The translations under genes were made by a program, and so were the position numbers. Below, in pieces: positions 1 to 64,000 of a stretch of DNA of 64,000 nt (positions are counted from its first letter, which is position 1; the number at the start of each line of letters is the position of its first letter). A model generated the notes under the pieces. It searched no databases. It worked only from the letters and a program-made list of their open reading frames with translations, and was not told the origin of the DNA. This DNA comes from Eledone cirrhosa (Eukaryota). The DNA lies in contig OZ024742.1 of the NCBI GenBank assembly GCA_964016885.1, positions 131,812,001-131,876,000 of the forward strand. The letters run 5' to 3'.

Positions 1-13
1 GGGCATTTTAAAA

Positions 14-245
14 TACAATATATAGAGAAGAAAGACACAGGAGAGTGTGTTTTTCTTTACAGGAATTTCGAACCACCAGCGTGAGAAGAATATAAGCTAC
101 TAGAGGCATTGGTGAAGCATTAAAATTACAAGTATACATTGAAATTAAAAACCATCCTCACCTAAACCACACATGTACACACTCACCAGGTTCGAAATTC
201 CTGTAATGAAAAACACACTCCCCTGTGTCCTTCCCCTCTATATAT

Positions 246-248
<3 letters not shown>
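14..248. repeat. Fold-back (inverted repeat) element
   Basis: 14-74 (ACAATATATAGAG...GGAATTTCGAACC) is approximately the reverse complement of 189-248 (GGTTCGAAATTCC...CTCTATATATTGT); followed by (TA)n. Confidence 0.7.
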
Positions 249-289
<41 letters not shown>

Positions 290-299
290 TATATATATA

Positions 300-790
300 T
301 GAAAAGAGTCAAGACCTAGACGGCAGAGCTCAAGCCGTTCGACGGCTATTTCTGGACCAGAAATACCCTTCGAAACGGTTCGAGCTCTGCCGTCGGGGTC
401 TTGACTATTTTCCTATTACCCAATCTACTATCCGAAGTATCGATTACACTGGTGCGTTATGGCCCACCTGGTTCCTTACTACACTTCCTTCGTTATATAT
501 ATATAACAAAGAATGTGTGGTGGAGTATAACGCATCAAAGTACTCGATACTTTGGGTAGTAGAGTGGGTGATAGGGAAAGAGTCAGACCCGACGGCTAAG
601 CTCCAGCGTTTTCGGCAGCTAGATCCGTGTTTCGAACATCCTATATGATTTATCTACTCCTACTCTGATTAAGCGTGAAAAAACGACATCGGTATTACAA
701 AGATCATTCTATTCATTATTGTTATACCTTTCGGATCTACCTGTCGAAACGGCCGGAGCTCAGCCGTCGGGGTCCTGACTCTTTTCCTAT
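300..790. mobile_element. Nested fold-back fragments of a PLE-derived family (same family as 16988-18340)
   Basis: GAAAAGAGTC...GACGGCAGAGCTCAAGCCGTT and its reverse complement recur. HHR stem-III halves GAAACGG...CCGTC-GGGGTC lie at ~372-400 and ~746-774. Flanked by (TA)n. Confidence 0.6.
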
Positions 791-1201
791 ATATATATAT
801 ATAAATGAAAGTAGATGATCGACCGCGAGCACTGCGGTTTCAGGTAGTTACTTCTACTAGATATTTCAGGAAGATATCTAGAATTTAAGGAGGATAAACG
901 CATGGAGTGGACGTACAAAGGATGAGCGAGAGGAGAGGGAGAAAGACTGAAAATTAAATGGAGGGGCGACAAATTGCAAGAAGAAGAGAAAAAGACAAAT
1001 ACATAAACATACGACATGACAAAAAGCACAGTGGAGTGGGTGTATAACATAGGGTCACATTAGCGGAACATATTTGGAGGGCACAGGGCTATTGATGTTA
1101 TGGGGACTAACCCAGGTACTGATGCACGTCGGTCTGAAGAGGCCAAACTATATAGCTACGTATAAATATATATATATATATATAACAAATAATATATATA
1201 T

Positions 1202-1347
<146 letters not shown>

Positions 1348-2837
1348 TGTTTGTTAAAATAATCAAATTAAATTAATTCAACAGACTAATAGGTTGTTAC
1401 CAACAAACCAGAAGTTTGACAAGTCGACTTACATATGGCTAATAGCTCTAGGAAATACTTGAACGACACCAACACATTTTAACTTTTGAAAGTACGTTTA
1501 TAATTACTAATTTTCATTATGTTTTTATAGCTGTCTCCGCGACCTAGTTGGAGGGATCATAGACGGTGGTGATACGGGTCTGAAGTTCGATCCTGATCTG
1601 GAGTAGGATTCCCGGTAAATCTTTTCATTTTTTTTCTTCTGTGGGTTTTAAAATAAAAAAACAGAAAAAGATTACATGTAACTCTCGAGCAGGATTGAAA
1701 CCAGGACCAGACTCTCCACCATCTCTTGTACCTACCGCGATTCCACTGAGACAGCTACGAAAGTCTAATGAAAATTCATACTTAAAAACCTATTTTCAAG
1801 ATTTTCAATACAAAATGAAGTAGTGTCGTTCATGTCTTTCCTAATGTTATTGCTCCTGCTTAAGGTCGAACTCTAAATCATTTGGGTATTCCATAAACTA
1901 CATCCTCGTTTTGTTTCTCATCTAAATATAGTCTAGATTCTAGACTATATTTTAACCTGTAATCCATGTTTCATTTCTGTTGCGCCATAATTCTCCCCCT
2001 CCCTCTCTCTCTTTCTCTCTATGATGTTTGAACCTGCTATGATGTAGACTTACTTTATTCATATATGTATTTGCATGTCAGATTCAAATTTAGAATGATT
2101 GGCATTATATATATATACACACATATATATATATATATACACATATATAAATGTGTGTGTGTGTTTGATAAATATATGTGTGTATGTATATGTGTAACAC
2201 ACTAAGCTTTAGATTTACTAGCACGTACAACCACTGATTCCAGCTATTTGCACTATCATATATTTTGGTTTCTACTAATTCCCTGGAGAATTGGTGGACC
2301 AAAAGCTTAGCTTAATTGTTTTATTTATTAAAAAAAAACATTCTTTCTCTTAGACTTCAGGTATTTTTTGAAAGCAAAGCATTAGCCCCTAAAATACTAC
2401 AGTGTGCCCTGCAATGCTACCGTGGGCCCTCTGGAGCCCATTTGCCATTGGGCAACCTGGCCAGTCCGCCACTGATTGTAAATACATGTAAACACATGTA
2501 TCGCCCGCTTTCACACACTGACACACGCATGTACGGAAAGAGGAAAGAAAAGTTGAAGGGAACAAGAAAGAAGGAAGAAGAAGCAATGTTGAGGGATGTG
2601 AAAAATAAGGTGGTAGATGCTGGAACAGCAGTACCGTTGGTAGGGGTTGAAAGTGCCTAAGTCCATCTCACCTGCCGAGTACCTTCGAATTCTGTCTTTC
2701 GCTTGTATTTTATTTTCAAAATATATTATTTTATAGCTTCTCCTCATAAAATATATATATTTTTTCATTATGCCTTAAAGAGAGGGAACAATATAGAGAA
2801 AAGGATAGAGCGTGTGAGAGAGTAGATTGAAAGAGAG

Positions 2838-2925
<88 letters not shown>

Positions 2926-3383
2926 CTGGTCATGTTGTGAATGAAATTATAACAGGTGACTGCAAAGAATCGAATACAACATTACTGTATCTATGTGTGT
3001 AGCGAATATTTCCTGCTAAATAGGAAGGGTCTCTATGTGCATGCGTGTGCATGTGTGTGCGTGCGGGTATATATGCGTGTGTAAGTGTGGGGGTGTCTGC
3101 GACCTGTGTATATAGGTCACAGAGACCCGCCAAACACACACATAGATATATGTGTGTGTGTGTCTTTGTATGTGTAAACACACAAACACGCACATTTAAA
3201 TATATGGGCCTTCCAAATTCATTTTACATTATATACGGCTCACGCGTGGTCTCGTATATATATGTATATATATATATATATGTGTGTGTGTGCATGTAAA
3301 AGGTAAACAGAAATAACAACACAATCGGTACAGTATATGGACGGTATATATTAGGTTAACGCTTGATATAGCAGGAAGAGGGG

Positions 3384-3417
3384 CTTAACGTTTCGGACGC
3401 TAGTCCTTCATCAGAAG
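3384..3417 (-). ncRNA. Minimal type I hammerhead ribozyme (PLE type)
   Basis: Minus strand CTT-CTGATGA-A-GGAC(TAGC)GTCC-GAAACGTT-AAG; palindromic stem III. Confidence 0.7.
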
Positions 3418-3639
3418 AAAGAATGAGAAATAAAATAGATTAGGGACGGGCGGGATAGAATTGGAAAAAAATGTCTTTAGATAAAAATGATAGGTCCATT
3501 CATGTTGACATCTCTTGCAAAACAGTTGGTGCTGGCGTTTTGTGTATGATTATGCATAAAACTAACAATAGGAGTATATATTAAAGCATATACCTTATAT
3601 TCATGTATAATAAACACAACAATATGTTGCCCTGTATAT

Positions 3640-3700
<61 letters not shown>

Positions 3701-4115
3701 TATATAGATATATATATGTATATATATGCGTGTTGGTGTGTGTGTGAGCTTATGAACATAGCTCTACTTACATAATTACCATTTTGCTACCGAAATGGTT
3801 TACGATTGGCCGTCGGGAATTATGCCGTATATTACATACAAACACAGGCATGCACACATACAGAGGCCTATGTATATATATATATAAACTAATGTAGATC
3901 TCTCAAAAATGATAAAATTATCGTATGCACTGATTATATTTTTCTCGTGCATTACATCTAATACCTCTATATCGTGGCCTGTGGTGTATGCTAATGGTAA
4001 ATACAACCAATTAAAACAATGAAATGGACTCGCTGGAGCTGATCGACATACACACACACACACATGCTTGTAGACACACACAGACATATATATATATACA
4101 CATATATATATATAC

Positions 4116-4210
<95 letters not shown>

Positions 4211-4236
4211 GTGTGTTTATATATATGTATATATAT

Positions 4237-4495
4237 GGTGGCTGCCAACTCGTTTTCGAGTACGGCCACTACTTTATATCCATATAGGAGAACCCCTACC
4301 GATGCGCCGAACGGGTGTGACTTTTTAGTCCAGCCAGCGACTTGAAAACTCTGGAACAAACACTACACTTGTGACAATTATTGACACATAGTGCTGGGCC
4401 CATGGTACCATGTGACGACAAGTGCAGAGAGATCTCCAGATATAAAGCAATGCCTGTGCCGTGAAGCTTTTATAGTGAGCAAAGGCACTGCACAA
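4237..4495. repeat. Dispersed ~260-bp repeat, copy 1
   Basis: Nearly identical to 53276-53534; both begin directly after a microsatellite. Confidence 0.85.
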
Positions 4496-4751
4496 AGCCA
4501 GTCCCACTCTCTTAACCAAGATGATATTTACCAAAAAGAAGAACAAGTCAACATCATTGGATACCATCAGAGTCGCAGGTGTTATATCAGAGTTTTCCTT
4601 CTCCTAGAATTCTGCCTTGACAAAGGCTAAGGGGTCATCTCTCCCGGTGATTTTGGATGGCCATTGACTCTTAAGAGCTCCTTTGCCCTTTGACAGGTTT
4701 TGTTTTTAGTCCTGCAGGATGTCCAAAGTCACCCTCCTCACCAAGAAACCT

Positions 4752-5370
4752 TATGGAATAGAATGAAACGAAATTTCATTTCTCACTCTTAGTACGGCAC
4801 TTACTTAAATGTAAGTATGTATGTATACGTACCTACATATATGTATACAGACGTACAGTAGTATGTATATATATATATATATGCACGTATCGGTTTACCG
4901 AACATTTATTATAATGCTCAGTTTCTTTGTTTGTAAACAAAAAAAACAGCCCGCATTACGCCGTACAGTGTTTAGTCAACCACGTCACCTTTTTTGTTCA
5001 ACACTGACACAGGAACGGTGTACTAGTTTCAAGCTTATTAGCTATCGTCAGCATCGTATACCTACCTGCCAGATGTTTGAACGTCTGAATGTATATACTT
5101 TCCTTATGCATATTAACGGCTGAGCAGCCTAATTTGCATATCGAGTGAGTTCAATCGGCTGGGCGTACGAAAACGATAAATGGAATAGAATGAAACGAAA
5201 TTTCATTTCTCACTCTTAGTACGGCACTTACTTAAATGTAAGTATGTATGTATGTATACGTACATAGATATATGTATACAGACGTACAGTAGTATGTATA
5301 TATATACATACATGCACACATATATATATGCACGTATCGGTTTTCCGAACATTTATTATAATGCTCGGTT
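4752..5370. repeat. Short dispersed repeat, locally duplicated
   Basis: ATGGAATAGAATGAAACGAAATTTCATTTCTCACTCTTAGTACGGCACTTACTTAAATGTAA at 4752, 5180 and 48883; partial copy at ~6635. Confidence 0.8.
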
Positions 5371-5582
5371 TGTTATATATATATGTGCGTGTGTGTGTGT
5401 TGGTATATATATATATATATTTCAGTTTCTTCCTCTTCTATATCTTTTTTTATTTCTACTGTTGATTCTTATACTATCTTTCACACCCAAAATATTAAGA
5501 CGCTACTTCTACACTATAAAATATTGAACTTCCATATATCTTTATTGTAGCATATGGCTTTCATGTGTTGTATCTTGTTGAT

Positions 5583-5702
<120 letters not shown>

Positions 5703-6061
5703 ATATAATTGGAGAAAGCTAATAGCGATACTCCGGCCAAATTCCAACTCACTCAACAAACATTAGGAAATATATGAGTATATTCCTAATTAAACGTTCG
5801 GGGTGCTAACTATATTGTATTGTGTGGAGAATTGGCTGTATCATTTCATATGAGATATATCATATATATATATAACTTACCCAGACGCTTCGTTTCATTA
5901 TAAGATGTCTACAAGTTGGGTGAAATTATACCAAATTATGTAGAAGCTTGTATAAGATCAACAGATACTTATACAAGTGGGCTGTTATATATATATATAT
6001 ATATATTTCGTTTCTGAATTTGTTTAGCAAGATTCTTTATCTGAAAACGTGTGTTGAAACC

Positions 6062-6440
6062 GATATTGTTATACTTTGGGAGGGTCATGTTGCCAATAAG
6101 AAACACAGGCACCAGTTGCTTTCACTTCAATTTATTATAAATTAAATTATAAATTTAAAAATTTATAAATTTATAAATTTCCGGTTGGCTGGTTGGTTCC
6201 ACAACCGGACGGTTGTTCATATATTGTCAAAGTTCTTTCGTCACACGTTCTGTCACCTCATCAGTGACTGGGGATTCTATTTGAGAATATATGAACAACC
6301 GTCCGGTTGTGGAACCAACAAACCAACCGGAAATTTATAAATTTATAAATTTATAAATTAATTTATAATAAATTGGAGTGAAGCAACTGGCGCGTGTGTT
6401 TCCTATTGACAACATGACACTCCCAAAGTAAAACAATATA
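6062..6440. mobile_element. Fold-back PLE-derived element with an HHR in the spacer
   Basis: ~6062-6225 is the reverse complement of ~6286-6440; another copy of the arm lies at ~11987-12140. Confidence 0.75.
6226..6268 (-). ncRNA. Minimal type I hammerhead ribozyme
   Basis: Minus strand GTCA-CTGATGA-GGTGACAGAACGTGTGAC-GAAAGAACTT-TGAC; stem I GTCA/TGAC. Confidence 0.65.
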
Positions 6441-6479
6441 TATATATATATATATATATATTGTTTTACTTTGGGAGTG

Positions 6480-6528
<49 letters not shown>

Positions 6529-6670
6529 CGAAAATAAGAAAATAAACAAGAAACACCACATCACAGCCATATGCTACAATGAAGATATATACATGCATAT
6601 ATATAAATATATATAAATAGAAAAAAGTAAATTTTATTTCTCACTCTTAGTGCGGCTGATACGTACTTAC

Positions 6671-6736
<66 letters not shown>

Positions 6737-7022
6737 GCATGTATATATATATATGCCAGAGATAGCTACTGCATGATCAATGAAATCTGGCATAGTCTGC
6801 GGTTTCACATGTACCTGTGCTTTCGTACTTTCATACAAAGCTAATATTGTAAACATGAGTATGCGCCAGTTTGATCATTTTCAGGATATGTTTCTTTATA
6901 TATTTTAGCTTAGTATGGATATGTGTGATTCAACATTTTCAAATATCTCATCTTCATCTCCAGAATAATCATGTTCACATGAGTTGCGTATTGGGTGCGT
7001 ATATTGCTGTGCTTATAAAGTA

Positions 7023-7132
7023 TCTTCTTCTTCTTCTTCTTCTTCTTCTTCTTCTTCTTCTTCTTCTTCTTCTTCTTCTTCTTCTTCTTCTTCTTCTTCT
7101 TCTTCTTCTTCTTCTTTTTCTTCTTCTTCTTC
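7023..7132. repeat. (CTT)n microsatellite
   Basis: Direct reading; source of the poly-L/K/E pseudo-ORFs. Confidence 0.95.
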
Positions 7133-8587
7133 ATCACCATCGTCAATTTGTTTTTGAAATATGATATATATTATCATTAGTTTCGCTATAGTATGCTGCA
7201 TCTGGGTATTAATATTTGGTTTATATTCTGTAATTAATAGAACCTTCGTATTTGTTCCTCTTCTTTTTCTCAAGTGGAAAACAGAGTTGCCCTTATAGAC
7301 AACTATGCAATATACACCCGCTACGGCGAATATATATTTTTTGTGACTGACAGTGAATATGCCGATCTTTTTAAAAATGGTCTCATGTAAAATCTCTTTT
7401 TTGACATTTACAATCCGTCACAGAACCAATGCGTAATCAGTTGGCACTACCACATTATTGTTGGACATTAGGAACAACTAGCGCAGTTGTCTTTATATTA
7501 AACAGAAAACGGCCTACACATGCACATAAGGAGCGAGTGTGCTCGCCAGACACCAACTATATTTAGTTACAAATCCCATTAGACGCATTTCTAAATTCTC
7601 CTTCACTAAAGACTATTTAAATTAGAATATTTCACGTGTAAAGCATACACTCATAGCTAGTTGCCAAAACACCAAAATATAAACAAACCCTCCTCCAAAA
7701 CACAAAATCTCAGCGTAGGAAACTACAGAACGTACTACAAATGCCCAGCGTGATATATAACTGACAAGGAATACATGGACTATATTTCCTCTCTTCATTT
7801 TAATATGTTTTAATCCACTTGAGCATTAAATAAATGTATATCATCATACAAATCGTTAAATCCGTCACAGGACTACACTTTCACGTCGGTTAAACATGCA
7901 CTTCCAATAACGAGACTGCAACAAATCTTCTCATATTACAAAACAAAACAAAGAAGCAGTGTCGGTGACACTGCAATTCTATGCAGAACCCTGCACGAAG
8001 AAAGCAAACAAGTATGGAAGATCTATTAATATCAGAATACAATTCAAATTTGACACGAAGATACAGCATACATGAATTTGTTTATAATAATTGCTATACT
8101 TCAATCGTTGAGAAATTTAAACCATGTCTCCATGATTTCCTAACACTCCAAGCCTACGCTACGATCCTTGCAAATCACGTCAGCAATACACCACTAATAT
8201 GTCCACTGTGATTGTGAACAAGGAGCATTGAAATATTCGAAAGACCATTACGAAACTTATTTGGTAACGCTAAGAACTAATTACTAATATCGAAATAAAA
8301 AAAAATAATTTCAGAGGTGCTTCCAATATAGCATGTTTGAAAGAGAAATTGTTCTTTATATATTCATGTGTATATGTGTATGAGTATTTATTCATGTATA
8401 TATATATATTAAATTGTTAAACAATATTCAATGATTATGTCAAAGAATGAGTTTTACAGTAGATTGGAAGCACTCAACGGTAAAACAATTTTCTAGAGTT
8501 ATTAATATTAAAATATAAGTATTAATAAACCCTACCTTGATTAAATCTTAACCATTTAACATCTCAGGGTATGTCATGTATTATTAT

Positions 8588-8640
8588 ATTTTGTCTGATG
8601 AGGACGTACTGTTGTACATCCGAAATATGTATAATAAAAT
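8588..8640 (+). ncRNA. Type I hammerhead ribozyme (PLE pLTR type)
   Basis: ATTTTGT-CTGATGA-GGACGTAC(TGTT)GTACATCC-GAA-ATATGTAT-A-ATAAAAT; same layout as the pLTR HHR at 36821. Confidence 0.75.
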
Positions 8641-8689
8641 TTAATTGATCAAAAGAACATCTATTTTATTAATACTTATATATATATAT

Positions 8690-9145
8690 CGTAGAGACCT
8701 GAAAATCCGCCTCTTCATTGCTGTAGTGGAGTCTGTGCTGCTGTATGGGTCTAAGACTTGGACACTGACCAAGAGACTCACTCAGATGGTGGATGGGTGC
8801 TACACGAGAATGCTGAGGATGGCTCTGAACATTAATCAGTATACACTGAGGATGAAAAACTCAGAGCTGTATGGGAGCATCCCAAAAGTCAGCTCAAAAG
8901 TGACACAGAGGAGATTGAGGTTGGCTGGACATGCTCACCGACATCCAGGGTTGACATTGCACTCAGTGCTCCTTTGGGAGCCCCTACATGGACACACTAG
9001 AAGAGGAAGACCAAGGTTAACATATGTTGATGCCCTAAGGACAGACACTGGTCTGTTGGAGATGCAGGATATGGCAGCGATAATGAGGGACAGAGACCGC
9101 TGGAGAGAACTCGTCCATGGATCTCGGGAATTTTACCCGCCTTAG
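8690..9145 (+). mobile_element. 5'-truncated RTE-type LINE, C-terminal coding fragment
   Basis: Translation VESVLLYGSKTWTL...YTRMLR...RRLRLAGH...WEP..G..RRGRPRLTYVD...DRDRWR matches the post-RT region of RTE-clade LINEs. Confidence 0.8.
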
Positions 9146-9212
9146 ATAGAAGTATGTGCGAGTGTATATATATATATATGTATGCATATATATAGGTATA
9201 TGTATATATATG

Positions 9213-9255
<43 letters not shown>

Positions 9256-9295
9256 CTGTGTGTGTGTGTGTATGTGTGTGTGCGTGTGTGTGTGG

Positions 9296-9392
<97 letters not shown>

Positions 9393-9674
9393 TATGTTTA
9401 CAAATGTGAGGGAACATTGTAGACTTAGGAATGAAGTTGAAACGAAGTTAAGAAGTTCAGAAACATGAGTTGTTAGGTTCGATCACCCTGTCCGGCATCT
9501 AAATGATAACAAATCGATGTGAGTAAAATTATATACAGGGAAATTTTGAAAATCATTTCGATGGACCTTAGCTATAATTCACTGGACCAAGTATTTCACA
9601 GCCTGTTTCATGATGTTACACCTCAAAGTATGTGTTAATAGTACTAGACTTTGTAGAACATTCAGTCAATTATA

Positions 9675-10160
9675 ATTGACTAGCAGAAAAACCACCCCAG
9701 TGGTGGTTTACTGCTAGCATGTGCAGTGTGCATATTGATATTATACGCAAGTATATATGCATGTAGATATGATATATCAAATAACATCGTAATTGACAAT
9801 ATACACAGAAATTGAACGAAGACGACTGCATTACACTGCCATATGTAATAAGTAACGTAATCCATGATACATTAAAAAAGACGATATTATATATAAACTG
9901 CATTAGGAGAAAATTTGTCACGGAAATATATAAATGTTTATTTAAGCGATCGCTAACCGCAAGTGTTGACATTTGAAAATTTTAAAGAAGTGAATCTTTA
10001 AATAATCAATAAAATATATTTAATCAAAAGCTACGAAATTTAACAGATAAATTATGTAATATTCATTCATTATTTATTCAAAGTAATCCAACTTATTTTA
10101 CAAATTGGTTAAAAGAATTATATTCTGGATGCAGTCCCGCAATCCTTTCTTTATTATAGT
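9675..10160. repeat. Dispersed ~480-bp repeat
   Basis: A reverse-complement copy lies at ~45416-45840. Confidence 0.8.
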
Positions 10161-10166
10161 TAAGAT

Positions 10167-10322
10167 GGGCAGCGAATTGACAGAGTTGTTAGAACATTCG
10201 ATAAAATACTTTGCTGTATTCGTTCCGACTCTCTGTTCTCTGAGTTCAAATCCTGCCGTAGTTAACTTTGCATTTCATCAATTCGAATTCGATAAAAAAA
10301 GCATCAATCTCGTACTGGGGTC
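10167..10322 (+). mobile_element. tRNA-derived SINE family A (diverged copy)
   Basis: B-box GAGTTCAAATCC followed by GTTAACTTTGC..TTTCATC..TCGATAAAA body. Confidence 0.65.
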
Positions 10323-10778
10323 AATTCTTCTTCTATATCTCTTTCTCACTTCCATTATTTCACTATCAATCTCCATCTATGGAAGAATCTATTGTATTCA
10401 TACCTGGAGAGGAGATGGGTTCTACCATGTTTAAAAGTGCTATAGAATCGCCGAATGTCATTACGACTCCCGGATGAGTTACGGGACCAGCATAAACAAA
10501 GATTAACTGGAATAGACATCATCGAAAACGACGTTAGTCCATTAATAAGTGTATTCTGTGTACACTACCGTTATCCAATCATATATGTAGATACATATTG
10601 TTGTATATACATATGCACACATAACGACGCAAACATTGGAGTGTTTTTAATTTATGTCGTATATTAGCCTAAATTTGTTATACATCTTTATCTCTATCGT
10701 CCAGTGTATGTAAGTTAGGTTATTTGTTTATGCGTATGCGTGTGTAAATGTATTGTGTTTGTCTACGTATAGTTGTGG

Positions 10779-10960
<182 letters not shown>

Positions 10961-11300
10961 CTTCTATATACTGTACCGATTGTGTTATTTCTGTTTACCT
11001 TTTACACACATATATATATATACATATAAACACACATTCATCTTTGCCTCACTCTCCCGTACATTTATTTCCACTCAACTCTTCTTATTTTATAGCATTA
11101 GATATGAAGCACTATAAAATAATGTTATGATACACAACTCGTTATGACTTTATAGATAAGTCATAACGAGTTATAGTAATAGCTATAGGAAGAGTTATAG
11201 GTACACCATCATTCATAAACAACGAATGAACCAATAAAACCTTACTTTCATTAGTTACCTATATATATATATATATATGTATATATAAATATATATATAA

Positions 11301-12550
<1,250 letters not shown>

Positions 12551-13763
12551 TGCAGATGGAATCAACATTGCTGCAAGCCTAATGTATAGGATTCTTAATT
12601 TATTGGTGTTGGCGATGCTGTTGTTGTTTTTATTTATCGCCTCGTCACCATTGATTTAACATACTTATACAAAAATTAATTTCTTTCGTAACCAACGTGT
12701 ATATCATTGTCAATGTGTGTTTCTTTGTTTTCGTTATGAAGAGTGAATTGTTTCTCCATACTTCTCCATCGTTCTTTGTGCCGCTAATGTCAAAAAACGA
12801 TGGAGTTATACTATTAGATGAAGAACCACTGGACTCTTGCTTATAGTTCTATAATACCGGGAGCAAAATGGCTAACATAGCTTCTTAAGCAGTCAGTGTC
12901 TGTTCTGCCTGCCGTAGTGGATGGTTTCTGACAAAATTTCGCAGGTTTATACAGTTTTCAACAGAATAAGTAGGTGGCTTGCATTGTTGGCTGTCGTGGT
13001 ATGTAATCGAAGCAACAAGCCATTGGTTTATGGAACAGGCAATGATGTGATTTCTTCCGTTGTCTCCGTATCTGGGACTTGTGTTCTAGAGACAGTGGTT
13101 AGAAACATGTTTTTCTAATTTCTGAGAAGACGAAACAATCAGGATAGAGATAACGAAATATTTCAACAGAGGACTTGAGACTGAGACCGAATATTTGTAG
13201 ATTAAACAACACCTCAGTTTAGCTCCAGTAACTACTAAAATCATATAATGAAACAGTATAATCTAGTAACTACCAAACGCAAGGACGGACCAACAATAGC
13301 ATTACAGTTTGCCCTCTCTTAACTAAGAGAAAATTGTAGGATCTACATCAATTTCGACGATCAACATTCAGTTCTTCGATTGACTGAAAGTATTTTTATT
13401 ATGTATGTGGTTGAATATTCTATGTAATCTTAATGCAATTGCCTATCCGAATCAGCGGGACGCAGTAGGTCAGTAATTTGGATTTTACAGGCTAAAACTG
13501 TTCATCCAACTGGCTTCCACTGTTGCCGTCTGCCCAATGTCACTCACAACATGTTCGCTTAATATTTGCACAAGATGACACGCAATGGGCTCCTATCAAT
13601 ACTCTCATTATTGTGAAGCAATCATCTTAATCGTTAGCCATACCTGCATATATCTATTTTATTAAAGTTGGTGTAGATGTTGGGTAAAACCCTGCCACGT
13701 TGAAAAATTGATGGTAAGCGTAATGTACGAAAGGGGGAAAGGGAGTGGAGGATATACAAACAT

Positions 13764-13836
<73 letters not shown>

Positions 13837-14166
13837 AGAGTATTGAAGTTTGCTTGAAGCATTGTGGAATAATAAGGTAAATTTCTTTAAGTCGTTTGGA
13901 AGCTTCGACAATGCAGAGGGGTAAATCTGATATTCAAAACAACGAACAGGGAGGACACGTTTCCGACAGACAACCTCTCCCTCCCCCCCCCCCCCCCCCG
14001 GAAAAAACCCAATTGATGGATGTGAATCCGAAATATATAGCACCAATTAAATATCTCCCATGGTAACTCTATCTCGTGTTGTTATTTTTATTTTTATCCT
14101 TTACGCTCTTTCCTTCATTCCTCTACACGCTACAGTCTTATACACGCCACGCATCTCAACGTACAC

Positions 14167-14295
<129 letters not shown>

Positions 14296-14329
14296 ATAGG
14301 TGCACATTTAGCTTAGACCTGTTCACCTA

Positions 14330-14810
14330 GCAACAAATGGCATCTTTTCTCACAACATATACTGCTTCAAACTTAAAGCATCCAACGTACACGGAATCCT
14401 ATTCATCATACTGGACAACACTTTCTTCACCTTCCATCACCACACATACTAACAAACAACGGGCCAACACATGGGATCAAGCTTAATGTGACAACTGGCC
14501 ATTACCTATATGACCCAGCTGGCACATCACGCGCTCAACACGTGCTAAACCTATGCCTTATTCATCAGCTACATAGACGAATCTTATCTTCACGTCATCC
14601 CGCAATGAGACCGGCAAAATACACAGGATGTTCGCGAACATGGACGGTAATATACGGGTCAGCGCAAAACCGTAAACAACGCTGGATACCTTTTCCTACA
14701 CGACTTCAAACTCATAGTTTGGGAAGATCAGGTCCACCTCAACATCTACAAGAAAGTCACATGGCTTCAGAGCTAAAGCCGGATACGTGAGCAATATATT
14801 CATATTTATC
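14330..14810 (+). pseudogene. Decayed PLE reverse transcriptase fragment
   Basis: NTFFTFHHHTY*QTTGQHMGS (RT motif B region) and LNIYKKVT (IYRKPT-like), with stops and frameshifts. Confidence 0.5.
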
Positions 14811-15019
14811 AAGAACAAATGCAACAAGGTGGAGACCAGACCACCCACACGGCACATTTCCTGGAATTACTTAACATCGATGCATACCCAAAATCCACCG
14901 TGAGTATTCTAGGGGTCATGCTACCTAAAACTATCATAGTTAAATATAAGTGAAAATATAATGCTGACAAGACGTTCCATTCCTCATACAGGTTTGTTCT
15001 AGTAACATACTGCATTCAA

Positions 15020-16120
15020 TGCGGCAAATGCAAGGACCTACTACCAATTATCATTTATATCTACGTGAGTGATATGTCCAGGACAACTGCAAGGAAATTT
15101 GCATACGCATATGAACTTGCCTTAGCTACCCAGACTACTGACTTTGATAAATTCAAATTTACACTCACAGAAGACCTAAAGAATATGGTGGACTACTACT
15201 TCAACTGGTACTTTCGACCCTAGATCATAGTGACATCATTCCATCTCATCATCAGACAAGCTAGAAGGGAACTCAAGGTCTCATCCTGCTGTAGACCCTT
15301 CACGATTGAACCACACCCCAAATATTTTGGATCGCAGCCTGACCTACTTAGAAAATCTAAATACGGTTCCAAGAAAGCACGAGATCAGGATTAATATCGT
15401 CCGCAATTTGGCAGGAAACAGCTGGGGGCCGGATACACACATACTCCGAAATGTTTGCTTAAAACTTGCATATTTAGTTGCAGATAACTGCTCACCGGTC
15501 TGGGCAGGGAACTACCATGCAAAGCATGTTCACACTAACATCAACGCGGCAATGAGAATAGTATGAGGCACACTGAAATCTACACTTACTCAGTGGCTGC
15601 CTACATTTTCTTATAAAGCTTCTCTTTAGTCACCGCGTCAGTAGATGATCCGCGAAACAATACGTCTAACCAAGTTTAAGCCCGACCTTCTCATCCATGA
15701 AGTCCTGGAAAACCTTCCCAACATGAGCTTAAATGCACACAACACATTCTGGGAATCAATGATGATACTTGACGACAATAATTCTGATCTGAAGGAAGAA
15801 TGGCAAAGATCATAGAATGAGTCCAAATTTGCGAACCAAGACCTCGTACAGAACCCCACATCTACACAAGCCGGCTTTGACCGTCTCAGAAGTTAAGTGG
15901 TGTCCCTTGATTGGATCCGCGCAGCATATGCGGAACAGCCTATAATCTGCATCGATGGAAAATGAGGGACGACTCGGCATGTGATTGTGGGGAACCTGGT
16001 CGGACGGTGCACCCTATTGTTCGGGATTGGCCTGCTAACGTTTCCAGGCGGCCAGGAGGCAAACGATAATGCTGCAAATGACGCCTTGATCTGGCTCACC
16101 GGTCTCACCCTGCCTCTCTA
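15020..16120 (+). mobile_element. Decayed Vingi/Ingi-like LINE, 3' portion
   Basis: FAYAYELAL (YADD-like), LAGNSWG..LR..LAY..ADNCSPVW..HAKHV..INAAMRIV, C-terminal CDCG motif. Confidence 0.6.
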
Positions 16121-16129
16121 GCTACTGTG

Positions 16130-16350
16130 CATATGTCATATGACGAGAAGGCATCTTTACATCCTCATTACAGAACATCTCAATACACGGGCAGACGCCT
16201 TCAGGAAACACGAAGACAAATGCAAAAATTAAACGAAGACGAGACTGTTACTAGTGAAGCCAGGAAGAGGAATTTCGGCAGACTTAGAATCAAAGAAAGG
16301 ATAATAGCTAGGCTAAACCCACAAATCGACAGTAGATTAAAACTCAGCAC
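16130..16350 (+). pseudogene. Decayed PLE GIY-YIG C-terminus
   Basis: RLRIKERIIARLNPQI resembles the E..I....P.LN tail of PLE endonucleases; probably the continuation of 14330-14810. Confidence 0.4.
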
Positions 16351-16895
16351 TTAATACTTAACATAAAAGCGCACACACGTAACTTCTGACATTACATATA
16401 ACATGCACAACAACCATTTCTAACAAGTAATGACAACTAAGCACACAACAATCGACGTATACACGCACACATACACAGGCCAAAACATGAAACTCAATCC
16501 AAAATAGCTTAACTATTCAATCTATTGCAAACTAACAAAACATTTGCATCGAAAATAATTAATATAAAGACGTAAACAAAAGCACAGAAAATTGGACAGG
16601 AACGCGCAGACGCGCACACACAACATTTACACCGTCATTCAACAGACGACGTCACTTCCGGCAGTTATAAATAGACCACGGCTTATATAAAAAAAGGAAG
16701 GGAAAATAGTGAACTGGTAGCAACAACAATAGCACGAACTCTGATTCAAGGTTCTTTTAGTTTTTTGAGGAAGTTTTTAGGCACGAAACAGCAAGAAAAT
16801 AAAATAAAATAAAAGGTGACACCAAGAATTTTGTTGCGTTAAATTTACTCCGAAATCTACCGGTATTTTGCATTGCCGTAGGCTTCATATAATAT

Positions 16896-16991
<96 letters not shown>

Positions 16992-17002
16992 AAAGAGTAT
17001 GT

Positions 17003-17097
17003 CCCCGACAGAAGAGCTCAAGCCGTTTCGACGGCTATTTCTGGACTAAATTAGAATTTTTAGCCGGCTGAATAAATAGCCGAACTTTTCAAGGGGG
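17003..17097 (-). ncRNA. Hammerhead ribozyme, U3-A8 core variant
   Basis: Minus strand CCCC-TTGAAAA-GTTCGGCTATTT...AAATAGCCGTC-GAAACGG...CTGTC-GGGG. Confidence 0.65.
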
Positions 17098-18150
17098 TAC
17101 TTCCTTATATGGGAAGATTGTATTTGTCAAGTGGATTGGTTAACATTTGTTGTAAACCCAAATAAGTCTATCATGGCATTTGGGGGAAGTAGGGGTGGCT
17201 GAACTAGCCTGTAGAACAATAGGGGAGTGAGTGGAGCGGTCAAGCGTTGAATGGGATATGTATACATCAGATTCTAAGGATAGTGTATGGGGTGGGGAGG
17301 GAGGTTATAGAATAAGTAAATCGAAAGAGAGTAGGAGATAATAAAAGATACTAGAAATAAATTTAAAAAAAATATATATATAAAATTAGATAGTGAGAAA
17401 TGAATAAAGAAATCACAATGCTATCTTACAATTACAGGTTAATAAGTTGAGAATAGAAAAAACTCATAGAATTTACAAAACAGATACAAACTTAAAGTGT
17501 TTTTAACACATCTGCTATAAGTAGTTAATAAAACACAGATTGCATAGGACTTCGCCCTCAAACCCTATAACGACCCGGGTGGGTAGACAAGAGCTGATAT
17601 CCCCCCCCCCACACTTGCCGAATAAGGTAGGGGAAACCACAGCTTACATAGGTAAATATATCTCTTTTCTTTTCCTCTTTGTCTCCTTCTTCCCCCTGTC
17701 TCATCCTATCACTTCCTTCCACACCCTATTTTCTTCCTCGTCTATTTTCCCCTTTCACCTACCCCGGTGCAGCCGATCGGGCCTTGTAGCATCAGTTCCC
17801 CCACCCCTGTTATTTTAAGATAGCATTGTGATTCCTTTATTCCTTTCTCACTATCTAATTTTATATATTGTTTTATTTTTTTTATTTATTTCTAGTATCT
17901 TTTATTGTCTCCTACTCTCTTTCGATTTACCTATTCTATAACCTCCCTCCCCACCTTATACACTATCCTTAGAATCTGATGTATACATATCACTTTCAAC
18001 GCTTGACCGCACCACTCACTCCCCTATTGTTCTACAGGCAAGTTCAGCCACCCCTACCTCCCACCAAATGCCATGATACACTTATTTGTGTTTACAACAC
18101 ATTTTAACCAATCCTCTTGACAACTACAATCTTCCCATATAAGGAAGTAC

Positions 18151-18245
18151 CCCCTTGAAAAGTTAGGCTATTTATTCACCAGGCTAAACATTCTAATTTA
18201 GTCCAGAAATAGCCGTCGAAACGGCTTGAGCTCTTCCGTCTGGGT
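18151..18245 (+). ncRNA. Hammerhead ribozyme, U3-A8 core variant
   Basis: CCCC-TTGAAAA(18155-18161)-GTTAGGCTATTT...AAATAGCCGTC-GAAACGG(CTTGAGCTCTT)CCGTC-TGGG; GUC cleavage triplet. Confidence 0.6.
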
Positions 18246-18336
18246 CATACTTTTTCCTATCGCCCCCTCTACTACCCTAAGTATTGAGTACTCTGGTGCG
18301 TTATGGTCCATTTGGTTCCTTACCACAATTCCTTTG

Positions 18337-18402
<66 letters not shown>

Positions 18403-18437
18403 TATTTATATATATATAATATTTACACACACACACA

Positions 18438-18553
<116 letters not shown>

Positions 18554-18765
18554 GTGTATATGTAAAGCTTTATATTTAATATCACCCATAAGGTTGAGAT
18601 GCAATTTAGGCAATATTGGGCTGCGCTTTCTAGCAACCAGCCTACTCGCCGTAAGCAACCAGTCACATTCTTTCAGACTTGACCACTGCCACGTCACAGT
18701 TCTTAGCCATTTTGAATTCGTTTCTGGCGGAGATCACTTGGAAAATTCGTTGTCCAAATGAGTTT

Positions 18766-18845
18766 GTTTCCTGATGAGTTCGAAGCTCGAGATTTTATCC
18801 TTAATAGGATATTTCCGAAAGTGAACGAAACCCTAGGGTAGAAAC
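18766..18845 (+). ncRNA. Type I hammerhead ribozyme with extended stem II
   Basis: GTTTC-CTGATGA-GTTC...GAAC-GAA-ACCC(TA)GGGT-A-GAAAC; stems I, II and III all pair. Confidence 0.8.
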
Positions 18846-19139
18846 GTAATCCTGGTATGTATATATACATTTTTTATTCTAACTTTAATTTTATACCTAA
18901 TTTTGTATGGTTGAAGGTTTATTTAATCGATTTCCACGTGCTGTTGAAATGTTGGGTAAATATTCTATGGCGGTTAGTCACGAAGAGATTGTTATCGTTT
19001 ATTTATCTACTATTTCTTCATAGGTGCCTTTTAATCTTATAGCCTGGTCTAATTGATTTTTTGTGTGGTTAATTATGCTAATTGGGAGACGAAATGGTGT
19101 ATATATATTATCAAATGATTCTATGGACATACTTTATAG

Positions 19140-19203
<64 letters not shown>

Positions 19204-19691
19204 TATAACATATATCGCACCAGGTGGTGCTATTCAGTTAGACATGGCATGGGTCAATAATGGCCGAAACCTATCAAAGGCATCAAAGTTATATATATAT
19301 ATATGTGTGGCGGGGGGGGGGGGGTATGTGCATATGCTTATAGGTTAAAGCAATCAATAGACTGATTTACACAGATGTTCACATCTCTAATATTTGTTGG
19401 TTTTTAAATCATGTAATTTCCATGTGTCAACGAGACAAAAATTAATATAAATTTAGATGTTACAGAATTGAAGATATCACTAACAAAAGCTATACTTTTT
19501 ATTTACATTCTGACAGAAACGTAAATGTATAATCAGGCCCCCGAAAACTCCTGAAATAATGTCAAAAATACAAAAATGGCAACCATACATTCACATGGTC
19601 ACAGAGATCCCAAAAAATCCACCGGATGATATTGTCAAAGACGTCTAAATAAAAATAGGGCTAGTGCAAAACATGTAATAATACAGCTAAT

Positions 19692-20085
19692 GATAATTGT
19701 TTCTACGTTAGGCGCACAGCCAGCAATTACCCAGTACATTACTGGTACTTTATTTTATCGACCCCGTAAGGTTGAAAGACAAAGTTAACCTCGGCGGGAT
19801 TTGAACTCAGAATGGCAAGGGCCGTAACTCTATACGTCAAAGCATGGCGTCCGAGCCTCTCCCAATACTGCCAATCCACCGCCCTATACAGCTAATGATA
19901 ATGATGACAATGATGCTGATAATGACGATAATTGTTTCTACTTTTCGCACAAGGCCAGCAATTATCCCAGTGGTGTTTTATTTTATCGACCCCGTAAGGA
20001 TGAAAGGCAAAGTTAACCTCGGCGGGATTTGAACTCAGATCATAAAGGGAGGTAAATCTATGCTTCAAAGCATGACGTCCGATCT
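19692..20085 (-). mobile_element. Two tandem copies of tRNA-derived SINE family A
   Basis: Reverse strand TCTGAGTTCAAATCCCGCCGAGGTTAACTTTG..TTTCA.CCTTACGGGGTCGATAAAATAAA..ACCA. Confidence 0.8.
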
Positions 20086-20559
20086 TGATAACGACGATAA
20101 TGATGATGCCTATGATGGCGATGAGAATACCGACGTTGATGATAAGGGGTGATGTTGAGGATGAGGATGATGAGAACGATTATATGGGTAGTTATTATGA
20201 TAGTAGCAATGGTGATGATTAACACCATGATTAAGGTTCATGTAATCACCGCCAATGGTAATATTATTGATAACATTGGCATATTATTGATTGGAATATC
20301 AATGACTTTAATTGTGAAGATAATCATAGTGTGGCTGCTGTTGTTGTTGTTGTTGTTGTTGATCAGAATAATGAAGATTTTACTTGGAAGCAGAGTGGTG
20401 ACGCTGAAGATCGTGATGTCCGTGTCTGTAGAGTGTAATTATTAGCATCAGTGCAGGGACGTAGAGTTGAGAATATATCTCTATATTGCTGTTGAAGCAT
20501 ATCAATGTTGACATTTACATTGCATGCGTCACATAAATTCATTCTGATCATCATGGCCA

Positions 20560-20840
20560 CCCTCATCGTCGTCGGCGTCGACTTCGATGTCCTCCCCCCT
20601 CCGCCTCTTCATTCTCCCCCTCCTCCTCCTCCTCCTTATCATCATCATCGTCATCGTCATCGTCATCATCGTCAGCGTCGTCGTCCTCTTCGATGTCCTC
20701 CCCCTCCTCCTCTTCATTCTCCCCCTCCTCCTCCTCCTCCCTATCATCATCATCATCGTCATCGTCATCGTCATCATCGTCAGCGTCGTCGTCCTCTTCG
20801 ATGTCCTCCAGCCCCCCACTCATCATCATCATCATCGTCG

Positions 20841-20881
<41 letters not shown>

Positions 20882-21185
20882 GTCATTGTCGTCGTCGTCG
20901 TCATCGTCGTCGTCTATGGCCTCCTCCTCCTCCTCCTCCTCATCATCATCATCATCGTCATCATCGTCATCATCATCATCATCATCATCATCATCGTCAT
21001 CGTCATCGTCGTCCTCTATGTCCTCTCCTCCTCTTTATCATCATCATTATCGTCATCGTCAGCATCATCATCGTCATCATCATCATCATCGTCGTCGTCG
21101 TCGTCTATGTGCTCCTCCTCCTCCTCCTCCTCCTCCTCCTCCTCCTCCTCCTCCTCCTCATCATCATCATCATCATTGCTGTTGT
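20560..21185. repeat. Compound trinucleotide repeat (TCA/TCG/TCC) with an internal ~100-bp duplication
   Basis: Direct reading; generates homopolymeric pseudo-ORFs in several frames. Confidence 0.9.
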
Positions 21186-21432
21186 CGTCATGGTCGTGGT
21201 CGTCAACGCCGCCATCATCACCATACTCCATCATCAATATCGTCACCAGCGTTATATCCTTAGTAACTAAACATCCAATTGTTTTTCTCACTGTAATGAT
21301 GATCGTGAAGATAGATATAGAGATAACTATAGAGGGGAGAGGGAGAGAAGGAGTGAGTAAGGGAGAGAAATGGCAGAAAGGCCAGGCCAAATCTCCAGAT
21401 AGTAATAAAACGGGAGTAGGAGTATAATTGCA

Positions 21433-21720
21433 AATAATTGTTTCTACTTTTGGTACAAGGCCAGCAATTATCCCAGTGCATTACTGGTACTTTATTTTAT
21501 CGACCCTGTAAGGATGAAAGGTAAAGTTAACCTAATTGTAAATAATTGTTTCTACTTTAGGCACAAGGCCCTCAAATACCCTGTACATTACTGGTACTTT
21601 ATTTTATCGACCTCATAAGGATGAAAGGCAAAGTTAACCTCGGCGGGATTTGAACTCAGAGTGTAAAGGGACGTAACTATGCTAGAAAGCATGGCGTCTG
21701 ACCCTCCACCGATACTGCCA
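21433..21720 (-). mobile_element. SINE family A (one partial and one fuller copy)
   Basis: Same consensus as 19692-19885. Confidence 0.8.
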
Positions 21721-22541
21721 AAATGGTTACTCCTTTACTCCTTTACCTGTTTCAGCCATCCGGCTGAGGCCATGCTGGGGCACCGTCCTTGTTTAATATT
21801 TACCTGAAATACCGAGTAATGAGGGGGAAATGAGGTAGCGACGATGCCCACTCCCTTCTAAGACCCTCTCAAACTGGTGGAATTCATTGCCGCTAAGTAT
21901 TTCAGATTCATTCGTTTTTTTTTTTTAAGCAGGTTCATATTCTTATATAATTGTTTAGAAATCGTCATGAAGCAAGTTTTGATTTTGTATGTCATATTTT
22001 GGGGAAGACCAGATTAACATATACATTTTTTGCTCGCTGAAACACACTGAGATTTATGTCGTTATTCGTCTCGTTTAAAAGCAGGTGTTTGCATAGAAAG
22101 CAAGTACAATGGGGGATATATCCTAGATATTTTCAGCCTTGGAGAATAACGGCGTTTATGCATGTATCATTGGTTATATGAAATAAAGCACAGTCAGTTT
22201 GAACTGAAGACTACATACATTTGAGTAGATAGAATATGCTGGTAGCATGTTTGAAAGAGCAGATTACATCATAGTTTCTATGGAAGAGACAAAGAGGGCA
22301 CTAAGTTACTCTAGAAATCGTATTTTCAGATATTATCCATATATGAATATTGTTTTGACAAGCCAACGTTGAGAAAGCGCCATTTAAAATCTATAATGAT
22401 AAAAATGTATTCCATTTCTCAAAATTGTTAAATAGAATCCTCGTGAGAGGTTTTTATTCACAGACATGATTTATGGAAAACTGATTATGTTAAAATGTAT
22501 ATACAGTATATATATATATAAACATACGTACATACATACAG

Positions 22542-22661
<120 letters not shown>

Positions 22662-22919
22662 GTTTGTATGTATATATCAATACATTCAAACACGCACGAT
22701 GTAAGTCATCAGACATATAAAAATGTATTCACTGTATTTCTTCCTAAACAAATACATATTTGTATATCCTTCTTTTTACTGAAATTCTAGATGTGTGATT
22801 CATACATGCACAGCTATCTTACTTTCCTTTTAAATAAACATTCAAAACTACGCATATATATATAGTCGTGTGTTGTGTACCTGTATGGGCTTTTATATGT
22901 GTATATATGTATATATATG

Positions 22920-22987
<68 letters not shown>

Positions 22988-22988
22988 A

Positions 22989-23025
<37 letters not shown>

Positions 23026-23042
23026 TACATACACACACACAA

Positions 23043-23082
<40 letters not shown>

Positions 23083-23546
23083 TTTTGTTCATTCGTTTAT
23101 TTATTTGTATTTGCTTTCAACTGTAAATAACTTAGATTGCTATACGAAGATTATCGCGTCTAGAATTTCAGTAATACAATTAAATAGCAAATAACTAACC
23201 CTCTCCATTTACCTATAAATTCATAAACATATAATGAAACAGATATAGATATAGCATGAATAATATTGAGAACTATACAAATATTTAGACAACGAACGAA
23301 ATATGTAAAAATATATTTACAATAACCATAAACATATACATATATTAAAGAATATCAGCTATGAAAATATTTAGATATGTCAAAATATTTGTAAAAAATA
23401 TATTTAAATAAAAAATGCTTATGATATATTGACATAGACAGAGTTTCGTATTCTGGTCTAGATGCAATGCATGGAGAAGCAGTTGCTGATTGTATATATG
23501 TACATCAATTTAGCTAAAATTTGTTTTTATTTTCTTTGTATTACTA

Positions 23547-24490
23547 TCTCTATATATAAAACTGAGGATGTCTGTCTGTGTGTGTGTGTGTCAGTTTGAA
23601 TCCCTAAAACTCGAGAAACACCTAACCAACTGTTTTCAAACTTTACACATGTAATTCTTATGTTTCAGGGTGTGTTCTGAGCAAAATAAATTTCCAAATT
23701 CCAATGCCCTAGGGACCGTATTAGGCGATTTAGCGATCCCACTCTATAATTCGTAGTCTTTCTCTTTTTACATAGATACATACATATAAAGTCGCGCCCT
23801 TATAATATCTGTCTGTATGTCTGGCTGTCTGCATTACGTCACTTCCCTGAGAATGTCTGTGTGTGTGTGTGTGGTGTGTGTGTGTGTGTGTGCGTGTGCA
23901 TGTGTGTGTGTGTGTCTGTGAGTTTGAATCCCTAAAACTCGAGAAATACCCAACCGACGTTTTAAAAACTTTACATGTGTATTACTTATGTTTCAGGGAG
24001 TGTTATGCACATAAAAAAAATTCGTATTAGGTGAAAAACTGCGTTTTTTCAGGTTTTTAGGGGTTTTATGAGTCGTTACGATAGAGCGATTTCCTTGAAA
24101 TTGTAACTATGTATTAGTCAGTATCTTTCCTCATACCGTAAGCAAAGAAAATCCAACTTTTTATGGCCTAGGGCCGGCATTAGGTGAACAACTTCATTTT
24201 TTCTGCTTTTTAGGGCTCTTTTGAGGCGTTACGTCTAGCTGATTTTTCCGAAATTTCAAGGCATATTATGCACATAAAAGAAAATTCATTTTCTTGATCA
24301 CCCGCATTAGGTAAAAACCTGCATTTTTCCTGCGTCATCGAGGAAAATCTTAAAGATTATCCAGCCATCAGAGTATTCATTTTATTTTCTTTACATATTG
24401 TCCAGGCAAGCAGTTTTTCCACGATTAGGTCTGTTGGCAGCCCGCATTCCAAAATATCTCATCCCCTGCAACGCCGGGTACCACTGCTAG
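23547..24490 (+). mobile_element. Non-autonomous Helitron
   Basis: Starts TC(TCTATATATAAAA...GTCTGTCTG) and ends CCC..GCAACGCCGGG..CTAG. Sits between host A and T. Internal duplication ~23567-23690 vs ~23910-24020. Confidence 0.7.
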
Positions 24491-24689
24491 TACTATATAA
24501 AACACCAAAGGAGCAATACCTTTTTATTTTCTATTTTTCTCATCACTTTCTAGTATTTATCATGGTGGTGTTCGTTGAGATATGAACTCAAACCATATCA
24601 GTTGTAACAACACAAACAAAGTCACTATATTTTGTGCTTTACCGCCACTGTCATATGGCCAGATAAAACTATTACTACTGCTGCTGCTG

Positions 24690-24729
<40 letters not shown>

Positions 24730-24811
24730 GGAAATTATGTCTTTGTGTAGTTGATGAAGCCGCTAGAGTTCATCTCATAAGTCGCACCTCTACTCATATA
24801 AAGGTTTTATA

Positions 24812-25002
24812 AATAATTGTTCCTAAATTTGGCACAAGGCCAGCAATTTGATGGGAAGAAACAAATCGATTACATCGACCCAAGTGCGTTACAGATACTT
24901 TATTTTCTCGACTCCGTAATTTTGAAAAGCAAAGCTAACCTAGGCAGGATATGAACTCAAGATGTAAAGGGCCGTAACAGCATACATGTTGTCCGGCGCC
25001 CT
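24812..25002 (-). mobile_element. SINE family A (diverged)
   Basis: GGCACAAGGCCAGCAATT...GAACTCA consensus. Confidence 0.65.
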
Positions 25003-25779
25003 AAATTAAGAAAGAATAATGAAACTATTGCAGAAAAGTTTATACAACTTGATTACCTGTAATTCGTTTTTCAGCATATTACATCCCTCAATGACTATGA
25101 GTTACAGTTAGTCTTACGATGGAACAAGCACAATGTCGAGTGAAATACTGTGAGACTTTATAAAGGTTAGGAACATGGCATCAAATATATTCTTTATTCA
25201 CTGATGTACAGATAATTGGTTTTAATTAATTAAATAATTAAGTAAGTAAGTGACAACATTTAAAGCAAATAATTATTGTAGTTGTATTATGAACATATCC
25301 TTTTTATGTTCAAGCATGACTGTCAATACTAAAAGAAGAACCCATAATCGTTCCAAATCCTTTGCACTGACTCTGAAGAAACTTCCTGATATTAGATAGG
25401 AGTTCAAAAATTCAGCATATGACGTCTTGCGGAATCTGCCAATAGTTACATTTACTCTACAAATGATTTTGGGAAAAGGAAACCAAATAAACACAAAAAG
25501 TAAATGTATTCCTAAACAACTCACTGGGGGGAATATTATAAAGGAAACACTCAGAAATTATGAAATCATCGTTATTCTTATAATCAAAAGGAAAATGTAT
25601 GTCGGTACTTTCAATTCATCTCTATATTTGTAGAAAATTAGTATAGATTTATTAATGAATTCTCGTTTGATTCAGATATTTGAAAGAAAATATGAAAAGC
25701 TTGCAGAAGAGTACGGATAAAAATTCAACTCGGATCAGAGATGGCAAACGCCTCGGCTTCAACGTGTGTGTTGACGAGT

Positions 25780-26240
25780 TAGGTTAGCCTCCACTTTCAT
25801 GCTCCCATGACCCCGGTCACTTCCCGAAACATGCTCCTCTGAACGACATCATCAGACAGAGCCTCAACTCACCCGACTTCCCGTCACAACAGGAGCCAAC
25901 ATGTTTCGATCATGGTGAAGGTAAGCCTACCGACAGAATAACCCTCTTCCCATTTGAGTGAGATAAATCCCTAATATAAGACGCGACGTTTTGTGACGCA
26001 TTTGTGTCACTAACCTTGACGCTTCCGTCGCAAATCCGGACACCGCCGTCCACAACGCAGAAGAAAGAAAGATAACTTCATACTCGGGCTTTATAGACCG
26101 CTTCCTTTTCGTACCGGTCACCATCGATATCTCACTGTTGATTTGCTTCGGGAAACAGCACCAGGGGATGGAGTCCCGTAGATAGATTGGCCGTTGCAAC
26201 AGCTGTCGCTGGCCATTCTCTGCAGCAATACCTTTTTCAT
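25780..26240 (+). mobile_element. Decayed CRE-like non-LTR retrotransposon (restriction-like endonuclease domain)
   Basis: KHAPLNDIIRQSL..PS..EP..GKPTDRITLFPF..KSLI*DAT..D...AEERK..Y..FLFVP...QQLSLAI, matching the RH..LN..I/DGKRPD/WDAT/QRLS pattern of CRE-clade RLE domains. Confidence 0.6.
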
Positions 26241-27270
26241 TTTATCTGAGTGGCACTGCTAAAACACCACTCTGACTTTCATTCAAGTGGTTTGAGAACG
26301 AAGCAATAGAATTGCCTCGAAAATCAAATATGAATGCAAACTCAGGCTGCACAAAGAACGCAATAACAAAGGATTCAATGATGAAATTACGGAGGAGTAA
26401 TAAATAGTTTCATTGAACGAAATTTATAGTTCATTCCTACATAATGTTCTGAAATCTGGATATGAATAGCACAGGAAAATGTTAAACGATTTATGCATTT
26501 TAAAAATGCATATTACAAATTTACTGCTTTACATCCACAGCATTTTGATAATGCAGATAATGCAAACAAATTAGAAATTTTAACCGACAACAGTCCCATT
26601 TAAATTTAAAGCGTGCGAGAGATTATTTCATTCAAAAGATGTATAAAGAGATAATGAGAAGTAAAATTATGGTAAATTGAAATGTCAAGCAATTGACCAG
26701 CTACAATATGTGTTCTGATTGCTAATGTATGTGTTCTATTTATCCAAATCGGTTAAAATGTTACACTATTCTTCAACCTTCATCAATAACTAGCTCATTT
26801 GTGGAAGTATCTCTTGGTCAGCTCAAGCAGATAGTATTCTACGTACATACTGCAAGTAGCTATATTAATTTCTGGTAGCTTTGCTTTTTCATTAAAATAC
26901 TGTTTAGGACTGTGTTGGATTCTAAGAATGTAACATTTGTTTCCAATTATGAAGCCTAGATCATTTTGTTTTCATTTTATGATTAAATGTAAATAGCAGG
27001 TATGTTTGGGAATTTAAATACAATATAGATTTATGAACTGTCTGTGAAATACTTTTAAAACTGTTTTCAGTCATGCAAATTAAAGCTACAAATATATACT
27101 TCTTTTTATTTTGGTTTACACTCTTCGTTACCAAGAGCCTTTTATATGTAGTTGTAGACCAAAATTTGCAGTAAATTTTACGCACACACATACACCCACA
27201 CCCACATATACACACACGCACATGCACAGACACACACACATATACACACATACACACACCCACACACACA

Positions 27271-27326
<56 letters not shown>

Positions 27327-29418
27327 TATGTGTATGGACAATAAATGTGCTAATGTAGCCAATGTTTTATATTGCACAAAATGCAAAGCGTCTATTGATG
27401 TTTAGCATTTTTGGTTTCCTTATACGAATGAACCACATTCTATTTGGAATGCTTCTGGGAATAATTAATGTAGCTTGTTTGCGATAACAGGGCGCCCAAA
27501 GAAAGGTTTTATGGTCTAAAAGCTGGCTTCACCTTTTTATATTTCACATACCATTGCAACCGATCAAATGTTTTAACATTACTCTCATTTCGAAGAAGCC
27601 ATAATCCATAACATATATTAGCAATTAAATAGGGAAACATTAAAAACAATTGCCTGCTCTCATGCTTTTTCGTTTTACGCGGCATAAGACTTTGTTGAAA
27701 TAGAGAAGAAATAAATGTGGTTCAAACTTCATAGGTTTTGGTATAGATATCAACAATAACATGTAGGTAAATGTTATGAAGTATGATCTGATTTGGAGAT
27801 ACATCCCATTCTCTGTCTACAGTAGAGTTCCTGTAAGGGGGATCCGAGATTCGCCGAATATATTAATATTTCTATTTAGAAATTTACTGACATAAGGATA
27901 TAGAAGGAAGGATAGCTTGTGAGGCAGATATGGACGAAAATATGTAAACAACTACACAGTAACACACACACACACAAACAGTCACAAACACGCACACATA
28001 CACACAGACACACAACACACACTCAAAGACACATTCATACACGCACACACACGCACACACACACATACACAAACAAACAAACAAACAAATACGCGCGCGT
28101 TTACATACACGCATCGCTTCACTCACCTAAACAGGTATTCGCTCAGATAAACACACGCCCGCACATCTTTCTAGTTGCTCGAATACCCTCGTGCACATAT
28201 GCATGGTGGGTTGTTTGCACTGATGTGCGTGCATCCGTATGGATATAAGCATGTATATACAATTACATGTATTTGTAAGAATAGCAAAATACTAACGCAT
28301 TAGAAGACAAATATAAAAATAGATATACGTAATATATATGTACTAACAGAGATAGCATATCAATAGATAAATGTACTGGGAAAATAGTGGCTTAAAAATG
28401 TTGTTAGATAGACGGTTTGAGAGTATTTTTTAATTAATTAAATTGAAAGTCAGGGAGAAAAAATACAGAAAGAAGGGTGTTATTTTCAGCGTAAATCATT
28501 GAAACAAATAAGAAAATATGTGGATGTATATGTGAATATGGAACACTTGGATATAAGTAAATACTAATTGCTATCCAAACGCGCGAACTTACATGTACGC
28601 ATATATATATATATATATGGACGATACCGCACCTCCGCACACACTGACACACCAACCTTTTCCATCTGCCATTCTCCCCTACTACTGCTATGCCCTGACT
28701 CTCTGACCACCTCTCCACGCACACAGACACACAACCCTCCTCCAGCCTTGACCCTCTGACCACTTCCTGTTGTCTCCGCTCTTTCGCCCAACCCAACCAC
28801 GGATTACACATATTGGACATCGCTCCCACGAATCAACTCCATCACTAGGAAAATATCTGGCACCCCACCACACCCTCTACGGAACTACCTTAGAAACTTA
28901 CCTACGGACATACACTCAAAAACATTTTTTTTCCCACACGCCACCTACATCCACAATACGTATAAAAACCACACACACGTGCGTACCCCCACATATTTAC
29001 ACACTCAGCCTCCGGAATCCCCCCTCCCCCACCTCTCTGACCCCTCCCCATTCACACACGCACACACACACCGACCTACACCGCACCCCACACAACCTTT
29101 TCCTGAACATGGAACCCCGTTCTTCCCCAACACTCACATTCACATACACACACACACACGTACACCTACACACACACACCACCGTCAGCCCTCCCCGCTC
29201 GGACATCCCGCCTCCCTCTCCCCACTCCACCCGCCAGCACCCCTACACGCCCCGCATCATTCCACCACTTGTTTATCTTCATGTTTATTTTTATTTTTAT
29301 GTTTTTCTATTTATTTTCATTTGTATCCCTTCCACCGTTTCCTGTCACCCCCTTTTTTCTAAATGTATCTCCCCCACTCCCCCACACACCCTTGGAACTC
29401 TCTTCCCACACACCTTTC

Positions 29419-29450
29419 GCCTGAAGAAGGGTTTATGCCTGAAACGTCGC
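29419..29450 (+). ncRNA. Minimal hammerhead ribozyme motif
   Basis: GC-CTGAAGA-AGG(GTTTATG)CCT-GAAACGTC-GC; very short stem I. Confidence 0.55.
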
Positions 29451-29529
29451 CCCCCCCACTCCCAAGAGCGTGAAACTAATAAACCTATGTCGTACTGCCT
29501 CTCTGTTTTGTTCCCGTTCCATTTTTCAC

Positions 29530-29576
<47 letters not shown>

Positions 29577-29577
29577 A

Positions 29578-30321
29578 AAAATACAAATAAAATATAGAGT
29601 TATTAACTCATATTGATACCCTGCAATTAACAGGCTCAAAGTATAAATACTAAGCATAATAATAATAATATATGTAGAAATAAACACAGTAAATTCTGCG
29701 TCTAAAATTACGAGGGTAGATTATACCACAAATGTTTTATATATTTAAACTGAAGCATTCAGTAAGATACAAGATTTCCTATACATACCGTATCAATAAC
29801 GATATCATCTCTTGGGCAGGCTAAAGGTTTAATCTGTTTCGCCCTGAAAATTGTGTTTGTAACAGATAATCTAATGCTCAGTATTTATACGTTGAGCTTG
29901 TTAATTACCGGGTATCAATATGAGTTAATAACTCTATATTTTATTTGTATTTCGGCTCCCTATCTAGGTCAGCTTATAAGATGAGTGTAATCAGGCTATT
30001 ATTTCTAGCATAACCACACACACCACGTATAGGTTTCAACACACGAGGTGCATTATTTACTTCCGTGAGTTCTTGTTAGATGTGTTTTGTTTCATTTAAT
30101 CTAATCTCTCGCTGATGAAATGCATAAAGATTATCTGCTACAAACACAATTTTCAGGGCGAAACAGATTAAACCTTTAGTCTGTCCGAGAGATGAAATCG
30201 TTATTGATACGGTATGTATAGGAAATAGTGTATCTTACTGTATGCTTCAGTTTAAATATATAGAACATTTGTGGTATAATCTACCCTCGTAATTTTAGAC
30301 GCAGAATTTAGTGTGTTTATT

Positions 30322-30325
<4 letters not shown>
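29578..30325. mobile_element. Double fold-back element carrying an HHR-like motif
   Basis: ~29578-29650 is inverted at ~29885-29952; ~29672-29872 is inverted at ~30128-30325. Confidence 0.7.
30105..30192 (+). ncRNA. Hammerhead-like motif (stem II unresolved)
   Basis: TCTCTCG-CTGATGA...GAA-ACAGATTAAA(CC)TTTAGTCTGT-C-CGAGAGA; 7-bp stem I, 10-bp stem III, GUC site. Confidence 0.55.
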
Positions 30326-30365
<40 letters not shown>

Positions 30366-30379
30366 TACACACACACACA

Positions 30380-30416
<37 letters not shown>

Positions 30417-30498
30417 TAAAATCACAGATTAAAGTTTAAGCAAATAATCGCTGTTTTCACCCTGAATGGGATCTTCTGAAACTCAAATTTATTATTAT

Positions 30499-30607
<109 letters not shown>

Positions 30608-30630
30608 CATACATATATATATATATATAT

Positions 30631-32925
30631 ATATGTGAATATAGACATAGAATATTCGAAAATATTCTGTATGTTTATAATAAACATTTTGAAGACCTAA
30701 TCGCTATAGAATAGAATACGTCACGTATTACAATTAGATTCTCGATAAAAGCAAGGGAAGTAATCTACGCGTTTCATTCTCGTTAGAAATCATCAGGACT
30801 ACATATCCAGTGCTTTTATCGAGAATGACACAGCTAGAGACTTATAGAATACTTAGCTGTGTACAGGAACTGGTTTGAAAGAGCGGTTGCCGGTCCGGCA
30901 GAAATTAGAAATTGGAATAAATGCTCTGAAATAGCGATATATATGTGAATATAGACATAGAATATTCGAAAATATTCTGTATGTTTATAATAAACATTTT
31001 GAAGACCTAATCGCTATAGAATAGAATACGTCACGTATTACAATTAGATTCTCGATAAAAGCAAGGGAAGTAATCTACGCGTTTCATTCTCGTTAGAAAT
31101 CATCAGGACTACATATCCAGTGCTTTTATCGAGAATGACACAGCTAGAGACTTATAGAATACTTAGCTGTGTACAGGAACTGGTTTGAAAGAGCGGTTGC
31201 CGGTCCGGCAGAAATTAGAAATTGGAATAAATGCTCTGAAATAGCGATATATATGTGAATATAGACATAGAATATTCGAAAATATTCTGTATGTTTATAA
31301 TAAACATTTTGAAGACCTAATCGCTATAGAATAGAATACGTCACGTATTACAATTAGATTCTCGATAAAAGCAAGGGAAGTAATCTACGCGTTTCATTCT
31401 CGTTAGAAATCATCAGGACTACATATCCAGTGCTTTTATCGAGAATGACACAGCTAGAGACTTATAGAATACTTAGCTGTGTACAGGAACTGGTTTGAAA
31501 GAGCGGTTGCCGGTCCGGCAGAAATTAGAAATTGGAATAAATGCTCTGAAATAGCGATATATATGTGAATATAGACATAGAATATTCGAAAATATTCTGT
31601 ATGTTTATAATAAACATTTTGAAGACCTAATCGCTATAGAATAGAATACGTCACGTATTACAATTAGATTCTCGATAAAAGCAAGGGAAGTAATCTACGC
31701 GTTTCATTCTCGTTAGAAATCATCAGGACTACATATCCAGTGCTTTTATCGAGAATGACACAGCTAGAGACTTATAGAATACTTAGCTGTGTACAGGAAC
31801 TGGTTTGAAAGAGCGGTTGCCGGTCCGGCAGAAATTAGAAATTGGAATAAATGCTCTGAAATAGCGATATATATGTGAATATAGACATAGAATATTCGAA
31901 AATATTCTGTATGTTTATAATAAACATTTTGAAGACCTAATCGCTATAGAATAGAATACGTCACGTATTACAATTAGATTCTCGATAAAAGCAAGGGAAG
32001 TAATCTACGCGTTTCATTCTCGTTAGAAATCATCAGGACTACATATCCAGTGCTTTTATCGAGAATGACACAGCTAGAGACTTATAGAATACTTAGCTGT
32101 GTACAGGAACTGGTTTGAAAGAGCGGTTGCCGGTCCGGCAGAAATTAGAAATTGGAATAAATGCTCTGAAATAGCGATATATATGTGAATATAGACATAG
32201 AATATTCGAAAATATTCTGTATGTTTATAATAAACATTTTGAAGACCTAATCGCTATAGAATAGAATACGTCACGTATTACAATTAGATTCTCGATAAAA
32301 GCAAGGGAAGTAATCTACGCGTTTCATTCTCGTTAGAAATCATCAGGACTACATATCCAGTGCTTTTATCGAGAATGACACAGCTAGAGACTTATAGAAT
32401 ACTTAGCTGTGTACAGGAACTGGTTTGAAAGAGCGGTTGCCGGTCCGGCAGAAATTAGAAATTGGAATAAATGCTCTGAAATAGCGATATATATGTGAAT
32501 ATAGACATAGAATATTCGAAAATATTCTGTATGTTTATAATAAACATTTTGAAGACCTAATCGCTATAGAATAGAATACGTCACGTATTACAATTAGATT
32601 CTCGATAAAAGCAAGGGAAGTAATCTACGCGTTTCATTCTCGTTAGAAATCATCAGGACTACATATCCAGTGCTTTTATCGAGAATGACACAGCTAGAGA
32701 CTTATAGAATACTTAGCTGTGTACAGGAACTGGTTTGAAAGAGCGGTTGCCGGTCCGGCAGAAATTAGAAATTGGAATAAATGCTCTGAAATAGCGATAT
32801 ATATGTGAATATAGACATAGAATATTCGAAAATATTCTGTATGTTTATAATAAACATTTTGAAGACCTAATCGCTATAGAATAGAATACGTCACGTATTA
32901 CAATTAGATTCTCGATAAAAGCAAG
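30631..32925 (-). repeat. Retrozyme-like tandem array, left block: 7.4 copies of a 310-bp unit, HHR on the minus strand (7 HHRs)
   Basis: ATATGTGAAT recurs at 30631, 30941, 31251, 31561, 31871, 32181, 32491 and 32801. Confidence 0.92.
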
Positions 32926-35728
32926 AGCATTTATTCCAATTTCTAATTTCTGCCGGACCGGCAACCGCTCTTTCAAACCAGTTCCTGTACACAGCTAAGT
33001 ATTCTATAAGTCTCTAGCTGTGTCATTCTCGATAAAAGCACTGGATATGTAGTCCTGATGATTTCTAACGAGAATGAAACGCGTAGATTACTTCCCTTGC
33101 TTTTATCGAGAATCTAATTGTAATACGTGACGTATTCTATTCTATAGCGATTAGGTCTTCAAAATGTTTATTATAAACATACAGAATATTTTCGAATATT
33201 CTATGTCTATATTCACATATATATCGCTATTTCAGAGCATTTATTCCAATTTCTAATTTCTGCCGGACCGGCAACCGCTCTTTCAAACCAGTTCCTGTAC
33301 ACAGCTAAGTATTCTATAAGTCTCTAGCTGTGTCATTCTCGATAAAAGCACTGGATATGTAGTCCTGATGATTTCTAACGAGAATGAAACGCGTAGATTA
33401 CTTCCCTTGCTTTTATCGAGAATCTAATTGTAATACGTGACGTATTCTATTCTATAGCGATTAGGTCTTCAAAATGTTTATTATAAACATACAGAATATT
33501 TTCGAATATTCTATGTCTATATTCACATATATATCGCTATTTCAGAGCATTTATTCCAATTTCTAATTTCTGCCGGACCGGCAACCGCTCTTTCAAACCA
33601 GTTCCTGTACACAGCTAAGTATTCTATAAGTCTCTAGCTGTGTCATTCTCGATAAAAGCACTGGATATGTAGTCCTGATGATTTCTAACGAGAATGAAAC
33701 GCGTAGATTACTTCCCTTGCTTTTATCGAGAATCTAATTGTAATACGTGACGTATTCTATTCTATAGCGATTAGGTCTTCAAAATGTTTATTATAAACAT
33801 ACAGAATATTTTCGAATATTCTATGTCTATATTCACATATATATCGCTATTTCAGAGCATTTATTCCAATTTCTAATTTCTGCCGGACCGGCAACCGCTC
33901 TTTCAAACCAGTTCCTGTACACAGCTAAGTATTCTATAAGTCTCTAGCTGTGTCATTCTCGATAAAAGCACTGGATATGTAGTCCTGATGATTTCTAACG
34001 AGAATGAAACGCGTAGATTACTTCCCTTGCTTTTATCGAGAATCTAATTGTAATACGTGACGTATTCTATTCTATAGCGATTAGGTCTTCAAAATGTTTA
34101 TTATAAACATACAGAATATTTTCGAATATTCTATGTCTATATTCACATATATATCGCTATTTCAGAGCATTTATTCCAATTTCTAATTTCTGCCGGACCG
34201 GCAACCGCTCTTTCAAACCAGTTCCTGTACACAGCTAAGTATTCTATAAGTCTCTAGCTGTGTCATTCTCGATAAAAGCACTGGATATGTAGTCCTGATG
34301 ATTTCTAACGAGAATGAAACGCGTAGATTACTTCCCTTGCTTTTATCGAGAATCTAATTGTAATACGTGACGTATTCTATTCTATAGCGATTAGGTCTTC
34401 AAAATGTTTATTATAAACATACAGAATATTTTCGAATATTCTATGTCTATATTCACATATATATCGCTATTTCAGAGCATTTATTCCAATTTCTAATTTC
34501 TGCCGGACCGGCAACCGCTCTTTCAAACCAGTTCCTGTACACAGCTAAGTATTCTATAAGTCTCTAGCTGTGTCATTCTCGATAAAAGCACTGGATATGT
34601 AGTCCTGATGATTTCTAACGAGAATGAAACGCGTAGATTACTTCCCTTGCTTTTATCGAGAATCTAATTGTAATACGTGACGTATTCTATTCTATAGCGA
34701 TTAGGTCTTCAAAATGTTTATTATAAACATACAGAATATTTTCGAATATTCTATGTCTATATTCACATATATATCGCTATTTCAGAGCATTTATTCCAAT
34801 TTCTAATTTCTGCCGGACCGGCAACCGCTCTTTCAAACCAGTTCCTGTACACAGCTAAGTATTCTATAAGTCTCTAGCTGTGTCATTCTCGATAAAAGCA
34901 CTGGATATGTAGTCCTGATGATTTCTAACGAGAATGAAACGCGTAGATTACTTCCCTTGCTTTTATCGAGAATCTAATTGTAATACGTGACGTATTCTAT
35001 TCTATAGCGATTAGGTCTTCAAAATGTTTATTATAAACATACAGAATATTTTCGAATATTCTATGTCTATATTCACATATATATCGCTATTTCAGAGCAT
35101 TTATTCCAATTTCTAATTTCTGCCGGACCGGCAACCGCTCTTTCAAACCAGTTCCTGTACACAGCTAAGTATTCTATAAGTCTCTAGCTGTGTCATTCTC
35201 GATAAAAGCACTGGATATGTAGTCCTGATGATTTCTAACGAGAATGAAACGCGTAGATTACTCCCCTTGCTTTTATCGAGAATCTAATTGTAATACGTGA
35301 CGTATTCTATTCTATAGCGATTAGGTCTTCAAAATGTTTATTATAAACATACAGAATATTTTCGAATATTCTATGTCTATATTCACATATATATCGCTAT
35401 TTCAGAGCATTTATTCCAATTTCTAATTTCTGCCGGACCGGCAACCGCTCTTTCAAACCAGTTCCTGTACACAGCTAAGTATTCTATAAGTCTCTAGCTG
35501 TGTCATTCTCGATAAAAGCACTGGATATGTAGTCCTGATGATTTCTAACGAGAATGAAACGCGTAGATTACTTCCCTTGCTTTTATCGAGAATCTAATTG
35601 TAATACGTGACGTATTCTATTCTATAGCGATTAGGTCTTCAAAATGTTTATTATAAACATACAGAATATTTTCGAATATTCTATGTCTATATTCACATAT
35701 ATATCGCTATTTCAGAGCATTTATTCCA

Positions 35729-35735
<7 letters not shown>
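32924..35735 (+). repeat. Retrozyme-like tandem array, right block: ~9.1 copies of the same unit inverted, HHR on the plus strand (9 HHRs)
   Basis: TTCAGAGCAT recurs every 310 bp from 33231 to 35711; reverse complement of the left block. Confidence 0.92.
33025..33113 (+). ncRNA. Type I hammerhead ribozyme of the 310-nt unit (representative copy)
   Basis: GTAGTC-CTGATGA(33055-33061)-T-TTCT(AACG)AGAA-T-GAA-ACGCGT-A^GATTAC. Stem I is extended by the perfect 16-bp ATTCTCGATAAAAGCA/TGCTTTTATCGAGAAT. Predicted cleavage after 33085. Confidence 0.85.
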
Positions 35736-35783
<48 letters not shown>

Positions 35784-35854
35784 CAAATATATATACATAT
35801 ATATGTAGATATATATATGTATATATATGTATATATATATATATACACACACAG

Positions 35855-35891
<37 letters not shown>

Positions 35892-35893
<2 letters not shown>

Positions 35894-36797
35894 CGATATT
35901 AAACAAATGGAAACTACATTTATAAAACCATATTTATTTCATTATATATATTTCAGGGATATCATATTAATAATATGCTATGCCTTCCTCAGACAAAATA
36001 CAATATAAACAGTTTTATTGATAAATATATTTGACATACCGTACAACATCGACTTGTATTTGAAAAGTTGAATTGGCAGTGAAAAAATTGTACACAGAGA
36101 GAAAGAAAGAGAGAAAAAAAAGAGAGAAAAAAGAAAAGAAAGACAGAAAACGAAGAAAAAGAAGAAAAAGAAGAAATGCATGGAACAAAATAGAGAGATG
36201 GAAAGATAGATAAAGAGAAGAACTTCATGTAAAGAAACAGAGATATATATATATATAGAGAGAGAGAGGAAGATATATATATAGAAAACTATGTAGTGGG
36301 ATATCCGTTGAGTAAACGTATCAATGATACATTTATCTATTTATTTATTTATTTAGCTCTAGTATTAATGTAAGGGAGATATATGTGGTTAGGAGAGAAA
36401 CCAGCTGTTATATAGAGAGAAAAATTAAAAATAACCAGACATAGGCGAGGCATAAAAACCCTATGTTTTAATGTAGAGGTATTAGTATGTATAAAAAAAC
36501 CAGCCACTATATTGTAAATATCAGTATTCCTGAATGAGACATGTATCCATAATGTGTGAAAAGTAATGATCTTATGTTTAGTTTTTTAGAAAAATTCATA
36601 TGTTTATGTGATAACTACAAACATCTATGTGAATTCACATGATCAACTCTGCAAACCCTAAGTTCACGGAAAACATTCTCATTGTGCTATAAAAATTTAA
36701 GTATACATATATGTGTATATATATACACACATATATATATTACTACTATTCTTGTCTTTACTCTACAAGATTATCTATCAAGCAGAAATAGAGAGCA
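35892..36797 (-). repeat. Inverted pseudo-LTR segment (HHR at ~35935-36000, minus strand)
   Basis: Reverse complement of 39836-40741 with few differences. Confidence 0.9.
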
Positions 36798-37020
36798 TAT
36801 CTATAAAACTGTTTATATTGTATTTTGTCTGAGGAAGGCATAGCATATTATTAATATGATATCCCTGAAATATATATAATGAAATAAATATGGTTTTATA
36901 AATGTAGTTTCCATTTGTTTAATATCGTAAATATACTCCAAATACTTGTCGAGTGCTTTTATATCAGTTATAAATATTTACTCGTTGTAGCCCAACAATT
37001 TAAATATAACTTTCCATGTA
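36798..37020 (+). repeat. Partial 5' pseudo-LTR (direct repeat)
   Basis: Matches 40610-40832. Confidence 0.9.
36821..36886 (+). ncRNA. pLTR hammerhead ribozyme
   Basis: TATTTTGT-CTGAGGA-AGG...CCT-GAA-ATATATAT-A-ATGAAATA; 8-bp stem I, palindromic stem III. Confidence 0.75.
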
Positions 37021-37064
37021 TCTTGCTCCAATACTGTTGAGCGCTTTATATTATAACTGGAAAA

Positions 37065-38399
37065 ATGGAATTCTTTAAGATTACTTCCTCTTTAAAAGAC
37101 ATACCTCTACCTAGAAACAAAGACTTTATAAAACAATTAATAGATAAATCTGACTCTTTTATAAGGAGAATCAGGTGGCGAGCATTCCACTTTGATAAAT
37201 CTAATATAAATGAAAATGTCTCGGACTTAAACAAAGTTTTCAAATCTAAAAGAAATCCACCCCCTAACAAACTTTTATCTGACTATGAAAACGATATAAT
37301 TTCTATCATACAAGGGGTCAAATTCAAGAGAAACTTCAAAGGCCAGGAATATCTAAAAGGCATTAAGGATAATATTGAGAGCTTAGAGAAAACTGAGAAG
37401 ATCTTGGTGAACTCTGACAAGACCAACAACCTCTATGGAGTGCAGAAACACATGTATAATGGCCTCATACTGAAGGAACTGAGGAAAAAGTACAAGGTAG
37501 CAGATAAGGCCGAGCTTGAGAAAATGAATGTCGAAGCATCTTGTATAATGCATGAGTTGGAAATTGAGAACAGAACACAACCTTTCGTGCCCAGGAAACC
37601 GAAGATCAATATGAAAGATCACAAGAGGAATTTTGAAAATGACTTGCCAGTTAGATTGATCGCACCATCAAAATCGGACCTGGGCAAATTAAGCAAAAAC
37701 ATTCTTGACAGGGTGATACAGCAAATTAAGAACTTGGATTGTTTATCTAACCTGAGCTTGTGGAAGGGAACTGGAGAGGTTGTTGAGTGGTTTAAGCAAA
37801 TTAAATATAACAATAATAATAAGTTTATTCAACTTGATATTGCTAACTATTATTCTTCTATTACCCCTAATCTACTAAATAAGGCTCTAAATTACGCATT
37901 CAAACATACTGACCTAACTAGCAATGAAATGCATATTATATTATCGGCTAGGAAAACATTGATAGAATTTAATGACCAACTATGGACCAGAGCAGATAGA
38001 GATAGCAACTTTGACATTACTATGGGATCATCCGACTCAGCTCAGGTAACTGACCTTGTGGGCTTATTTTTAATCAATTCGCTACATAGGAAAATACCTG
38101 GTACTACCGGAGGTTTATATAGAGATGACATGTTTTTACTTATTGATAATAATAACTCTGAACTAAATAGAAAATGTAAACAAATTACACAATTTTTTAA
38201 TTACTTTAATCTTAAAATAGAAATTGAGAACAACCATAGAATAGTCAATTTCCTAGATATAACATTAAATCTCAACACATGTCTTCACTATCCTTTTCAC
38301 AAGTTGAATGAAAACTTAAACTATGTCAACTTTAACTCTAACCACCCCAGATCTGTCAAAAAACACTATAGTAAACTCTGTTCAAAAACGTATCTCTAG
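37065..38399 (+). CDS. PLE reverse transcriptase (N-terminal part of the frameshifted polyprotein)
   Basis: SDKT, KDHK..PVRLI, FIQLDIANYYSSI, ITMGSSDSAQVTDLVG, LYRDD, NFLDITL, YVNFNSNHP motifs. Confidence 0.9.
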   Translation: MEFFKITSSLKDIPLPRNKDFIKQLIDKSDSFIRRIRWRAFHFDKSNINENVSDLNKVFKSKRNPPPNKLLSDYENDIISIIQGVKFKRNFKGQEYLKGIKDNIESLEKTEKILVNSDKTNNLYGVQKHMYNGLILKELRKKYKVADKAELEKMNVEASCIMHELEIENRTQPFVPRKPKINMKDHKRNFENDLPVRLIAPSKSDLGKLSKNILDRVIQQIKNLDCLSNLSLWKGTGEVVEWFKQIKYNNNNKFIQLDIANYYSSITPNLLNKALNYAFKHTDLTSNEMHIILSARKTLIEFNDQLWTRADRDSNFDITMGSSDSAQVTDLVGLFLINSLHRKIPGTTGGLYRDDMFLLIDNNNSELNRKCKQITQFFNYFNLKIEIENNHRIVNFLDITLNLNTCLHYPFHKLNENLNYVNFNSNHPRSVKKHYSKLCSKTYL

Positions 38400-39279
38400 G
38401 ATCTCGTCGAATAGAAAGATTTTCGACGAAAAAGCCCAATACTACAATGAAGCGTTAGCTAGAGCAGGATATACTGATAAGATTATGTACATAGATAATG
38501 ATAGACAAACTAAACAAAATAACAACTATTTTAATTACGGCAACAACCTTAACAACTATAATAGAAAGCATTACAATAATTCCAAAGGCCAAAAAAGAAA
38601 TAGAACTAGGAACATAATTTGGTTTGCCCCCCCTTTCTCACTAAACATTAAAACCCACATCGCTAAACTATTTTTTAAAGCTCTTGATAATCGCTTCCCT
38701 AGAACACATAGGTATCACTCAATTTTCAATAGACATACTATAAAATTAACCTACTCATCCACCAAAAATTTAGCACAAAATATTAATAGTATAAATAATA
38801 GGAACTTAAAACCTAGTGATAATAGCATAAATAATATACAAGTTAACAAATGTAACTGTAGAGATAAATCTAAATGTCCATTAAATAACAACTGCTTAGT
38901 TAAAAATATAGTATACAATTGTAATGTTAAAACTGACTCTAATTCTTTTAACTACGTCGGTTCCACATCGACGGAATTTAAACTTCGCTATAATAACCAC
39001 AAGAATTCTTTCACAGATCCAAGCAAAAAATCTTCAATGGCACTATCAGGCGTACTCTGGCAACTTAAGCTAGATAACGTTAGATATTCGACGGCTTGGA
39101 ATATAGTCTCAAGAGGGATTCCTTTTAATTCATCCTCTGAGACATGTGACCTCTGCGCAGAGGAGATATTCTTTATACTAAAATCTAAAAATTCCCTTAA
39201 TCTACGGACAAATTTATTCAGTTGCTGCAAACATAGATTAAACTCAACTTTTAAATATAAATTTAAATTTAAAATGTAG
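38323..39279 (+). CDS. PLE thumb/linker and GIY-YIG endonuclease (C-terminal part of the polyprotein)
   Basis: IIWFAPPFS, CNC-x5-CPL, IVY...YVGST...FKLRYNNH, CDLCAEE, CCKH. Joins the upstream ORF if one A is removed from the A6 run at 38358-38363. Confidence 0.88.
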   Translation: MSTLTLTTPDLSKNTIVNSVQKRISRISSNRKIFDEKAQYYNEALARAGYTDKIMYIDNDRQTKQNNNYFNYGNNLNNYNRKHYNNSKGQKRNRTRNIIWFAPPFSLNIKTHIAKLFFKALDNRFPRTHRYHSIFNRHTIKLTYSSTKNLAQNINSINNRNLKPSDNSINNIQVNKCNCRDKSKCPLNNNCLVKNIVYNCNVKTDSNSFNYVGSTSTEFKLRYNNHKNSFTDPSKKSSMALSGVLWQLKLDNVRYSTAWNIVSRGIPFNSSSETCDLCAEEIFFILKSKNSLNLRTNLFSCCKHRLNSTFKYKFKFKM

Positions 39280-39835
39280 TATATTTAGTTTGATTTATAA
39301 TTATATGGGAAACTAGCCGATAAATCTTTCGATTTCTTCTTTTTATTCTTTTTATTTTTATTTTTATTTTTATTTAAACATTCTTCATGAAAAATTAAGC
39401 TACCCTAAAAGTTGATGCTCCAAATATTTCGAATAAACGTTACACTAGATAAACTTCTATATTAAATATAAGAACACATGTAGACCAAATGGGAATCCTA
39501 AACTTTTTGAAATGATTTTTGCTAGATGCGATTTGATAAATAATTTTTAGCTTTATCTGTTTTTCGACTCTGATGCTTATAATGAACTTGGCAATATATT
39601 GTCAATTAATTTTGAAGGGTTGATCTTTGTGGTTTACTTTTATTGTAGTATTTTCTAATATTTTTATTTTTAATATGTAATATTTTTAATATGTAATATT
39701 CTTTCGTAATATTTTTTAGTTTTCTATTTTATTATTATTTATTATTATATTTATTATATTTATTATTATTATTATTATTGTTATATTTTTGATTTTTGTT
39801 TCTGATATATATTTTTTTATTAATATATTGAAATC

Positions 39836-40832
39836 TGCTCTCTATTTCTGCTTGATAGATAATCTTGTAGAGTAAAGACAAGAATAGTAGTAATATATAT
39901 ATGTGTGTATATATATACACATATATGTATACTTAAATTTTTATAGCACAATGAGAATGTTTTCCGTGAACTTAGGGTTTGCAGAGTTGATCATGTGAAT
40001 TCACATAGATGTTTGTAGTTATCACATAAACATATGAATTTTTTTTAAAAAACTAAACATAAGATCATTACTTTTCACACATTATGGATACATGTCTCAT
40101 CAGGAATACTGATATTTACAATATAGTGGCTGGTTTTTTTATACATACTAATACCTCTACATTAAAATATAGGGTTTTTATGCCTCGCCTATTTCTGGTT
40201 ATTTTTAATTTTTCTCTCTATATAACAACTGGTTTCTCTCCTAACCACATATATCTCCCTTACATTAATACTAGAGCTAAATAAATAAATAAATAGATAA
40301 ATGTATCATTGATACGTTTACTCAACGGATATCCCACTACATAGTTTTCTATATATATATCTTCCTCTCTCTCTATATATATATATCTCTCTCTGTTTCT
40401 TTACATGAAGTTCTTCTCTTTATCTATCTTTCCATCTCTCTATTTTGTTCCATGCATTTCTTCTTTTTCTTCTTTTTCTTCGTTTTCTGTCTTTCTTTTC
40501 TTTTTTCTCTCTTTTTTTTCTCTCTTTCTTTCTCTCTGTGTACAATTTTTTCACTGCCAATTCAACTTTTCAAATACAAGTCGATGTTGTACGGTATGTC
40601 AAATATATTTATCTATAAAACTGTTTATATTGTATTTTGTCTGAGGAAGGCATAGCATATTATTAATATGATATCCCTGAAATATATATAATGAAATAAA
40701 TATGGTTTTATAAATGTAGTTTCCATTTGTTTAATATCGTAAATATACTCCAAATACTTGTCGAGTGCTTTTATATCAGTTATAAATATTTACTCGTTGT
40801 AGCCCAACAATTTAAATATAACTTTCCATGTA
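39836..40832 (+). repeat. 3' pseudo-LTR with HHR at 40633-40698
   Basis: Matches both upstream copies; CTGAGGA at 40641, GAAA at 40679. Confidence 0.88.
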
Positions 40833-41169
40833 TATATATATATATATGAGTGTGTGTGTGTGTTTCTTTTTAATGGCTAATAATTCCTTACCGATGCCAC
40901 CCGAGTAAGGTAATTATCTAACGCATAAAGAAGGCCGCAACATATAATTCTGCTTCAGGCCAGAACAGAACTGGGAGTGATAACAATTAAGGGGCAACTC
41001 CACATTCCCCACAGCTTCTGAATTCCCAAACTGGAGCCTTGCCACTGGAGGCATTTTAAAGTCATACCCAGGAAATATATAAATATATTGTTGCCTGAAT
41101 GTGCGGTTGTAATCACTAAAGAAAAGCCCTCAGTATGTACTCATAGAGGTAAATACGCTATATTGTATG

Positions 41170-41650
41170 ACATACATCGCGTATTCTTTCCTAGCTGATC
41201 TACTTCACCCAGTCTGTTTAACCCATTCATTGCCGTCACCGAGGGGCGGCGTTCATCTGGCATGCGTGATGATACTGCAGTCTTCGATCTCTATAGGGCA
41301 GCTGGTGCTGGTGAAGTCTGTTATATCCCATTGTGTCTACCTTGCGTTTTTCTTGTGGCTTGTTTTGCTAAACCATCTAATTACTTCTTCATTCTTCGTC
41401 CATTGCGCTACGTGAGTGACATTCCTAACATTGTTGCTGAAACTCCGTAGAATGTTTGCTAAGCATGCCTGTCTCTCTTTTGGTCGGGTTTTCAATGAGA
41501 TATATGATCTATGCCCACATTGAACAAAATATATTCTCCGTTTTTGGTCACAAAATATCCTGACACCCATTAGTCACAACAGATAACATGGTCCATGACC
41601 ACCGTGGTAAAATCTTTTTCGGAAACTGAATAATGATACATTCCAAAACG
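41170..41650 (-). mobile_element. Decayed RTE-like LINE fragment
   Basis: Minus-strand QACLANIL..WTKNEEV and RMPDERRP..AM motifs with frameshifts. Confidence 0.45.
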
Positions 41651-41947
41651 TATTGCTACATTTCACCTATCCTGTACCGATTAACAAAGCATATATGTGT
41701 GTGTATGTGTACATATGTTGGCTTAGGTACATGTGCCTAAATATATACACGTATGTGTGTGTGGGATACATGTGTGTGTATGGATGTATGCATATGTGTG
41801 TATGTGTGTGTCCATTCATTTATATAAATGCACGTGAGTGTGCTTGCATACGTGTGCTGCGTGCGTGTGCACATACTTTCATGTGTATCCTGAGGGATAA
41901 TTTTTCAGAGGCGACTTTACTAAATTATCACCGGTGGTGACTTTCTG

Positions 41948-42370
<423 letters not shown>

Positions 42371-42642
42371 TTGTATTTGTGTCTGTGTGTACAATTTAAC
42401 TTATTGAAAAGTGGCTCTTACAGGACGAGCTCTGTTACTTTTTGCCAAGAAAGCACTCTCTCTCATTTCATGATTGAAAGAAATGGAAACCTGTTGGAAT
42501 CACCTTTCAATAAAATAATGCACCTTTTCTTATGGATGCAAAGAATACCTTAAATTATCTTAATATTTTTTAACAGAATACTTTTAGAATATATCTATCT
42601 CTGTCTGCCTGTCCCACTGTCTGTCCTCTCTTTCTCACTCAC

Positions 42643-42754
<112 letters not shown>

Positions 42755-42756
42755 GG

Positions 42757-42868
<112 letters not shown>

Positions 42869-45852
42869 CACCGTGAGTTTATGTATGTGCAACAAAAATA
42901 ACATTTATGAAATTAAAGTAACGTTTGAAAAGAGAAAAAATATAGCAAGGAAATTTCAAAATACAACTACCTCATCAAGAAGAATTTAAAAACCACTACA
43001 ACAACATCGAACAAAAGGTCTCATAGCAATAAGAACAACACAAACAATCAGAAAGCGTCATTAAAAGGGTAGGTAACTATCGATAGAGGAAATCTTTATT
43101 GTGTTTTTTTTTCCATTTAATAGTAATTCAGTCAATTCCCTCAAATGTAATAAATCAGTTGACAAACTTCCAACCCTGACATTTATATCTCCCAACACTA
43201 CGGATATAACTCTATCTCTTAACATAAATAACATAAATCTCCAAACAGTTATGTTGTTGCTGTTGTCGTTGTTGTTGCTTCTGTTGTTGCTGCTGCTACT
43301 GCTGCTAAGATGTTGTTGTTTTCGCTATTGTGGTGGATGCTTTACTTTTATTTCGAAATCCGGGAGTTGCATTTGCTCAGTAAAATAAAAATAAAAAAAG
43401 ATTCAAAAATATTTTTTAAAAACAATATGATTTTATGAGATCGATCGCTGAAACTGGAAACACTTGTGTCGTGGAAGTGCCATAATATCCATTGAAAACA
43501 CACATGCACCATTATAATAACTTTTGTTTTTGTTAATATCTAAATGTTTTAGATATTAATATGCATCAAATCTTTTTATCGTACACCTGTGACTGAGCTA
43601 CTGGTAATGTTTTCTATTCTATCTGTTCCTAGTTATAGTGTAATTGATTATAAGTGACCAAGTCGGAGATGCATGTCGAAATATGAAAGACGATGGTAAC
43701 TCAAAATACCATCATGACACTAAATCAAGCCAATACCAAGCTAAATCTGGCGTCCTGTATTAGAATCAAACTCTACTTTATCATTGTTAAATATTATTTT
43801 ACAAGTTCACCTCTTCCCATACAATTTTACATTTGTGAAAGTTTCTAATCGTTACCCATTTTTCTTTCTTTCTTTCTATCTTTCTTTATTTCTTTCTTTC
43901 TTTCATTCATTCGTTCCTTTTTCTATATTCTTCTGCATCGGTGTCCATTTACTCGTTAATTTTTGTTTCTATTTCCGACTCTCCCTCTCTCTTGATATTG
44001 ACTCTCCTTTTCTCTTGATATTGACTCTCCCTTTCTCTTGATACTGACTCTCCCTCTCTCTTCTTATTCTACATTTGTAATATCATCTCCCCTCCCCAAT
44101 AAAACAAACAACAAAATAAAAAACAGTCATAATTACGTCCCCTTGATCCTGTTAATTTCTGTGTTATTGTTAACTATCAACAACAAATATTTCATCATTC
44201 GATTGTGACCTTTCCCTTATGGACTGATTATATTTCCCTCTTGTGTATGTTAGTGTGCTATGTGTATGGGCGTATATATGTGCGTATGTATATGCTTTGT
44301 ACATATGTGTATGTGTATTTGTGATTTACGTATGTTTGTAGGTATACATATAGTGGGACACATCCGTTGACCTAAATCTGATTTTATACCCGTTCTTGAG
44401 GTGGATACGCGGTCCTCATAGGCGGAGCTTTATTTTGCTCATTCTTTCTAAATTGTTATAGAATTCTTAGTTTACAAAATAAATATAAGAAAATGACATT
44501 TAGGCTGACGTTATCTCAACATCCTATTAATTGTAAGTTGTGATGTCCATCGAAACTACTCCCAAGACCACATCTGACAACATTTAAAACATACCCAACA
44601 GTGTGCAGTGTTAATAAACATTAAGTCTATGCTGGCTTCGTACTAGAAATATACCATTCAATTAGATTTCATCACGTATAGGTTGTAGAAAATCACCTCT
44701 CTGTTCTTGTGGTGACTTCCCAGAAACTCTTTAGTACTACTTATTTCAATGAAAGAATTACCAGTCTGACAGATAGGAAATCCCGAAATCGATCATTAAA
44801 AAGTACCAAGATTAGAGACACAATATATTGTAAAAGATCCACCAGCTATAAATAGCTATTGGTTAGGTAAAGATTCAATAACATAATCTTCTAGTTGTTT
44901 TACAGTTTCCATTGCTTCCCAATTGTTCCTTGACATTTTTATGGTTATATGGCCTCCCACTGGTTTTCCCTATTTATTTTACTATTTTTCTAAATTTTAT
45001 TTTTATATTCACTTATCTCCGGCTATCTTGTTTTTGTCTGTTTCTTAACTGTAAGAAGTGTTAGATACCCCCTCTTTCCTGTCATATCATACGAGTTCTA
45101 TACGGAAGTTGTTTAAATTGATTAAATAAATAAATAATGAAAAAACCTAAAGTAAGTAAGTCAAGGTTTAAGGCCAATCTCTCAATTCACTAATGTCAGA
45201 TCCGCTGTGGTTCCTAGTTCAAATACTTTGTTATTCCGTGGTCGATGAATCATATAACATTATTGTAGTGTAAAATCTTACGTGGTCGATAAAATAAAGT
45301 ACCAGTAATATACTGGGTAATTGCTGGCCTTGTGCCAAAAGTACAAACAATTATTGTAGTGTAAAATCAAAATAATCGGCGATATTCTACCGACATGGCT
45401 TTAGCATATAATTCTTAACTATAATAAAGAAAGGAGTGCGGGACTGCATCCAGAATATATCTTTTTACCCCGTTTGTAAAATAAGTTAGATTACTTTGAA
45501 TAAATAATGAATGAATATTACATAATTCATCTACTAAATTTCGTGGCTGTTGATTAAATATATTTTATAGCTTATTTAAAGATTCACTTCTTTAAAATTG
45601 TCAAATGTCAACACTTCCGGTTAGCGGCCGTTATATTATAACACTTATAATCGCATATATTTCCATCGCTAATTTTCTCCTAATGCAGTTTATATATAAT
45701 ATCGTCTTTTTTTAAATGTATCATGGATTACGTTACTGATTACAGACGACAGTGTAACACAGTCTTCGTTCAATTTCTGTGTATATTGTCAATTACGATT
45801 TTATTTACATGCATATATATTTGTGGTTTTTCTGCTAGTTGGTTTAATGACA

Positions 45853-46024
45853 TAATTGTTTCTACTTTAGGCACAAGGCCAGCAATTACCCAGTACATTA
45901 CGACCCCGTAAGGATGAAAGGCAAAGTTAACTTCGGCGGGATTTGAACTGAGACGGTAAAGGGACGTAACTATGCTAGAAAGCATGTCGTCCGACCCTCT
46001 ACCCATACTGCCAATTCACCGCCA
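45853..46024 (-). mobile_element. SINE family A
   Basis: Same consensus as 19692-19885. Confidence 0.8.
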
Positions 46025-47446
46025 ATTGGTTTAATGACATAATGATAAACTTTATGTATTGAATATATTATATTATCGAATATTGTAAAGGGTTAGGTTT
46101 TATCGTTTAATAAACACTTCTATTTAAGCCACTTAAATATACTATATATGTCTTACTAAAGTAAATATTTACTTGCAAATTTGGTTTTGGCATAGGTTTA
46201 ACAACATTGTTGTTAGTTCTGTTAAATATGGAAACTGTTTCAGGAGATTGTACACATTATATAATCCTATTTTGTCTTTCCTAAAAAAAAGCTGCAGAAG
46301 TTTATGTGTATAATGAATAGTATTCTCCATGTCAGTATCCAAGCCAAAACCAAGCTGTTTGGCTTGGGATTTTCATTTCACTGATTTCGATAAAACAAGT
46401 ATCAATAATATACTGGTGTTGTAATGGATTATAACATTCCCCTTCAATAATTTGCTTCATGCCACAGTAAGAAATCAGTATAGCTTGCTTAGAGAAAGAT
46501 GCATTGTATATATCTTAGAATCCGTGCCTGCTTCTCATAACATTCTCATTCACAATATATGTTTTTTGTTTGTTTATTTATTTTGAAGCCATACATCAAG
46601 CAAGTTATGCACTAAGACCTCGCATCTATAAAGTATACAAGGGTGATCTCTTAAAATAAATTCTTTTCTACTGCCAACTTACATCTCCTCTAGAAACCGA
46701 CCACAAATATCACTACCACATACAGTCTAACATAACTATAAGCATATCCAGTATGATTTCATATTAAAAATATATTGTTATTTGTACATTCTACAAGAAT
46801 TAACAAACCATTACAAACCGACCTACACACTAATAAAGAAATATTTATCAGGAACAACATCAATGAAACTCATAACTCTTATACATCCGCCTTTTACCCC
46901 CACCATCATCAGTACAGCTGCCTGCTTTGGAGAAATAATCACACCCCTCACCACGCTCACTATAAGTATATCATTCCCCATTAATCATTTCCAATATTGC
47001 AAAAGATCACTATATAGGTTATTAACTATTGTTTCCTATGTTTATATTAAAGCGTATTTAGCGAGAAACACAGAAGAGGGAATTACAGAGGAATTGAGAA
47101 AAGGGAAAGATGAAAAGAGGTAGAATATGATATATATCATGTATGTTTGTGATAAAAGTGAAAATGAATGGAACAGATTCACAAACCGGGAGGGAAATAG
47201 AGATAATACTTACATAACAAAACCATTGTATATGTTCATTCCTTTGTATTTCTGATTACAATTATTAATGTTATACGCCCACACTATGCATACATATAAG
47301 GAATAGGTAAAATGCCATCTCCGTCTTTGCAAAAAGACGGGGAATCTTTTTTTTAATGCCTGAAGCAATGTGTCGCTCAGCACGCTGACATCGGAGAATG
47401 ATCGAAAAACGTAAATGAACAGCAACAAGACACACACAGAAATATC

Positions 47447-47497
<51 letters not shown>

Positions 47498-48095
47498 ACA
47501 TACACAAACATACAGGTTGTCTTGAAAAATATGTAAACACTTCTATTAGAATGCTGTTGAAGTGCATTTTTTGGTGTGTGTGTGTCTGTTTATGCATATA
47601 TATTAATCTAAAATTATTCCAAATTATTTTAACAAAAAGCTATTCTACACATGCATTGAGTTCTTTATTAACATGAGGATATAACGTAAGGGTGGGATGT
47701 TATTACATTGATGATTCCAAAAAGGTATTTCGTTGGAAGATAGATGGTGAGATGTGGGAGAAAAATAGTGAAACATGAAAACAGAAGTCAATGAAATATC
47801 AAACGGAGATATGATAGTAATAGTTATATATATATATATATATATAAAGAATGAATAATAACAGGTAGACATCATAAAAAGGTAATTTATTCCGTGTGCT
47901 TACAAATGTTACCACGGTGGTACTACAGCCTAGTTATGCTATGTGCAAATTTACAAGAATTTGCAGAACTCAAATATTCAATGCTGTGACCACTGTATCC
48001 TCAGAGCAGAATATATATACATATGTGTGCGTGGGGGGGGGGGTGTAATTGTGTGTGTATATATAAAATGAAGAAGAGTGTGTTTGTTGTGTGTG

Positions 48096-48186
<91 letters not shown>

Positions 48187-48430
48187 CAAGCATGAATCTT
48201 ATATCTTGTACAAATGCTTGTACTTTCTTTCTGAGGCACCGCCCATCTCGAATCTCAATAAGTTGTTGATAATGATATCTTCAGGTTTAGGTGTATAATG
48301 GGTCATTTTGAGTATTGAACGATTAAGTAATGAAATAAGAAACGTGGTTTAACAGCAGAGAAACGTGCTCACGTTTGGCCAAAATGATCGCAGCAAATGA
48401 TTTTGAAACTTCGTCGGATTGCTTGTCACC

Positions 48431-48526
48431 TATGTTAATTGCGTTAGCCTTTTCTTCGATGCAAGCCGTTTGAATCAATGCCAAAAACATTATCTGCCGA
48501 AAGAACTTTTTCCAAACACACACCAT
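48431..48526 (-). CDS. Candidate first coding exon (signal-peptide-like) of an unidentified host gene
   Basis: ACAAGATGG Kozak context; MVCVWKKFFRQIMFLALIQTACIEEKANAINI-G followed by a possible donor G|GTGACA. Confidence 0.22.
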
Positions 48527-48558
48527 CTTGTTTACACATCAATATAATTTTGCTCACA

Positions 48559-48681
<123 letters not shown>

Positions 48682-48780
48682 ATTAATAAGGTAATGAATT
48701 CTTTTACGATGGAATCAGAATATTTATGTATATATATATATATATACGGGTCTGTGTGTGAGAGAGTATGTGTATGTAGT

Positions 48781-48884
<104 letters not shown>

Positions 48885-48952
48885 GGAATAGAATGAAACG
48901 AAATTTCATTTCTCACTCTTAGTACGGCACTTACTTAAATGTAATGTGCATG

Positions 48953-48989
<37 letters not shown>

Positions 48990-51603
48990 GCGACTGTACG
49001 TCTGTATACATATATGTATGTACGTATACATACATACTTACATATATATATATGCCTAATATTATCACGCGCATATGTCGCGAACACAAACGCATGCGAA
49101 CATATAGATGCATGAAAACTCTCTACACGTTTTTCTCTGTATGTGTTAGTAAACTGCTTTTATATTCATTAATTTTCTTATTTTATATAGCATACGCAAA
49201 TACACACATCATATGTTTATGCACTCAGTCACAGAAACAAAATATTATACCAACACTCACAGTCAAATACACTATACGCTATACAATACAAGTCATTGTA
49301 CAAACAAACGCATAACCGGATAGATTAACTCGACGAAACTCAACGTAAATCGTAGATTCATGGAACAGAAGGGTACAAATATAAAAAAAGAAAAGGAAAT
49401 CCCGTCTATACAATATTTGAAATTGCAAGTTTAGGGTGAATGTTTTCCTTTGCTGGATTTCACTGCTAATCGTTTTGCTATCCAGTCACCGTTACTTCTT
49501 ATAATGGTCTTGTACAGAAAAGGTTGACAGCTTTTCACGGGAACTCTTCCAGGAATTTAACTGTCTGCTGCTATATGTCAGATACGGATGTTTCCTGTTT
49601 CCTTTATTTACCTTCTATAACTTTTTTTATTCCGTTATTCTTTCTTTCTTTTCTGTTTTTTTTTTCTTCTTTTGCATATTCTCGTTGCTGATGCTATCTA
49701 TCTTTATGTAACACTCCCTCCTCTCACTTGCTCTGCTTTTCTGCCATTTATTCCCATTCTCTCCTTCTTTTCAATGTTTTTTCTCGTTATCTGTTTATAA
49801 ATTACTAGAAAGAGTTGATATCGAATAACTAACCATAAGGTTAACAGTTCGTACCTTGTTCTATCGTTGTTATATCATTATTATCGGTATTACATTATTG
49901 TATCTTTGTGTGTCGTAAATTCTATTACTGTCGTGTCATTGTTTTGAATGGTAAAGCTCCCAAATCTCCGAAACAGTAGAAAACTGTACTTTTCAGTTCA
50001 CTTTTTTACCTCCTGAATTACATTTCACTTACAGAAATCGACTTCATATTTCATCACTCATAGATCATACTGTTTGACACTCTTGGGGCAAACACGTACA
50101 GATAGCGTGTATGTGTTGGAAATCCCTAGCTTGCGACGTCATGTGTTTCAGTCGTTTAAACAAGAGGAAAAACTGCTCGTAAAATAAACATCCAAGTGGC
50201 TGAGCATTCCACAAATGCATTTAACTTTAACATATTTATCAAGGAGATTCAGCACAACATGGTGTGTGTGGGCGACAAGGCTGGCTCTTTAAATTATATG
50301 AAGCACTCGTTTGTGCCAATCGAGCTTACTGGAGCAATGTGAAATAAACTTTCTTTCTCAAGGACACAACGTGCTGCAAGATATCGATCTCACGATCGTG
50401 GATCCAATGACGTAACCACTCTGCTCCACACTTTCACTACGTGTACATATCATATTGTCTATTCAATCGCCAATATCAACCATCAACAATAGAATTGTGT
50501 TGGTCTAAGGAAAAAGCACATAAAATAAATTGTCCTCATACCGTACAGATGCAAATTTCTGAAATTCACCACGTTTAGATATTCCGGAAAAGAGCTCATG
50601 ATCTTGTAGAGACGAACCAATCTTAAATATTCTGTGCCTAGTACATGCAAGCTAAGTTTTCCAAGGTAAAGGTAGAGATCATTCATAAGCGGAACTAATT
50701 GCTCTGATGACCTGTCATCATACATATAAAAGAACCATGATTTTACCATATCTGTATAAAATACTCAGTCGAATGTATGATTGTTTATATACACGAGTGT
50801 ACATTATAATAACTCTAACTCTAATCTAACAATGAAGTGTATGTTTCTTTATAAAGGACATGTTTTACTGGTTCCGCGAGGGTGGAAATTTAGTAGAGTT
50901 GGCATTTTGCTGGGTATCTAAATCGTGTGGGATGAATGAAGAAAAATATAAGACTCACGGTGTTGTTAAAATGACTGAACACGATAACGCTTATTTTTTT
51001 TGGTTTTTGTTTTAGTGGATTTAAATTTTGAGTTAATTACTGGGATTATAAAATGTATGATTATCTTTAATTACTAAAATATTTACGCTGAATGAGATAC
51101 GGTTTTTTAAAAAGTGAAATTAGTTACTCCACATGCCATATGTTCAAGACTATTTTATACATAGAAACGCATAACAACAGGTATTTTAAAGTTATTCATA
51201 TAATTATTATATGTAATATTACGTATCATTAATTTCTACCCGAAAACAGGCTTCAAATTCAAAACTAAAATTAAAATAATTCGCACATTCTAGAGTAACA
51301 GTACATTTTCGATAATACATGCTCTATGCGTCCATCCATCCGGATCTCTCCAATTCTCTTAACTTGTGAAAATTATGAAATTTGTGTAGCTGGTAAAGTT
51401 ACAATTAATTCTAAATAAACCGACTTAAAAACTGCAATTGCATTTCAACTTCCTTTTCCTATTTTTAAAAAGTAAATCTCGAGTTATATTTAAAGGTGTC
51501 TAACTTCTCAATTATATTTGAAACATGTCGGAATCAGTAATATCTTGCATTTCCTTTCAGAATTTGTCAAATCTATCATTATTATAGGTGCTATATTGTC
51601 ACC

Positions 51604-52677
51604 ATGTTCAGACCAAGGAAAGAACACATTTGTCATGTGATTCTTTATGAATTTTGAAAGCATAATAGAACAGATACAGCAGCAATATCACTCCAAAACA
51701 CTTATAGAGATGGCGTAATGACTGCAAAACATGCATGAGATGGTTATCACGATTCTGAAACGGAGACTACAGCCTGCAGTATGAATCAAGGGAAGGGCAC
51801 TCAAGATGGTTGAATTCTGATGCATTGGGAGCCGCTGTTGATACAAACCCTACTCTTATAGATTGAGAACTAAGCACAGACATCAATGTGAGCAATAACC
51901 CCATTCATCGTGAACTAAAACGGCTTGGCAAAGTGTCAACAGTTCTGCATGATATCTCTACAGATAATCACAAACAACATGATGGTTGCTGTGTATCATT
52001 TGTGTTCTTGTGAGTTGCAAAGTCCTCTTTGCTACAGAGTCATTATTGGATATAAAACATGGGAACTTTACCATTAGATTAAGCGAAGAGGTCTTGGTTG
52101 AAGAGCCAGGTCAGTGGCCCTGAAGTGGTCTACATCCAAAGACTATTCATCTGAGTGTGTGGTGGGATATGTAGGCGATAATCCATCACAGGCTGCTAGG
52201 CGATAAGTAAACAATAACAGCCAAAGTATATTGCTAACGTTTAAGATGTCTGAAAGCAAGTTTGCAGCAAAAAATGCCTGTTAACAAACAGAAAAGGAGT
52301 CATCCTTCATCATGATAACGATAGAGCTCACACAGCACGAACGACAAAATATCTTCTAGAAAATATGCCTGGGAAATGATGGTTCAACCACAATATTCCC
52401 TTGGCTTTGTCCCAACAGATTACCACTTCTTTGGAAGATTTTAAAGTCATTTGAATTGATTAAGACTTACTTCAAGAGAAGTTGAAAATGTGCTAGTTTC
52501 CTTTTACAGTTTAAACTTAAAGAATCTTATGTTCGTAGCAATAAAAAACTTATTGGCGGATGGAGAGAGGTTATAGAGGAGAATGGAGACTACATTGACA
52601 ATTAAATATATCTGCGAGTGTCTTTTTTTAGTTTTATTGAGCCTAAAAACGGACAGAAATTTCGTTACAACCTGATA
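51604..52677 (+). mobile_element. Decayed mariner transposon
   Basis: EHICHVILYEF N-terminus, LSVWWD, LHHDN..AHTA, HPQYS..F.PTDYH.F (YSPDLAP-like); TIR-like end ...TTACAACCTGATA; many stops. Confidence 0.8.
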
Positions 52678-52711
52678 CACACACACACACACGCACACAC
52701 ACACACAGACG

Positions 52712-52746
<35 letters not shown>

Positions 52747-52887
52747 GACCCGCGTACAGTAATAGCGTATTGCAGTATAGAGTATTACATAATAATCTAG
52801 AGCATGCAGGCCGTTACACTGGTTAGTAAATCTCCGGCATCAATAAATTCTCATTGAATCTTCAGAATGTCCTACAGGACTTTTCCT

Positions 52888-52942
<55 letters not shown>

Positions 52943-53009
52943 CTCTTTATCTATCTATCAATCTATACTTGTGGCAAATAATGAAACCTCTCTCTCTCTT
53001 TCTCTCTCC

Positions 53010-53090
53010 GAGACGGCTGAAAAGTTCATAGGCTGACCAAAATACTCTGAGGTTATGACTAACTGAGGTTTATTTTTCAACATAGTCCCT
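53010..53090. mobile_element. Terminal fragment of a mariner-type element/MITE
   Basis: GGCTGAAAAGTTCATAGGCTGACCAA...TTTATTTTTCAACATAGTCCC resembles mariner subterminal sequence. Confidence 0.4.
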
Positions 53091-53275
53091 GGAAACATAC
53101 AATACAGTTATTAATTAGAAGAATTAGAATGAATGCATGCGAGATTTCACAGCCCTAGCATTAATCTTTCATACTCAGCTTTTAAACTTTGTAGCTAAAC
53201 CTCGTACATACACACACACAAACATACATACATACATACACATACATACATGCATACATACATACATACATACAT

Positions 53276-53534
53276 GGTGGCTGCCAACTCGTTTTCGAGT
53301 ACGGCCACTACTTTATATCCATGTAGGAGAACCCCTACCGATGCGCTGAACGAGTGTGACTTTTTAGTCCAGCCAGCGACTTGAAAACTCTGGAACAAAC
53401 ACTACACTTGTGACAATTTTTGACACATAGTGCTGGGCCCATGGTACCATGTGACGACAAGTGCAGAGAGATCTCCAGATATAAAGCAATGCCTGTGCCG
53501 TGAAGCTTTTATGGTGAGCAAAGGCACTGCACAA
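53276..53534. repeat. Dispersed ~260-bp repeat, copy 2
   Basis: Nearly identical to 4237-4495. Confidence 0.85.
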
Positions 53535-53663
53535 TATTCATACATACATACATACACACATACATACATACATACATACATACATACATACATACATACA
53601 TACATACATACATACATACACATATGCCCAGATATTTACACTGAAGCAACATCTTCAATAGAT

Positions 53664-53782
53664 GATAATTGTTTCTACTTTTGGCACAAGGCCAGAAATT
53701 ACCCAGTACATTACTGTCACATTATTTTATCGACCCCGTAAGGATGAAAGGCAAAGTTAACCTTGGAGGGATTTGAACTCAT
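53664..53782 (-). mobile_element. SINE family A (partial)
   Basis: Same consensus. Confidence 0.75.
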
Positions 53783-55605
53783 CCGCAAAGGGACATCATT
53801 CAATAGCTGATAATGCTAAGAAACTATCTCGCCCAAGTTCACGATCTAGAGAAGAGAAATCAATTAAATGATGATATAAAACACTCTTCCAGAACAATAG
53901 AAAATTCTATTTCATGCTCAAACACAGTAAAATGAAAATAGACCAGTTTACTTAGAATACTGAATATGGGCACATATGGTTATTGAAAACAGAAAGCAAC
54001 TCTATAATTCATAAGCTACAAGTGACTGCCATATCAGGAACATTCAAAATCCATAAAATATTCTTCAGGATGAGACATTGCACATGGGTCGACGAAACTA
54101 TCATTTGGTTCGCAATCTTGCCACTGGAAGTTGGCCAATCAAAAGATAAACTATAAATTAAAAGCGACAACGCAATGAATCTATCCATCCATCATCCATC
54201 CATACATACATACACACATATACACACATATGCATACATACAATGATACACACATACATATATGCATACATGCATATACACATATACACATATACACATA
54301 CACATATGCACATAAATGCATACATGCATGCATACACACATACACACATATGTATAACTATTACAAATTACTATTTTCTTTAAAGATGTCATAAACCCCA
54401 ACTGTGTTCATCTCCTTATAGAACACATTCCATGGATTGTCATCATTCCATTGACTGAATATCATTGCAATTTCTCCTTCAGTCATTATTTGTTTGGGAT
54501 TTTGTATATTTGGGCGATGGCCAAAGAGTAGAACCATGAGGTTATTTTATTCACCTGTCTTGAAAGGGCATGGTGTTGTACAGCACCTCATACGTGGGTT
54601 TCCTGACAGCTATTGACATACCCAGCGATACAAAACAGGCACCACTCTACACATATGTCACTCTCTAACGTTATCGTTTCTTGCGAGAAAAATGAACAGA
54701 GGTCATATTTAAGGGGGACTTTTAAATAGATAGTTTCATTATAGGATAGAATATTAGTCCTCTGTCTGTTCCGACAACGAGTGTTTCAACTATTCGATAA
54801 ACTGAACATACTTTTTTATGAAATAAACATGCGAGGAGTCGAGCATTCCAAATACATGAAAATCAAGGAGCTGCAACTTCTGACACAAGTGTGGACCTGT
54901 CACACTCATTTTTTTTCCAGCTCAGTGGACGGAACTGCAGTGAAATAAATTGCCTTGCTCAAGAGCACAGCGTGCCGCTGAAAATCGGGCTGGCAATCTT
55001 AAGATCGGGAACCAAACGACGTAACCACCAAGCCACTCGCTTTCAGACTAGGTCGACTATTCTACTCTGTTATATCATGATTCAGTCACGAGAGATGGAG
55101 TGGAATCGCTTTAACTTAACGAGGAATGTGCATGCTAGAGATTGACCCCCGATGTGTAATTTTCTTCACCACACTTCAGGCGTGCGATTGCAAGATTGAT
55201 GAGGTGGGTTTATAAAAGTATAGCAACTGTCATCTTGAGAGAAAGAAAGAACGAAATATGAAGTGAGTAAGGGAGGAAGGAGAGAGTGTAACGGAAAAAA
55301 AGGAAGTGAGAAAGAGAGAGAGAGAGAGGAAAGAAAGGAGAGAAGAGAGAAAGAAGAGGGCGAGGAATAGGGAAGGCGTGAAAAAGAGAGAGAAGTAAAT
55401 AAAAGAAGAGATCTAGATAGATATTAGGATGTACAGGCTAAGTAATTGAAGAGAAAATAAAGGAGTTACGCACATGGAGAAATAAAGAATTATCAGAGAG
55501 AAAAAAGCGAGATATTGTAGAGGGAGGTGGAATCATACAGGTAGATAAATAAACATATAGGAGAGCAGAGAGTATCAGAAAGGGTGGGGTGAGAAAAACC
55601 TGTGG

Positions 55606-55651
<46 letters not shown>

Positions 55652-55678
55652 GTGTGTGTGTATGTATGAATGTATGTA

Positions 55679-55769
<91 letters not shown>

Positions 55770-55822
55770 ATATATATATATATGTACATATATATATATA
55801 TATATATTTATATATACACATG

Positions 55823-55853
<31 letters not shown>

Positions 55854-55884
55854 TTACATATATATACATATATATATATTTATT

Positions 55885-55977
<93 letters not shown>

Positions 55978-55978
55978 A

Positions 55979-56016
<38 letters not shown>

Positions 56017-56757
56017 TGAGAGAGCGAGAGAAAAAGATATAGATATAGAGAATGTGAGCCATAGTTGCAGATAGAATTTCGGAAAGGTAAGATTGATGAA
56101 GTGACTGTATACTAATCAGTATAGAAAATGTAAAACAGGTTGGATGAAAATGTCGGAAACAGTTTAAGATAAGGTAAGTAACTTAGAATGATTAGAGATG
56201 TATAGGTCGTTACACAGATATAAAAAGTAAACTAATTAACCGAGAGCGAATAATGGAAAGAGAGAGTGACAGATATATAGAGAGAGAGTGAGAGACAGAG
56301 TGTATGTGACAGATAGAGAGAAAAGGAAAGAGCAAAGGAGAGAGAGAGAGAGTGAGTGTATAGATTGAGGGAGAGAAATGTAGAGTCAGTTTGCTAGGGA
56401 CGTGCCACGATACATGCCATGCGCCATAACACCTGGTTATGTAGTAGGTGCGCCGTACTGAGAGTGCATTCTAAACTTCGTAATGTCCACTCCTCATCAG
56501 GTTTCAACACAGCTGATTAATTCCAGTGAAAGAATGACGGAGAAAGAACGAGGAGTGGAGTTTTCAGCTACACGCGTTCGATCACCGCATTTTAGATTAA
56601 GACAATCTTACACAAAACGCCATCATTAACAGTTTTCAGAGAAGGCGACGTGAATAGAGATGCTTTCTTTTTTCAATAGTAAAAACAAAATTAATTTCGT
56701 TTATCCCACTGCTCACTCTCCTCTATATTTCTATTTCTTCTTTAATATCACAAACTA

Positions 56758-56793
56758 CTTTCTGATGAATGGGCTAGCGTCCGAAACGTTAAG
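56758..56793 (+). ncRNA. Minimal type I hammerhead ribozyme
   Basis: CTGATGA-AT-GGGC(TAGC)GTCC-GAAACGTTAAG; homologous to 3384-3417. Confidence 0.65.
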
Positions 56794-56910
56794 ACTCTTT
56801 TCATACTATATCAAGCGTAAACCTAATAATATTCATCTTCATTGTACTGTGTCGTTTAATTTGTTATTCCTGTTTGCCTTTTACAATTATATTCAATATA
56901 TTTATATTAT

Positions 56911-57107
56911 ATAATTGTTTCTACATTTGGCACAAGGCCAGTAATTAATTACCCAGTGCATTACTGGTAATTTATTTTATCGACCTCGTAAGGATAAAAT
57001 GTCAAAGTTAACCTCGGCGGGATTTGAACTCAGATTGGCAAGGGTCGTAACACTATGCGTCACAGCATGGCGTCCGACCCTCTACCGATACTGCCAATTC
57101 ACCGCCC
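56911..57107 (-). mobile_element. SINE family A
   Basis: Same consensus. Confidence 0.8.
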
Positions 57108-57505
57108 TATTCCTTCTAGTGTATTATTTATATCTGTACTCATATATACCACAATTATCACCATATAACTTCGTCACATTATATGTTTACATCGTCTCTA
57201 TTTCATGTTTAATGTTTTATATCACGTTTTACTATTAATATCACGCTTTATTTATCCACAATATAAAACACAGATGTTTATTGGTTCCTTCGCGCATCAC
57301 ACAAAAACATGACTGACAAGCGAAAGGCAAGTACAGCAATGGAATAAAGGCATACACAGGAAGGTTATTGATGCTAATTTTATAAAATCAAAGAAGAAAA
57401 GCAACCAAGCTAGTTGCTATTTCTAGCAGGCTAGGAATCAAACATAAGGGATTCTCTCTGATGATCGTGTTTCGCGACCAGCATCTCCGTTGAATCGAAC
57501 GCTGG

Positions 57506-57543
<38 letters not shown>

Positions 57544-57954
57544 TCAATCTGTCCACTATTAAAATGACAACGCTTCACTCCATCAACACCTTTACAACTA
57601 GATGTACACGACCACGATTCATTCATTTTCTCAATTCCTTTCTTCAGTCGACATCTACCCTTGTTTTCTCCCAACTCTCCACATATATTTTCTTCCCTAA
57701 ATAACCAATCAAAACAAAGAAAGACTGACGACCCGAAATGAATGAGAACAGATATATTTTTTTAACGCTGCATGCGAAACATTCCGTCAATAAGCAAACA
57801 TAATATTACATTTGTTTAGTACAACCCGAAAGTACATACTGCAAACTACGCATAGAGTGCTCACTTCGATGAACCAACATACATATATATATATATAATG
57901 GTTGCATTCTCTAAGGGTATGTCAATATTTATTTATAAAACTGCTCTATATTAT

Positions 57955-58057
57955 AATTTTTCTGATGAAAGCACACCATAATTTAACTTGGTGTCCTTGA
58001 AATATGTATAATGAAATAGATATGGTTTTATAAATATACTTTCCATATGTTAATATC

Positions 58058-58060
<3 letters not shown>
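57955..58060 (+). ncRNA. HHR within a solo pLTR fragment related to the 35892-40832 element
   Basis: CTGATGA-AAG.ACACCA...TGGTGT.CTT-GAAATATGTATAATGAAATA, then ATATGGTTTTATAAAT...TAATATCGTA as in the pLTR. Confidence 0.7.
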
Positions 58061-58152
<92 letters not shown>

Positions 58153-58231
58153 AAGAGAGAGAAAGAAAGTGAGAGATAGAGTGACAAGAGGTCGGAAAGT
58201 TGAGATTCCTTCAAATTATTTATTTATGCAG

Positions 58232-58283
58232 ACACGATATATATTTCAATGGCCAGCAGAATTTCCGCCACATCATCAGGTGT
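58232..58283 (-). ncRNA. Type I hammerhead ribozyme
   Basis: Minus strand ACAC-CTGATGA-TGTGGC...GCCATT-GAA-ATATATAT-C-GTGT. Confidence 0.65.
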
Positions 58284-58321
58284 ATTGCATCACAATCATA
58301 GAGGAATCTTGGTAACACAAG

Positions 58322-58640
58322 CTGGGTACACGGAGACAAAACATAAAAAAAAATAGAATTGGAGATATTTGATTCAGGGTCAGTCTACATCCATTCGTTT
58401 AGACTGACTGCCCCTGAATAAATAAATACATATTGTGTTGGTGTATGGGAGGATGGGCTGTTAGGTAGTGGGATGTAGTTTCAACTTGCTACTATGCAAC
58501 TTGCTACTATAATATATTCATCTATACTAGAAGCTGGTGCCATTAGATAGGGACAGTCAGTCTAAACGAATGGACGCAGGCTACCCCTGAATAAATTATC
58601 ACCAATTTTATTTGTATTTTTCTTGTCTCCGAGTACCCAG
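58322..58640. repeat. Fold-back inverted repeat
   Basis: 58322-58413 is the reverse complement of ~58550-58640. Confidence 0.7.
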
Positions 58641-58683
58641 GTATAGTAGTTTGTCCAACAAGTGAAAGTACTGACCTTCCTAT

Positions 58684-59837
58684 ATACGACATGGTAAGAT
58701 TGAACCTCGTTGATCAATATAGTCGTGTTGAGTATGAATCTGACTGCACGTACATACTTTTTTCAATATGATCGATTGAACCAGTCGTGAGGTACTGCTG
58801 TTTATGTACAGACGTGTTTATAACCATTGTTACATTTGCGATGCTAGAAAATATCGAACAAATGGACACGACCAACTTTGGTGTGAAACTCAGAAAACGT
58901 ATCACCAAAACATTTAATTCTTTAATTCAGGCTTATGGATATGCCACATAGCTTTGAAATAGGAACGAGAAAATATTTAGGACGAACCTCGTTGTCGAAG
59001 TCCAGTCTCATCAACAAATGGACAAAATGTGGAAGTGGTGCATGTAGTGATGGAAAAGATAAGATGATAACAGAAGAAATGGGATTAGATAAAAAATGTT
59101 GTTTCCAGAAGTTTAGCAGATCATTTGGACATGCGAAACATTTGTGCAAAACTAATGCCCAAATATTTGCCTGTGGAACCGGCTGATATCTGTCAGTATT
59201 TGATAGAAATACTAGAAAGTGGGTCGAATATCTTGATAAAGTAAAAACTGGAAATGAATCATGGGGTTTTTACTACGATGCAGAGACAAAACGGCAAAAT
59301 GAGGAGTTTCCGGAGAAACCTTGCATGAGCAGATACAGTATGAAAAGGATAATTATCTTTTATTTCGATGATGTGGTATAGTTCAGAAAGAATCTTTAAT
59401 TCCAGGACATCTAGTTAATGGGCAGTTTGGAACTGTGCTCCAAAACCGGGTCCCGTGATAGTCCGAAAGTACATTGCAAGAGTTTAGTTGTTGCGCCATG
59501 ATAACGCGCCTAATTTCACAGTAATTTCAATTAGAACATTTCTGGCAGAAAAAAAGCATTCGCACTCTTTCACAACCTCGCCACAGATCAGATAATACAC
59601 CATGAGATTACTACCTCTTCCAAAATTGAAATTGAAGTGGAAAGGTCATTTTGGGGCAAAAAGCATTGTCACCGACGAAGTAAAGATACTCACAGAAAAT
59701 TATTTCCAGCACACCTACGATCAATGGAAAAACGTTGGAACTACTGTGTCACTTCCCAAGGGTCGTATAATTTCATGTATGTCTAATGTACATTTAATGA
59801 AAACATCAAGACCCTTAGTTTTCAAGCAAATCTCGTA
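58684..59837 (+). mobile_element. Decayed mariner transposon
   Basis: TGNESWGFYYDAETKRQ, HDNAP, DYYLF/KLK motifs; TACGA...TCGTA ends. Confidence 0.75.
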
Positions 59838-59880
59838 TACGTACATACATGCATACATACATACATACATACATACACGT

Positions 59881-59929
<49 letters not shown>

Positions 59930-59933
<4 letters not shown>

Positions 59934-60420
59934 AAATATTAATAAGAAAACACCCAGAGAATATCAAAATTGCTCCCGTAGAGTCAAAAGTGAATGCCCA
60001 TTACAAGGTAAATGCAACACCAAAGCCAATGTATATGAGGCCAAAGTGACAACCTACAGCAACAACCTACCAACCACCAGCGAACGATATGTGGGTATGA
60101 TACAAGACAAATTCAAAACGCGTTATTACTCACATGTCGCATCTTTCCGACATCATGAAAAAAGATTTACAACAGCTCTGGCTAGCAAAATTTGGGATTT
60201 GAAGGACCAAGGTATCCAATATATATAAGATTGGTCAATTTCGAACCAATCTAAAGAATGCGCAGGAAGAACAGGAATATGCGCACTCTGCATAAGCGAA
60301 AAATATTGGATTTTACAGCACCTTAAATCTCCCAAAACCTGCCTAAATGAAAAAAACAGAAATGTTCACCAGTTGCCAACACATGAAATCACACTTGCTT
60401 TCCAGCTCATATAAACTTAA
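59930..60420 (+). pseudogene. PLE GIY-YIG endonuclease fragment
   Basis: CPLQGKC..VYEAKV..YVGM..FKTRYYSH..SF..TALASKIW.LK; CALCISEK. Confidence 0.8.
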
Positions 60421-60879
60421 CTAACTTTCAGACACTTATCCTCCATAAACTCTTGTTCTTCACTTTCCTTAACTTACCATTTTTATAGACTTCTCATTCA
60501 GTTTTACTTATCTTTTATTTTTACTTTACATCCACTAATGAACCCCCCCCCCCTGCTATTTGATTAATTAATTTTATATCTTAATTATACGTTATGTACA
60601 TTTATTTTACTTCCCACTTTTCTTTCACTACCAGATATCCCTGTCACTTGTGTTTTGAAATACAGATATTTTCCGTTGTCCCTTAGCCGCTTTTATGTAT
60701 GTATACTTGCGTATATTTTGTAAACATCTATTCATACGGTTGTTTCTTTAGATATGTATGTATGCGTATGTGTGCATGTGCGTTTACGTATGTGTTTTCA
60801 CATGCATATATATATATATACTTATATATAAACATTGGATTGAACCATAAGTAGTTTGTATTTCTGCATCTTAGTTCAA

Positions 60880-61697
60880 TCCAATGGTTCAATCCAATGG
60901 TTCAATCCAATGTTTAACTCCCCTATAAAAACTAAGCTACCTTACACTTTCTTCAAATTAGTTGACAAAGATTTCCCTAAAATTCATAAATATGATAAAA
61001 TCTTTAATATAAAAATTATCAAACTATCATACTCCACTTCCAACAACATAGAATCGTACATACATAAAATTAACTATAAGAGAATTTATAATACAAGTGG
61101 CCCGCAAATAAGTACCATAACACCTAATACAAAACATAAGCATATAACATCATCACAACCAAAAACACGTCAGATCACATCACCACGATACATTAACAAA
61201 CCCAATTCTTAGCCTATACGTAGCAACCTACAAAACCATGTAGGAGAACCAGCGCATAGAAAAGCATGTAAATGTAACTGCCATCTTCCTGACAAATGTC
61301 CTTTACAAAACAGATGCCTAGAGACAAATATAGAATACCTATGTACTATAAATTCAGGTAGTTAGCATGGCATTACATTGGTTCCACAGCTGGGGAGTTT
61401 AAGAAAAGTTGGTACGTACATAGACACTCTATGACAAACAGGAATCTCTCTAAGACAACGACTCTCGCCAATAAAATCTGGCAACTTAAAGGTGCAAACA
61501 TGGAATATAAAATCAGCTGGACAAAGCTATCAAAAGCAAAGGCCTTTCAAATTGGTATGTCCCACTGTGGTCTCTGTAATATGGAACTTCTCCGAATTTT
61601 AAATTACAACAAATTTCTTCTTAACAGTAAAATTAATAAAACCAGTTTTTGTCGACATAAATCGGCAACTAAATTTGAGAACTTTAGACCAGCTTAA
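60880..61697 (+). pseudogene. PLE thumb-linker-GIY-YIG fragment
   Basis: WFNPMF..FFKLVDKDFPK..KIFN..KLSYS; CNC..CPL; YIGST; TTLANKIWQLK; CGLCNME; FCRHK. Confidence 0.82.
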
Positions 61698-62325
61698 TTC
61701 CATCTTATCTATTCCATAACCCAGATTGTACCACTTGGATTTATTATGATATCACATTATCAACATCATCATCATTATAATTATAGTTATAATTGTCATC
61801 ATCTATCAAAGACCAACATCAAAACCTCTTATATTTAGATTCTTATTTTATATATCTCTATTTTTCACTCTTTATCTTTATATTTCTCTCCCTAAATTTA
61901 TTTCATCTCTGTCATTTTATTTTATCATATAATATAACTTAAAACTAATTAATTAATTTATTTATTAAAATAACCAATACACACATTAATATATTTAACA
62001 TTATCATATTTTCACCTCATTATCTCTCCATGTTTCGACAATTCTCAAAAGCCATTTTTACTCCCTTTACGTATTTATTTGTATGCTTCAATGTTCACAT
62101 TGTATACCACATTAGATATAACTTATTTATATATTTATTTATTTATCAATTTTTTATATATATTTTTATATATTTGTTCATATATTTTTTATATATCTAT
62201 TTTTATTTTTATTTACATTTAATCATGTATTAACGTTTATTCATCTATTTGTCCCTCTATTCTTCTTTCTATCCTACGTTATTCTTACTTATGTTTGTCT
62301 CTCATCTATCTACCATTATCTTCTA

Positions 62326-62505
62326 TTGGCAGTATCGGTAGAGGGTTGGACGCCATGCTTTCTAGCATAGTTACGTCCCTTTACAGTCTGAGTTAAAATA
62401 CCGCCGAGGTTAACTTTGCCTTTCATCCTCACGGGGTCGATAACATAAAGTACCAGTAATGTACTGATTAATTACTGGCCTTGTGCCTAAAGTAGAAACA
62501 ATTAT
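62326..62505 (+). mobile_element. SINE family A inserted in the PLE 3' region
   Basis: TGGCAGTATCGGTAGAGGG...GAGTTAAAATACCGCCGAGGTTAACTTTGCCTTTCATCC. Confidence 0.8.
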
Positions 62506-62729
62506 CTTCTATATATCTTCCTCTCTTTATATTTCTATCTATAATAATTTCTCCTTTTCTTCCTCTTTCTCTTTTTCTTTTTCTTTCTTCTTTTTCCTTC
62601 CTTTCCTTTCTTTACTGTATCTATCTAACTTTCTTCCTCATTTTCTCTCTATATCTTTATTATTAATATTATTATTGATGATGTAATTTGAATTTGTAAA
62701 TTTGAAGGTTACATATATATATTTTTTAA

Positions 62730-62839
62730 CAGTTTCCGATGATCTAATAGAGTTACCATCGTATTTAAAATTGAGTGGCACTGTTTTTAGTGTTCAGTAA
62801 TTTTTAGACAACTCTATCAGTGAAACAATTGTTAGACTG
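62730..62839 (+). ncRNA. Degenerate HHR with long stem II, downstream of the PLE fragment
   Basis: CAGTTT-CCGATGA(U4>C)-TCTAATAGAGTT...AACTCTATCAGT-GAA-ACAATTGT-T-AGACTG. Confidence 0.55.
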
Positions 62840-62892
62840 CAAATAAATGCCCTTTTTGTACTGTTGACCATGTTATTCTCCACTTTTTTAAA

Positions 62893-62969
<77 letters not shown>

Positions 62970-62979
62970 AATGTATATA

Positions 62980-63041
<62 letters not shown>

Positions 63042-63075
63042 TATATACATATATTTATATATATATACATATATT

Positions 63076-63151
<76 letters not shown>

Positions 63152-63154
63152 TGT

Positions 63155-63237
<83 letters not shown>

Positions 63238-63802
63238 TGTGTGTGTGTGTGTGTGTATCATATCTGTGAATAACGTTTTGAAATTGAAGAATGATAACAT
63301 ATTTATCAGATATCATCATGTATTAACATACCATTTATAATGTAGTATGCCAGTCACGTGACTCGGTAGAAAGTAATAAACCGTCTCTAGTGACAAACAA
63401 CATATTTTGTATTTAAAGCTCTCAGTTACTTCGGCATTCTCATGTCATTCAACCATCATCCATTTTTAAAAATATTCCTGAGTCCAACGATCTAAGTCTT
63501 TCTTTTTAAAGGAATTCAAACTAAAAAACACACAGAATTAATTATCAGTGCGTAATACATACATACAAACACACGCGCTCACACACACATGTATATCTAT
63601 ATACATACAAACATATATATATACTTATACTCACACGCATACATACATATGCATATATAAATATATATGGAGACATAGATATGGCTATATATTTAAACAA
63701 GCATATATCTATAAATACCAGCACAAACGCAATCACACGCACACACACACACCATATATAGATATAGATATATATATAGAGAGAGAAAGAGAGAGAGATG
63801 TA

Positions 63803-63848
<46 letters not shown>

Positions 63849-64000
63849 ATATATATATATATCATACATCTCTCTCTCTTTCTCTTTGTGCATGTATATT
63901 GGATTGCTAAATCATAATATTTGTAACTATTCGCTTCAGTAAGAACCGGCATTGAGTGACAAGGCTCCAAGAATCCTCAGTGCCTGACATATACACGTGA

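Follow-up and report, generated by a model that had tools for sequence, protein, structure and literature searches.

A retrozyme array in Eledone cirrhosa with the insertion architecture of Penelope-like elements

Introduction

A tandem array with hammerhead motifs lies beside a Penelope-like element (PLE) in a 64,000-nt stretch of the Eledone cirrhosa genome (GenBank assembly GCA_964016885.1, contig OZ024742.1, positions 131,812,001 to 131,876,000; hereafter the window, numbered from its first nucleotide). The locus raises the question of which machinery inserted the array and whether the neighbouring element supplied it. PLE involvement and reverse transcription on a primed circle have already been proposed for retrozymes (Cervera and de la Pena 2020, PMC7229834; Li, Clavereau and Pollet 2026, 10.64898/2026.07.22.740005). 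The case made by the latter is one of distribution plus pseudo-LTR phylogeny, with local amplification afterwards favoured. The prior basis for naming the mobiliser, and for choosing between array birth and later growth, has been co-occurrence and phylogeny.

Architecture of the array

The array and its flanks comprise the following features, with unit positions numbered from the predicted hammerhead cut.

30502..30626, no strand: (TA)n target flanking the retrozyme array on its left
30627..32925, minus strand: left arm, 7.42 units, 2299 nt, from unit position 11 (junction) to unit position 139 (short 3' end)
32924..32925, no strand: inversion junction, 2-nt microhomology (AG) common to both arms
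32924..35735, plus strand: right arm, 9.07 units, 2812 nt, from unit position 149 (junction) to unit position 170 (long 3' end)
33040..33105, plus strand: type I hammerhead motif, the first of nine on this strand, predicted cut 33085/33086
35705..35735, plus strand: retrozyme tail (unit 140-170), at one outer end only
35736..35885, no strand: TA/CA microsatellite, 150 nt, separating array from PLE

The left arm matches the 310-nt unit without a mismatch and the right arm with one, at 35263. An initial sequence-only reading had placed a single inversion with a 2-nt overlap at this junction, which is exact to the base, and had both hammerhead-sense strands start there, run outward and end in (TA)n, as we also find; its spacing of ~160 bp between array and PLE was close to the measured spacer. 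The outer 3' ends differ by a fixed tail, one stopping at unit 139 and the other at unit 170, and this tail contains a block of 13 nt that is conserved across related families of retrozymes. The window array is likely one recent retrozyme insertion.

Judged by its sequence, the array is a non-LTR retrozyme with a 310-nt unit (GC 34.5%) and a predicted type I hammerhead core, and no ORF of 100 aa lies inside it. Seven cores are found on the minus strand and nine on the plus strand, the core and stems I-II being present in 16/16 copies. The first plus-strand motif has 11/11 core nucleotides, a stem I of 6 bp, a stem II of 4 bp and a short palindromic stem III. Its match to Rfam HH9 is full-length but, at 15.8 bits (E 0.11), far under the gathering score of 52 bits, and the constrained fold of the monomer, at +0.9 kcal/mol, is not stable; the palindromic stem III suggests that the predicted ribozyme would be dimeric. 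We infer ribozyme activity and an RNA circle; among predicted elements in the 2026 preprint (10.64898/2026.07.22.740005), 8/9 were without cleavage. Across loci, the 11 core nucleotides carry no whole-locus variants and 3/83 singletons, though these numbers are small. The unit RNA pairs with itself (z = -3.9). These features are those of metazoan non-LTR retrozymes as far as the same two reports describe them: low-GC tandem units of 170-400 bp, one type I hammerhead per unit, no ORF, a self-paired RNA and co-occurrence with PLEs.

An Rfam scan of 28-44 kb returned solely microsatellite-driven miRNA matches. Sequencing runs X2 and X3 contain 340-nt self-closing contigs, with which a circle and a tandem are equally compatible.

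Genome-wide retrozyme loci

End-specific sequence patterns were used to find further loci, with deep sampling on contig C1. Genome-wide they match 1790 short and 1697 long ends, and the family is young, with some 1,900 near-identical loci. Among the first 10 C1 loci listed, 9 have the topology of the window array. For end pairing in C1:1-156.7 Mb we dropped 6/100 long-end rows that were internal indels and 3 outside the shared range, and took as pairs divergent ends within 16 kb; 100 short and 91 long ends yielded 80 divergent pairs, with 31 ends unpaired. Every pair (80/80) joins a short to a long end (46 short-long, 34 long-short, 0 like-like). An inverted, 5'-truncated arm is present in 76/91 stretches, a sample enriched for pairs, and at ~80% of loci on an unbiased count. 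About 1 in 5 loci is one-armed, as are 14 of 20 unpaired ends fetched (one of them cut by an N-gap). The two-armed topology is family-wide and very unlikely to be an artefact.

Leaving out 3/76 pairs whose ends were uncallable by script, end positions peak at unit 130 (39/73 pairs) and unit 165 (44/73), and the two ends are offset by 26-45 nt in 71/73 pairs, with a mode of 35 nt. TA flanks 138/146 retrozyme ends, and the sole non-TA site (L085) shows a target duplication of ~11-15 bp. The 5' joints, in contrast to these fixed ends, are scattered: their positions along the unit are compatible with a uniform distribution (KS p=0.11), 2/152 fall within 5 nt of the predicted ribozyme cut, and their overlap is mostly 0-5 nt. 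The proposal of the first reading that PLE-type RT/GIY-YIG machinery inserted the ribozyme repeat is supported by this census, in which inversions and TA targets, whose lack at other loci would speak against it, are both widespread.

LINE twin priming likewise yields an inverted 5' piece, and raw run X23 gave 0 reads on the unit and none across the window junction. That mechanism, or a fold-back or assembly artefact, is nevertheless an extremely improbable source of these loci: both outer ends are fixed, 35 nt apart and without poly(A), the junctions are asymmetric and different at each locus, and an ORF-bearing PLE family obeys the identical end rule.

PLE insertions characteristically carry an inverted 5' copy and, at one end, a tail of 30-40 bp; Hydra PLEs target (TA)n (Craig 2021, PMC8557442). 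Two RT start sites delimit the tail, and cutting and extension of both strands have been shown for a PLE protein (Frangieh 2024, PMC11167929). The retrozyme loci share with the PLE insertions of these two studies the inverted 5'-truncated copy, the one-end tail and the AT-rich target, and share with PLE internal initiation (PMC11167929) two start sites inside the RNA, away from the ribozyme cut; here, however, the architecture sits on a non-coding parasite and the arms are many template lengths long. The ~35-nt stretch between the two retrozyme ends corresponds to the 'tail' of PLE insertions. Two back-to-back arms with two fixed ends in a TA microsatellite are Penelope-like, and a Penelope enzyme is therefore likely; PLE mobilisation of the retrozyme is strongly supported. 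The non-autonomous Chlamys elements, e.g. MRC1, are alike in being non-coding, head-to-tail and PLE-mobilised (Craig 2021, PMC8557442). In contrast to the loci described here, the available portions of PMC7229834 and 10.64898/2026.07.22.740005 describe neither two-armed inverted loci nor fixed 3' ends and mention no tail and no targeting of microsatellites, and 'inverted', 'inversion' and 'microsatellite' have 0 occurrences in the main text of PMC7229834.

Arm haplotypes and the template

To compare arms we disregarded variants within 14 nt of the end of each arm, and for the variant tally also those in the first 30 nt. Both arms carry an identical unit haplotype at 48/49 informative loci (at least 2 units per arm), against a mean of 9.1 and a maximum of 19 matches in 20000 shuffles, so a single template most likely fed both arms. 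Haplotypes seen once (13/18) fill every unit of both arms, and array singletons number 156 in 220,264 nt (0.07%). The variants A20G and A276G are each found repeatedly, on several different backgrounds, and nearly always fill all units, which together with the once-seen haplotypes implies a one-unit bottleneck at some step. The probable template is a monomer circle around which copying proceeded from both ends.

We consider it probable that the recent retrozyme insertion was made by a Penelope-type RT/GIY-YIG enzyme copying the same RNA from both DNA ends. Such an enzyme would cut a (TA)n microsatellite on both strands, and each DNA end would prime copying of the same RNA, probably a 310-nt circle. 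The RNA would be copied round several times from two start sites ~35 nt apart, and the two cDNAs would be joined by microhomology.

The template of a PLE-type insertion could also have been, for the most part, a long linear RNA, transcribed from a source array as a multimer. At L107 and at L120 a variant confined to one unit occurs in register in the two arms, and L097 is a mosaic; a multimeric template fits these better than a monomer circle. The variant in 7/8 units of L101 points the same way, and in published in vitro work the enzyme mainly used uncut RNA (PMC11167929). As the prevailing template it is unlikely, because just 2 in-register singletons are set against the 13 once-seen haplotypes that fill every unit, and because of the one-unit bottleneck.

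The satellite model (10.64898/2026.07.22.740005) would have small PLE-type insertions grow later by unequal crossover and inter-arm conversion. Loci with less than one unit per arm exist (L077, L127), and L086, L088, L089 and L117 contain variants repeated at spacings of 1, 5 or 7 units; those in L088, L089 and L117 fit with later duplication. As a general account it is very unlikely: singletons at 0.07% leave little time, multimeric arms of unlike length (e.g. 1.2 and 27.3 units) hold private haplotypes common to both, and singletons are almost never common to both arms. The retrozyme data favour array birth by rolling-circle reverse transcription, and the full PLE footprint, with arms tied to one template, gives direct support for PLE mobilisation.

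Each start site is used exactly once per insertion, whereas in vitro the start site showed no strand difference (PMC11167929). These loci therefore constrain a little-understood PLE mechanism to one start site per DNA end, and make the retrozyme available as a minimal substrate of 310 nt whose start sites are predicted. On the RNA strand, A>G makes up 10/27 whole-locus variants vs 6/83 singletons, possibly RNA editing written into DNA. Tentatively, a single PLE dimer might serve each insertion, its two active sites each beginning at a different fixed point of one ribozyme circle and rolling along it from the opposing ends of a staggered cut; A-to-I edits would then enter every unit and host editing would drive the evolution of this viroid-like parasite, a scheme we regard as possible but doubtful.

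The neighbouring Penelope-like element

The PLE beyond the spacer consists of the following parts.

35886..36797, minus strand: inverted arm copying 39836-40747, with its short 3' end at 35886 and a hammerhead-like core at 35992
36798..37021, plus strand: upstream pseudo-LTR, partial, duplicating 40610-40833, with a hammerhead-like core at 36829
37065..39279, plus strand: Hydra-type RT + GIY-YIG ORF, 1-nt frameshift near 38350
39280..40833, plus strand: 3' region and pseudo-LTR, hammerhead-like core 40641
40748-40833, plus strand: PLE tail, long 3' end 40833 into (TA)n

As the sequence-only reading had noted, its topology is that of the array, with a blunt junction at 36797/36798 and both 3' ends running into (TA)n. 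The inverted arm is the reverse complement of 39836-40747 over 913 columns, with 9 mismatches and 2 gap openings; the direct piece 36798-37021 equals 40610-40833 at 100%. Its outer ends, at 40747 and 40833, differ by a fixed tail of ~86 nt. The hammerhead-like core at 40641 has plausible stems by eye and no Rfam hammerhead match. Its two 916-nt arms show 12 differences, vs 1 difference in 5111 nt of array (Fisher p=1e-6). The window PLE is an older, frameshifted and independent insertion into the same microsatellite as the array.

Motifs place the neighbouring PLE in the Hydra clade: the intact copy P0001 has a C-terminal GIY-YIG, RWR for RWK, DKT and a CxCX5C linker, and lacks CCHH. In P0001, CxxC and CxH lie around E and N. 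It shares the C-terminal GIY-YIG, linker, terminal motifs and (TA)n target with that clade (Craig 2021, PMC8557442), but its monomer is 3.8 kb where Hydra elements are generally <3 kb, and its tail exceeds the 30-40 bp described for PLEs (PMC8557442). An assignment to Neptune was dropped on these motifs. The protein has no family match in Pfam or PDB, and its RT has 125 relatives at 30-42%.

Eight exact matches to the window PLE hammerhead had suggested a rare family, which is refuted by at least 2347 long ends into TA. Among the RT matches listed, 150/150 lie at 96-100%, and 18/20 fetched long-ORF copies encode 736-740 aa. The short+long end rule holds at 14/14 loci that show both ends, out of 20 retrieved, and at 5/5 in another count; tails are 80-86 nt. 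The median RT nearest-neighbour distance is 0.3-0.4%, zero distances mostly reflecting duplicate retrieval of a locus or a single tandem cluster on C6.

Is the neighbour the donor?

The first reading also suggested an autonomous element and its parasite side by side. That pairing is not supported for the neighbour itself, which is older, frameshifted, without homology to the unit (best E 0.24 for the unit against its family, not significant) and has a tail of ~86 rather than ~35 nt. Nor are the 310-mer loci drawn to this family: on C1, 0, 1, 2 and 6 of 69 retrozyme loci lie within 5, 10, 20 and 50 kb of a copy, where chance predicts 0.5, 0.9, 1.7 and 4.0.

The family as a whole, having intact copies, is one candidate donor. 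Under this alternative its intact copies at other sites would supply the enzyme in trans, adjacency in the window still being chance. The family is large and fairly young, obeys the target and end rule of the retrozyme, and stands beside a second Hydra-like family that is more decayed (78-97%). At L167 an array lies ~380 nt from a PLE copy (1/20 PLE family loci), and an 87% relative abuts the L106 array. We find it unlikely all the same: unit homology and co-location are absent, tail lengths differ, RT distances exceed the 0.07% of array singletons, 0/90 other array stretches hold a copy at >=95%, RT or EN fragments from other PLE families occur in 8/90, and the genome has ~30,000 RT candidates.

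To look for an autonomous parent we followed matches to the conserved tail block (21 and 7596); an in-line ORF was present at 0/41 loci examined, a small part of the genome's PLEs. A retrozyme-like tail was absent from the 3' regions of seven neighbouring PLE fragments, and single-arm loci included no chimeric retrozyme-PLE junction. Since no autonomous element with the retrozyme tail was found, we infer the enzyme from its footprint alone. A parent pseudo-LTR was likewise not found here, which differs from the pseudo-LTR phylogeny of 10.64898/2026.07.22.740005.

A 17-nt likeness between the long end of the PLE and the ends of related retrozymes is due to chance by rough estimate. Among the sequencing runs, X2 and X3 contain the unit at low depth, with five PLE pieces in X3 and none in X2, and X5 contains both the unit and the PLE.

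Structure and identity of the array and its neighbour

We re-derived the arms, junction and (TA)n flanks of the hammerhead array and the adjoining Hydra-type Penelope-like element (PLE), and the coordinates that the sequence-only reading had given for their inverted layout are correct. The two array arms have 2 bases in common, and each runs outward into (TA)n.

Features of the array and the neighbouring PLE (window coordinates)
30627–32925, minus strand: left array arm, 7.42 units, 0 mismatches
32924–35735, plus strand: right array arm, 9.07 units, 1 mismatch
array to PLE: microsatellite spacer, 150 nt
35886–36797: inverted arm of the PLE
36798–37021: partial pseudo-LTR (terminal repeat) of the PLE
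37065–39279: PLE open reading frame, 1-nt frameshift near 38350
up to 40833: 3′ region of the PLE, terminating in (TA)n

The 310-nt unit contains a type I hammerhead core (stem I 6 bp, stem II 4 bp, stem III palindromic), to which Rfam HH9 aligned full-length at 15.8 bits against a threshold of 52, and folds better than shuffled sequences (z = −3.9). The unit fits the non-LTR retrozymes, with ribozyme activity and expression predicted. An intact copy of the neighbour's family encodes a 737-aa protein (P0001) with the Hydra motifs of PMC8557442, section 11; its closest named relatives are from Argonauta hians (38–41%), which points to a probable cephalopod host. Further hammerhead-like cores in the window, at 3414(−), 6264(−), 8595, 11947, 29421, 56762 and 57962, probably derive from the pseudo-LTRs of other PLE families. 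The neighbour's pseudo-LTR has an 83% relative at 57916–58066, and 59971–61679 holds decayed PLE endonuclease fragments (28–35% to P0001).

Retrozyme insertions across the genome

The genome contains 4085 matches to an exact 35-nt hammerhead pattern; the first 100 matches listed represent 10 loci, nine with a minus-then-plus layout. Patterns specific to the two fixed outer 3′ ends of the arms revealed 1790 short and 1697 long ends genome-wide. Along C1:1–156.7 Mb there are 100 short and 91 long ends. These make up 80 divergent pairs, each joining short to long (80/80), with 31 ends unpaired. We fetched 60 paired places and 20 unpaired ends; six of the latter have a second arm overlooked by the pattern and 14 have none (one is truncated by an N gap), so that about 80% of loci are two-armed. 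End positions are commonest at unit 130 and at unit 165, and 71/73 pairs show an offset of 26–45 nt. By a rule-based call, 138 of 146 ends have a TA flank, extending to the family the inversions and TA flanks first read from this array. The other eight comprise two at a non-TA site (L085, target duplication ~11–15 bp), two short TA runs, one gap and three miscalled at a variant. Inner junctions are spread across the unit and differ at every locus, which rules out a fold-back artefact. The inverted two-armed insertion is real, recent and family-wide.

The truly single-armed loci among L136–L155 and L033 are mostly short-ended (12 short, 2 long, counting L033), a hint that the short start site comes into use before the long one, or more dependably. 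A foreign, GC-rich piece of 272 nt occupies one inversion junction (L089:2299–2570); it has no match in the fetched loci and was perhaps captured through template switching. The unit is present at 65–100% of its words in sequencing runs X1–X20 (18 organism labels); depth is low in X2 and X3 and raw run X23 lacks the unit, a pattern suggestive of trace DNA and not of interspecies spread.

A PLE footprint

According to PMC8557442, PLE insertions have a truncated copy in inverted orientation on the 5′ side and a tail of 30–40 bp that is often confined to one end. In PMC11167929, a PLE protein was shown to cut both strands and to extend each, with RT starting at two internal sites whose interval corresponds to the tail. 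The retrozyme arrays resemble these insertions in their inverted arm and in the tail between two fixed ends, and their two-armed, tailed, TA-flanked layout is a PLE footprint. The neighbour's family obeys this rule too, its ends falling at 40747 and 40825–40833: it applies at 5/5 loci and at 14/14 with both ends visible among 20. Insertion by PLE-type machinery, as the sequence-only reading proposed, is strongly supported by the fixed short and long ends, the tail, the TA flanks and the L085 duplication.

Related older retrozyme families retain a 13-nt block within the tail and terminate in the same region, which suggests the tail as a candidate protein-binding site. Such families (313–324 nt units; L041:2002–3213, L033:4854–5209, L119:4018–4518) have the same inverted layout and conserved block, a motif with 7596 matches genome-wide.

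Probably one template per insertion

Both arms carry the same haplotype (set of unit variants) at 48 of 49 loci with at least two units per arm, where shuffling gave a mean of 9.1 and never more than 19; agreement is 40/41 after leaving out eight loci chosen by exact motif. Thirteen of 18 haplotypes were seen once, present in every unit, and variants in a single unit are scarce (0.07%) and almost never common to two arms. Both arms were most likely copied from one template per insertion, and these data favour a circular monomer as that template, copied round starting at each end. Growth of the array after insertion is disfavoured by the same arm agreement and singleton scarcity. Against a pure monomer circle stand L107 and L120, where variants confined to one unit occur at matching register in the two arms, the mosaic L097, and a few repeated variants, which may be later duplications. 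In L097:1276–5294, variant 276 occurs throughout the arm with the short end, yet in the arm with the long end it is confined to the two innermost units, which may record synthesis order or a template switch; in L088:1907–7787, two variants recur at a spacing of exactly seven units, as would follow from duplication of seven units or from a multimeric circle.

In the model we propose, a PLE enzyme would copy one RNA circle round from both DNA ends. The element kind is known and PLEs were already proposed as mobilisers; the footprint evidence is new and the two-ended rolling-circle model is testable. In the openly accessible literature searched, no paper describes retrozyme insertions that are inverted and tailed, or a haplotype common to both arms.

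On the RNA strand, A>G makes up 10/27 whole-locus substitutions vs 6/83 singletons (Fisher p = 0.0005; position 295 polarised by majority). Eight of the nine sites other than 295 lie within A-U pairs of the predicted circular fold, and five backgrounds carry A20G and five carry A276G. Cephalopods have ADAR activity, and ADAR prefers UAG. A-to-I editing of the template RNA would yield this excess, and selection favouring G-U wobble in stems would have the same effect.

The neighbouring PLE

The proposal that array and adjoining PLE form an autonomous/parasite pair is not supported. The neighbour cannot make the full protein owing to its frameshift, is older than the array (p = 1e-6) and has no sequence in common with the retrozyme unit on comparison; its tail is also longer. 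At least 2347 insertions in the genome belong to its family, which on C1 is not co-located with the retrozyme: 1/69 insertions has a retrozyme short end less than 10 kb away vs 0.87 expected. Elsewhere in the sample, an array is nearby at 1/20 family loci. Among 90 other array stretches, none has a family copy at ≥95%, one adjoins an 87% relative and eight have pieces of other PLE families. The side-by-side pair is a coincidence of target: shared (TA)n targeting explains the clustering of array, PLE and a third element, likewise two-armed and divergent, that lies between microsatellites beside the array (29579–30327; inverted arms 79 and 200 nt, 94–95%), pieces of which recur in locus L194. 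The neighbour's family remains a candidate donor of the enzyme because it includes intact copies; in a second PLE family checked, most copies are not intact. A probable segmental repeat at C6:26.53–26.80 Mb (L055–L059) comprises five PLE copies, identical in their RT DNA, in 270 kb.
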